From IMG/VR virus record IMGVR_UViG_3300009136_000001, positions 1 through 64,000 of that record: a stretch of 64,000 nt of DNA. One strand, written 5' to 3'. Both the position numbers and the translations under genes were made by a program. Shown here piece by piece: positions 1 to 64,000 of the stretch (positions within the stretch are counted from its first letter, which is position 1; the number at the start of each line of letters is the position of its first letter). The DNA is from a virus. The notes beneath the pieces were generated by a model that made no database searches, had not been told where the DNA came from, and worked only from the letters and a program-made list of their open reading frames with translations.

Positions 1-59
1 ATATTATACATTTATATATATTCCCTATACTGTCTTTAAACCCCTAATAATATAATAAC

Positions 60-134
60 CAAGTGGAGCTTTACGAGTGAAGTACGAGGAGCACGGAGTG
101 CGACGAAGTACGGTAACGAGTAAAGGGACACTTG
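60..134 (+). promoter_or_regulatory. Long imperfect ssDNA hairpin with tandem G.A mismatches and a C-GGA-G triloop, in an AT-rich probable genome-end region
   Basis: caagtg(60-65)/cacttg(129-134), ctttac(69-74)/gtaaag(120-125), gtac/gtac, gcac-GGA-gtgc(91-101), with GA/GA internal loops between the helices. Confidence 0.55.
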
Positions 135-194
135 TATAATAAATAATAGTCAGATATAAGAGGAACCTCAACCCAAACCCAATAAGAGTATCTG

Positions 195-884
195 ATGCAA
201 GTCACGAAAGACCTCCTCGTACAAAATATACCAAAAAAATTGAAGAGTGGAATTACGGATCAGTTTGTCGATACCGTGAACGATATGATTGAAGATCCCC
301 TGTTGAGGGAGGACTTCAAGGAAAACCTGATTAGCTATACTACGGTACTGGCTGATGGGCAGTTTACCCTGGAACAGTATTTGGATGCTGTGCATTACGT
401 GACTCATCGGATGATGGGAAGTGGAATCATGCAGGCTTACTCGAAGACGTTTCCTGAGCGGTACCAGAAGCTGGTGGATCGAGGGGCTTCGAATAAAGAC
501 ATCTCCAGTTTTTCCACCGCATATAATAAAAATAAGCTGGTGAATCTGATTGTCGAGCAATCGATGATCCCAACTCATATTCTGAATGTGGATACTCATC
601 AGCGGGCGATCAATAAGCTGGCTGAGATTATGGCGAATGAGGATGTGAGTTTCCGGGTGCAGGTGGATGCTGCTACCAGTTTGCTGACGCATCTGAAGTC
701 ACCGGAGGTGAGCAAGGTTCAGGTGGATGTGACGGTCAAGGATGATTCGATTAACGAGTTGAAACAGGTTACACTGGAGTTAGCCCAGCAGCAAAAGAAG
801 CTGTTGGAGTCAGGAGCAATGAATACCAAGGAAATGGCTGAGAGTTCAATAATTAAAACCATACCCGCAGAAGAGGTAGCATGA
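195..884 (+). CDS. N4 gp69-like protein (putative terminase small subunit)
   Basis: 229 aa just upstream of terL; N4-like sequence pattern (YLDAVHYVT, AYSKTFPERY, LLTHLKSPE). Confidence 0.75.
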   Translation: MQVTKDLLVQNIPKKLKSGITDQFVDTVNDMIEDPLLREDFKENLISYTTVLADGQFTLEQYLDAVHYVTHRMMGSGIMQAYSKTFPERYQKLVDRGASNKDISSFSTAYNKNKLVNLIVEQSMIPTHILNVDTHQRAINKLAEIMANEDVSFRVQVDAATSLLTHLKSPEVSKVQVDVTVKDDSINELKQVTLELAQQQKKLLESGAMNTKEMAESSIIKTIPAEEVA

Positions 885-1111
885 GTAATATCGATAGCGA
901 GACCCGCACAGCACAACTGATTTTGAAAGGAACCCTTCACGAGATGGATCTGTCTAACCAGATTCTGGTTGAAGATACGCTAATAGCGCTACGCGACCTG
1001 GCAACCAAATTTCCGGATAGCATTGAATTCGCTACCACCCTGTTCATGATGGAACTGTCAGTGGTGGAGGATGCGATAGCTCCGCCTGATGGGGTTGAGA
1101 TACATGGATGA
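881..1111 (+). CDS. Hypothetical protein
   Basis: 76 aa; ATGA overlap with the upstream gene; GAGG RBS. Confidence 0.6.
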   Translation: MSNIDSETRTAQLILKGTLHEMDLSNQILVEDTLIALRDLATKFPDSIEFATTLFMMELSVVEDAIAPPDGVEIHG

Positions 1112-1331
1112 TTATGAGGATGGGTTCGACTCCGAAGGAGTCATTGAATTCATTGAAGCCATGTTCCCAAAGATCGATCACTTCAAATGTGACTCGATCG
1201 ATGATGAGGGTTTCTGTGGGCATGTTATGGCTTCGGCGTATCCCCCGGAGGAACGGAGCTGTCTGCTGGCGAGGGATCTTGCCAAGACTTGTAAACATCG
1301 TCGCATATCCGAGATAAATCTCAATGCCTGA
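1104..1331 (+). CDS. Hypothetical Cys-containing protein (start re-called at MDDYED)
   Basis: Fills the gap before terL and overlaps both neighbours; four Cys. Confidence 0.5.
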   Translation: MDDYEDGFDSEGVIEFIEAMFPKIDHFKCDSIDDEGFCGHVMASAYPPEERSCLLARDLAKTCKHRRISEINLNA

Positions 1332-2904
1332 AAAGCGTAAAGTCGAAGAGTGGTTGAACGATGTAGACTACCTCAAAGACATCCACTACATGCCAACCCA
1401 GTTTGGTCTGAAGTTTATCAACTTCATCAAACTGGTGAATGGTGAAGAGGGAGAGGAAAATGTGTCCCCGGTATTACATTACCGGATGTTGGATCAGGTC
1501 TCCGGTCAGCGACAGGATATTGTCAACATGGTTTATCGTGGGGCGGCGAAGACCACCCTGCTTGCGGAATATCTGTTTCTGTACATAGCGGTCTACGGTG
1601 AGATCGATGGATTCGGCGAGGTACCCCTCGCCTTGTACGTGTCGGACAGCATCGACAACGGTGTCAAGAACATGCGTAAGAACCTTGAGTATCGCTGGGA
1701 AAACAGCGAATTCTTGCAGAAATATCTGCCTGAGACTCGGTTCACAGACGTACGTTGGGAATTTACAAACAGCTCAGGTGGAAACCTGGTTGTCAAGGGC
1801 TACGGTGCCAAGACAGGTGTTCGTGGTACGAAAGAAAAAGGTCAGCGTCCTGTGTTGGCTGTGCTCGATGACTTGGTTTCGGATGACGATGCAAGATCTG
1901 AGACAGTAATCGCTGCCATTGAGGACACGGTTTACAAGGCAATCGACTACGCTCTGCATCCGAAGCGGAAAAAGACCATCTGGTCAGGAACTCCGTTCAA
2001 CTCCAGAGATCCGCTGTACAAGGCTGTAGAGTCAGGTGCATGGTATGTGAACGTCTACCCGGTATGTAACGAGTTCCCGTGCGCCAAGGAAGATTTCGTT
2101 GGATCCTGGGGTGATCGATTCACCTACGAGTACGTTCTGGGTCAATATCTGAAGGCGAAAAGACAGGGCAAGCTACATACGTTTAACCAGGAAATGATGC
2201 TCCGCATCATGTCGGACGAAGAGAGACTCGTCCCCGATCACAAAATTTTATGGTACAGTCGGAAGGAGCTGCTGAGGAATCGCGGCAAGTATAATTTCTA
2301 TATCACCACTGACTTCGCTACCAGCGAGGACGATGCTTCGGATTACAGCGTCATCTCGGTCTGGGCTGTCAACCATCAGGATCATTGGTTCTGGGTTGAC
2401 GGGATTTGCAAGCGACAGCTGATGACCCAGAATATCGACGATCTGTTTCGTTTGGTTCAGAAGTACAATCCTCAGGAAGTCGGGGTAGAGATCTCCGGGC
2501 AACAGAAGGGCTTCATCTCTTGGATCCAAAAAGAAATGATGACGCGGAACAACCACTTCACTCTGGCTCGGGAAGAGAACGCAAGGGATCCAGGACTGAA
2601 ACCAAACACGAACAAGGTTGTCAGATTCCAGATCGTAGTTCCTTGGTTCCATCTGGAACGGATGCACTTCCCTGAGGAATTGGAGGAGAGCGAGGAAATG
2701 ATCGAGTGCATGGACGAGCTTCGGTTGGCTTCGGCTGGTGGGTTGAAAGCCAAGCAAGATGATTTCCTCGACACGATATCTCAGCTGGGAAGCCTGAATT
2801 ATTGGCTCCCATCCGAGGAAATCCCGTTCAGCGACGAGGATATGGACATGGATCCAGATTTCTATCCAGAATATCAGTCCACTGGCAGTTCATATGTTGT
2901 ATAA
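1324..2904 (+). CDS. terL: Terminase large subunit (N4 gp68-like)
   Basis: Walker A RGAAKTT, Walker B LAVLDD, motif III SGTP, RNase H-like nuclease TTDFA and QDDFLD. Confidence 0.95.
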   Translation: MPEKRKVEEWLNDVDYLKDIHYMPTQFGLKFINFIKLVNGEEGEENVSPVLHYRMLDQVSGQRQDIVNMVYRGAAKTTLLAEYLFLYIAVYGEIDGFGEVPLALYVSDSIDNGVKNMRKNLEYRWENSEFLQKYLPETRFTDVRWEFTNSSGGNLVVKGYGAKTGVRGTKEKGQRPVLAVLDDLVSDDDARSETVIAAIEDTVYKAIDYALHPKRKKTIWSGTPFNSRDPLYKAVESGAWYVNVYPVCNEFPCAKEDFVGSWGDRFTYEYVLGQYLKAKRQGKLHTFNQEMMLRIMSDEERLVPDHKILWYSRKELLRNRGKYNFYITTDFATSEDDASDYSVISVWAVNHQDHWFWVDGICKRQLMTQNIDDLFRLVQKYNPQEVGVEISGQQKGFISWIQKEMMTRNNHFTLAREENARDPGLKPNTNKVVRFQIVVPWFHLERMHFPEELEESEEMIECMDELRLASAGGLKAKQDDFLDTISQLGSLNYWLPSEEIPFSDEDMDMDPDFYPEYQSTGSSYVV

Positions 2905-2949
2905 TCTACGCATTCAGATATATTGACGGTTCATAACAGGTAAAATTCC

Positions 2950-3576
2950 ATGCTCGTATCCGACGTAATCCAATTCGCCATAGCCGGAGAGATCCAGCAG
3001 CTCAAAGTTGCTGAGGTCGGTACCGAAGATGCTGACGCAAAAGCGAATATCGTAACACTGATCTCCTACATCAACCAGGGGATCATCGCATTGTACAAAA
3101 AATTCGGTCTCGCTCACCAATCGCGGACACTCGATGCGGTAATCGACGGGGCAACGTACGTCATGCCTTCGGATTACCTGTACATGATCTACGCCATGGA
3201 CAATGAAGACCTGGAAATCCCGATCAATGACGAATTCTCCGACTATTCAATTTTTGAGCCTGCACCATTTTCGGTCTTCGTCGTAAAAGACGACGACAAG
3301 TACGACACCAGTACCGATATCTACATCACCTACGTAGCGGTACCCCCGTTACTGACGGCAACGACTGATACTGTGCCGCTTACCTACCAATTTCTGGAAG
3401 CTCTGCTGATGTACGTTTCATATAAGGCGCATTCGCCCACAGATTCCAGTTCACCCGACCCACAAAACAACCATTACGTGAAATATCTGGGAGCTGTGCG
3501 TGAAATCAAGAATGACGGGCTGCTGACAGCTGATAACCAATCCAATTACAAGCATGATGCGCGTGGATTTGGTTAA
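2950..3576 (+). CDS. N4 gp67-like head-tail adaptor / virion protein
   Basis: 208 aa directly after terL; YINQGIIALYKKF and FLEALLMYV motifs. Confidence 0.7.
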   Translation: MLVSDVIQFAIAGEIQQLKVAEVGTEDADAKANIVTLISYINQGIIALYKKFGLAHQSRTLDAVIDGATYVMPSDYLYMIYAMDNEDLEIPINDEFSDYSIFEPAPFSVFVVKDDDKYDTSTDIYITYVAVPPLLTATTDTVPLTYQFLEALLMYVSYKAHSPTDSSSPDPQNNHYVKYLGAVREIKNDGLLTADNQSNYKHDARGFG

Positions 3577-5096
3577 TGGCGCACAATGACGGGAAATTAA
3601 GCCCGCAACTCGGGGGTGGGGGTGATGCTCAGTCATTAATCCCTGATCCTGATCCGTATATCGCGGATAATCTGGATGTTGAGACAGATGGTTCGGAAAT
3701 TGGCGCGATTCTGGTCAAAGAAGCAGATGGTATTTGGCGACCGAACAATATCCTGAACCAAGGACTTGAACGGCAGATATTAGTCCAACAATCTGACACC
3801 CCACTGGATTTTGCGTGGGAGACATTATTTGATAACAGGATTCTTCCCATGGCTCAAGTCTGCGTTGACTATAAATACACCAAGGTTAACGAAACCACAG
3901 TACGTTGGGACGATATCGATCTGACCTTCACATTCCCTGTAGGTCGAACAGTCTCGATCCAAGAAGGCACGACTTATTCGATCGGGGAAGTCCAAACATC
4001 AGTATACGCCGCAGGTGATACCACCATCACATTGACCATGAGTCAGAACACTATTCCTGCAGTGATGGATGTGACCTGTGCAATGGGTAGCACGGATTCC
4101 TGGCAGACAGTCACCGATTCCGATCCAACTGCTGGTGCGAATCTGACAGCTATCGCTGTAAACAAAAATCTCGGGGTCACCACTTGGCTGATTGGTACAG
4201 CTCAGGGCGACATCTACCGATCGATCGATTCCGGGAACACCTGGACACGATTTGAAACATTCATCACAGGCGGGATCTCTGCAATCCATTGGCATGAGTA
4301 CTACCAAGCTTGGTACATTGGATCCACAGGCGGAGATATCCGGTATTCACTTAGCGATGGGCAGACCTGGCTGGCAACAGTTAATAATCCAGGGGATACT
4401 GAAGCAGTTGCTATCACTTCGATTGAAGGTGGGCAGTCAGGAAGCTTGAACGCAGGCAACTACGTTTACTTTGCGATGCCTGGTTCTATTACTCCGACCT
4501 ATCGTATGCAATGGCATACAACTGTGGATTTCTCCGATGCAGTTGGCTGGTATACCACCATCATGTACCCACACAAGATGTATTACAATCCACTGTCTGC
4601 AGATATTGAAATGCTCCACCGATCAAACAGTGCCACCTACAGAGACACATTGGGTCGGATCTACAACAGCATTTCTTGGCAGCAAACAGATACGACTTTC
4701 CTCATACCGAACACTTCGTCTGGGCATCTTGGTCTGATGATGGGTGTCCATGGACGACTGTTTATTGGCAACGACGGTATCGGAAATTACTTCTTGCATC
4801 AAACGGATGATACAGCTGGAGGCGTAAGTACTGCCATGAACAACCCGGTTGATTACCTATTCAATGGGGCAGTACCGAATGACATGGCTTTTAGCAACGT
4901 GGTTCGGGTAGCAGTAATCGTCGGCAACAACGGACAGATATCATACAGCCCGGATTACGGAGTTACATGGTACAACGTCCCGAATGCTTTCGGCACAGAG
5001 AACATCAATGCTATCGCTCGAAGCGAGGACGACGGAAAATTTATTGCAGTGGGTAATGGTGGAATCATTGCACAGTCACTGACCGGGTTGTTCTAA
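3576..5096 (+). CDS. Virion/tail appendage protein with BNR (Asp-box) beta-propeller
   Basis: Asp-boxes SIDSGNTW, SLSDGQTW, SPDYGVTW; TAATG coupling. Confidence 0.7.
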   Translation: MAHNDGKLSPQLGGGGDAQSLIPDPDPYIADNLDVETDGSEIGAILVKEADGIWRPNNILNQGLERQILVQQSDTPLDFAWETLFDNRILPMAQVCVDYKYTKVNETTVRWDDIDLTFTFPVGRTVSIQEGTTYSIGEVQTSVYAAGDTTITLTMSQNTIPAVMDVTCAMGSTDSWQTVTDSDPTAGANLTAIAVNKNLGVTTWLIGTAQGDIYRSIDSGNTWTRFETFITGGISAIHWHEYYQAWYIGSTGGDIRYSLSDGQTWLATVNNPGDTEAVAITSIEGGQSGSLNAGNYVYFAMPGSITPTYRMQWHTTVDFSDAVGWYTTIMYPHKMYYNPLSADIEMLHRSNSATYRDTLGRIYNSISWQQTDTTFLIPNTSSGHLGLMMGVHGRLFIGNDGIGNYFLHQTDDTAGGVSTAMNNPVDYLFNGAVPNDMAFSNVVRVAVIVGNNGQISYSPDYGVTWYNVPNAFGTENINAIARSEDDGKFIAVGNGGIIAQSLTGLF

Positions 5097-7033
5097 TGTC
5101 CCGGAATAATCTACGCTACCAAGATTTGGGGATGGGGCCGGATACCGCTATTGTCGGTACCAATGAGCCTTACCTCGAATTCATCTCCCAAGGCGAAGCT
5201 ACATCGGTCAACGATCTGCCGACTGTCGTCGGCATCTCTGTTGACCAAGATTTCCTTATCGTCTACATCCCCGGAACTGGGCATCGAAAGATACTGATTG
5301 AGGATGTTGGCGAGTTCTTCCCGACAGGGGGAACCACTGGGCAGATTCTGATCAAGGACAGCAATGCTGACTACGATGTCAGCTGGCAAGCGATTCCCTC
5401 AGGTGGCATAGTCGATGCTGGAGATCAAGTCACTCTAAATGGTGATGTAGCTGGATTCGGCTTATTCGATGCCAACGGTGATGTTACCGTAACAGCCTCA
5501 CTCACGCTACCCAATGTGACCCTAATTGATGGCGGCACAGCCTTCAGTTCATTTGATCCAGAGATTACTGGCCCCTATGGAGTTCTGGGATTACACCCGG
5601 CAGGTGGCGTAGCTGGACAGACGCTCGGCAAGATTACCGCTACAGATCAGGATGTCGGCTGGGTTGACCGGGCAGAGTGGATAGTCTGTGGGTATGAAGC
5701 AGGTGCCGCGTCACTCACTACAAATTTGAAGACCTTGGAATTTACTGGCCCAGGAGTGCAGCTCTCTTCACCCTCGGCAGGGCATATCGTGGTTGAGATT
5801 GATAATTACCCGATTGTTGATGGAACTGAGTTCTGTCCGGGGTATCCATTCACATATGTCAGCACGACTGCATGGCGTGTTGAAAACATTGACCGATCTG
5901 CTTTGTTCTCGGTAGGAAAGCGACTACGTTTTGTCGACGGTGCTCAGGAGTATTTCGGGGTAATCGCATCAGTGATATTCACCGCTGGAAATACTGACAT
6001 CACAATGACTATGGAAAATGGTCAAGTGCTCACGAATACTATCCAGGATGTCTGTATTACTCGGGGCATCAACGGCTGGCAGTTGATCAACAAGACTCCA
6101 ATCGGCCCATACCAAATGAAGGCGATTGCCGTAGGTAAGATTGGTACTACAGTTTGGTGGGTTATCGTTGGACAGAAAGGTGAGGCAGCCGTATCCAGTG
6201 ACAAAGGACAGAACTGGACAATTGTCGATATCCCGACTTCTGATAATCTAACTGCGGTATGTTACACCCCTGTAGACGAGATGTTCTTCGCGTGCAGTGA
6301 CGGTGACTCGCAAATATTTCAGACTACTGACGCCCTCAACTGGGGTGGTGGATACAATGCGGATCTCGCAACTGCTGCTACAATTAATAATGGTGGGCAG
6401 TGTTATGAAATAATGTGGTCGGAAATCGATGATCGGCTATACGTTTTATGGAATGGTGATAGTTCCTCTGGAGATGAATTCCACCAATTTTGCTGGTCAG
6501 CGGATCTTGGGGTTACTTGGCAGGTCGCCTATTCACTCACTACCCGTGATGCTACCTATGCTGATCTCCAATTATCAAACGATGGAAATTATGAAGTCAC
6601 TACCTATCTCGATACCCTGCGGGATTGGGGTACCCAAGGAATCTACACGATCCCGAACGACGGAAAATGTACTAACATTCTTCTTCTGCCCAGTAATCGA
6701 GGATGGTGCGCTTTTGATGATCTCGGACAGAATATGTTTACTTCTGTCATCAATGGGCAAACTGGTTGGGGCTTAGCGACTGATAGTGTTCTCTTCTCAG
6801 GCCAGCGAGTATACCAAGCAGTTCAATCAATCTTGTTGGATCCTCTGATTGTAGTCACTGGGCCGAACGGTAAGATTGCTGTTTCTACTGATGACGGAGA
6901 TACCTTCACCGAAGTGAGTACAGGATTTAGCGTGACCGAAGATGTTATTGGTTTGGAATACAGCGAAGACGATGGGCAATTCATTGCCATCTCTGCAAAT
7001 GAAATAGCAGTATCAGTAAGTGGTACCAACTAA
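5096..7033 (+). CDS. Virion/tail appendage protein with BNR beta-propeller (paralog of 3576-5096)
   Basis: Asp-boxes SSDKGQNW, SADLGVTW, STDDGDTF; fibre-like GGTTGQILIK..DYDVSW repeats. Confidence 0.7.
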   Translation: MSRNNLRYQDLGMGPDTAIVGTNEPYLEFISQGEATSVNDLPTVVGISVDQDFLIVYIPGTGHRKILIEDVGEFFPTGGTTGQILIKDSNADYDVSWQAIPSGGIVDAGDQVTLNGDVAGFGLFDANGDVTVTASLTLPNVTLIDGGTAFSSFDPEITGPYGVLGLHPAGGVAGQTLGKITATDQDVGWVDRAEWIVCGYEAGAASLTTNLKTLEFTGPGVQLSSPSAGHIVVEIDNYPIVDGTEFCPGYPFTYVSTTAWRVENIDRSALFSVGKRLRFVDGAQEYFGVIASVIFTAGNTDITMTMENGQVLTNTIQDVCITRGINGWQLINKTPIGPYQMKAIAVGKIGTTVWWVIVGQKGEAAVSSDKGQNWTIVDIPTSDNLTAVCYTPVDEMFFACSDGDSQIFQTTDALNWGGGYNADLATAATINNGGQCYEIMWSEIDDRLYVLWNGDSSSGDEFHQFCWSADLGVTWQVAYSLTTRDATYADLQLSNDGNYEVTTYLDTLRDWGTQGIYTIPNDGKCTNILLLPSNRGWCAFDDLGQNMFTSVINGQTGWGLATDSVLFSGQRVYQAVQSILLDPLIVVTGPNGKIAVSTDDGDTFTEVSTGFSVTEDVIGLEYSEDDGQFIAISANEIAVSVSGTN

Positions 7034-7395
7034 TGGCTGAAGTACGGATCAAGATTAGGAATGACCTCGCCTCGCAATGGGTTCTGGCGAACCCAGTGCT
7101 CAGCCGAGGTGAACCCGGATTTGAGCATGATACAGGGAAATTAAAGGTCGGAGATGGTGTTACTTCGTGGATAAGTCTGCCATACTGGATCGATGAACTT
7201 ACAACAGTCAGTGTTTCGTCTATTGTCTACGTACAGTCATCTCCTCCTTCCAGCCCAGCTGATGGGTGGTTATGGCTTAATAACACAACTGGTGAGTTAT
7301 CTATTTACACGCTTGGTGCCTGGGAGAATATGGTCAGCAAGCAAGAATTAGCATCTGATACAGGTGCACTCGATATCAACGCAGGATACTTTTAA
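7033..7395 (+). CDS. Short tail-fibre connector with Mtd/hyaluronidase-type N-terminal domain
   Basis: NPVLSRGEPGFEHDTGKLKVGDGVTSWISLPY followed by PPSSPADGWLW. Confidence 0.7.
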   Translation: MAEVRIKIRNDLASQWVLANPVLSRGEPGFEHDTGKLKVGDGVTSWISLPYWIDELTTVSVSSIVYVQSSPPSSPADGWLWLNNTTGELSIYTLGAWENMVSKQELASDTGALDINAGYF

Positions 7396-8873
7396 TGGCT
7401 AATGAAATTCGGATCAAGAGATCCACCTCCACCAATACTCCGTCTTCGCTGTCACAAGGCGAACTTGCTTACAGTGAGTCGGCATCTCCAAATGGTATTG
7501 GTGAACTGTTCATCGGGATATCTGGAGCGTCACTCGAAAAGATCGGTGGTGCTTCTGCAGTCTACGATGAAGACTTCTCTGCAAACGGTTTCCTTCGCCG
7601 GACAGCGGCTGGTGTCTATACGACTGACACGGCAATCAATCTTGCCTCCCAAGTTACAGGGGATCTCCCGGTCGGGAATCTGGACAGCGGAACATCAGCT
7701 TCATCTGCTACATTCTGGCGAGGTGACGGTACCTGGGCAACCCCTGCAGGATCAGGTGACGTAAGCTTCAATGCTGGCACAGCTCCAGCTGACAATGCGC
7801 TGGTTCGCTTCGATGGCGTATCCGGTACAGTCATCCAGGAATCTGCAATCATAATTGACGATTCCGAGAATGTCTCGGGCATGGGTACACTTGCTGTAGG
7901 TGTGATCACTCAGTCTGGAGCAACCCTTGATGCAACTTACGCAGCTCTCGCGCATGAGCATGATGCGTTTGATCGACCTACCAGTGTTGAATCTGGTGCT
8001 ACCGTATTCAGTAATATCATAGTTTTGAATGGTATCACCACAGGCATAGCAACCCGAGAACTGACAGCAGCCGACATATCGGCTCTGCCGATTGGAGGCG
8101 GAACTCTGACAGGTTTCTTGACCTTGGATGCTGACCCTACTGCAGCACTTCATGCAGCTACCAAACAATATGTCGACAACGTAGCCTCAGGACTTTCAAG
8201 CAAAGTTGCTGTTCGCGTTGCCACAGCCGCAACTCTGCCTGCGTACACTCAAGCTGGAGCCGGAGCAGGTGCAACCCTTACTGCTGACTCAGTTGGTGTT
8301 GTCACTGTTGACGGCGAAGATCTGACAGCTGCGAATAGCTTCGCGGTTGGTGATCGTGTTCTGGTACAGCACGGTACAGCTGCTGATCAAGGTATATACG
8401 AAATCACTACCCTGTCAGCTGCAGGCGCAGCGCTGGTACTGACACGTACTGCCGACGCAGACGAAACCAGTGAGTTAGAATCTGCTCACGTATTCGTAAA
8501 CGAAGGTACTGCGAATGCTGATACCAGCTGGACACAGACTGCTACTGTAACGACTGTTGATACAACCTCACAAGTCTGGGTACAGTTCTCATCTGCGGGC
8601 ATCCACACTGCATCGTCTATCGGTGCCACTTACCACATCTGGAAGCAGACCACAGGTAACGACGAAGAATTTCGTGGACTCCTGAATGCGACTAACGGTG
8701 GTATGGCACTCTCACTGGGTACCAATGATATATCCCTGGCGATAGCTATCGATAATCTAACTGATGTCAATGCTGCCACTGATGGCACAGCTGATTATGT
8801 TGGTTTCTATGATGCAGGAGTTGGCACTCGAAAAACCCTCATCAATAACTTATTGGATGGTGGCTCTTTTTAG
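7395..8873 (+). CDS. Tail fibre protein
   Basis: N-term IRIKRS..GELAY; TFWRGDGTW and DPTAALHAATKQYVD fibre motifs; Ala/Thr/Gly rich. Confidence 0.75.
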   Translation: MANEIRIKRSTSTNTPSSLSQGELAYSESASPNGIGELFIGISGASLEKIGGASAVYDEDFSANGFLRRTAAGVYTTDTAINLASQVTGDLPVGNLDSGTSASSATFWRGDGTWATPAGSGDVSFNAGTAPADNALVRFDGVSGTVIQESAIIIDDSENVSGMGTLAVGVITQSGATLDATYAALAHEHDAFDRPTSVESGATVFSNIIVLNGITTGIATRELTAADISALPIGGGTLTGFLTLDADPTAALHAATKQYVDNVASGLSSKVAVRVATAATLPAYTQAGAGAGATLTADSVGVVTVDGEDLTAANSFAVGDRVLVQHGTAADQGIYEITTLSAAGAALVLTRTADADETSELESAHVFVNEGTANADTSWTQTATVTTVDTTSQVWVQFSSAGIHTASSIGATYHIWKQTTGNDEEFRGLLNATNGGMALSLGTNDISLAIAIDNLTDVNAATDGTADYVGFYDAGVGTRKTLINNLLDGGSF

Positions 8874-8882
8874 GAGAATCTC

Positions 8883-27566: not shown

Positions 27567-29661
27567 AGACCAGACCACAGTTCCTGTCGTAGAGCAGAAG
27601 CCCCTGACTGAGTGGGCTAATGAGCCAAGTTTGGCTACTCTGAAAACGAACCTCAAGGATTCGAACGACGAACATAATAAGCAAACTGGTATCATCGATC
27701 GATATATCAAGAACCTCAATGGTGAGCCGAACTTCGTTGTCCGGAAAGGCAAGTCCAAAGTTGTACCCAAAACAATTCGCAAGCAAGCTGAGTGGCGTTA
27801 CGCTGCACTGTCTGAGCCATTCCTGAGCACAGATAGCCTGTTCGAAGTTGAGCCGGTTACCTGGGAAGATAAGCAAGCTGCTGCACAGAACAAGCTGGTA
27901 CTCAACAACCAGATGAATCAACGCATCGATAAGGTAGATTTTATCGATGAGTACGTCAGAACCATCACCGATGAAGGAACAGTAATAGTCAAAGTTGGCT
28001 GGAAGTTCGAATCTGAACTCAAGATGGTCGAGCAGGATGTCATGGAAATGCAACCTGTTCTGGATAACCAGAAAGCTCAGATGATGATCCAAGCAGGCCA
28101 GGAACCACTGGAGCCGGTAAAGGTCGGCACTGAAATGGTTGAACGTGAGGTCATCATCTACAATCAGCCTACGCTGGAGATCTGTGATTACAACCATGTG
28201 ATTTTGGATCCAACAGCCAAGGGCGTATTGTCCAAAGCTCAGTTTGTCATCTACCGCTTTGAATCCACGATCTCCGATCTGAAGAAAGACGGACGTTACC
28301 AGAATCTGGATGATATCCGGCTTGACGGTACAGAAGATGCTCAGCATGAACTGGATACCGAAAACAGCGACAGCGTTACTTTCACCTTCGAAGACGAAGC
28401 CCGTAAGAAAGTCTGGGTTTACGAATACTGGGGTTTCTACGATTACAATGAAACCGGCATCGTTGAACCCTTTATTGCGGCATGGGTCGGCAATGTCAAA
28501 ATCCGTATGGAAGAGAATCCCTTCCCGGATAAGCAACTTCCTTTCATCAATGTCCAATACCTGCCCGTACGTAAAAAGAACTACGGTCAGCCTGATGGCT
28601 ACTTGCTGGAAGAGAATCAGAACATCGTTGGTGCTGTCACCCGTGGCATGATTGATATCATGGGCCGAAGCGCTAATGCTCAACAGGGCGTACGCAAAGA
28701 TGCTCTGGACGTAACCAATAGTCGTAGGTTCGAGAACGGTGAAGATTACAAGTTCAACACCAATGTCGATCCTCGCCAAGCTTTCCATATGGGTACCTAC
28801 CCCGAGATCCCCAACTCAGCTATGCTGATGATCAACCATCAGTCTAATGAGGCGGAAGCGCTTACGGGTGTCAAAGCCTTCTCGCAGGGCATCACAGGGG
28901 ACTCCCTGGGTGCGAATGTCGGTAACGCTCGTGGTGCACTGGATGCAGCTTCAAAGCGTGAGCTGGGCATCCTGAGGCGTCTGGCATGGGGTATCGTACA
29001 GATAGGGCGCAAGTTCATCAGTATGAATTCAGAATTCCTGAGTGATGTCGAAGTAGTTCGTATCACCAATGAAGAGTTTGTCGAGGTTCGTCGTGACGAC
29101 CTGGCTGGTAAGTTCGACCTGAAACTGTCGATCTCTACCGCTGAGTCAGATAACGAGAAGGCTCAAGAGCTGGCATTCATGCTACAGACAACTGGGCCGA
29201 GTTCTGATCCGGGCGAAACTCGTATCATCCGGGCAGAGATAGCACGCCTACGTAAGATGCCTGCACTTGCCAAGCGCATCGAGGAGTACCAACCGCAACC
29301 TGATCCCTTGCAGCAGAAGAAAGCACAGCTTGAAATTGCTTTACTGGAAGCTCAGGTGTTGAATGAACGCGCCAAGGGACAAGAGAACGCAGTCGATGTA
29401 CAGCTCAAGTCTGCTAAGACTCAGACTGAGGTTGCCAAGACTCGTAACCTTAACTCAACGTCTGATCAGCAGGATCTGGACTTCGTTGAACAGGATCAAG
29501 GTATCAAGCACAATCAAGCGATTGACCTGAAAGAACTTGATGGTAAGATCGATTTGGACAGCAAAGCAGCTGATAAAATGCTCGAAAGTGGTGATACTGA
29601 GCAAAATACTGACACTCCGGAGGCACAAGACACTTCTTTTCTTGAAGAATTTCAGATATAG
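27556..29661 (+). CDS. Portal protein (N4 gp59-like)
   Basis: LTEWANEPS, PKTIRKQAEWRYAALSEPFL, TRGMIDIMGRSANAQQG, EALTGVKAFSQGI. Confidence 0.93.
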   Translation: MQSEDQTTVPVVEQKPLTEWANEPSLATLKTNLKDSNDEHNKQTGIIDRYIKNLNGEPNFVVRKGKSKVVPKTIRKQAEWRYAALSEPFLSTDSLFEVEPVTWEDKQAAAQNKLVLNNQMNQRIDKVDFIDEYVRTITDEGTVIVKVGWKFESELKMVEQDVMEMQPVLDNQKAQMMIQAGQEPLEPVKVGTEMVEREVIIYNQPTLEICDYNHVILDPTAKGVLSKAQFVIYRFESTISDLKKDGRYQNLDDIRLDGTEDAQHELDTENSDSVTFTFEDEARKKVWVYEYWGFYDYNETGIVEPFIAAWVGNVKIRMEENPFPDKQLPFINVQYLPVRKKNYGQPDGYLLEENQNIVGAVTRGMIDIMGRSANAQQGVRKDALDVTNSRRFENGEDYKFNTNVDPRQAFHMGTYPEIPNSAMLMINHQSNEAEALTGVKAFSQGITGDSLGANVGNARGALDAASKRELGILRRLAWGIVQIGRKFISMNSEFLSDVEVVRITNEEFVEVRRDDLAGKFDLKLSISTAESDNEKAQELAFMLQTTGPSSDPGETRIIRAEIARLRKMPALAKRIEEYQPQPDPLQQKKAQLEIALLEAQVLNERAKGQENAVDVQLKSAKTQTEVAKTRNLNSTSDQQDLDFVEQDQGIKHNQAIDLKELDGKIDLDSKAADKMLESGDTEQNTDTPEAQDTSFLEEFQI

Positions 29662-29702
29662 TCTGGAACTATCAGTAAGTAAATACTTATTGACATAACT
29701 AA

Positions 29703-29727
29703 TATAACAACAGGACAACCCAAAATG
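29703..29727 (+). promoter_or_regulatory. Conserved leader motif (copy 2); TTGACA at 29690
   Basis: 22/25 nt identical to 17547-17571. Confidence 0.55.
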
Positions 29728-30075
29728 ACTGACGTAGCAAGCAACGAGATGGATGCCATCCAGATGGAAATTGAAATGGCGCAGGACATGATCAAAGCCC
29801 GTGACGCACTGGTTCGATTGACCAGCAACGCGGATTTTAATCTGGTATTTACCCAGGGATATTTCGAGAAGGAAGCTTCTCGATTGGTTTTGCTCAAGGC
29901 GGAAGCCAGTATGGAAGATGAGCAGAAGCAGAAGAACGTTGATGACTCGATCATCGGTATTGGTCAGTTGTACCAGTACTGCCGCGCAGTGATGGCTCAG
30001 GGACAACAGTGTGATGCTGCTGTCGCCGATTACGAGCAGGAACTCGAAACCATGCGCGCTGACGAGTTAAGCTAA
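29725..30075 (+). CDS. N4 gp58-like protein
   Basis: ALVRLTSNADF..GYFEKEASRLV; position after portal. Confidence 0.75.
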   Translation: MTDVASNEMDAIQMEIEMAQDMIKARDALVRLTSNADFNLVFTQGYFEKEASRLVLLKAEASMEDEQKQKNVDDSIIGIGQLYQYCRAVMAQGQQCDAAVADYEQELETMRADELS

Positions 30076-30076
30076 G

Positions 30077-31396
30077 ATGAGTGTACCTGCAGAGACTATG
30101 GCTGCCGATCCAGCCCTCGCCGCTCCAGATGCTGCCATTGAAACCACTGATACTACTACGGTAGACAGTGACCGAGCAGCCGAGAACTCTGACAACGAGA
30201 TCCAGACTACGGAAATTGACTTCCTGGATCTCCCCGATGATGAGGTAGATGCTTACTTCATGAAGGAGTTGGAAAAAACTCCTGAGGCGGAAGACTCTGC
30301 AGGTACTGATGATCCACAATCTGATGAGGCTGCTGCGGCAGCCGCTGATGATCCGAAAGCCGACGATGACGAGGACGGTGAAGATGACGGAGAAGCTGCT
30401 GCTACTGAAAATCTGGATAGCGGTGAAGCTGCTTCAGACGATGATTCTGATGCTGGCGATGATACAGCCAGTGATGACAAAGCTTCCGGAGATGAAGCTG
30501 AAGCTGAAGAAGGAGATTCAGCTGGTGACGAAACTGAAGGACAAGACGATGATATTGTCACAACGGCTCTTGAGGATCTTGAAAAGATTTTAAGCCCGTT
30601 CAAGGCGAACGGAAAAGACATTCAAGTAGAGAATGTCGACGATGCAATAACCCTCATGAAGATGGGTGCGAACTACAACAAGAAGATGGCTGCACTTAAG
30701 CCTAACCTTCGGTTCGTTAAAATGCTCGAACAAAATGATTTGTTGGATGAAGGTAAACTTACTACGCTGATCGACATCAGCAAGAAGAACCCTTCAGCTA
30801 TCGCCAGGTTCGTAAAGGACAATGCGATCGACACCGACGAAATACTCGCAGAAGACGCGAGTGAAAATTATTCACCAGGAAAGTACGAAGTAAATGACTC
30901 CGAAATAGAGTTAGACCAAGTGCTTGATGGTATCAGGGGAAATGAATCATTCTCCCGAACCATAGACGTAGTGAGCAATCAATGGGATGCGAAGAGTAAG
31001 CAAATTATCTTCAACGATCCGAATATTATCACTGTAATTGATTCACAGATTGCGTCCGGAGTATTTGACAAGATTGTCAACCGGATGGAAACTGAGAAAA
31101 TGTTAGGCAAGTTGAATGGTGTGTCCGACATTGTAGCGTATAAGCAAATAGGTGAAGCATTAGCCGCTGCAGGTCTCTTGGAACCAACCCAAAAGGGCAA
31201 TGGTGAACAGACACAGACGACCACAACACAAGCCGAAAAGCCGGTAGACAAGGCACGCAATTCCAAACGGAAAGCAGCTGCGTCCACCAAACAAGCAGTC
31301 GCAAGCAAGAAGAAGACTGACTTGGACAATCTCAATCCGTTGAGCATGTCCGACGATGATTTCGAGAAAGTAGCGGCACAAACATTATTTAAGTAA
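30077..31396 (+). CDS. N4 gp57-like protein (probable capsid scaffold)
   Basis: Very acidic N-terminal linker; PFKANGK..LMKMGANY..KM; C-terminal NPLSMSDDDFEK. Confidence 0.8.
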   Translation: MSVPAETMAADPALAAPDAAIETTDTTTVDSDRAAENSDNEIQTTEIDFLDLPDDEVDAYFMKELEKTPEAEDSAGTDDPQSDEAAAAAADDPKADDDEDGEDDGEAAATENLDSGEAASDDDSDAGDDTASDDKASGDEAEAEEGDSAGDETEGQDDDIVTTALEDLEKILSPFKANGKDIQVENVDDAITLMKMGANYNKKMAALKPNLRFVKMLEQNDLLDEGKLTTLIDISKKNPSAIARFVKDNAIDTDEILAEDASENYSPGKYEVNDSEIELDQVLDGIRGNESFSRTIDVVSNQWDAKSKQIIFNDPNIITVIDSQIASGVFDKIVNRMETEKMLGKLNGVSDIVAYKQIGEALAAAGLLEPTQKGNGEQTQTTTTQAEKPVDKARNSKRKAAASTKQAVASKKKTDLDNLNPLSMSDDDFEKVAAQTLFK

Positions 31397-31414
31397 TTAC
31401 AGAGGTAATATCTC

Positions 31415-32830
31415 ATGGCTTTCGAAGACGCGAGAATTTATGGCCCAGAGTCGGATGGTACCAGTTCAAGTATCGGTGCATCGACTCAAATTAATCCAAT
31501 TTGGTTCTGGAAAAAAGCCCTTGTCGAAATCGTCAAGGAACAGTATTTCGGTCAGCTGGCTGACGTACGCTCTATGCCTAAGCATATGGGTAAAACAATC
31601 AAGCAGCACCACTACCTGCCTTTGCTCGACGATCGGAACACTTCTGATCAGGGTATTGACGCGGCTGGTACTGCACTTACCGTTACTGGCAAGTGGCACG
31701 TATTCGACGGTGGCATAATTGTCCCCGACGCAACTATCGCTACGAACGCCGCTGGTTTCGCAACTAAAGCTCTTGCCGTCGCTGCTATGACAGCTCCCGC
31801 AACTCAAGGCGCAGTCCTGGGTTCTGGTGCTCTGTACAGCTCAAGCAAGGATATCGGTTCCATTACCGCTCGTCTGCCTGCTCTTTCTGAGTCTGGTGGT
31901 CGTGTAAATCGTGTTGGTTTTACTCGTAAGACCATCGAAGCCACTATCGAGAAATTTGGCTTCTTCGACGAATACACTCAAGAGTCAATGGACTTCGATA
32001 CCGATGCTGACCTCATGATGCACATCTCTCGCGAGTCTACTCGTGGTGCTTCTGAGATCACTGAAGACATGCTCCAGATCGATCTGATCAATGGCGCAGG
32101 TAACACCTGGTTAACTGGTGACGCATCTGCGTTGTCTGATATCGGTACCGCAGCTGGTGCTGGTAACGCTGTTGACTGCCTGGTTACCTACGACGACCTG
32201 GTTCGCATGAGCATCGAGCTTGACAACAACCGTTGTCCGAAGCATACCAAGCTGATTTCTGGCTCACGTATGATCGATACCAAGACCATCAACGCAGCTC
32301 GTTATCTGTACTGTGGTTCCGTCATGCTTCCGCTGTTGAAGCAAATGAAGGACTACCATGGCGAGAAAGCATTCATCTCTGTTGAGAAGTATGCCGCTGC
32401 TGGAAACGTTGCCTTCGGCGAAGTTGGTTCTATCGATAACTTCCGCATCATCGTTGTCAACGAAATGGTTGAGTGGGACGGTGGCGGTAACGCTAACGCA
32501 ACTCCTGGAACTACTGACTTGATCGACACTACTACTGCTGGTACTCCTGGCTTTGGTCTCCCCGTCGGTTCTGTCCTTGCCTCTAACGGTGTTGACTTCA
32601 ACGTCTACCCGCTGTTGGTTGTCGGTTCCGGTTCATTCACTACCATCGGTTTCCAAACTGACGGCAAGTCAATGAAGTTCAAAATTCATCACAAGGCACC
32701 GGGTCTTGAGATGGCGGATCGCAACGATCCGTACGGTGAGATCGGGTTCTACTCGATCAAATGGTACTACGCTTTCATGGGCTTGCGTCCTGAGTGGATC
32801 ACCATTGGCTACACTGGAGCAGTCCAGTAG
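31415..32830 (+). CDS. Major capsid protein (N4 gp56-like)
   Basis: MPKHMGKTIK..YLPLLDDRN..DQGIDA, LSESGGRVNRVGFTR, DPYGEIGFYSIKWYY. Confidence 0.95.
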   Translation: MAFEDARIYGPESDGTSSSIGASTQINPIWFWKKALVEIVKEQYFGQLADVRSMPKHMGKTIKQHHYLPLLDDRNTSDQGIDAAGTALTVTGKWHVFDGGIIVPDATIATNAAGFATKALAVAAMTAPATQGAVLGSGALYSSSKDIGSITARLPALSESGGRVNRVGFTRKTIEATIEKFGFFDEYTQESMDFDTDADLMMHISRESTRGASEITEDMLQIDLINGAGNTWLTGDASALSDIGTAAGAGNAVDCLVTYDDLVRMSIELDNNRCPKHTKLISGSRMIDTKTINAARYLYCGSVMLPLLKQMKDYHGEKAFISVEKYAAAGNVAFGEVGSIDNFRIIVVNEMVEWDGGGNANATPGTTDLIDTTTAGTPGFGLPVGSVLASNGVDFNVYPLLVVGSGSFTTIGFQTDGKSMKFKIHHKAPGLEMADRNDPYGEIGFYSIKWYYAFMGLRPEWITIGYTGAVQ

Positions 32831-32855
32831 GCTAAGCTGTAAGCAGTAACTAAGT

Positions 32856-32884
32856 CTCCCCCCAAATGGGGGGAGTCTTTTTTT
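32856..32884 (+). terminator. Rho-independent terminator after the capsid gene
   Basis: ctcccccc-aaat-ggggggag followed by a T7 tract. Confidence 0.85.
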
Positions 32885-32915
32885 AACCATCAGAACTAAA
32901 ACAGGAATCATAAAC

Positions 32916-33521
32916 ATGTCTGATATACCTAACGACCCCCAAGTCGAAACTGAAGTAGAAACCCCAGCTGAAGCTCCATCCAGACTGGATACCCTCAAAC
33001 AACGTGCTGATATGCTCGGTCTTAAATACCATCACAAGATTGGTGAAACCAAACTTGCGGAGCAGATCGCTGCACACCTTGCCGACGATGTACCGGAAGA
33101 GCCTCAACCAGCCAGGGAAGTTCCCAGTGCTGCTGTAGCCCGTTCGACTCAGCTTGCTGAGAAGAAGAAGAAGGCTAACAAGCTTGTCCGTGTACGTGTT
33201 ACCTGCATGAATCCTAACAAACGTGAATGGGAAGGCGAGATCATCGCTTGCGGTAACCGATATTTCGGCAATATCAAAAAGTACATCCCGTTCGATAACG
33301 CGGAAGGCTGGCACATGCCATCTATCCTCGTGGATCTGTTGAAGTCAAAGAAGTGCCAGATCTTCGTGGAGCGTCGGAACGAGCGTGGTGAAAAATACAA
33401 GCAAGGACGACTCATTCCAGAGTATAATGTCGAGATACTTCCCGACTTATCTCGTGAGCAATTGGAAGAGTTAGCCAGGAAACAAGCGTTGAGTCATGCG
33501 ATCGACTCAAATGCCCCGTAA
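32916..33521 (+). CDS. N4 gp55-like protein
   Basis: LKQRADMLGLKY, LVRVRVTCMNPNKREWEGEI, LEELARKQA. Confidence 0.8.
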   Translation: MSDIPNDPQVETEVETPAEAPSRLDTLKQRADMLGLKYHHKIGETKLAEQIAAHLADDVPEEPQPAREVPSAAVARSTQLAEKKKKANKLVRVRVTCMNPNKREWEGEIIACGNRYFGNIKKYIPFDNAEGWHMPSILVDLLKSKKCQIFVERRNERGEKYKQGRLIPEYNVEILPDLSREQLEELARKQALSHAIDSNAP

Positions 33522-33527
33522 CAAATA

Positions 33528-33572
33528 ACCCAGTTTGGGTTTGGCTCGGACATAGCGAACCGGGTCTTTTTT
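33528..33572 (+). terminator. Terminator-like hairpin with large loop
   Basis: acccagtttg...cgaaccgggt followed by ctttttt. Confidence 0.45.
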
Positions 33573-33602
33573 ATACGAACCGTATAGAAAACAGGACACA
33601 TT

Positions 33603-34403
33603 ATGGTTGATATTACAGTAGCAGATCTGACGAATACCGATGACCCGAATGAGAATACGGGTACGGCAATCTTCGATACCCTGATGTCTGTGGTTGAAAG
33701 CCATATAGAGAACCAGTTTCAGAAAGGTCGCCTCAAGGGGACTGACTACGCAACGGTTTATCTCGGATCTTTACAAGCAGTCTTGTCACAGTCTGTGCAA
33801 TTCTTGCTGCAGGAACAAGCAGCTGGAAAGCAAGGTGACCTGATTGATGCTCAAATCACTGAAGCTGCAGCGACAACTATTCGAAACGATAGTTTAGCTG
33901 CGGCGGAAGTATCCCTCAAGGAAGCACAAGAGCTTGATGTCGAGTACGTCACTGCGAACCATCGTCCCGAACAAACTGTCCGGCTGCAAGAAGAAGTAGA
34001 TCTACTGCAGTCGCAAGACCTGACTGAGCTGCAGAAAGGTCTGACTGAAGTCAAGCAGACTCTCAAGGTACAAGCCGAGGTTGATCTGTTGGCTCAGAAG
34101 GAACTGACTGAACTGGCTCAAACCAGTGATACCGATGCCGTCAAGTACGGTGCTGGTGGAACAGCTCTCACAGGTGTCTTGGGCGCACAACAGTCGCTAT
34201 ACAATCACCAGGCAGCTGGATTTAAAGCTAAGCATCACGTTGATACTGTTAAGCAGTTGGCTGATGTATGGTCAGTTGCCTACGCCATCACGGATGGTGC
34301 ATCTCCGAATCTCCCGATAGCATTGACTGCCCTTGCTGGTGTGGATGCTACTGACTTCGATGTCGAGATCACCGAGATGCAAGCAGCCTTTGATAACATC
34401 TAA
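33603..34403 (+). CDS. N4 gp54-like virion protein
   Basis: GTAIFDTLM..HIENQF.KGRLKG.DYATVY, GVLGAQQSLY. Confidence 0.75.
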   Translation: MVDITVADLTNTDDPNENTGTAIFDTLMSVVESHIENQFQKGRLKGTDYATVYLGSLQAVLSQSVQFLLQEQAAGKQGDLIDAQITEAAATTIRNDSLAAAEVSLKEAQELDVEYVTANHRPEQTVRLQEEVDLLQSQDLTELQKGLTEVKQTLKVQAEVDLLAQKELTELAQTSDTDAVKYGAGGTALTGVLGAQQSLYNHQAAGFKAKHHVDTVKQLADVWSVAYAITDGASPNLPIALTALAGVDATDFDVEITEMQAAFDNI

Positions 34404-34663
34404 TGGTCAACAGGCGTGTATCTCAAGCCATTAATGCAATCCTCAAACAGCTAAACGCTACTACTCTCCCCCCGTACAAAACTCTCGGAGAGCTGACATT
34501 GGATCATGCAGGCTACCTCCTCTTTTTCATGCACCTGCATTTGAAGTTCAGGTGCTTTCCCTTGTCATATGTAGAATCTATTGAAAACCTGGATTCTATT
34601 AGCGGGCAGGACATCATAGAACGTATCAATGAAAACGTATCCATCGATAGTCTTCGCAACTGA
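34403..34663 (+). CDS. Hypothetical protein
   Basis: TAATG-coupled 86-aa ORF. Confidence 0.5.
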   Translation: MVNRRVSQAINAILKQLNATTLPPYKTLGELTLDHAGYLLFFMHLHLKFRCFPLSYVESIENLDSISGQDIIERINENVSIDSLRN

Positions 34664-35078
34664 GGACGACATACAGCTCGATTTCTCAGCTCTCATTGAG
34701 GATTACGAGGATTGTAACGGCACTGGGATGTCAGTCCCAGAAGCGAAGTACTTCGTCGAGCGTATGCAGCTATCTGTGAAGCAACGGATGGCTTACCGCA
34801 TGAAAGACAGCTTTATGTATATTTGTTACGAACCAAAGGACATACGTATCTTATCTTTGGGGTTAAATGATACCCCTATCAACGATGCCTATTTTCTGGC
34901 GTCATTGCTCAAGAAGCATAAACCCTATAGCTTCATGCCGTTGGGTCGAGATATCCGCAAATTACTGCCTTTTCTGAACCGTGTGAGCCATAAAAAATGG
35001 TTCCACAATCATACCCCGAGCATCAAGCTACTGGGTTACGAGCAGCTGGACGATCTACTGGAGTACCTCGATGTCTGA
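34629..35078 (+). CDS. Hypothetical protein
   Basis: 149 aa overlapping both neighbours in the virion operon. Confidence 0.55.
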   Translation: MKTYPSIVFATEDDIQLDFSALIEDYEDCNGTGMSVPEAKYFVERMQLSVKQRMAYRMKDSFMYICYEPKDIRILSLGLNDTPINDAYFLASLLKKHKPYSFMPLGRDIRKLLPFLNRVSHKKWFHNHTPSIKLLGYEQLDDLLEYLDV

Positions 35079-37737
35079 CGCACTCGGTAGTATTTGGGAT
35101 GCGTTTAGCGATCTTGTAGCTGATGCGATCGATGTTATCGGTTCTGTCGTAGAGGCTCTATGGAAAGAAATCGTAGCTCCGATTTTTGAAGAGATCATGA
35201 ACTGGCTGGGGTTTGAAGACCAGACCCTTGTCAACGGCTTCGTTGTCATCAACCGAACCATGACGGAAACATGGCAGCATCCGTACAAGCAAGCTGTCAT
35301 CAGTAAGGTTACCAATGATACTCAGATCCGTGATGAGATCATGAACGTGTTCCTCACCGGGTACCAGCAGCGCATTAAGCATTACATGAACTATGGTGAG
35401 AACACTTACTACTATGGTTTACCCACTGCCAGCTTTGCCATTCTGTCCGTCAAGGAAAGTGTGGTCAAAAGTATGATCGAGGCTGAAGAGGGTTACTCGA
35501 TTGTTATCAATAACCTGACACTGAGCAGCGCTAACGAAGATTTCCATGTCCACCAATGGATGCAGGATAACCTGGTTGGAGCCAGCCCGTATCGATTCAC
35601 TGGTGGATTCAATTACATTACCGTTGTTGCAACAGGACAAATCCATTACATAACAGATATCGTGTGGGATGCTACATCGATGAAGTACGATGTGGACACC
35701 TACTACTACACTGAGTACTCCTACGGGATTGAGACAGCGGTGAACTCACTGGTAACTGTGAACGATGACTACGACATGAGCTATGTGGTTTCCACTGCGC
35801 TCCTGCAACCCCTGTCACCGTCCTCTACGTACAGCATGGATGATGTAAGCGATCCTCAGGTCGGTATAGTTGATACTGCTGTGCACAGAGAAACTCCCTC
35901 TCTGGCAGGCGAATCTGTAGGTATCGTCACCACTGCTATCGTAGACGCTATCCCGACTGTCCCAGCGGGAACAGGCTGGGATCATGGGCAAGTGTCCCAG
36001 ACCTTTCAGGATATGATCGATCCGATGCCTGCAATCGGCAGAGGGTACGAAGTAACATACGTTCCGGTCAGTGATCAGTCTACCGGGGCATTGCGCTACT
36101 GGTCATACACGCTCTACAGCGGTGATACAGATAACCCATCACTATACGATACCACTCCATCTGTCGGTACTGACATAGCGAAGATCCTTCCCGTGGTTCC
36201 GCTCAAGATCAATAACGTATTCCAGGAAGCCGGTCATGGGATATCCCCCACAACCAAATACACTACTTCCAAGACCCTCCTGAAGAAGGTCAACATGCAG
36301 ATGCCTGATCTGATCCAGGGCTTGAAGGATACGGTACTGGCAGAGAATACTGAGATCAAGGATGCATTCCTTGTCTTCGGTGTTGACCTATCCATCGCTG
36401 GATCCAGTGCCACCAATAAATACCTGTATGAATTCGTTAACGAGACCATTGTCGGTATTGGTGGAACGTGGGCAAATTACCTGCTAATTAAAGCCGACCT
36501 GGATGACATCAATGGTGGTACGGGGAGCCAAGACGACATGCTCGATAAGTACATCGGTAACGGTTGGGAGACTCGGGAAATACCAGCGTACGTTACAGCA
36601 TGGATGGATTACTATCAGTCCGGGCCAAATCATGATGCATGGTCAGACTATTACGATGAGCTACGATTGGGATTAGTCACACGAGTCAGTAAAGAAATCA
36701 ACAGCATCTATGGTTCCTCTAAGGTCAAAATGCTTGTGAAGGAAGACGCATACAATGTGAACTTCTCATTCCAAGCCATTGAAGACAGCATAGTTAATGG
36801 CGTCATTGGGGCTGTCGGCACGTATACCAGTTCTCGATCAGCTACGAATTACAAGCTCACATTACGTAAGCAGATCAACGGTACTCAGTACGGACAGATT
36901 ATTGTTTACCTGGTTCAAGGCATGACTGTTTTGGATCTGCCTGGTAACGAGGTGCAGCTCTCCAAGCTGGACTTTGTTGGTTCCGATAACGGTGGCACGA
37001 ATGTCAAAGACAATATGCTCCTGCCTATGTCATGGGGGATCATAAAAGATCACTTCGGCCCAATTGAGATGAAGCAGCTCATCTACGAGACAATGCACCT
37101 CAACATCTTCGGGATCCAAGTCACTAAGCTTCGGTATTATGAAACTGCTGCATTCCAGGATTTCTTAAAAATCGTAGTGTCCATCGTAGCAATCGTGTAC
37201 ATCGCATTCACCCGTGATGTTACAGGTGCTGAGTTTCTCTGGGCATTGGCTACCAACTACGCTTCCGCTATTGCTATTGAGTATGTAATTACTCAGATTG
37301 TTCTGACTAACCCAGATAGCAAATTAGCTATCGCACTGGCTACAACCTTCGCAATAGTGGCTGCAGCATACACTGGACAGGGTGTAGAGACTGCAATTGA
37401 CACAGCTTTGCTGTCAATTAACGCAATGAGTCAAGTTTCTACTATATATGTTGATGTAAAGTCTGATATATTGCAGGATGAAGCATCGGATTTTTTAAAG
37501 ACCTCAGCTGAGAAGCAAGAGGAGCTGGACAACAAGTTTGCAGAGATACAGGAACACCAGGACTATATTAATTCGATCAAACGTATTATCATTAACAAGT
37601 TCGAAACATCCGATGAATTTTACCATCGTACCGGGAACGTAGAACTTCCTGAAGAGATGCTCGATCTTGACCGACTATTGAAGCTCGACATGTTTTTCGA
37701 AGCTCCAATTGTAAACACTACCGAACAGGAAGCATAG
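35071..37737 (+). CDS. N4 gp53-like virion (ejection) protein with C-terminal TM helices
   Basis: 888 aa; YYETAAFQ followed by several hydrophobic helices; synteny. Confidence 0.7.
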   Translation: MSDALGSIWDAFSDLVADAIDVIGSVVEALWKEIVAPIFEEIMNWLGFEDQTLVNGFVVINRTMTETWQHPYKQAVISKVTNDTQIRDEIMNVFLTGYQQRIKHYMNYGENTYYYGLPTASFAILSVKESVVKSMIEAEEGYSIVINNLTLSSANEDFHVHQWMQDNLVGASPYRFTGGFNYITVVATGQIHYITDIVWDATSMKYDVDTYYYTEYSYGIETAVNSLVTVNDDYDMSYVVSTALLQPLSPSSTYSMDDVSDPQVGIVDTAVHRETPSLAGESVGIVTTAIVDAIPTVPAGTGWDHGQVSQTFQDMIDPMPAIGRGYEVTYVPVSDQSTGALRYWSYTLYSGDTDNPSLYDTTPSVGTDIAKILPVVPLKINNVFQEAGHGISPTTKYTTSKTLLKKVNMQMPDLIQGLKDTVLAENTEIKDAFLVFGVDLSIAGSSATNKYLYEFVNETIVGIGGTWANYLLIKADLDDINGGTGSQDDMLDKYIGNGWETREIPAYVTAWMDYYQSGPNHDAWSDYYDELRLGLVTRVSKEINSIYGSSKVKMLVKEDAYNVNFSFQAIEDSIVNGVIGAVGTYTSSRSATNYKLTLRKQINGTQYGQIIVYLVQGMTVLDLPGNEVQLSKLDFVGSDNGGTNVKDNMLLPMSWGIIKDHFGPIEMKQLIYETMHLNIFGIQVTKLRYYETAAFQDFLKIVVSIVAIVYIAFTRDVTGAEFLWALATNYASAIAIEYVITQIVLTNPDSKLAIALATTFAIVAAAYTGQGVETAIDTALLSINAMSQVSTIYVDVKSDILQDEASDFLKTSAEKQEELDNKFAEIQEHQDYINSIKRIIINKFETSDEFYHRTGNVELPEEMLDLDRLLKLDMFFEAPIVNTTEQEA

Positions 37738-37738
37738 C

Positions 37739-38338
37739 ATGGCACAACAGCAGACTTCATTTCTCCCTACTGATTTCGGAGCAAATGCGAATCTTAACCT
37801 TGGCAACCAGCAGACTCCGTTTGGTATACCAGACTTTGCTGCCAATGGCGGAGCACAATCAACTCTCTCACCGCTGAACTATCAGGTACCGACAAATTAC
37901 ATGGATGCTGCTGGAGCAGACTTCACTGGTCTCAGTGATATCCCCGGTCAAGGTGGGCCTGGAGGAGATTTACCTGGATTCAATTTTACTGACTTCCTCT
38001 TCGGGAAATCTGAACAAGGTGCAGACGGTGCTGTTATGAATACCCCCGGAGCACTCAAACCGATATCCAGTGCACTTGGATCAGTAGCTAATATCTACTT
38101 CGGTATGAAGAGCCTGAACATGGCTGAAGACCAATTCGATTTCCAGAAGGAAGCGTTCAACAAGAACTTCGACGCCAATGCTCTATCCTTCAACAACCAG
38201 GTTCAAGGCCGGTCAGACGCGGTAGCCAACGCTACCTCAAATGCTGATCTCGGTATCGCCAATGATGCGACTCCTGCACAGCGAGCAGAAGCGGAAGCTG
38301 CATTCTCTAAACAACGCTCAGCAGGGAAGACCCTCTAA
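37739..38338 (+). CDS. N4 gp52-like ejection protein
   Basis: YFGMKSLNMAEDQFDFQKEAFNKNF motif; synteny. Confidence 0.7.
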   Translation: MAQQQTSFLPTDFGANANLNLGNQQTPFGIPDFAANGGAQSTLSPLNYQVPTNYMDAAGADFTGLSDIPGQGGPGGDLPGFNFTDFLFGKSEQGADGAVMNTPGALKPISSALGSVANIYFGMKSLNMAEDQFDFQKEAFNKNFDANALSFNNQVQGRSDAVANATSNADLGIANDATPAQRAEAEAAFSKQRSAGKTL

Positions 38339-39612
38339 TGCCTGAATTCGGAAATACATTCCGCCCAGTAGCGGTACAGTTGAATGACCCGACTGCCGGT
38401 ATTGCCCGAGCAGGACAGTTGTTCGATCGAGCAGTTAAAGGTTTTGGTAGCATCCAAGATGATGTGACCGCTAACCGTGATGCCAACGTTGCGAGTCAGA
38501 CCGAAGCCAACACTGCCAAAATCATATCTGAGATCCAAGGTAACCGTGATCTTGATTCCGTGGATCAATCCTCAGCTGACATCATCTCCGGCCTGTCCGG
38601 TCGATTCGATGGTGACGTTAACACTGGTGGCTTTGATCTCAAAGCTATCAATCAGGCTGCCAGCGATCACCGTGCTGAACTGCTGGATACCAAGACCAGT
38701 GAAAGTGCGTTGGTCACTGAAGGCTTAAAGCAGCAGAACGAACAGTTCGATGTGGATAACAACCAGAAGCGATTGAATTCTACTCTCGCAGCACAAAGTG
38801 CTCAGGTAGCTTCGTCCAATGCACAGACTGACCTGTCCAAGCTGAACACTCGTATTGCCACTGCACGTATGGACAAGGTTGAGTCTGACGTTGCACACAC
38901 TGAAGCCCTGTCACAAACATTCCTGAACTTCCCGATATTGACCGGGGAGAACAAGACTGCCACTACCAAGGATTTCGCTCAAGCGATGAGTCGATTCCGT
39001 GCTTCCGCCCTGAAAGCAGGTACTCCTCCGGACGTACTGAAGAAGTTCTTTGAAGACACTGGTTTGATCGATCCTTCTACTGGTTCTGCAAGTGCCTCTG
39101 GTCTCCATCGTGGTATCACTCTCCAGAATAAGAACCTGGAAGCCATTATCGATGAAGACCTGAGTACCATGGATGGGTTAAATGGTAAGGGAGAAGACTA
39201 TGGTTCTAAGGTAAATGAGGTTATACTCCGTCAAGCAGGTGGAGATCTCGACGACGATGAACTTATCGGATTCGCTGGCGAAGACGTACTCCCGGAATTT
39301 CTGGAGATCATGAGTGATCTGAACAGCAAGCTTCCGGTAGATAGCAAGAACCAGTTCACCATGCAAGATGTATACGCAGCAATGACCTCAGAAGATGTCG
39401 GTTTCTCCGCTGATCTCATTGGATCAGGTGGTTCAATGGACGGGGATAAGATGAGGTCTGGACTGAAGAAAGCAGGTGAGAAGCGTCATGCAGCAAAGGC
39501 GAAGCTCCAAGCTAAAATAAAAGCGAACCAGGCACAACAAAAAATCCTGGCAAATCAACTCATTACCCATGCGTATCAGCAAGCAGGAGCGGGTAACCCT
39601 TTAGGTCAATAA
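38338..39612 (+). CDS. N4 gp51-like ejection protein
   Basis: 424 aa helical, no Cys seen, directly before vRNAP. Confidence 0.6.
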   Translation: MPEFGNTFRPVAVQLNDPTAGIARAGQLFDRAVKGFGSIQDDVTANRDANVASQTEANTAKIISEIQGNRDLDSVDQSSADIISGLSGRFDGDVNTGGFDLKAINQAASDHRAELLDTKTSESALVTEGLKQQNEQFDVDNNQKRLNSTLAAQSAQVASSNAQTDLSKLNTRIATARMDKVESDVAHTEALSQTFLNFPILTGENKTATTKDFAQAMSRFRASALKAGTPPDVLKKFFEDTGLIDPSTGSASASGLHRGITLQNKNLEAIIDEDLSTMDGLNGKGEDYGSKVNEVILRQAGGDLDDDELIGFAGEDVLPEFLEIMSDLNSKLPVDSKNQFTMQDVYAAMTSEDVGFSADLIGSGGSMDGDKMRSGLKKAGEKRHAAKAKLQAKIKANQAQQKILANQLITHAYQQAGAGNPLGQ

Positions 39613-39615
39613 CCC

Positions 39616-42600
39616 ATGGCTTTTAGTACGAACTTTAAGGCAGTTAACTCTGCCTTTTTGCAGATAGGTAAGTCAATAGAGTTAGCTGAAGGCACGGAAC
39701 GAAAGAAAGCTCAGCTCGACTTCAAAACTGAGAAACTGTCGCTCGATAAAATTATCGATGGCGATACTGTCCTCATCACCAATCCTGACGGGACTACCCG
39801 TAAGATGCGCCTTGCCAATGGCGGCACAGGTCGCTCCCTGGATACCTACGAAACATTTAAAGATCTGGAGACCATGGATCCGGAGATGCGGGTTCGCATG
39901 GAATCCAAACTCCTCAGGCAACGTGGTGCACTCGCCAGAGAGCGTGGCGTAGATCTGGATGATGTCACCAACGAGAATGTATTCGAGCAAGGTGAGAAAG
40001 GCAGAGCAGCCCTGTACCAATCTTTATTGGATGGGCAGAACCCAGAAGATCTGGGTGGGCCACATGATACATCCCCCCTATTTGAATACGCTGACCTTGG
40101 TACCGAAGGTAAGTACAAGCGTGCGCTCGGGCTGACCCGGAACAGATCCGGTGTCATATCCAACCTCGCTCTCAATACTCCTGAGCTGAATGCCGCATAC
40201 GGCAGTGACTACAATGCTGTCGGACGGCAAGCATACTCTCAGGCGATCGAAGAACAGGAACGAGCCGCTGCAAAGCGACGGGCTGAAACTGGACTGTCAG
40301 ACGAATTCGCTGCCACTGGTGTCGGAGCGGTCGTTGATACTACAGGTAGACTCGCTGCCGGAGCGCAGCACGTTATCGGTATGGTTGCTGATCTACCGTT
40401 GGCTGGGATTGAGTGGATGGCTGATGGTCTTGAGCCTAATCCAGAGCTTGAAGGCACAGATGGTTACAATGAGCTGGTACATAATATTACCCAGTTCAAA
40501 AAGCAAACCAAAGAGAATCGCTCAGCAGTCGCTAAGCTATTTGAGGGTGGTACCAAATTCTGGAAGTCGTTCACCAACGATAAGAAAGTTGAAGAGACCA
40601 TGGCTTCGCTGGAGAAAGCCTGGGATCACGATCGATTTGCATCTGACTTTGCCGGTATCCTGGTTGAGAACCCCCATGCTACTTTGCAGTTCCTGGGTGA
40701 ATCCATACCGTTCATGTACACAGCTGCCAAGAAGGGAGCTGCTCTGCCGTTTGGTGCAGCGTTCACTGGTGAGAATTATAAAGCTGGTGTAGAGCTGTAT
40801 GAAGCCACATACGACAAAGCTCCCGAGACTGAAGAGAAGGCTTTGATCCTTGCTGGTGCCGGATTCATTGCCGCAATGAACAGTGCTGCATCCAAGTACG
40901 TAACCGGCGAAGAAGGCATGAAGATCATGCTTCGTAAGCTTGGTTTCAAAGGTATGAATTCTTTCATGACTCAGACAGCTGCTAAGCTGGGTGCCAATAT
41001 CCCTGCTGGTCGGTTGAAGAGCATGAGCGAGATGCTACTGAAAACCTCAGTCACTGCACTGACGCCAGCTGCACAGCTTGCTACCCGAGGTGCTGTTGAA
41101 TTTGTACAGGAAGGATCTGAAAGTCTGATCACTAAAGGTTCAGTGTTCCGTGATTTCAGTCAAACCTTCACTGATTCTAATCTGAAAGAGGCAGCCGTAT
41201 CTGGTGCCATTGGTTTCGGTACTGGTGCGACAGCTGGCCCCACGTTCCAAGCAGCAGGGGTGGTGAAGCTCGCCGGGATAGTAGGCAAGCAGACAGTCGA
41301 GAAAGGTGTTAAAGCCGCTGAGAACATCCCCTTCAATCGTGACGTAGCGAACTTCCGTGTTGACCAAGGTGATGAAGTTGTCAGTGGTGGTACCGCTGAA
41401 TCCCTGCTCCGGGAAATCAATGAAGAGTTTGCTGTCTTTGAGAGCGAAGCAGAAGCCAACGAGTTAGCCAACAATCCTCAGGAATTCGAAAGACGTTCAG
41501 CTCAACTGATGGCGAAGACCATGGATCTTGCTACCCATCTCCAAAAGATGGATAAGAAGACTCGTGCCAAGAATCCTGAAATGCAGGAAGCTGTTAACAA
41601 AGTTGTATCAGCTATCAATCTGCAGAGTGCCGCCGATGCTAACGCGAAGGTGGAACAAATTGAGAACCTACTGGCTTCGGAGAACGTCGATGAACAACAG
41701 CAGGGTATTGACCGGGTACTGGGATCGAGTGAAGAGGCTCTTTCGGTCTCCACCGAAACGATCGATAAAGCAATCGAAGTATCCCCGAATGAAAGTGTCA
41801 CCCAACAACTCAACGAGATCAAGCGAAAGAAAACTCTCGAAGAAGTAGCGGAAGACGTACTCCGTGGTAAGCCTGGATCTGGTTTCATCGGTGTGAAGAA
41901 TCGTCAGTACATCGCAGAGCGTTTGCTAAAATCAGGCGATATTGACGGAGCCAATGAGCAACTTGCAGAAATACGCAGATTCCGGGAAGTACATGGTGAG
42001 AAAGCCACCACTCTGATCAATGCTCAGAAGCAGTTCAAGGAAACTGGTCGAGGACAGACGGTAGAGATCGGTGGGCAGAACTTCTTTGTCGATGCCAGGT
42101 CGAAGAAATTAATCAACCAGGTCAGAGCTGAAGTCTTTGCCTTGAATGAAGTCGGTATGGCTTTGAAGAAAACCATCGCTGATGCACAGGTGAACACTCC
42201 TGAAGTAGAAGAGACCCAATCTGAGACCGAAGAGACCCAAATTGAGACCCCTGTCACAGCCCCTGCTGCTGTACAAGGGCTTGTAGTTCCTACTGCCAGC
42301 GATATTAGCACTCAGCTTAAAGAGGCTCGTAAGGGCAGCACAGACGCTCTCAAGCGCTTGCAAGAGCAGGCTGAAGTATTAGCCCAAGCTGGGAATAAGA
42401 AAGTTGCCAAGAAAATAACCGATTCTATTAAAAAGATCGAGGAAGCAGCGACTGCGGAGCGCGAAGCAGCGGAGCAGGAAGCGGCTGACGAGGCGATCAA
42501 CGACTCCATTCCAGATTCTGGAATACAGAATGAACTTGAATTGAAGCGAGGTGATTATGAATTACTGGACGTACTCGAAACAAGTAAATCCAACAAGCGT

Positions 42601-45600
42601 ACTCCGTTGGATGTACCGGCAAGCAACAAGCTTATACAAGCATTTAATTTTACCAGGGTTACATTATCTACATTTTTTAGCCGCAGTGCTAAAAGCAAAG
42701 CTAATGAAGCTCAGGAACCGATAGACGAGACTGATGCTGAGCACCTTGAACTCCTGAATGAGCAGTTCAAAAAGTACAGAAATATAGCCAAGCGTTTACC
42801 GAAGTTGGTCGGCAAAGAACTGAAAGCATTGCAGACGTTCACCAACAAGCAGGGTAAGCAGGTGAAAGCTGGTGGTCATGGTGATGACATCATGATGGAC
42901 ATGGCTGCACTACTGCTGGAAACTGACAAAGATGGTAACCTGATGTTACCTGATGACGTTATCCTTGCCTCATTTATGGGCGCGATGAACTGGATGACTC
43001 ACCAGAGCAAGGCTACCCTGTGGAATGACGACAAGCTGATAAACCAGCAGCTCTCACAAGCACCGAATTCTACTCTCACCAGTGAGCAGAAGCGTTTAAT
43101 GAGGGAGCGCGGTAGCAAGCGTGACTTCGTTGCCAAGACAATCGGTACTGACATATTTAATTCCTTGGCATTGAAAGCTGATACTTCTCAGCCGCTCGCC
43201 AGAGAGAAGATGATCATGTCCCTCGGGCTGTTCGCCACCAAAGTAATGTCCGCCATGGAAGAAGATGGTGACAAGTGGTTGACCGAAGATAGCGTATTAT
43301 TGGAGAATCTTGCCAATGTATCCAAGTCCTCAGAAAAAGTACAGGAGAAAGCAAGCCAAGTCTTCTTCATGCGGATATCCCCGGACTCAAAGAACAATCT
43401 GCAGGAAGCCCCTGGTCTGACGAAAGTGATCGACCAGTTTTCTGCAGCTATGCCGACAGCCCGTAAGCTGTTCAATCTGGAGAACTACGAGCGTAAGCCT
43501 CGATCGAAGCCCAGCAAGAAAGTAAATGATGCTCCTCGGGGTAATTTATTCAAAGCTGGAGCTACTGCTCTGGCTCGGGTACTGCATCTGCAGCAGGTAC
43601 CGTGGACTATGAATGCCACTGGTGACCTGACAGCCAAGTTGTCTGATGGGTTACTGAAGTCCATCTCTGGATATACGGAAGATGTTGCCACCACTGTGCA
43701 CATTACACAGCAGGGTGCTGTAGCAGCGGTCAATCGCCAGATTGATGATGGTATTAAGTACGCCAAGGAAATGCGGGAAGCTTTAGAAGACCCGGCATCC
43801 GGATTTGAAAATGGCGAACTGTTCTTTGATTACGAGATCTGGAGTAACAGCCGGGTCGGTATGACCAGCAATACCTTCGATCCTCAGAACAGCAAGTATC
43901 ACCGACACATTGTATCGCCGAAGAGCCACAAGACTACGGTGAACAGCAAGCGTAGGTTAGCAAACTTTAAGCGAGGCATAGCACTCGCATTTGATTACTC
44001 GGACAAAGGAGCCGCAGATGACTTTAAAACTGGTGCACAGCTCGAAGGAACCCTTAGTTCAGTCGAAGAAGAATTCGACCGGATCATCCACGACCCCAAG
44101 GTTCGCGCTGCGATCAGTGCAATCCGCGAAGTGCAAGCCCAGGAAGGTGCCGCATCCGAAGCGCAAGAAAGGATTATCCTTTCAGCAGTCGGGGATTCCG
44201 ACACCAAGTTCCACGGACTTGAAGCGCTTGTGGAATTATCATCAGCGCTCGGTACTCGGTTCGGCCTAAAGAAATCTTTCACTACTACCCTGTCAGTTGA
44301 GACTGATGGCGTAACGTCTGGGGTTACACTGGGTCTGATGCAGGCTCCGATCGTAAACAATATCCAGACCTGGCTGGCTCGGGGTGGAATATTCCTGAAC
44401 GGGAATTTCACTAACCTCGGTGACGCACGGGAAGCTATCCCAACCGACTCCTACCAGCAGCTGGTTCTCGATGCAGTCAAAATGCTGGAACAGGTGAACC
44501 CTGCCGGACTCGAACAGGTTGAAGCGATTCTGGGTAAGCTGACCGAAGATGGGGCAGTGACCAGCGTAGGTCGTAACCTGATGAAGAATCCTCTAATGGT
44601 TTACTCCTACGGAGCAGGTGAGTTCGCAATTAAGCGACATATGGCGGGAGCAATCCAGACAGCTCTGTATGAGAAGCTGGCGGAAACAAACGGTGACAAG
44701 GAAGCAATGGACGAGTTGTCGCAAACCGTTTCTGCACTTATGCGACAAAACGTTGTCTTTGAAGATCACCTTACTTCCGAGTTCAGCAAGTCTGAGCAGG
44801 AAGCATTCGACAAAGCAATCTACGATTCGATCGGTGATGCGACTGTATCTTCCCTGGATCATAATTTTAAAGAGATGGCTGACCAGCGCAAAGTTCTGCT
44901 GCAGGCATTGAGTATCAGTTTCCATACCTTCGAGATGAAGTACATCGAGGCAGTCCAGAAGTACAAGGACTCCAATGGTATCACGAGTCAGTTCCTGAGC
45001 AAGGAGCAGAAGAAAGAAGTCCTGAACCGGCCTGATGTTAAACCGTTCATTCCTTATTTCAATAGCCCGTACGGAACCAAGAACCGGGAATCTGCGGTCT
45101 CAATACTCGCCGAAGAGATTGTACGGGGCATCATTAATGACGAGAATCGTGGAGCATCTTTCTTCACTCCGACGGTCAGTAATCGAATTCCATCGTACAC
45201 AAGTGACACTTCTGGCTCACAAGTCGGTCAATCTGGTCAATCTTCCTCCGCTCTTGTTAAGAATAAGCGCTACCGGGTAGACGGTGTAGCAGCCCTGCCG
45301 AAGATGATTCACACTTTGGATAGTACACTCATTCTGGATACCCTGAACAAGTTTGATGGGCTGAACATTCATGATGCTGGCATGTACAGTGTCGACAGTG
45401 TGGACAATGCTACCAAGCTGTACAATCAGAAGGTATTCGAGACAGGTCGGAACTACTCGTTGATCGGTGACATAACCCAGATGGTTACAAACCAGACCAG
45501 CAAGCTGACCGAGGAAGAAAAGGTCAAGGTACTGGAAGGCACCATAGCCGAGGAAGATGCCCGGATCAAGAATGAAGAGAGCAAGCAGGATATCAATACT

Positions 45601-48600
45601 GATACTACTGACTTTGACGATCGGATTAAATTCCTGAACAAGATCTCTCAGGATATCCAGGCTGCCAAGGAGAATCTGTTTGAAAGCATCTCGCATGTTC
45701 ACCAGGCAGCGTACCCGTCACAGTCCAGCGTATACAGCACCGGGCAGGAAAAAGAATACAGCCCGATGTGGATCGACTTCGAATACCACCCCGGTGAGTA
45801 TGATGCTGTCGAGATTCCGATGCAGACCCGAGAAGAATATTCCGAAGGCGTGCTACAAAGCAGCCAAGACTCCCTATCCAATTTCGAGGCAAGTTATGAG
45901 AATGAAGCTACTGCAGAGACTTCGCAACAAATTTTTGATGTCCTATCTAAGTTTGGTCATGTACGAGAGAACGGTCAACACCAGCGTCATCTACGCGGGA
46001 TCCTGGATACAATTATAAACAAGGCTCTGAAGCCTGCTCAAGAATTCATTATCCAAGTTGGTGATGATGCCAAGGCGAGAAACGTCGGGCAGATTTCGGG
46101 TAAAACGATCCAGATACAGCTCGGTAAGTACCGTCCTGATCTATCCTTGAACCAATCCGCCGAGGAGATCTACATCCACGAACTGTTGCACGGCATAACA
46201 GCGAACGAACTGGATAGCAATTTTGCTCTGCGCCAGAAACTGGCTAAGCTATTCGAGACAGCGAAGAAGCACATCACTCCAGCCGATCTGATTACCCCAG
46301 CGGTAACCCAGACTCGTACTGTCATGATGGATCACGTTGAAGCTCTGGCAGCTCAGGCACGCTACGACTACATCTTTAACAATCGGAATGCTACCGGAGG
46401 CTCAGACGGGCTGCATGAATTCCTGGCGTTTGGATTATCCAATGAGACCTTCGTCAAGAAGCTGGCAACTATCCCCTTTAAAGTTCCCAGGGAAAAAGCA
46501 ACGAACGTGTTCGAAGCGCTGATCAACCTGTTCCATAAGATATTCGAAGCAGTCGCATCTAAATACCACGGCAAAGTAAATGTCGGTAGCGATGTGTACT
46601 CACAGCTGTTGGATCTGACCAAGGATTTAACTGCCATCAATGAAGGCTGGCGTTTCCCAATGTCCGGCATGTTCGGAGCCATAAATGATCGGAAGCAATC
46701 TTTCGAGAATTCTGTGTATTCCAAAGGTGACGCACTTCGTAAGAAGCTGAACACCATGATCGATGCGGATAGAAGCGCAGTGCACCGCAAAATGTTCACC
46801 TTGGTTAACACCCTGAAAGCAGTATCTCATGAGAAATTTGGTAAGACCCTTATCCAGTGGCTCCAAGACCACACTGAGGGCGACAGCTTCATGGGAGTCC
46901 TATGGAGAGAATTAGCAGGTGGCTCTGAACACTTCCGTAATTGGTTACCCCTGCTGCGGTACAGCAAGCAGCGGATCGATACTGCCCGCTTAGCAGCCAA
47001 GCAGAACATCATCCGAATTCTGGGCGAGACATTCGTCGAGGAAGCTACGGACGAAGAGAAAGAAATGCTGCATGATGCTTTGCTGAAAACTGACCTGGCA
47101 GCTCTCCTACCCCAGAACCCAACCAACCGGGATATCCGGGAGATCATGAAACTCTTCAGTGACCCGGCTGAGATCGATGCCGCAATCAATGAGATCATGA
47201 AGAAGATCGGCAATGTGAAGCAGAAGACCTACTATCAAAAGCAGGCTAATAATCTGGGTTACTTCATGGCTACCGGCAACAACTCGCTGGAGCACGCCAA
47301 CCTGAATGCATACAACATAGCTCGCCTGAGCTTAACCGATCGGGTGAATAACGATCTGGCTACCACGGATACCGTTGCTCTGATTGATCAACTGGCTTCC
47401 CTGTACGCAATTAAGTACACTTCTTCAGATGCGAAGGTATTATTTACCGAGTATGTTACCCGTACGTTAGCCACTGACTCCAAGACCAATGCTATTCGAT
47501 TGATCCTGAACCTGCAGGCTGACCATAAAGATTTCACCAGGGATAACCTGTTCAAGGATGAAGCTCACAGCGTCATCAAAGGTTTCACCAATGAGCTGAT
47601 CGACCAGAACATAGCGGTCAAGGTCGGCAAAGTATCGGATGAAGCGATACTGGCGAAGCAGGGATTCAAGATAGCTTTCAAGATGGATAGCTTAGCTGAT
47701 GGCGAGAAGATGGCTTTCTACACAGCGATGAACGGAGCAGCCACAACCTACACCCGTACCATATTCAGTACAACTGCGGAAAATGTGAAGGGTACCACTC
47801 TCACAGCAGCGTTCATGAATGATAACCCACTGGTAGGACGCTCCGAAGCGAAGCTGGCGCAGAATGCTCTGCGTAAGCAAGCAATGGAGAATATGAATAA
47901 GCAGTTCACCGGGAAGGTTCCTGACCTGAGCCAAAGATCCACCAGGCAGAGAAATCCCCTGATCCCATTGGTTAACGCCAAAGGCGAGAGTTACGAGTAC
48001 CGTCAGATCCTGAATCACCAGATGAGGAAGGAGCACCTGAACGAGGACAGACGTATCGATGAAGTACTGGGTGCGATGTACGGAGCAATGAAGGACAAGC
48101 TGAATACTCGCAAGAATAATCAGATCGTTATCGAGAACCTCTACAAGGATTATCAGGACAATTACGACAACGAGCCTGATCAGTTTGTCCGGGTAGGTGT
48201 GAATGGTGACTACGGTGACGTATGGGCGGTAATCCCAGAGCAATCCAAAGAACACATCAGGAGCCTCACAGGAGTCCGTGAGATCTACATCCGGGCCGAA
48301 GTGGTAGATCTTGTCATGGGTTACAGAAAGTTCTCCCTGAGCGATACCAAGATGGCTAAGCGGGTACTCCCCCCACAAGTTCGACACATCATGGATATCA
48401 GTGGAAAGGTTTGGCAGGAGATAGTTGCCCTTGGTGCTGTGCAGATCGTCGTGAAGACGCCTCAGGTGCTCGTAGACAACGTTCTCTCTAACACGATCAT
48501 TCTTATCAGGGACGGATTAAATCCCACTGACATCGTTCGTAGGCACCTTGAGGGGATCGCTGCGCTGAACCAATACGAATTGGACATCTCTGAAGAGCAG

Positions 48601-49323
48601 AAACTGGTACTTGAACTCCAACAGGATGCTAATAATCACCGAAAAGTAGCAAAATTGGCAAAGGTTAGGGAATCAATCAAGAGAAATCCTGTCACTGAGC
48701 TTGTTACAGAGGGTATATTCCAGAGTATAACTGAGGATATTAACGTAAATAAGTACACGAGTGCGTCAACGATAGCCAATACCCGTGTAGGTAAGGCTGT
48801 CCAGAACAACATGCCAGGGTTTATGACCCCTATATTTCAGCACGTATTCATGACTAAAGATACGTACCTGTTTAAACAGTTCCTAAAAGCAACTCAATAC
48901 AGTGATTTCCTTGCTCGATACACACGGTATGCATTCCTGAAGGAGAAGGAAGGTCTTGATCAATTGGAAGGTGATGCTTACAGGCTGAAGAAAAATGAGA
49001 TTCTTGCTGACCTGATTGAAGATTACGTGAACTACGATGTGCCACAGCACAAGATGCTGCAGTACGCTAACGATATGGGGATGGTTCGTTTTACGAAGTA
49101 TTTCTTGAGAACTCAACGAGTGATCGTTAAGAAGTGGAAGCAGCAGCCAATCAATAACATGGCGTCAGTATGGTTACAGCAGGTGGTAGGTGATCAGCCA
49201 GATATCAATGACAGCTTCATGCCCTTTATGAGTCCAATGGATAAGGTATCTATCTTCGATGTTATATCTGATGCGACAGATCCGAAAGGCTTGGAACTGG
49301 CAGGTGGGTTGTTCGGACTATAG
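39616..49323 (+). CDS. Virion-encapsidated RNA polymerase (N4 gp50-like)
   Basis: 3235 aa, no Cys seen; T7-type motifs NSRVG, A ETDGVTSG, B RNLMKNPLMVYSYG, C IHDA; C-terminal HELLH and QYSDFLAR. Confidence 0.95.
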   Translation: MAFSTNFKAVNSAFLQIGKSIELAEGTERKKAQLDFKTEKLSLDKIIDGDTVLITNPDGTTRKMRLANGGTGRSLDTYETFKDLETMDPEMRVRMESKLLRQRGALARERGVDLDDVTNENVFEQGEKGRAALYQSLLDGQNPEDLGGPHDTSPLFEYADLGTEGKYKRALGLTRNRSGVISNLALNTPELNAAYGSDYNAVGRQAYSQAIEEQERAAAKRRAETGLSDEFAATGVGAVVDTTGRLAAGAQHVIGMVADLPLAGIEWMADGLEPNPELEGTDGYNELVHNITQFKKQTKENRSAVAKLFEGGTKFWKSFTNDKKVEETMASLEKAWDHDRFASDFAGILVENPHATLQFLGESIPFMYTAAKKGAALPFGAAFTGENYKAGVELYEATYDKAPETEEKALILAGAGFIAAMNSAASKYVTGEEGMKIMLRKLGFKGMNSFMTQTAAKLGANIPAGRLKSMSEMLLKTSVTALTPAAQLATRGAVEFVQEGSESLITKGSVFRDFSQTFTDSNLKEAAVSGAIGFGTGATAGPTFQAAGVVKLAGIVGKQTVEKGVKAAENIPFNRDVANFRVDQGDEVVSGGTAESLLREINEEFAVFESEAEANELANNPQEFERRSAQLMAKTMDLATHLQKMDKKTRAKNPEMQEAVNKVVSAINLQSAADANAKVEQIENLLASENVDEQQQGIDRVLGSSEEALSVSTETIDKAIEVSPNESVTQQLNEIKRKKTLEEVAEDVLRGKPGSGFIGVKNRQYIAERLLKSGDIDGANEQLAEIRRFREVHGEKATTLINAQKQFKETGRGQTVEIGGQNFFVDARSKKLINQVRAEVFALNEVGMALKKTIADAQVNTPEVEETQSETEETQIETPVTAPAAVQGLVVPTASDISTQLKEARKGSTDALKRLQEQAEVLAQAGNKKVAKKITDSIKKIEEAATAEREAAEQEAADEAINDSIPDSGIQNELELKRGDYELLDVLETSKSNKRTPLDVPASNKLIQAFNFTRVTLSTFFSRSAKSKANEAQEPIDETDAEHLELLNEQFKKYRNIAKRLPKLVGKELKALQTFTNKQGKQVKAGGHGDDIMMDMAALLLETDKDGNLMLPDDVILASFMGAMNWMTHQSKATLWNDDKLINQQLSQAPNSTLTSEQKRLMRERGSKRDFVAKTIGTDIFNSLALKADTSQPLAREKMIMSLGLFATKVMSAMEEDGDKWLTEDSVLLENLANVSKSSEKVQEKASQVFFMRISPDSKNNLQEAPGLTKVIDQFSAAMPTARKLFNLENYERKPRSKPSKKVNDAPRGNLFKAGATALARVLHLQQVPWTMNATGDLTAKLSDGLLKSISGYTEDVATTVHITQQGAVAAVNRQIDDGIKYAKEMREALEDPASGFENGELFFDYEIWSNSRVGMTSNTFDPQNSKYHRHIVSPKSHKTTVNSKRRLANFKRGIALAFDYSDKGAADDFKTGAQLEGTLSSVEEEFDRIIHDPKVRAAISAIREVQAQEGAASEAQERIILSAVGDSDTKFHGLEALVELSSALGTRFGLKKSFTTTLSVETDGVTSGVTLGLMQAPIVNNIQTWLARGGIFLNGNFTNLGDAREAIPTDSYQQLVLDAVKMLEQVNPAGLEQVEAILGKLTEDGAVTSVGRNLMKNPLMVYSYGAGEFAIKRHMAGAIQTALYEKLAETNGDKEAMDELSQTVSALMRQNVVFEDHLTSEFSKSEQEAFDKAIYDSIGDATVSSLDHNFKEMADQRKVLLQALSISFHTFEMKYIEAVQKYKDSNGITSQFLSKEQKKEVLNRPDVKPFIPYFNSPYGTKNRESAVSILAEEIVRGIINDENRGASFFTPTVSNRIPSYTSDTSGSQVGQSGQSSSALVKNKRYRVDGVAALPKMIHTLDSTLILDTLNKFDGLNIHDAGMYSVDSVDNATKLYNQKVFETGRNYSLIGDITQMVTNQTSKLTEEEKVKVLEGTIAEEDARIKNEESKQDINTDTTDFDDRIKFLNKISQDIQAAKENLFESISHVHQAAYPSQSSVYSTGQEKEYSPMWIDFEYHPGEYDAVEIPMQTREEYSEGVLQSSQDSLSNFEASYENEATAETSQQIFDVLSKFGHVRENGQHQRHLRGILDTIINKALKPAQEFIIQVGDDAKARNVGQISGKTIQIQLGKYRPDLSLNQSAEEIYIHELLHGITANELDSNFALRQKLAKLFETAKKHITPADLITPAVTQTRTVMMDHVEALAAQARYDYIFNNRNATGGSDGLHEFLAFGLSNETFVKKLATIPFKVPREKATNVFEALINLFHKIFEAVASKYHGKVNVGSDVYSQLLDLTKDLTAINEGWRFPMSGMFGAINDRKQSFENSVYSKGDALRKKLNTMIDADRSAVHRKMFTLVNTLKAVSHEKFGKTLIQWLQDHTEGDSFMGVLWRELAGGSEHFRNWLPLLRYSKQRIDTARLAAKQNIIRILGETFVEEATDEEKEMLHDALLKTDLAALLPQNPTNRDIREIMKLFSDPAEIDAAINEIMKKIGNVKQKTYYQKQANNLGYFMATGNNSLEHANLNAYNIARLSLTDRVNNDLATTDTVALIDQLASLYAIKYTSSDAKVLFTEYVTRTLATDSKTNAIRLILNLQADHKDFTRDNLFKDEAHSVIKGFTNELIDQNIAVKVGKVSDEAILAKQGFKIAFKMDSLADGEKMAFYTAMNGAATTYTRTIFSTTAENVKGTTLTAAFMNDNPLVGRSEAKLAQNALRKQAMENMNKQFTGKVPDLSQRSTRQRNPLIPLVNAKGESYEYRQILNHQMRKEHLNEDRRIDEVLGAMYGAMKDKLNTRKNNQIVIENLYKDYQDNYDNEPDQFVRVGVNGDYGDVWAVIPEQSKEHIRSLTGVREIYIRAEVVDLVMGYRKFSLSDTKMAKRVLPPQVRHIMDISGKVWQEIVALGAVQIVVKTPQVLVDNVLSNTIILIRDGLNPTDIVRRHLEGIAALNQYELDISEEQKLVLELQQDANNHRKVAKLAKVRESIKRNPVTELVTEGIFQSITEDINVNKYTSASTIANTRVGKAVQNNMPGFMTPIFQHVFMTKDTYLFKQFLKATQYSDFLARYTRYAFLKEKEGLDQLEGDAYRLKKNEILADLIEDYVNYDVPQHKMLQYANDMGMVRFTKYFLRTQRVIVKKWKQQPINNMASVWLQQVVGDQPDINDSFMPFMSPMDKVSIFDVISDATDPKGLELAGGLFGL

Positions 49324-49539
49324 TCCCCGGTTCTCTATCCCTGTCCATGGGTGAGCATCAGGTTTATTCGGCAACTCTCGTGGTTCCCAAGATAGGATTG
49401 TTCCAGCTCCAGTGCCTGAATAAAAATCAAACAGAACGATACCCGGTTCATCTTCGCTATGGCATCCTATGACTGTTACGATTTCATCCATGTAGAGAAT
49501 TTCTGCAGTAATGGGTTGTCCAGGTGTAGGGAGTTCCAT
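49318..49539 (-). CDS. Hypothetical protein convergent on vRNAP
   Basis: 73 aa; GAGGA RBS upstream. Confidence 0.55.
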   Translation of the reverse strand: MELPTPGQPITAEILYMDEIVTVIGCHSEDEPGIVLFDFYSGTGAGTILSWEPRELPNKPDAHPWTGIENRGL

Positions 49540-49558
49540 GCGTGTATCCTCTAAGGGT

Positions 49559-49627
49559 TGGGGTGAGGCGGGGAATCGAACCCCTCCCCACGAGTCACAG
49601 TCGTAGGTCTTCCCTGAAGTACCTCAC
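49559..49627 (-). tRNA. tRNA-His(GUG), atypical (69 nt, reduced D arm, 4-bp T stem)
   Basis: GTGAGGT/GCCTCAC acceptor, TACGA-CTGTGAC-TCGTG, TTCGATT loop, C73, encoded CCA. Confidence 0.7.
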
Positions 49628-49636
49628 AGCCGAAAT

Positions 49637-49707
49637 TGGTAGCGGGAATGGGAACTGCCCCCACCTGCCACAGGTTATGAGCCTGGGCTTCTCTATTGAA
49701 CCCCGCA
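49637..49707 (-). tRNA. tRNA-CAU (fMet-like), atypical D arm and T loop
   Basis: TGCGGGG/TCCCGCT with 1:72 mismatch, CAGG-CTCATAA-CCTG, T loop GGCAGTT, ACCA end. Confidence 0.65.
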
Positions 49708-49713
49708 CTAAAT

Positions 49714-49788
49714 TGGCTCCAGAGGCTGGGATCGAACCAACGACAAGCGACTTAACAGGCCGCTGCTCTACCGCTGAGCTACACTGGA
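49714..49788 (-). tRNA. tRNA-Asn(GUU)
   Basis: Canonical cloverleaf, loop CTGTTAA, G73, CCA. Confidence 0.9.
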
Positions 49789-49790
49789 AT

Positions 49791-49867
49791 TGGTTGTCAG
49801 AGCTGGACTCGAACCAGCGACCCAGCGCTTATCGAGCGCTTGCTCTACCAAACTGAGCTATCCGACA
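49791..49867 (-). tRNA. tRNA-Ile(GAU)
   Basis: Canonical cloverleaf, loop TCGATAA (C33), A73, CCA. Confidence 0.85.
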
Positions 49868-49872
49868 AAAGC

Positions 49873-49920
49873 GTCAACGAGATCTGCGGTGCGGGCTTCA
49901 CCCGTTGACTATGCACCGCA
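49873..49920 (-). ncRNA. Pseudoknotted element 5' of the tRNA cluster
   Basis: tgcggtgc/gcaccgca (8 bp) crossed with gtcaac(g)/(c)gttgac, plus nested ggg/ccc. Confidence 0.45.
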
Positions 49921-49997
49921 CGTAGGTATGAAGTACTGTAACCAGTATCCCATGTTAAAGCAAAAGAATCCATACAGATTGATAATTATTATTATTC

Positions 49998-50438
49998 TCA
50001 TTTTCGCATGAACTCCCTGATAAACGTTTTGTAGTGCGTCCACCCGTGCCAACGGTAACCGTATTCTCGGATCCGTGGGCCTGTTAGAAACAGTGTCCAG
50101 GCAGTGTCAGTTGTGAGGATTAAGCGATGCATCATTCTGGGGTTCCGAAAGTAAGGTATACCCCTGTGGAGTACTCGACTGACTTCGATACCTTCAGCAT
50201 TCTCATACAATTCGGTAAGTCCGCCTTTCAACTTAAAGCTCACATTCCACCAAGGGTGGTCATGCAACGCTCCAGCAAAATCACTGCCCCGGAATCGGTG
50301 CAGATAGATGTTGAAATATTTATTCCGAGGAATGATATACCAGCGGTCTAAGTAGTTACGACCGATTGTACGCATGTACGGAGTGGATCTGTCTTTTCCG
50401 TTATCTTTCATCATTGCCTCGTATGAACTATCGTACAT
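49998..50438 (-). CDS. Cupin-fold phage protein
   Basis: NIYLH..SD...LHDHPW....LKGGLTE...HRL..WTLFLTGP. Confidence 0.7.
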   Translation of the reverse strand: MYDSSYEAMMKDNGKDRSTPYMRTIGRNYLDRWYIIPRNKYFNIYLHRFRGSDFAGALHDHPWWNVSFKLKGGLTELYENAEGIEVSRVLHRGIPYFRNPRMMHRLILTTDTAWTLFLTGPRIREYGYRWHGWTHYKTFIREFMRK

Positions 50439-50472
50439 TATTTATGAACTTTCATTAATAATGGACAGAGAT

Positions 50473-50540
50473 AAAAAATGAACGCCCTACGCTTCGGCGA
50501 TACTGCACGGTCAGGAAACCAACGGTGGGCAGGGCGTTCA
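50473..50540 (-). terminator. Terminator-like 10-bp stem enclosing a 42-nt structured loop
   Basis: tgaacgccct/agggcgttca followed by U6 on the - strand. Confidence 0.55.
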
Positions 50541-50565
50541 ACTACTACATAATCCTTGGGTAGGA

Positions 50566-50748
50566 TTATTCTTCGACAGTTTCCCCTTCTGGAACGGAGG
50601 ATACTGTTTCTTCTTCACTCACTGGATCACACGCTTCCTCTGCAGGAGGCGGGTTTAACCCAAGCTGATCTCTCAGCGATTCGTTCTCAGCTTCGAGAGC
50701 GATATTACGTTGCTTCAAGCGAACGTTTGCTTCTTCTAACGAGGGCAT
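50566..50748 (-). CDS. Small coiled-coil/acidic protein
   Basis: AGGA RBS; 60 aa. Confidence 0.55.
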   Translation of the reverse strand: MPSLEEANVRLKQRNIALEAENESLRDQLGLNPPPAEEACDPVSEEETVSSVPEGETVEE

Positions 50749-50756
50749 ATTATGTC

Positions 50757-50930
50757 CTATGTTGTGGGTGAATCAATTCTTTCACAGTAAGCTTCAACTG
50801 ATTGCTTACCGTATTCGGGTCTTCCTTTCACAGCCCAGGCTCGCATAAGCTGCCTGACTTGCTTTCGGAATTCCCAAGGTGATCTATTACAATGCTGACA
50901 CTCGTAAACGAAGTCATGGGAGTTCTTCAT
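50757..50930 (-). CDS. Small CxxC protein (start MKNSHD)
   Basis: TAATG coupling; CQHC. Confidence 0.5.
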   Translation of the reverse strand: MKNSHDFVYECQHCNRSPWEFRKQVRQLMRAWAVKGRPEYGKQSVEAYCERIDSPTT

Positions 50931-51010
50931 TATCCCAGGATATGTCCAAACAGGAATATAGCAAAACATTGCCACGGGTAGTTACCCAGGATGAATTCGA
51001 GACCTTCCAT
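50930..51010 (-). CDS. 26-aa hydrophobic peptide MEGLEFILGNYPWQCFAIFLFGHILG
   Basis: TAATG overlaps on both sides. Confidence 0.5.
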   Translation of the reverse strand: MEGLEFILGNYPWQCFAIFLFGHILG

Positions 51011-51093
51011 TAGAACAGGGCGAATCCGATTAATATTCCGACAGGGTAAGCCAGAGCTGCGGCAAGATACCACAGAATTGTGTCAGTAGTCAT
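51010..51093 (-). CDS. 27-aa TM peptide MTTDTILWYLAAALAYPVGILIGFALF
   Basis: GAGGA RBS, single TM, TAATG coupling. Confidence 0.5.
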   Translation of the reverse strand: MTTDTILWYLAAALAYPVGILIGFALF

Positions 51094-51304
51094 TAGCGCA
51101 TTCCTCGCAGGTACCATCACCTGAGTCTTCGTGAATTTCACACCACCAACCGCAGTCTTCGCAGTTGAAGATCCATTGATCGAACTCATTCGCAAACTCG
51201 GAATCGGATTCTAAAAAGTCCCGATCGTCATCGCTGAGGCATTGGCATGTACCTTGGTACATTTCGACCATGGTGTCGATGCGTGCGTTATCAAACTGGT
51301 TCAT
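51083..51304 (-). CDS. Zn-ribbon protein
   Basis: CEDCGWWC...CEEC. Confidence 0.6.
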   Translation of the reverse strand: MNQFDNARIDTMVEMYQGTCQCLSDDDRDFLESDSEFANEFDQWIFNCEDCGWWCEIHEDSGDGTCEECANDY

Positions 51305-51594
51305 GCGATTGCTACTTCTTCGATCCAGACGATTTCCTTACGTCCACTGACACTGTTCTCACGACGGAGACCTGAGTCACGGATTAAACCTTTGCGTACC
51401 ATGGGTCGCCATCTTGGGCTGGTAGCATTTGCTAAGCGTCCGAGCATAGTTGCTGCTTCGGTATTGGTGATGCCTTGACTACCAGCATTCTGAACCAGGG
51501 TTAAGCATTCCTGCTCACCTTTGTTAGCGCGAACGGCATTCGCTGCGTCAACTGAGGTATCGGGATCGTTAATTCGGTATTGACCATTACTCAT
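51301..51594 (-). CDS. Winged-HTH DNA-binding protein
   Basis: RINDPDTSVDAA, GITNTEAA, KGLIRDSG.RR..SGR..VW. Confidence 0.65.
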   Translation of the reverse strand: MSNGQYRINDPDTSVDAANAVRANKGEQECLTLVQNAGSQGITNTEAATMLGRLANATSPRWRPMVRKGLIRDSGLRRENSVSGRKEIVWIEEVAIA

Positions 51595-51794
51595 GAGTCT
51601 ATTTCTCCGTATTTGCGGGGGTTGTTAAAATTGGGAACTACGCCAGTGCGTTGTTCAGTAATCTTGATATCTTTGAGTCCCAGGGTGCGTAGATACACAG
51701 CCATTTGTTGTTTGGCATCATCATGGTTCTTCGCCGGGAAGCGCTTCATGATTGTGGCTTCGACCTTGGCTTGTACATCAAATTTCTTATCCAT
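51591..51794 (-). CDS. Hypothetical protein
   Basis: Coupled 67-aa ORF. Confidence 0.55.
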   Translation of the reverse strand: MDKKFDVQAKVEATIMKRFPAKNHDDAKQQMAVYLRTLGLKDIKITEQRTGVVPNFNNPRKYGEIDS

Positions 51795-52128
51795 CGTTAC
51801 CTGCCAGGGATTTAGTTAGATCGGACATGCGTTCACCCTTCTCTAAAGAGATACAGTAGCCTTGTTCGGTCATTGCCCAGAATAGGCCAGTACAGGTTTC
51901 ACACATATGGAAATCTGCCATTGCAATTTCGTCACCGTGGATCCTTTCCTCGATGTCTGTTTCAGTTCGTCTGGTTTTCCCGAAGGTGCCGCAATCATCA
52001 CCAATTTTAATGACTTCTTTGCAGCTGAAGCAACGCTTGTTTCGTGAAGTGTTGAGGGGAGCGAAGTCGATGGGTGCTGTGTAGTACCAGCCATAGTCTC
52101 CGAAACCACAATCACAGGATACGCTCAT
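51787..52128 (-). CDS. Cys-rich putative Zn-binding protein
   Basis: SCDC, CFSC, CETC. Confidence 0.6.
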   Translation of the reverse strand: MSVSCDCGFGDYGWYYTAPIDFAPLNTSRNKRCFSCKEVIKIGDDCGTFGKTRRTETDIEERIHGDEIAMADFHMCETCTGLFWAMTEQGYCISLEKGERMSDLTKSLAGNDG

Positions 52129-52298
52129 TAGTCATCTCTCACGGATAGAACATTCAGGTTGTAGGAAGCACAGATAGACCAATCAAAGATTTCGGACAGG
52201 GATAGTTGCTCAGCCTGGTCGGTAGCATCTTCATCGGTCTCGGCGTTGATCGGTACTTCAGTATCGAATTCGATACTAACGGTCACCCACTTCTTCAT
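52128..52298 (-). CDS. 56-aa acidic hypothetical protein (MKKWVTVSIEF...)
   Basis: GAGGAG RBS; TAATG coupling; below ORF-track cutoff. Confidence 0.55.
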   Translation of the reverse strand: MKKWVTVSIEFDTEVPINAETDEDATDQAEQLSLSEIFDWSICASYNLNVLSVRDD

Positions 52299-52435
52299 AA
52301 GTGTAGCTCCTCTATTGTCCAGATGTAACCAGGTGGAAAGCCTTGAGTGCGTTGACGCGCTGAAGAGTAATTCGTTGCACGGAATACCATCTCTTGACGG
52401 TTACCGTTAAAGATTTTTATCTTCCACCAGCGCAT
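52295..52435 (-). CDS. 46-aa hypothetical protein (MRWWKIKIF...)
   Basis: GAGGA RBS; ATGA coupling. Confidence 0.5.
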   Translation of the reverse strand: MRWWKIKIFNGNRQEMVFRATNYSSARQRTQGFPPGYIWTIEELHL

Positions 52436-52959
52436 AACAGTTCCTCATATGGCATATTGTGTTCGTTGATGACATTCCAAAGAGCCATGTCTTCCCAATA
52501 TTTCTCTTGGATCTCATCCTCTCGGTAGGTCGAGATGGGAAAGAAATCCCACTTTGAAGAAGCATTTATGTTTCTTTTGGATTGCTTGAAGGGGGAAAAG
52601 TCCACTTTTTCAAATAAAGCAACATATGTGGGCATAAAGAATGTGCCGTACCACCATTGATCTATCTGTGGCTTCCAGAGATCGACATCTTTTGAGTCTT
52701 CATCACTGAGTACACGGTCAATATACGCTTCCCAGGATATTGTGGGCCTATCTCCTGCAGCGTATATGACATTGTTTAGCATGTAGTAGGCACTGTGTAG
52801 CCTCCTAATGGGATCTCTCAACCAAACTACACGATTGGGTATGCTGAGTGCTTCGTCCGCTGTAATCGATCTACGGAAGGTCGAGGACAGTAGTTTGGAC
52901 GCATTCCGGCGAATCTGCATGATGCAGGTATCCGGAGCAACCATTGTCCACTTGTTCAC
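52417..52959 (-). CDS. Sulfotransferase family 2-like protein
   Basis: IRRNASK (5'-PSB-like), LRDPIRRLHSAY (3'-PB), WKPQ, YWED. Confidence 0.6.
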   Translation of the reverse strand: MNKWTMVAPDTCIMQIRRNASKLLSSTFRRSITADEALSIPNRVVWLRDPIRRLHSAYYMLNNVIYAAGDRPTISWEAYIDRVLSDEDSKDVDLWKPQIDQWWYGTFFMPTYVALFEKVDFSPFKQSKRNINASSKWDFFPISTYREDEIQEKYWEDMALWNVINEHNMPYEELLCAGGR

Positions 52960-53534
52960 TTAGCGCGATCTCCGTAGTACTTGTTGATGATTTCGTCCAT
53001 GTCTACTTTGGGGTTATTTAGATCACCCCACATGAGCATTTCGCTGTTCCATACTTCATCAGCGATATCTGATTGCTTGGATTCGACAATCATACGTTCC
53101 AGAACAGCCAGGGCATTCCAGGCAAGGTGAGCTTGATGGAGCAGATCGGTATCCTGATCTGACATTTCTCCCATCTTGTCCTTCATCCAGTGGCGGAGTA
53201 AGGCGTCATCGTAGCGCTCAAGTCCGTTGGGGACATCTTGCCAGCCGTTGTCGCTGTATTTGTTGGCACCATAGGTACCGATTTCGCAGACAGCCCAGAG
53301 TGCATGTGCAAATGCGCCCAGTACTAATGAGGGACGGATCTTGCCAGAGTCCAGTTTGGCTCCTGCTTCATGTGCTCCTCGGCCTGTGGGATCTGTTTCC
53401 ATACCGGGTGGGATATGGTATTCCACTGCGTCGTCGATAGGGCCAAAAGTGGTGGTGTTGAATTCGTCATCAGGTGTGACTTCGTGCTTGATCATGCTAT
53501 ACCTCGTTGCAGTATTTTTCCCAATCGATGACAT
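52956..53534 (-). CDS. dATP/dGTP diphosphohydrolase (DUF5664) domain protein
   Basis: GAKLDSGK, YGANKYSDNGW, RYDDALLRH, DTDLLHQAHLAWNALA. Confidence 0.85.
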   Translation of the reverse strand: MSSIGKNTATRYSMIKHEVTPDDEFNTTTFGPIDDAVEYHIPPGMETDPTGRGAHEAGAKLDSGKIRPSLVLGAFAHALWAVCEIGTYGANKYSDNGWQDVPNGLERYDDALLRHWMKDKMGEMSDQDTDLLHQAHLAWNALAVLERMIVESKQSDIADEVWNSEMLMWGDLNNPKVDMDEIINKYYGDRAK

Positions 53535-53709
53535 TATTCTCAGCGAGGTGGGTAAGTAAAGTGGTCATTGCGTATTGCAATTGAGTGATGCTGGCCCGTA
53601 ATTGTTCCAGTTCACCTTGGTGGTAATCCATGTAAGGTTCTACGATATTCCAGTCACGGATAGCTCTTTGGATTTCATTGCGATCTGGGTTTTTAATTTC
53701 GTCAGTCAT
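53497..53709 (-). CDS. Hypothetical protein (start MTDEIK)
   Basis: ATGA coupling; AGGA RBS. Confidence 0.5.
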   Translation of the reverse strand: MTDEIKNPDRNEIQRAIRDWNIVEPYMDYHQGELEQLRASITQLQYAMTTLLTHLAENNVIDWEKYCNEV

Positions 53710-54005
53710 ACTGGGATTCCTACGTCTCTGCGCCAAGCGCAATAGTCAGTTGATCCATCCATGATCTCAGACCATGGGTTAGGGAGGTCAATCTCAAAGC
53801 AGTAGCGTGCAGCACTGGAAGGGATTAAGTTGATTTGATGGATATCCGTGGTTCTGCTTACGGAGCCATCATCGTTGAATACTTCTCTGGCAACAAATAC
53901 ACCAGTGCCATGTGGCAAGTAGTAGCGTCTACCAAGCTCAAGCGGCGACATCGTAGATTCGAACCAGGGTTGTACCCATGCGTTGAAAGGTCGCTTTGCC
54001 AGCAA
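53706..54005 (-). CDS. Hypothetical protein
   Basis: ORF in a contiguous - strand chain; start uncertain. Confidence 0.45.
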   Translation of the reverse strand: MLAKRPFNAWVQPWFESTMSPLELGRRYYLPHGTGVFVAREVFNDDGSVSRTTDIHQINLIPSSAARYCFEIDLPNPWSEIMDGSTDYCAWRRDVGIPV

Positions 54006-54204
54006 TGATTACAGGCTTGGGACGGTGTTGAAACAGGGAGTACATGTTACCGCGATGGGTAAAGCGCTTACCCTTGGAGATACATACTCCTTTGAAGAAG
54101 TTGATTACGCCAGTGTGACGGTTCCTTGAAGAACGCTTGTTCTTTTTGGTACGACGTAACTCAATCGGCTTGTCGATCCTTTCTTGTTTCTGTTGGCGCA
54201 TCAT
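53938..54204 (-). CDS. Basic hypothetical protein (start MMRQQK)
   Basis: GGAGGG RBS; Arg/Lys rich. Confidence 0.45.
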   Translation of the reverse strand: MMRQQKQERIDKPIELRRTKKNKRSSRNRHTGVINFFKGVCISKGKRFTHRGNMYSLFQHRPKPVIIAGKATFQRMGTTLVRIYDVAA

Positions 54205-54385
54205 GTCCCTCCAGGGGTGGAGCACGGTGATATGAAATGATTAAATAAAGGCAGAAGAACAAGAACACTACTGCAAGAACAGGAAAGATAAACAGACTGA
54301 ATAACACGCTAAATGTGATTACTGCTGTGATCGCCGCTGCTCCGAGCAATGTCCATGCTCTCTGCTTCCAGCTGAGGTGTTGCAC
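54161..54385 (-). CDS. Small membrane protein
   Basis: Long hydrophobic stretch (two TM). Confidence 0.6.
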   Translation of the reverse strand: MQHLSWKQRAWTLLGAAAITAVITFSVLFSLFIFPVLAVVFLFFCLYLIISYHRAPPLEGHDAPTETRKDRQAD

Positions 54386-54597
54386 TACTCGTGATCGGCG
54401 AAGTTCAGCGGGCCTCGGTCAGGTTCGGACTTCTTTGCAACTTTGGGTAGCATTTCGATGTTGGCTGTAACTTCACCAGACTTACGAGCCTTGGTAAAAT
54501 CAACAGTGCAATCGAAACTCTCTACGTCGAATCCTTGGGATCCAATGTAGGATACTACTGCAGCGCGTACGTCTGCGTCTTGAAGAGATATTTTCAC
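54385..54597 (-). CDS. N4-like conserved small protein
   Basis: KISL..ADVRAAV..YI..QG...VDFT..RK.GEVTANI; follows the resolvase. Confidence 0.6.
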   Translation of the reverse strand: MKISLQDADVRAAVVSYIGSQGFDVESFDCTVDFTKARKSGEVTANIEMLPKVAKKSEPDRGPLNFADHE

Positions 54598-54612
54598 GGA
54601 TGGTACCTGTTG

Positions 54613-55089
54613 TTAGTGGGTTATTGCGTAATGCGCTATCATTAGTGCATCTGACTTACCATCTTGCAATCCGCCGAACTTACCGTGGATTACAACGTCA
54701 GGGTAAAGAGCCTTGCAGCGTTCAGCTACAAGTTGTTTCAGGATTTTCTGTCGGTCTTTTTTTATATCTTTTGGAAGGACAGCTCCAATATGTGCTTGCC
54801 AGACTTTCGGCGTGACATAGTTGAGAGTTGCCCCGGTACAATTGATAATGGTTTCCGACACACCAAGGTTCCGTCCAAATTGGAAGTTCGATTTTGCAGA
54901 CATACCGTACAGGCTGTGCACATCCTCGATATAGATCTTTGGATCCCGTTCGATCACTAAAGGACGAAGGGTATGGTACAGATCATATGCTTGGGTTTTG
55001 TTGGCGAAGAATGTTGCTTCACCAGTATCCGGGGACAGGACACAAATGTATCCTGTTGCCCCCGGATCTATACCGACAGTGCGGAGCAT
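54613..55089 (-). CDS. RuvC-like Holliday junction resolvase
   Basis: VGIDPG..G, IYIEDVH, VTPKVWQ, DGKSDALMIAHY. Confidence 0.85.
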   Translation of the reverse strand: MLRTVGIDPGATGYICVLSPDTGEATFFANKTQAYDLYHTLRPLVIERDPKIYIEDVHSLYGMSAKSNFQFGRNLGVSETIINCTGATLNYVTPKVWQAHIGAVLPKDIKKDRQKILKQLVAERCKALYPDVVIHGKFGGLQDGKSDALMIAHYAITH

Positions 55090-55802
55090 TAGCTGAACAG
55101 GCTACTTGTAGCTTGCCCTGCGTCAGCAGCGCTTGCAACTCCTGGATCACCAGCAACAGATACTGTACGATCTTTGACAGTGCCAGTGTTCTTGGCAGCC
55201 CACTTTTCAGCAAACTCACCTTTTGACAGGCCAGCTTTCTTTTCAACAGTGGTGCATCCGGTACCGTGTTCGAAGAACTTGTCGATAACCAGTTGGTCAC
55301 GGGTTTCAGCGGTGGGAACGTAAACACCTTCGGCATTCTTGACGTTCTTGTTGACAGTTTCCTTGATGACACCGACAGCGATTTTCTTGCCGATCAGTGA
55401 AGTCAGAACCTGCTTGCTCTGAAGAGTTTCTTTCTTCAGGTCGAAGTCATAAACGGGGATTTCACGAGCTTCAGGGACGATGCTTGCCAGTTCTTCACCA
55501 GCAGCGAGTTGAGTCAGCGATGCTGCGACAAGGTAACCAGGAAGGTATTGCTTGTTGCCGTTGCGGTCGATGTAGAAGTTTTTCTTGCCCTTCTTCACGC
55601 CACTGGTCATCCATAAGGTGTTACGGATGTTGCGACCATCGCTTGTTGCCAGGGACAGGATCAGTCCCAGAGCGCCACCTTGTGACTCTTCGACATAAGC
55701 CATTTCAATGGCAGTATCGTAAAGACCGGAGTCAGGCATTCCACCACCAAGGCGATCTGTTTCATCAGCGATTTCGCTGTCTTTCTGTAAATTTTCAAAC
55801 AT
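55089..55802 (-). CDS. ssb: Single-stranded DNA-binding protein (N4 gp45-like)
   Basis: DSGLY..I.MAY..S.GGA, KQYLPGY, C-terminal SSLFS; synteny. Confidence 0.85.
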   Translation of the reverse strand: MFENLQKDSEIADETDRLGGGMPDSGLYDTAIEMAYVEESQGGALGLILSLATSDGRNIRNTLWMTSGVKKGKKNFYIDRNGNKQYLPGYLVAASLTQLAAGEELASIVPEAREIPVYDFDLKKETLQSKQVLTSLIGKKIAVGVIKETVNKNVKNAEGVYVPTAETRDQLVIDKFFEHGTGCTTVEKKAGLSKGEFAEKWAAKNTGTVKDRTVSVAGDPGVASAADAGQATSSLFS

Positions 55803-55850
55803 GAGTTTTTGTCTCGTTGTTGTGATTGATGTTTCGCCCTCTCGCAAGGG

Positions 55851-56558
55851 CTATGCGTAGTACTCTTCCAAGCGTTTCGTAACAAACAGGATGTCGTTAT
55901 CGATGTACTTTTCGTTGTCAGCCCAGAGACCCATGGAAGATCTCATTTTGTCATTGACGGTATCCTTGTCGATAAACGTTTGGAAGACATATTTGAAGCC
56001 GAGTTCCTTTTCTCGGTCGGTGATATTGAGAAGGTCATTCTCCATCGTCAGCTTGGTCAGAGGTATTTTCTTGCTTCCGATGATGGTTGTGAAGTCAGCT
56101 TCGACTCCAGTGGCACCAACAGATCCTTTGACCGGAACTTTGATTTCGGTGACCATCTCACTTTCGTTGTACACATCCTTGGTATGAGCAAAGATGATGT
56201 AATTCTTCGTGCCAGCTTTGATGGCGTGCATGAACTGCTTGTAGAACTGGGCATAGTTACCCCAAGCTTTCATGGTATTGGTTGCTTTCTGCACGTACTG
56301 AGTTTCGTACTGATCCATGAGGAAAGTCATGGTATCCAGGACGACAGTTTCCATTGCGTCGTTGGCTTCGATTTCAGCGATAGCTTGATGGATGATCATC
56401 GGATCGGTGATCTTCAGTTCAGTGAACTTTGCACGGAAGGGGAGATCCTTCAGGTCAGTGTTCAAATAAACCAGACTGTCGTCATTAGCTGCTTTCAGCA
56501 ATGAAGTTGATTTGCCAGAGGCAGGTTTGCCCGTGCATAATACAATGCGATTATTCAT
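55851..56558 (-). CDS. AAA ATPase (N4 gp44/Sak4-like)
   Basis: Walker A GKPASGKS, Walker B VVLD, VPVKGS..GVEADF. Confidence 0.85.
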   Translation of the reverse strand: MNNRIVLCTGKPASGKSTSLLKAANDDSLVYLNTDLKDLPFRAKFTELKITDPMIIHQAIAEIEANDAMETVVLDTMTFLMDQYETQYVQKATNTMKAWGNYAQFYKQFMHAIKAGTKNYIIFAHTKDVYNESEMVTEIKVPVKGSVGATGVEADFTTIIGSKKIPLTKLTMENDLLNITDREKELGFKYVFQTFIDKDTVNDKMRSSMGLWADNEKYIDNDILFVTKRLEEYYA

Positions 56559-56576
56559 AGAGTATAGGTTCCAGGG

Positions 56577-56624
56577 TTAAGGAGTACGTTGGAGCAGCGT
56601 AGCTGCGTAAACGTGCGACGTTAA
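56577..56624 (+). promoter_or_regulatory. ssDNA hairpin with G.A internal loops and C-GTA-G triloop
   Basis: gcagc-GTA-gctgc(56594-56606), gtacgtt/aacgtgc, GA/GA loop, ttaa/ttaa. Confidence 0.55.
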
Positions 56625-58765
56625 GGAGACTTCTGAGCCTCTTTCTTCGCAATGGTGATCATGATAGTAGAACTAATCTCTTGATCAGAGAGAGGAGTTT
56701 CCAACTTCTCGTTAAAGCCATCGATCATTGCACGGATTGCTTGCAGTGGGTAACCGTTGTCTACGAGTACAAGACCATACTTCAGCAGCATGTTCGAGCG
56801 ATTGCCTTCTTCAGTCTCACGAATGAACCACTTTTCCAGAGTGGACAGGGAATCATAATTTGCGAACACAGCACTTTGCTCTTCTGCTTTCTTGGTCTTG
56901 GGAATGAAGAGAGTTGCGTCGACCAGCTCACCATTATTGTAGTGGATTTCACCAGCGTGACTTTCCCACTTACGGGCAATGTCTTTGGCAGATTCATCTA
57001 CTTCAAATGGCAGCCATTGAAATACGTTGGTCATGTAGCGTGAGTGATCACGAGCATCCAGTTTGATGTGGTGACTCAACGGCAGGATAATACGAAAGCG
57101 ATTCTTCATAGCAGTATGGCGCTTTGTAGTAGCCATCAGGTACGTATAATCTTCCAACAGGGACTGAGCTGTGTCCAGTTGGGTACCATCGTCAACGTCA
57201 AGGATCAGCAGATTGAATCCACGGATCACTTTGTCCGAGTGACGGTACTGGTCAATGAAGTGGTGGCTTGTGTAATGATAGCCAGATTGGAGTACAACCT
57301 TATCCAGTGAAGCAAAGGGTACACTCTCCGGAATGAATCCAGTAGTGATGTCTTGGCTATATGACAGGGTCATCTGATTGGTATCGGTCTCCTGTAGGGA
57401 TTCTCCTTTCAGGAATTCGATGTTGTCCAAGTAGCTACGTTGGATGATGATGTTGTTCTTGTAGCCATAGGCGACAGCCAGCGACATGAGTTCACGCTTG
57501 TGATTCTCACTACCACGATAGAACGGAAGCTCTTCAACGAGATCGACCTGCGTGACCTCACGACCTACATCAGCAATGTAGTTAGCTAACCGGGCGTAAT
57601 TCCGTTCACGGGTCATCAGCTTCGTGAAGCTATCTCCGGAATTCTCCGCAAGGAGAATAGCAGATTCCAGGTGCTCACGTTCGATGGTGTTTGCTCCGTC
57701 AACAAAGGCATACGCCCCAGCCAGTTTAAGTGCTTTGTAATACCGATGAGCTGCTTCCGCCTTTTGCACTTCTTGGTGATCACGAAAGTTGTGAGCTTTG
57801 GCGTCACCGTAAATTTTATATTCCAGGAGCAGCAGGGCTACGTCCTGACTCATGGTCAACGTCTTATTGAAGTTGGATGTGAGGCTGAGGTTCATCAGCT
57901 TGTTGCCCAGGTCTTCCATTGACTTACCGAGATCGGAAGCTGTGAGCATGTCGTACAGAGCCTGTGGATCTTCTACAGCAATGTGCTTGCTGTCACGACT
58001 GTAACCAAAGAATAGGCGACGAGCGTAACCAGTTTCCAGCATGGTAACGAATTCCTGCTCTGTCTTGTCACCATCCAGCAATTTTGCGGGAGTTCCGAAC
58101 AGCATCATGTTACAGGGGGTCTTACCCTCGATCTGCTTGTTACGGGTGTTTTCCTTGGTATTTTTGATCAATTTAGCCTTGATCTTGCCGACATCGTACA
58201 GCTCCAGGAAAGTGTTCAATGCTTCGTTGTTCCCGAGTAGATTGGATCCAACCTCATCCATTTCAAATGCCATTGATCCAGCACCTGCCATGAGCAGCTT
58301 GTGGCGCAATTGCTTGATAGCTGGGCCAGTGCCTGAGTCAAATGAGAATACCATCTCTCCTGCTTCAGCGAACTCCTTGTCTACCTTTGCTTCTTCCTCA
58401 TCAGCGTCAGTGTCGTGCTCATCACAGCGCTCCAGAGTGATCTTGGCGAGCTGGATAGTGGACAGGGACGGGAAGGTATTGTTCAGGAAGTTGTCCTGGA
58501 ATTTCTGAGTGATGTGCTCTTCCATGACGTTCGTGGAATAGCCTTTACCGGAACCGGAAGGCATCAGATTCAGTGCATACATGTTCACCGGGATTACTCC
58601 ACGGTCATGCGTCTTGATATTCGTACGCATCATGGAAGCAAGCTTCGAGAAATAATAGGCAGTCAAAATCCGGAAGAAATGAAGATTGGTGCTTTGGGTC
58701 TTTTTTGACATAACGTCAACGAGTTCTTCACTGGTTGAGTTGTGCTTATAGTTCGAAAAATCCAT
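56621..58765 (-). CDS. DNA primase (N4 gp43-like)
   Basis: SGSGKG P-loop, DEVGSNL, LILDVDDG, TTKRH..NRFRIILP, PriCT-like EGNRS C-terminus. Confidence 0.85.
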   Translation of the reverse strand: MDFSNYKHNSTSEELVDVMSKKTQSTNLHFFRILTAYYFSKLASMMRTNIKTHDRGVIPVNMYALNLMPSGSGKGYSTNVMEEHITQKFQDNFLNNTFPSLSTIQLAKITLERCDEHDTDADEEEAKVDKEFAEAGEMVFSFDSGTGPAIKQLRHKLLMAGAGSMAFEMDEVGSNLLGNNEALNTFLELYDVGKIKAKLIKNTKENTRNKQIEGKTPCNMMLFGTPAKLLDGDKTEQEFVTMLETGYARRLFFGYSRDSKHIAVEDPQALYDMLTASDLGKSMEDLGNKLMNLSLTSNFNKTLTMSQDVALLLLEYKIYGDAKAHNFRDHQEVQKAEAAHRYYKALKLAGAYAFVDGANTIEREHLESAILLAENSGDSFTKLMTRERNYARLANYIADVGREVTQVDLVEELPFYRGSENHKRELMSLAVAYGYKNNIIIQRSYLDNIEFLKGESLQETDTNQMTLSYSQDITTGFIPESVPFASLDKVVLQSGYHYTSHHFIDQYRHSDKVIRGFNLLILDVDDGTQLDTAQSLLEDYTYLMATTKRHTAMKNRFRIILPLSHHIKLDARDHSRYMTNVFQWLPFEVDESAKDIARKWESHAGEIHYNNGELVDATLFIPKTKKAEEQSAVFANYDSLSTLEKWFIRETEEGNRSNMLLKYGLVLVDNGYPLQAIRAMIDGFNEKLETPLSDQEISSTIMITIAKKEAQKSP

Positions 58766-58808
58766 TAGGAGTCCTGTGGTTTGGGGTTAATATCTCGCCG
58801 TCTAACGA

Positions 58809-59798
58809 TCAGTCTAAGTTGGCTACGCCTTGCTCGATGAACATCGCTGCCTGGTCGCAGATACCTACGACTGAGCAATACTTGCAGCGTTTTACTTGTC
58901 CTTCTACAGTGTCGATACGTCCAACACCACCTTGATCCATCATGTAAGATTCTGCAGCCAATTTGTCACTGAAATTTTTGGTTGCACGCGATACGTTCTG
59001 TGGGTTCTTGAAGTACTTGTACACATCATCAGTCTGCCACAATTCCTCTTTTGTGCATTTCGGGAGTTGGAGTTGTTCCAGTGGTAGGTTTCGGGATACT
59101 TCTTTCAGCCGGTTACGAATCCACTCTTCAGTTTCATCGTACGAGAACAGCGGGTAGGTAGCTGTCAGATATTTAGCTGCTGGGTAGTCGGGTGACTGCT
59201 TAGCTTTCACAGCAGACCAATCCGTAAAGATGTACTGAATCTCGATGGTTTCCTTGGTGATGATTTTCGGGTTAAGCCAGCGATAAATGCTACCTTGTCG
59301 GCGATAGTCATCGATGTTGGAACCGTACACGTATCCCCATACGGAAGTACTCTTGTAGTCAGACAGTTGACCACCGTATACGATATCGTATTTTCCTGAG
59401 ACAATGAAATCTTCGATCGCTTTTTCAGATCGGTTTTCCAGATAGACAGGAATCATTCCAGGCGGAAGATCACCGAGGTTATCCGGGTTGACTACAATAC
59501 GATCTTCAATGCCGAGCATTCCTTTCGCTTCAAGAGCGTTGTGGATTGCTTTTGGGTCACGCCATGCTTCCTCAGCTCCGTCATGGATAGAGCTACCCAT
59601 CCGTGAGGATATCAGCTGAGAGATGTCGATGACCTTATCAAGGTCTTTGTTCTGCCGAGCCAGTACGATCTCTCGTATGGGTTTCATCAAGCTGGTAGCG
59701 CTGATGGTATGAGGATGTGAGTTGTAGTCATACTTGTCATGGCAGAGATACACTGCGAGGGGTAGTGAGATATTGAATTTATCTTGATATACAAACAT
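58809..59798 (-). CDS. PD-(D/E)XK exonuclease (N4 gp42-like)
   Basis: SRMGSSIH, SGKYD, DYKST, C-terminal CKYCSVVGIC. Confidence 0.8.
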   Translation of the reverse strand: MFVYQDKFNISLPLAVYLCHDKYDYNSHPHTISATSLMKPIREIVLARQNKDLDKVIDISQLISSRMGSSIHDGAEEAWRDPKAIHNALEAKGMLGIEDRIVVNPDNLGDLPPGMIPVYLENRSEKAIEDFIVSGKYDIVYGGQLSDYKSTSVWGYVYGSNIDDYRRQGSIYRWLNPKIITKETIEIQYIFTDWSAVKAKQSPDYPAAKYLTATYPLFSYDETEEWIRNRLKEVSRNLPLEQLQLPKCTKEELWQTDDVYKYFKNPQNVSRATKNFSDKLAAESYMMDQGGVGRIDTVEGQVKRCKYCSVVGICDQAAMFIEQGVANLD

Positions 59799-60904
59799 TA
59801 GATTTCACCTAATAAAGTTTCGATGTCTTCAACGGAAGCATCGTTGGGAATGGTATGCATCTTGTCCCATGATTTGCCAATGTCCAGTTCAGCACCAAGA
59901 GGCACTTCTGTGGATTGGATCTTTGGATCTTCTTGCCAGCTCATCTCAGGAATGAGGTTCTGATTTAGCCAATGAATAGTCTCTGCATCTTTCCGGGCGA
60001 GGAAGTATGCCGCATCATGAATCGTATTGCACATGATAATATCATTTGCGAATTGCGAATTGCGAATAAGCTTCTCTGTTGCAATCAGAGATCGATTGAT
60101 CAGTAATCCCCAGGACTGAGTTACGGCATTGTTCGCAGACCTTCCTTCGGAAACGCAGTCATATGGGCGATAGCATGATTGATTGGGGAGGGACGACAAT
60201 GCGGGGGTTCGGAGCCGAAGACCAAAAGCGCATTCGACATATCCATTATCGATAGCAAAGTTGATATTGTCTTGTGAGAATTCCGCAATTCCTGCGTAGA
60301 GGGTATTGTAGGAATCTTCGATTGCATTGGCATCTTCTTCTGAGAGACCAATGTTTTTAACAAGCGTATAAGCTGTGCCTCCATACTGTAGAGCAAACGA
60401 TGGAGTTTTCGCATCTTGTCTCCATTTCGGATGGAGCTTGGCAATAGAGTTAATTGAATCCGGATCGTCGCTATCATATGCTCGCAATTCAATATGAATT
60501 GACGGGGAGTAGAATGCATGTGCTCGGAGTGAATGACCATCAAACCCACGAGAGAACTCTTTAATTTTGTTCGGGTCATTGGAAAGGATGGCTCCCACGC
60601 GGTCTTCAAGTGCATTTTCATCTGCTCCACAGAATACCCAGCCTTCAGGTGCTACGATAATAGACTTTACAGCCTTACCGTATTTACTGTTTGCTGGTAG
60701 GTTTTGTAAATTAGGGTCAGAGCTGGCTAATCTGCCAGACTGAGGGCCGAACTTTAAGTTACCACACAGGTAGAAAGTCCCGTCGTGCTCGAAAGAGTTT
60801 TCTCTGAACGAGGTAATGAAGGTATCCAGTATGATTGATACTTCACTGATACCGATAAGGGCTTTCAGCACCTTAGCGATTTCAATAGCTTCAGCTCTAT
60901 CCAT
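59798..60904 (-). CDS. Family A DNA polymerase, C-terminal polymerase half
   Basis: SGRLASSDPNLQN, motif A DENALEDR, motif B RQDAKTPSFALQYGG, motif C IHDA; own GAGG RBS. Confidence 0.9.
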   Translation of the reverse strand: MDRAEAIEIAKVLKALIGISEVSIILDTFITSFRENSFEHDGTFYLCGNLKFGPQSGRLASSDPNLQNLPANSKYGKAVKSIIVAPEGWVFCGADENALEDRVGAILSNDPNKIKEFSRGFDGHSLRAHAFYSPSIHIELRAYDSDDPDSINSIAKLHPKWRQDAKTPSFALQYGGTAYTLVKNIGLSEEDANAIEDSYNTLYAGIAEFSQDNINFAIDNGYVECAFGLRLRTPALSSLPNQSCYRPYDCVSEGRSANNAVTQSWGLLINRSLIATEKLIRNSQFANDIIMCNTIHDAAYFLARKDAETIHWLNQNLIPEMSWQEDPKIQSTEVPLGAELDIGKSWDKMHTIPNDASVEDIETLLGEI

Positions 60905-62417
60905 CGATGTCCTCATCTGTGAAATCAAATTGGGTCTTCAATCTCGTGAGGAGTTTGGTGAGAGTTTTCTTTCCAACAGCGGGAGCACCTGTGTCTGTAG
61001 TATCAATAGGCTCAAGCCCAAGCATCTCGTACAGAAAATACTGCTTCTGGGGATCGGAGCCAGGGTTAAAGCGAACATGGCTAAAGTCACGTAGGGATTT
61101 GAATTTCTTTTTGAGCTTGTTGTTCTTTTTTCGCTGCTCAATAAGACGGAGGTCAAAGTTGAGCATAGCATAGAGGGGAGAGCGCTGGATAATTTCGAGA
61201 TAATTTTTTAATGCCTCTTCTAATTGGGCTTGAACCGTATCCACCTGTTTTGGGTCGACAGGAAGACCTACTAACATCATTTTGAGTAGTATGCCTATGG
61301 ATGGTTGGAAGAGGTTATTATACAGGACTTGCTGTTTATCTGCGACCATTATCGGCTTAAATTTCTCTAATACGTACAACGTACAGCAGCAGTCAGTCAG
61401 GTTATATTCCAGTAATTCTGATGTAGGAATTTTGGTGATATCTTTGATATCTTCTTGGGCATAATTGCCAGCGAACTCGTATGCATTGGATTTCAAATCC
61501 AGCTTAACCATGCTGGTTGAATTCTTGGAAAGGAACGCCATGATTTGTGTACATTCGACATTTGCAAATGCATCGAGTCCTTTGTGCATGAGATCCATGT
61601 CATACACTCCTCGCATGAAAACTTCATATATTAGTATCTTGCAATCGAAAAGTGCATTATGGAAGTAGAGAATCCCACCATCAGCGCAGTAGTTCTCGAA
61701 AAACCATTGCAACATATCGTAGATGGCGAGCATTTCATTTCGTGAGCGGGAGTGGGTGACATCGATGGCTATGCCGTTGTGTTTGTCCCAGGCAAACGCT
61801 ATGGTACCTATCCCGGCTTCGTTGAAGCGTAATCCATAGGTCTCAATATCACAGGCGAGGTGAGGGTGTTCCCAGAGATAGGTCAAGGCTACGTGGATAT
61901 CTCGAAGAGTTTGTGGTACGGACATACTTTCGATTACTGGTTTGTTGAAGAGGGAATCTTCGAACAGGTAATGACGAGCGAATGAGCTGAGGGATTGGGA
62001 AAGCTGCTCTGACATGTCAGCATTGTGTTTGATAGCCATGTAGTTAATGGACATGTACACTTTGAATTGTTCATAGCCAGGGAAGACGCCCTGCTTGACT
62101 TCTCCGTGCATATTTGTAGTTTTCGTGACCTTCACAATGTACTTATAGTATGAACCGTCAGCGACAATGAGATGCTCTACCCCGGACTTTTCGAGGGTAT
62201 CGAGGCAGTCAGTGAGGTTCTGTTTGGCGACAGCTGCTGGGATACGCTTGGTATATCCGGGTAGAGCGAAGAGGATGATTTCTTCCTTGGGGATTCCTTT
62301 CTGGATGAGTGGCTCCACATAGAATTTGTGTAGCTGTGCACCGTCGAAGTGATCCTCTTTGATGAGGATAGCGATCTTGAAGGTTTGAGCCGTAGAGCTG
62401 TAGATTAGATGTTGCAT
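60897..62417 (-). CDS. Family A DNA polymerase, N-terminal half (3'-5' exonuclease and thumb start)
   Basis: ExoI CDIET, ExoII FHNALFD, ExoIII YNLTD, FNPGS..Q. Confidence 0.9.
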   Translation of the reverse strand: MQHLIYSSTAQTFKIAILIKEDHFDGAQLHKFYVEPLIQKGIPKEEIILFALPGYTKRIPAAVAKQNLTDCLDTLEKSGVEHLIVADGSYYKYIVKVTKTTNMHGEVKQGVFPGYEQFKVYMSINYMAIKHNADMSEQLSQSLSSFARHYLFEDSLFNKPVIESMSVPQTLRDIHVALTYLWEHPHLACDIETYGLRFNEAGIGTIAFAWDKHNGIAIDVTHSRSRNEMLAIYDMLQWFFENYCADGGILYFHNALFDCKILIYEVFMRGVYDMDLMHKGLDAFANVECTQIMAFLSKNSTSMVKLDLKSNAYEFAGNYAQEDIKDITKIPTSELLEYNLTDCCCTLYVLEKFKPIMVADKQQVLYNNLFQPSIGILLKMMLVGLPVDPKQVDTVQAQLEEALKNYLEIIQRSPLYAMLNFDLRLIEQRKKNNKLKKKFKSLRDFSHVRFNPGSDPQKQYFLYEMLGLEPIDTTDTGAPAVGKKTLTKLLTRLKTQFDFTDEDIDG

Positions 62418-62788
62418 TAAGCATCCGGTTTGATGGTGTGGTTCATACGACCCATAGCATATTTCGCAGCAGGTAAAAGTGTCAGTTCCATTTCCTTGTC
62501 TGTTGGCTTGACGCGCACATCATCTCCGTAACCTTCCAGTTCTTCTAATCCAGAAGTGGCAAGGATTTTGAAAAGTTTCATACCTTCTTTGTACGGAAGA
62601 ATGTACGTAGTGTATCCGATTTTTACACATACTCGTGGTGTAAGGGCAGCTTGGTTAGCCTTTCGATTAGCCTCTACCAGATCTCTGCCGGTAGTGCACG
62701 GTTGATCCAATTGTGCCAGTGAATTGAGGTTCGCCATGATTGATCCATAAAATGTTGTAAGGTTTTTTAGTTGTGATGTCGTCTGCAT
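62417..62788 (-). CDS. Hypothetical protein (start uncertain)
   Basis: TAATG-coupled to the polymerase; the long overlap with the vWA gene suggests a later start. Confidence 0.5.
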   Translation of the reverse strand: MQTTSQLKNLTTFYGSIMANLNSLAQLDQPCTTGRDLVEANRKANQAALTPRVCVKIGYTTYILPYKEGMKLFKILATSGLEELEGYGDDVRVKPTDKEMELTLLPAAKYAMGRMNHTIKPDA

Positions 62789-63815
62789 CCTCGATCTCTA
62801 AATCGGTGAAATAGATCAAGAGATCAGGTTTATGTTTATCGCAGTACGCCTCAACAGGCTTGTACGATGTGCCTCCTCCACCAGCCAATTCTAAATCCAA
62901 AATCTTACGATTTGGTTTCACAATATGGATGTTGTGAATGTCGGTATCACAATCTAATACGGTTAATTTTTTAGGGTGGTACTTCCGGCGAAGACTTTCT
63001 ATCTCCGTAAGCATTTCCTTTTGCTGATCGTCTTCGACAGAACAGCTGAGGTCGATTGCTACAACGACATCTCCGAGAGTCCTGGAACGCATAGAGGGTA
63101 GGTAGTAATCGGGAACGAATCGCTTGTTGGGTTTCCTCCAAGTAAATCCACCCTGTACTGATGCGTTGAGGTAACGATCGACAATGCGTTGCCATGGTAG
63201 TATTGGATTCAGCAATTGATCCAAGACACGTAGGACTTCTCCTGGGACTTCACCTGGGAGATTGCCCCCGGACATCTTCTGAATTACAGTGGCTCGGTGA
63301 ACGATCGTCTTCACTGCATCGATATCTTCCTGGGTTGGCTTGTCGCCGGGTTCCCCGTCACCGTCACCGAAGATGATATCAGCGAGAGCGTCGAAGTCAT
63401 CATCAGGTTCGCCTTCGTTAATGAGAATGTCATATACCTGCTCGGTAGACATCCCCCCAAACCGAACGTCATACAGTCCGATGTGAGGCATTGTGAAGCC
63501 CGCTGCGACGAGCATGAAGTTAATCACATAGTCACATGCTTTGTTCCAGATAACAGGGTTACGGTCACCACAGCGTATGTTGTGCATGAATGCAACGTGA
63601 CCTATCTCATGTGCGATCAGAAAGACTCGCATTGCATGAGTCAGAGCCATGAAAAATGAGGTGTTGTATTCGAAGCTGCGGTAGTTTGTCCTTGCTGTCG
63701 GAATGTTATCGTTCCACTTGAACGGGAGTTGTAATCCAATGTGAGCGAAAAAGGGCATCTTGCCCATGATTTCGATCTTGGCAACTCGCATTGCCTGGTC
63801 GGTATGATGTGACAT
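62667..63815 (-). CDS. Metallopeptidase-like + vWA domain protein (N4 gp25-like)
   Basis: HEIGH, WNKACDYVIN, MIDAS DLSCS, GGGGT, YFTD. Confidence 0.85.
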   Translation of the reverse strand: MSHHTDQAMRVAKIEIMGKMPFFAHIGLQLPFKWNDNIPTARTNYRSFEYNTSFFMALTHAMRVFLIAHEIGHVAFMHNIRCGDRNPVIWNKACDYVINFMLVAAGFTMPHIGLYDVRFGGMSTEQVYDILINEGEPDDDFDALADIIFGDGDGEPGDKPTQEDIDAVKTIVHRATVIQKMSGGNLPGEVPGEVLRVLDQLLNPILPWQRIVDRYLNASVQGGFTWRKPNKRFVPDYYLPSMRSRTLGDVVVAIDLSCSVEDDQQKEMLTEIESLRRKYHPKKLTVLDCDTDIHNIHIVKPNRKILDLELAGGGGTSYKPVEAYCDKHKPDLLIYFTDLEIEDADDITTKKPYNILWINHGEPQFTGTIGSTVHYRQRSGRG

Positions 63816-64000
63816 TAGACAAACAATTCAATTGCGTGCTTGGCTTTCCAGGTTTGGATGTGGGGATTGCTGAACATGCCCGGATCTTTGTGGACGATAT
63901 CTTTGATGGTGAATACTTGGAACTCTTCTTGCATCCGTTCCATGTAGGTAACCAGATCCTCTATGTTACTACTATCACCTTTGTTGGCGATGAGTGATCC
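63815..64000 (-). CDS. C-terminal end of an N4 gp24-like AAA ATPase (partial)
   Basis: Open frame ...YMERMQEEFQVFTIKD...WKAKHAIELFV*, TAATG-coupled to the vWA gene. Confidence 0.6.
   Translation of the reverse strand, partial: GSLIANKGDSSNIEDLVTYMERMQEEFQVFTIKDIVHKDPGMFSNPHIQTWKAKHAIELFV

Follow-up and report, generated by a model that had tools for sequence, protein, structure and literature searches.

A staphylococcal-nuclease-superfamily head with a conserved predicted active site on the virion RNA polymerase of an uncultured N4-like phage

Results

The virion RNA polymerase locus

We analysed a stretch of 64,000 nucleotides, positions 1 to 64,000 of the IMG/VR virus record IMGVR_UViG_3300009136_000001 (the window). 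Its central feature here is a long open reading frame whose product matches phrog_2206, 'virion RNA polymerase', over aa 2077-3200 (E=0) and PF21894, N4_RNAP_helical, over aa 1642-1763, the latter narrowly (27.2 bits, with the cut-off at 27). By tblastn the product matched 474 records of N4-like phages, with ~25% identity to the virion RNA polymerases (vRNAPs) of those of Vibrio, Alteromonas and Pseudoalteromonas. By these matches the 3235-aa ORF is a Schitoviridae (N4-like) virion RNA polymerase of the gp50 type. The closest named relatives of the vRNAP in this search have marine hosts. The features of the locus are collected in Table 1.

Table 1. Features of the vRNAP locus, with positions in the window
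Feature	Position	Strand	Basis or remark
Three genes upstream of the vRNAP gene (888, 199 and 424 aa)	35071-39612	+	Co-oriented (ORF list)
vRNAP ORF	39616-49323	+	3235 aa, single unbroken frame (ORF list, translation)
N-terminal leader, aa 1-34	39616-39717	+	Outside the SNase fold; low-confidence helix in the AlphaFold model
Predicted SNase/thermonuclease-fold domain, aa 35-215	39718-40260	+	AlphaFold, Foldseek, VIA, hhalign, PDB profile search
D48-G49-D50	39757-39765	+	Pairs with SNase D19-G20-D21 (hhalign)
R65	39808-39810	+	Pairs with SNase R35 (hhalign; consensus 'Rla' against SNase 'FRL')
Stretch between R65 and D76	39811-39840	+	Holds a 6-aa family-specific insertion, aa 68-73, relative to SNase L36-V39
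D76-T77-Y78-E79	39841-39852	+	Pairs with SNase D40-T41-P42-E43 (hhalign, HMM)
Second family-specific insertion, aa 80-118	39853-39969	+	hhalign gap; helix 89-110 in the model
K166-Y167-K168-R169	40111-40122	+	Pairs with SNase K84-Y85-G86-R87 (HMM, hhalign)
Gly-rich, weakly hydrophobic segment, aa 226-270	40291-40425	+	Adjoins the nuclease head
HELLH motif, aa 2188-2192	46177-46191	+	Motif search; candidate HEXXH signature

The three genes upstream of the vRNAP gene have fitting sizes and lie in the order seen in N4 and phi50-12. They gave matches to phrog_2220 and phrog_2646, both of unknown function, and the 424-aa gene gave no match; from position only, the trio would correspond to the N4 gp53-gp52-gp51 tail-plug/ejection-protein genes. 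Within the vRNAP itself, the HELLH motif is a candidate HEXXH signature of a zincin-like metallopeptidase module, a constant companion of N4-like vRNAPs (PMC5512222). Nearer the N-terminus, hydropathy in the Gly-rich segment (Kyte-Doolittle) peaks at aa 247-265 with a mean of just 1.21, and the segment has a weak collinear match to aa 38-92 of the phi50-12 vRNAP. In the N-terminal domain of the N4 vRNAP, aa 224-278 are predicted to form membrane helices (PMC13434306), and the Gly-rich segment may be the counterpart of these membrane-associating helices.

The vRNAP N-terminus resembles staphylococcal nuclease

A sequence-only reading of the window had placed a staphylococcal nuclease (SNase) domain at positions 39727-40215, which on translation are aa 38-200 of the vRNAP ORF. 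The motifs it quoted are all found in the translation, namely KIIDGDTV (aa 45-52), KMRLA (63-67), SLDTYE (74-79), GEKGRAAL (126-133), GKYKRALG (165-172) and NLAL (183-186). When the PDB was searched with a family profile made from 14-15 metagenomic relatives, the 20 best matches were staphylococcal nuclease (E 0.011-0.09), aligned in two collinear blocks. Comparison of the family by hhalign with nine SNase domains from phages, proviruses and genomic islands gave Prob 94.8, with a P value of 5.5e-8 and a score of 53.9. In the controls, the reversed alignment scored 21.5 and 20 column shuffles scored 14.5 or less, with probabilities of at most 0.3% for the shuffles and at most 3% for all controls. 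Furthermore, the vRNAP query alone matched NCBIfam 'thermonuclease NucI' (E 0.0012), and 4 of the 15 family members matched phrog_452, 'endonuclease'. The resemblance of this N-terminus to SNase is well beyond chance.

The Pfam model for SNase, PF00565 (gathering cut-off 21 bits), found no match in the query, in 14 family members or in a six-frame translation of the whole phage record. Single-sequence searches of aa 1-245 against Pfam, PHROG and the PDB likewise gave no SNase match; the single-sequence search of this region returned only a sub-threshold 'collagen-flanked surface repeat'. Because the Pfam model finds no match in the query, its relatives or the whole record, we class the domain outside PF00565, and by sequence it is a divergent new family of the SNase superfamily.

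The predicted structure has the order of an SNase fold

A template-free AlphaFold model based on the 15-sequence alignment reached a pLDDT of 79.5 and a pTM of 0.74, compared with a pLDDT of 38.6 when the single sequence was used. Confidence was lowest in the leader (pLDDT <50 over aa 1-33), and the elements of the model run beta1-3, an inserted helix, alpha1, beta4-5, alpha2 and alpha3. In a Foldseek search of the PDB, the best 50 matches listed were all staphylococcal nuclease, with E values from 1.4e-4 and TM-scores by target of 0.48-0.58. The best 11 VIA matches were all SN-fold chains (Z 5.3-7.9); SNase 1sta_A was among those compared, with a Z of 7.7 over 116 aligned residues at 28% identity, and a Z of 7-8 lies in the range that the tool itself terms 'middling'. 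Thermonucleases were also the best matches in a library of viral structures, at E 2.5e-3 and weaker. In the model, aa ~35-215 follow the element order of an SNase-type OB-fold, which combines a five-stranded barrel with three helices. The sequence-only reading had looked to a search of SNase models and of a predicted fold for support; the structural part stood, as the Foldseek result shows, and the PF00565 part did not.

SNase active-site positions are conserved in the family

SNase hydrolyses both DNA and RNA in a Ca2+-dependent manner and leaves 3'-phosphate products. In SNase, D21, D40 and T41 are Ca2+ ligands, R35 binds and polarises the phosphate, and E43 serves as the general base. The hhalign register pairs D48/D50 of the vRNAP with SNase D19/D21, R65 with R35, D76/T77/E79 with D40/T41/E43, and R169 with R87. 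This is exactly the pairing of the sequence-only reading, which had claimed an identical counterpart, in the same order, for each catalytic and Ca2+-binding residue. The roles in SNase of R35, R87, E43 and Ca2+ have been described (PMC8436206).

The family has a mean identity of ~31% and just 8 invariant columns in its 15 sequences, four of which are D48, D50, E79 and R169 (each 15/15). R65 is near-invariant, being R in 14 of the 15 aligned rows, and by eye the 15th has an R a few residues off register. At the remaining positions, residue 76 is D in 13 members and N in the other 2, residue 77 alternates between T and A, and residue 167 is Y, F or H within a 'YgR.L' family motif that aligns with SNase 'YGRGL' in both the HMM and hhalign. 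At the T41 position only the backbone acts as a Ca2+ ligand. Judged from the alignment, the Ca2+-ligand positions and the base and arginine positions of SNase are all matched in the vRNAP head.

Four independent lines, that is the sequence profile, the controlled profile-profile comparison, the template-free model with its structure searches, and residue conservation, agree on an SNase-type domain at the vRNAP N-terminus, and for that reason the core claim of the earlier reading holds. Two family-specific insertions, like the miss by the Pfam model, go beyond what had been noticed before. The insertion at aa 68-73 is a gap in hhalign and is modelled as a small extra beta-hairpin (strands 61-68 and 71-74). 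The insertion after E79, of ~35-40 aa, replaces the SNase omega-loop beside the active site; its net charge is positive in 10 of the 15 members and -1 in this phage. The head is acidic in most family members (pI ~4.8-5.2). An acidic pI was considered as an argument against a nuclease and was dropped, since genuine marine cyanophage SNase homologues are equally acidic.

Distribution of the nuclease head

All nine of the full-length family members are vRNAPs. In a quick SH-aLRT tree of vRNAP C-termini, members are spread over deep branches of more than one change per site, and the catalytic site would therefore have been under long purifying selection. The GC content (0.46-0.55, against 0.44-0.53 in the flanks) gave no sign of a recent horizontal acquisition of the head. 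A protein search with the single query found one relative, 68% identical, and one further relative was found from another family member. No relative was found in an IMG/VR search with the single protein, and a search of viral contigs with the family alignment returned one locus, a duplicate of a known family member. Five long repeat- or adhesin-like phmmer matches were dismissed as spurious because their high scores stem from repeats and sequence bias; aa ~7-82 or short stretches are matched many times over in them, each time weakly.

The earlier reading had left novelty within the Schitoviridae to a survey, and the survey found no other case among named phages. No tblastn match to any of five family N-termini turned up among 50,697 records of named phages, and the head is absent from N4, phi50-12, VBP47, PT15-A5 and Vibrio phage 2.130.O, the five Schitoviridae vRNAPs or genomes sampled. 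Among the papers searched, none mentions both SNase-type domains and N4-like vRNAPs. A survey of polyvalent proteins that includes N4-like vRNAPs lists fusions to lysozyme, ART, PBECR and metallopeptidase modules, and SNase is not among them (PMC5512222). By these sequence searches, the SNase head is a vRNAP add-on absent from the named phage records searched.

Comparison with known systems

The head and staphylococcal nuclease (Nuc/SNase A) share the fold order beta1-3, alpha1, beta4-5, alpha2, alpha3 and, identical and in the same order, the IDGDT, RL, DT.E and Y.R motifs, at 27-28% identity over ~95-116 aligned residues. Head counterparts exist for D19, D21, R35, D40, T41, E43, Y85 and R87. 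However, SNase A is a free secreted enzyme with a pI of 9.2, whereas the head (pI ~4.8) forms the first ~215 residues of a 3235-aa polymerase that is presumably injected. The head also differs in its 6-aa insertion between the R35 and D40 positions, in the helical insertion of ~35-40 aa in place of the omega-loop, and in an aromatic residue where SNase has P42.

Phages and mobile elements also encode stand-alone SNases, for example SPbeta YokF, a cyanophage 'endonuclease' and a Mycobacterium phage 'SNase domain protein'. These belong to the same superfamily and supplied the profile that matched the head family in hhalign. Unlike the head, they are small products of genes of their own (137-330 aa), frequently start with a signal or lipoprotein leader, are expressed after infection rather than packaged in the virion, and are without both of the head-family insertions. 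They occur in 67 of the 50,697 named phage records, with no Schitoviridae among the organisms listed.

The vRNAP of this phage resembles in organization the polyvalent N4-like vRNAPs, which are giant packaged and injected proteins that join an RNA polymerase, a HEXXH metallopeptidase (here a candidate motif) and optional lysozyme, ART and PBECR RNase modules, and with which, judged from gene position, it would share the ejection-protein gene order; it differs in an SNase-type effector that is not listed for them (PMC5512222). An SNase-fold enzyme has been enclosed with a phage genome in engineered T4 heads, by means of an internal-protein capsid-targeting sequence (PMC7697877). In contrast to the vRNAP fusion, which is natural and conserved, the T4-packaged SNase is artificial and digests the packaged DNA (PMC7697877), and some mechanism would therefore keep the head harmless in the capsid.

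The SN-like domains of eTudor and SND1 (Tudor-SN) ranked first or joint first in VIA (Z 6-7.9, 4-15% identity), and like the head they have an SN fold interrupted by an inserted module. They differ in being eukaryotic non-catalytic scaffolds with a Tudor insert, whereas the head has a complete catalytic set and a single-helix insert. By residue set and insert type, as far as alignment and model tell, the head is not a non-catalytic SN-like scaffold.

Discussion

On balance we favour, with moderate confidence, the reading that a divergent SNase-superfamily head with an intact active site, fused to an N4-type vRNAP, most likely cuts nucleic acid. From its residues, the head is probably a Ca2+-dependent nuclease carried on a polyvalent injected polymerase, and by analogy with N4 the phage probably delivers this nuclease together with its polymerase. 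The N-terminal domain of the N4 vRNAP leaves the virion first and associates with the membrane (PMC13434306, PMC13492108). If the present vRNAP behaves as N4 gp50 does, the capsid would hold the entire polypeptide, which would pass out through the tail as infection begins, led by its N-terminal domain, and the SNase head would then lie at or just inside the entry complex of the inner membrane. There, Ca2+ would be held by D50, D76 and the backbone of T77, R65 and R169 would polarise the scissile phosphate, and E79 would activate water. The head would act as an effector module in the slot where related vRNAPs carry lysozyme or nothing, and would probably serve to cleave nucleic acid of the host, of competitors or of defence at the site of entry, ahead of phage gene expression. 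The missing PF00565 match, the two insertions that flank the active site and the replacement of D76 by N in 2 of the 15 members count against this reading.

The resemblance to SNase could in principle be a chance similarity of motifs, or a misfolded model, in a region that is simply the variable, unstructured start of the vRNAP. The missing Pfam match, the poor AlphaFold result with a single sequence, the 'middling' VIA scores and a PDB profile E value no better than 0.011 would fit this idea. However, independent methods agree on both the family and the residue register, the signal collapses in the reversed and shuffled controls, and the catalytic columns are the conserved ones, so that we consider chance very improbable. 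A less remote idea, although still an unlikely one, is that the head is an SN-fold module that binds nucleic acid or protein and does no cutting in vivo, its catalytic residues being kept as a binding pocket. Such a module might grip the leading end of the genome, or dock on the gp51-like ejection protein, while DNA entry is in its first stage, which is independent of transcription. Many SN folds are non-catalytic, the SN-like binding modules of eTudor and SND1 are among the best VIA matches, and at low cytoplasmic Ca2+ an SNase site could bind rather than cut. In addition, genome injection by N4 has been linked to the N-terminal domain, which binds gp51 (PMC13434306), and a binder would escape the self-digestion seen with SNase packaged in T4 (PMC7697877). 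What argues against it is that the catalytic set varies little or not at all among highly divergent vRNAPs, which is the pattern of an enzyme. Non-catalytic SN-like domains, by comparison, have lost the acidic and arginine residues. Moreover, N4, phi50-12 and PT15-A5 inject their DNA without such a head, and entry in itself can thus do without it.

Where the head would act is a further question. The Ca2+ requirement of SNase is in the millimolar range and the free Ca2+ of the bacterial cytoplasm is sub-micromolar, which makes activity in the cytoplasm doubtful. An active nuclease might work outside it, in the periplasm or envelope, with the head staying on the periplasmic side of a membrane-inserting segment and attacking DNA in the periplasm or outside the cell, such as matrix DNA or the DNA that rival phages or plasmids bring in. 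Ca2+ is available there, SNase in its native setting works outside the cell and depends on Ca2+, the head is followed by a Gly-rich segment of weak hydrophobicity, and the closest named relatives have marine hosts. Furthermore, in Vibrio phage 2.130.O the same vRNAP slot holds a lysozyme-like domain (E 3.5e-4, slightly short of the Pfam cut-off), and by eye VBP47 has a closely similar N-terminus; lysozyme-vRNAP fusions have been reported (PMC5512222), and a lysozyme can act only in the periplasm. Yet with a mean hydropathy of 1.2 the segment is too weakly hydrophobic to predict topology from, a periplasmic nuclease has no obvious known benefit at ejection, and current N4 models show a cytoplasmic vRNAP with the N-terminal domain as its tether (PMC13492108). 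We regard a site of action outside the cytoplasm as distinctly unlikely.

To return to a nuclease that acts on entry, an active non-specific nuclease beside the packed genome should destroy the DNA, and therefore the head would have to be masked, unfolded, metal-starved or substrate-restricted in the capsid. We tentatively suggest, as a possibility to which we give somewhat less than even weight, that an uncultured clade of marine-type schitoviruses packages a latent but competent SNase-type nuclease beside its genome, at the leading end of the injected polymerase. It would be silent in the virion (unfolded, masked by the gp51-like protein, or substrate-restricted) and switched on at ejection, to break down nucleic acids of host, rival phages or defence at the port of entry, ahead of phage gene expression. 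The virion would then carry a ready-made nuclease effector with its own safety device.

The head family is invisible to Pfam, and such heads are therefore currently unannotated in metagenomic phage genomes. The proposal also raises the puzzle of how a non-specific nuclease may lie beside densely packed DNA and yet spare the genome. At ~190 aa the domain should be easy to express, and whether it faces the periplasm or the cytoplasm bears on how the ejectosome is oriented in the membrane. The passage of a large enzyme and of DNA through the cell envelope is modelled on N4-type virion polymerases, and the finding bears on the function of their N-terminal ~900 residues. Collectively, the extreme N-terminus of the vRNAP is a swappable 'head' slot that can be empty, hold a lysozyme or, as predicted here, hold a nuclease with an intact active site, which would widen the catalogue of effectors that enter the host in protein form at the very start of infection.

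Sequence evidence for the N-terminal domain

By its sequence, the long ORF listed in the table is assigned as an N4-type virion RNA polymerase (vRNAP): residues 2077-3200 correspond to PHROG 2206 'virion RNA polymerase' (E=0), and Pfam N4_RNAP_helical is matched at residues 1642-1763. Its C-terminal 1240 aa matched 474 named phage records in tblastn, all at <60% identity, and the best matches (~25% identical) were vRNAPs of Vibrio, Alteromonas and Pseudoalteromonas schitoviruses. The source record, a viral contig of 79 kb, has a completeness rating of 100%. A C-terminal HELLH motif fits, at motif level, the zincin-like metallopeptidase module that always accompanies N4-like RNAPs (Iyer et al. 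2017). The adjoining upstream gene occupies the N4 gp51 position; no PHROG family matched it at E<=0.001.

The sequence-only reading had proposed a staphylococcal nuclease (SNase) domain at the vRNAP N-terminus, quoting motifs from positions 39727-40215 (aa 38-200), and we found every one in the translation as written. As a single-sequence query, vRNAP did not match SNase in Pfam, PHROG or PDB, and a six-frame PF00565 search across the whole phage record was negative. The query alone touched NCBIfam thermonuclease NucI (E 0.0012), and 4 of the 15 sequences in the family alignment touched phrog_452 'endonuclease'. We looked for relatives by scanning all 1.84 billion cluster representatives with phmmer; the family accounts for at least 13 of these clusters, which are defined at 50% identity. 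The 19 matches were the query itself, 13 true family members and 5 repeat or adhesin-like proteins, which were dropped because their scores sum many weak repeats; two more relatives were added from other searches. The domain ('head') lies at the extreme N-terminus in all 13 phmmer relatives except the protein P0016, where it starts near residue 110. One vRNAP stretch matched the ~117-aa repeats of P0003, a 3579-aa adhesin-like protein, 27 times (total E 8.8e-46); other repeat proteins matched more weakly, and Pfam gave a sub-threshold 'collagen-flanked surface repeat' at residues 51-72. We took the P0003 match as a helix and beta-hairpin look-alike rather than homology, because each repeat was weak and the bias score high.

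When a 14-sequence head-family profile was searched against all PDB sequences, the 20 best matches were staphylococcal nuclease (E 0.011-0.09), in two collinear blocks, IDGDT...D.PE aligned with SNase 12-54 and YGR.L...G..LNEAL with SNase 67-118. We then compared the family by hhalign with a set of nine SNase domains, encoded by phages, one provirus and one Salmonella genomic island; YokF of SPbeta, cyanophage 'endonucleases' and an S. aureus Nuc present in a phage record were among them. Query residues 42-190 aligned with SNase 13-107 (probability 94.8%, P 5.5e-8, score 53.9), compared with scores of 21.5 (3%) for the reversed alignment and <=14.5 (<=0.3%) for 20 column-shuffled alignments.

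Predicted structure and active site

AlphaFold from the single sequence gave a pLDDT of 38.6, and AlphaFold2 run template-free on the 15-sequence alignment reached 79.5 (pTM 0.74), confident over residues 35-226. The model has strands 37-40, 46-48, 51-55, 61-68 and 71-74, helices 89-110 and 119-138, strands 155-164 and 169-175, and helices 182-186 and 198-226; as modelled, this is the element order of SNase (beta1-3, alpha1, beta4-5, alpha2, alpha3) plus one additional helix. A Foldseek comparison had been suggested for the domain; run against PDB, it gave staphylococcal nuclease for every one of the top 50 listed matches (best E 1.4e-4, TM by target 0.48-0.58, identity ~20%). An independent VIA-align search of 48,161 representative chains returned SN-fold proteins throughout its best 11, including SND1, eTudor domains (Z up to 7.9) and SNase 1sta_A (Z 7.7, 116/137 residues aligned, 28% identity); these Z values are middling taken alone, but the list is homogeneous. 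Among predicted viral structures (BFVD), the top matches were viral thermonucleases (E 2.5e-3 and weaker). Four large viral proteins or chunks of 983-1368 aa (A0A7R7G2A4_1, A0A516LXN0_1, A0A6J5NQ80, A0A646QXC0) weakly resembled the SNase fold (E 0.04-0.2), and the two labelled '_1', taken as first pieces of split proteins, could be further vRNAP heads.

The domain claim was thus borne out by the PDB profile search, by hhalign with its controls and by the fold matches. We regard the SNase-type assignment as very probably correct, and a chance resemblance as highly improbable. Together, sequence and structure support a divergent, Pfam-invisible SNase-superfamily domain on an N4-type, presumably injected polymerase.

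The pairing of head residues with SNase catalytic residues proposed from sequence was recovered in the same register by hhalign (see table). Mean column identity in the 15-sequence alignment is ~31% and only eight columns are invariant, four of them D48, D50, E79 and R169; a G or an A occupies position 49. In SNase, Ca2+ is bound by D21, D40 and T41, as reportedly identified by Cotton et al. in 1979. Compared with canonical SNase, the family has two insertions. The first, 6 aa long, falls between R65 and D76 and forms a small hairpin in the model; the second, of ~35-40 aa, follows E79 and in the model contributes helix 89-110, standing beside the active site where SNase has its omega-loop. This second insertion carries a net positive charge in 10 of 15 members, and a net charge of -1 in the window phage. 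The roles of Ca2+, R35, R87 and E43 in SNase are summarised in PMC8436206.

Features of the vRNAP gene and its surroundings, with SNase counterparts of head residues
Feature	vRNAP residues	Window position	Strand	Observation
Upstream gene, 424 aa		38338-39612		
vRNAP ORF, 3235 aa		39616-49323	+	Uninterrupted; ORF call and translation
P0003 repeat match	7-82	39634-39861		
SNase D19 counterpart	D48			Conserved 15/15
SNase D21 counterpart	D50			Conserved 15/15
SNase R35 counterpart	R65			14/15 in register
SNase D40 counterpart	D76			13 D, 2 N
SNase T41 counterpart	T77			T or A; Ca2+ bound by backbone only
SNase E43 counterpart	E79			Conserved 15/15
SNase Y85 counterpart	Y167			Y, F or H
SNase R87 counterpart	R169			Conserved 15/15
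Gly-rich, weakly hydrophobic segment	226-270	40291-40425	+	Directly after head; hydropathy only ~1.2
HELLH motif	2188-2192	46177-46191		

Distribution and the variable N-terminus

Each of the nine full-length family members (3235-4156 aa) is a vRNAP that shares homology with the window vRNAP throughout its RNAP and C-terminal parts; the shorter members seem to be truncated ORFs. Novelty within Schitoviridae, flagged earlier as needing a check, held in our sample of five vRNAPs and genomes and 50,697 named phage records. In N4, phi50-12, VBP47, PT15-A5 and 2.130.O, neither a maximum-sensitivity hmmsearch of the vRNAPs with the head profile nor whole-genome searches with PF00565 and the head profile gave a match (positive control on the window's own record, E 1.2e-72). 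Five head-family N-termini had no tblastn match in the 50,697 records; ordinary SNase genes occur in 67 of them, with no schitovirus among the matches listed. In the literature searched, no paper named thermonuclease together with Schitoviridae, or SNase together with virion RNA polymerase. So far, the SNase head appears confined to uncultured phages, and no previous description was found in searchable literature.

A quick maximum-likelihood tree, built from the last 1200 aa with five named outgroups only, places the nine SNase-headed vRNAPs in a single deep group (basal SH-aLRT 92), and the vRNAP of Alteromonas phage PT15-A5 (L005:882-11369) is nested inside it (SH-aLRT 99). Its N-terminus has no SNase-like domain, so two changes are needed (an old gain followed by a loss would do), which suggests that PT15-A5 lost or replaced its head. 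GC content of the head region did not indicate recent acquisition. PT15-A5 is the nearest cultured handle on this clade.

The Gly-rich segment following the head weakly matches phi50-12 vRNAP residues 38-92 ('GMVADLPLA' against 'GNVASLPMS', reached by ~aa 90 in phi50-12) and resembles a Gly-rich hydrophobic stretch of N4 gp50 that, by eye, begins near residue 115 (~115-140). It may be a conserved membrane-associating element marking the end of a variable head. The vRNAP of Vibrio phage 2.130.O has a Phage_lysozyme-like domain (PF00959) at residues 30-125 (E 3.5e-4; 21.3 bits, just below the 22.3 cut-off). By eye, the N-terminus of VBP47 vRNAP (L004:1818-2807) is closely similar to that of 2.130.O (L006:1701-2690, aa 1-330); a Pfam search of the VBP47 N-terminus gave no match. 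Since 2.130.O starts with a lysozyme-like domain, the window vRNAP with an SNase head, and N4 gp50 has no match to the head profile, the extreme N-terminus ahead of the Gly-rich segment looks like a variable enzymatic slot, holding a nuclease in the head family.

Possible function

In N4, about four vRNAP copies are carried per virion; the N-terminal domain associates with gp51, exits first and associates with the inner membrane, and the RNAP and C-terminal domains refold in the cytoplasm (PMC13434306, PMC13492108). By homology with N4, the head would be the leading end of the ejected vRNAP. It is unlikely to be a non-cutting module that binds the DNA end or gp51, because its catalytic residues are complete and long-conserved, which argues for an enzyme rather than a scaffold. 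The reading we somewhat favour is a nuclease that depends on Ca2+, is delivered as infection starts and acts at the entry site, where host, competitor or defence nucleic acid would be its predicted targets. The cytoplasm contains very little free Ca2+, a point in favour of either action in the periplasm, as with lysozyme heads, or an altered metal requirement. A periplasm-acting nuclease, a variant in location of the favoured reading, seems rather improbable. In engineered T4, packaged SNase digests packaged DNA (PMC7697877), so the head would have to be latent in the capsid.

The modules that a survey of polyvalent proteins (Iyer et al. 2017, PMC5512222) records for N4-like RNAPs are lysozyme, ART, PBECR RNase and metallopeptidase; the survey also states that ParB-like DNases are neither accompanied nor displaced by other DNase domains. 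Unlike these modules, the SNase module of the window vRNAP is not listed there on N4-like RNAPs; the SNase-headed vRNAP fits the known theme of polyvalent vRNAPs.
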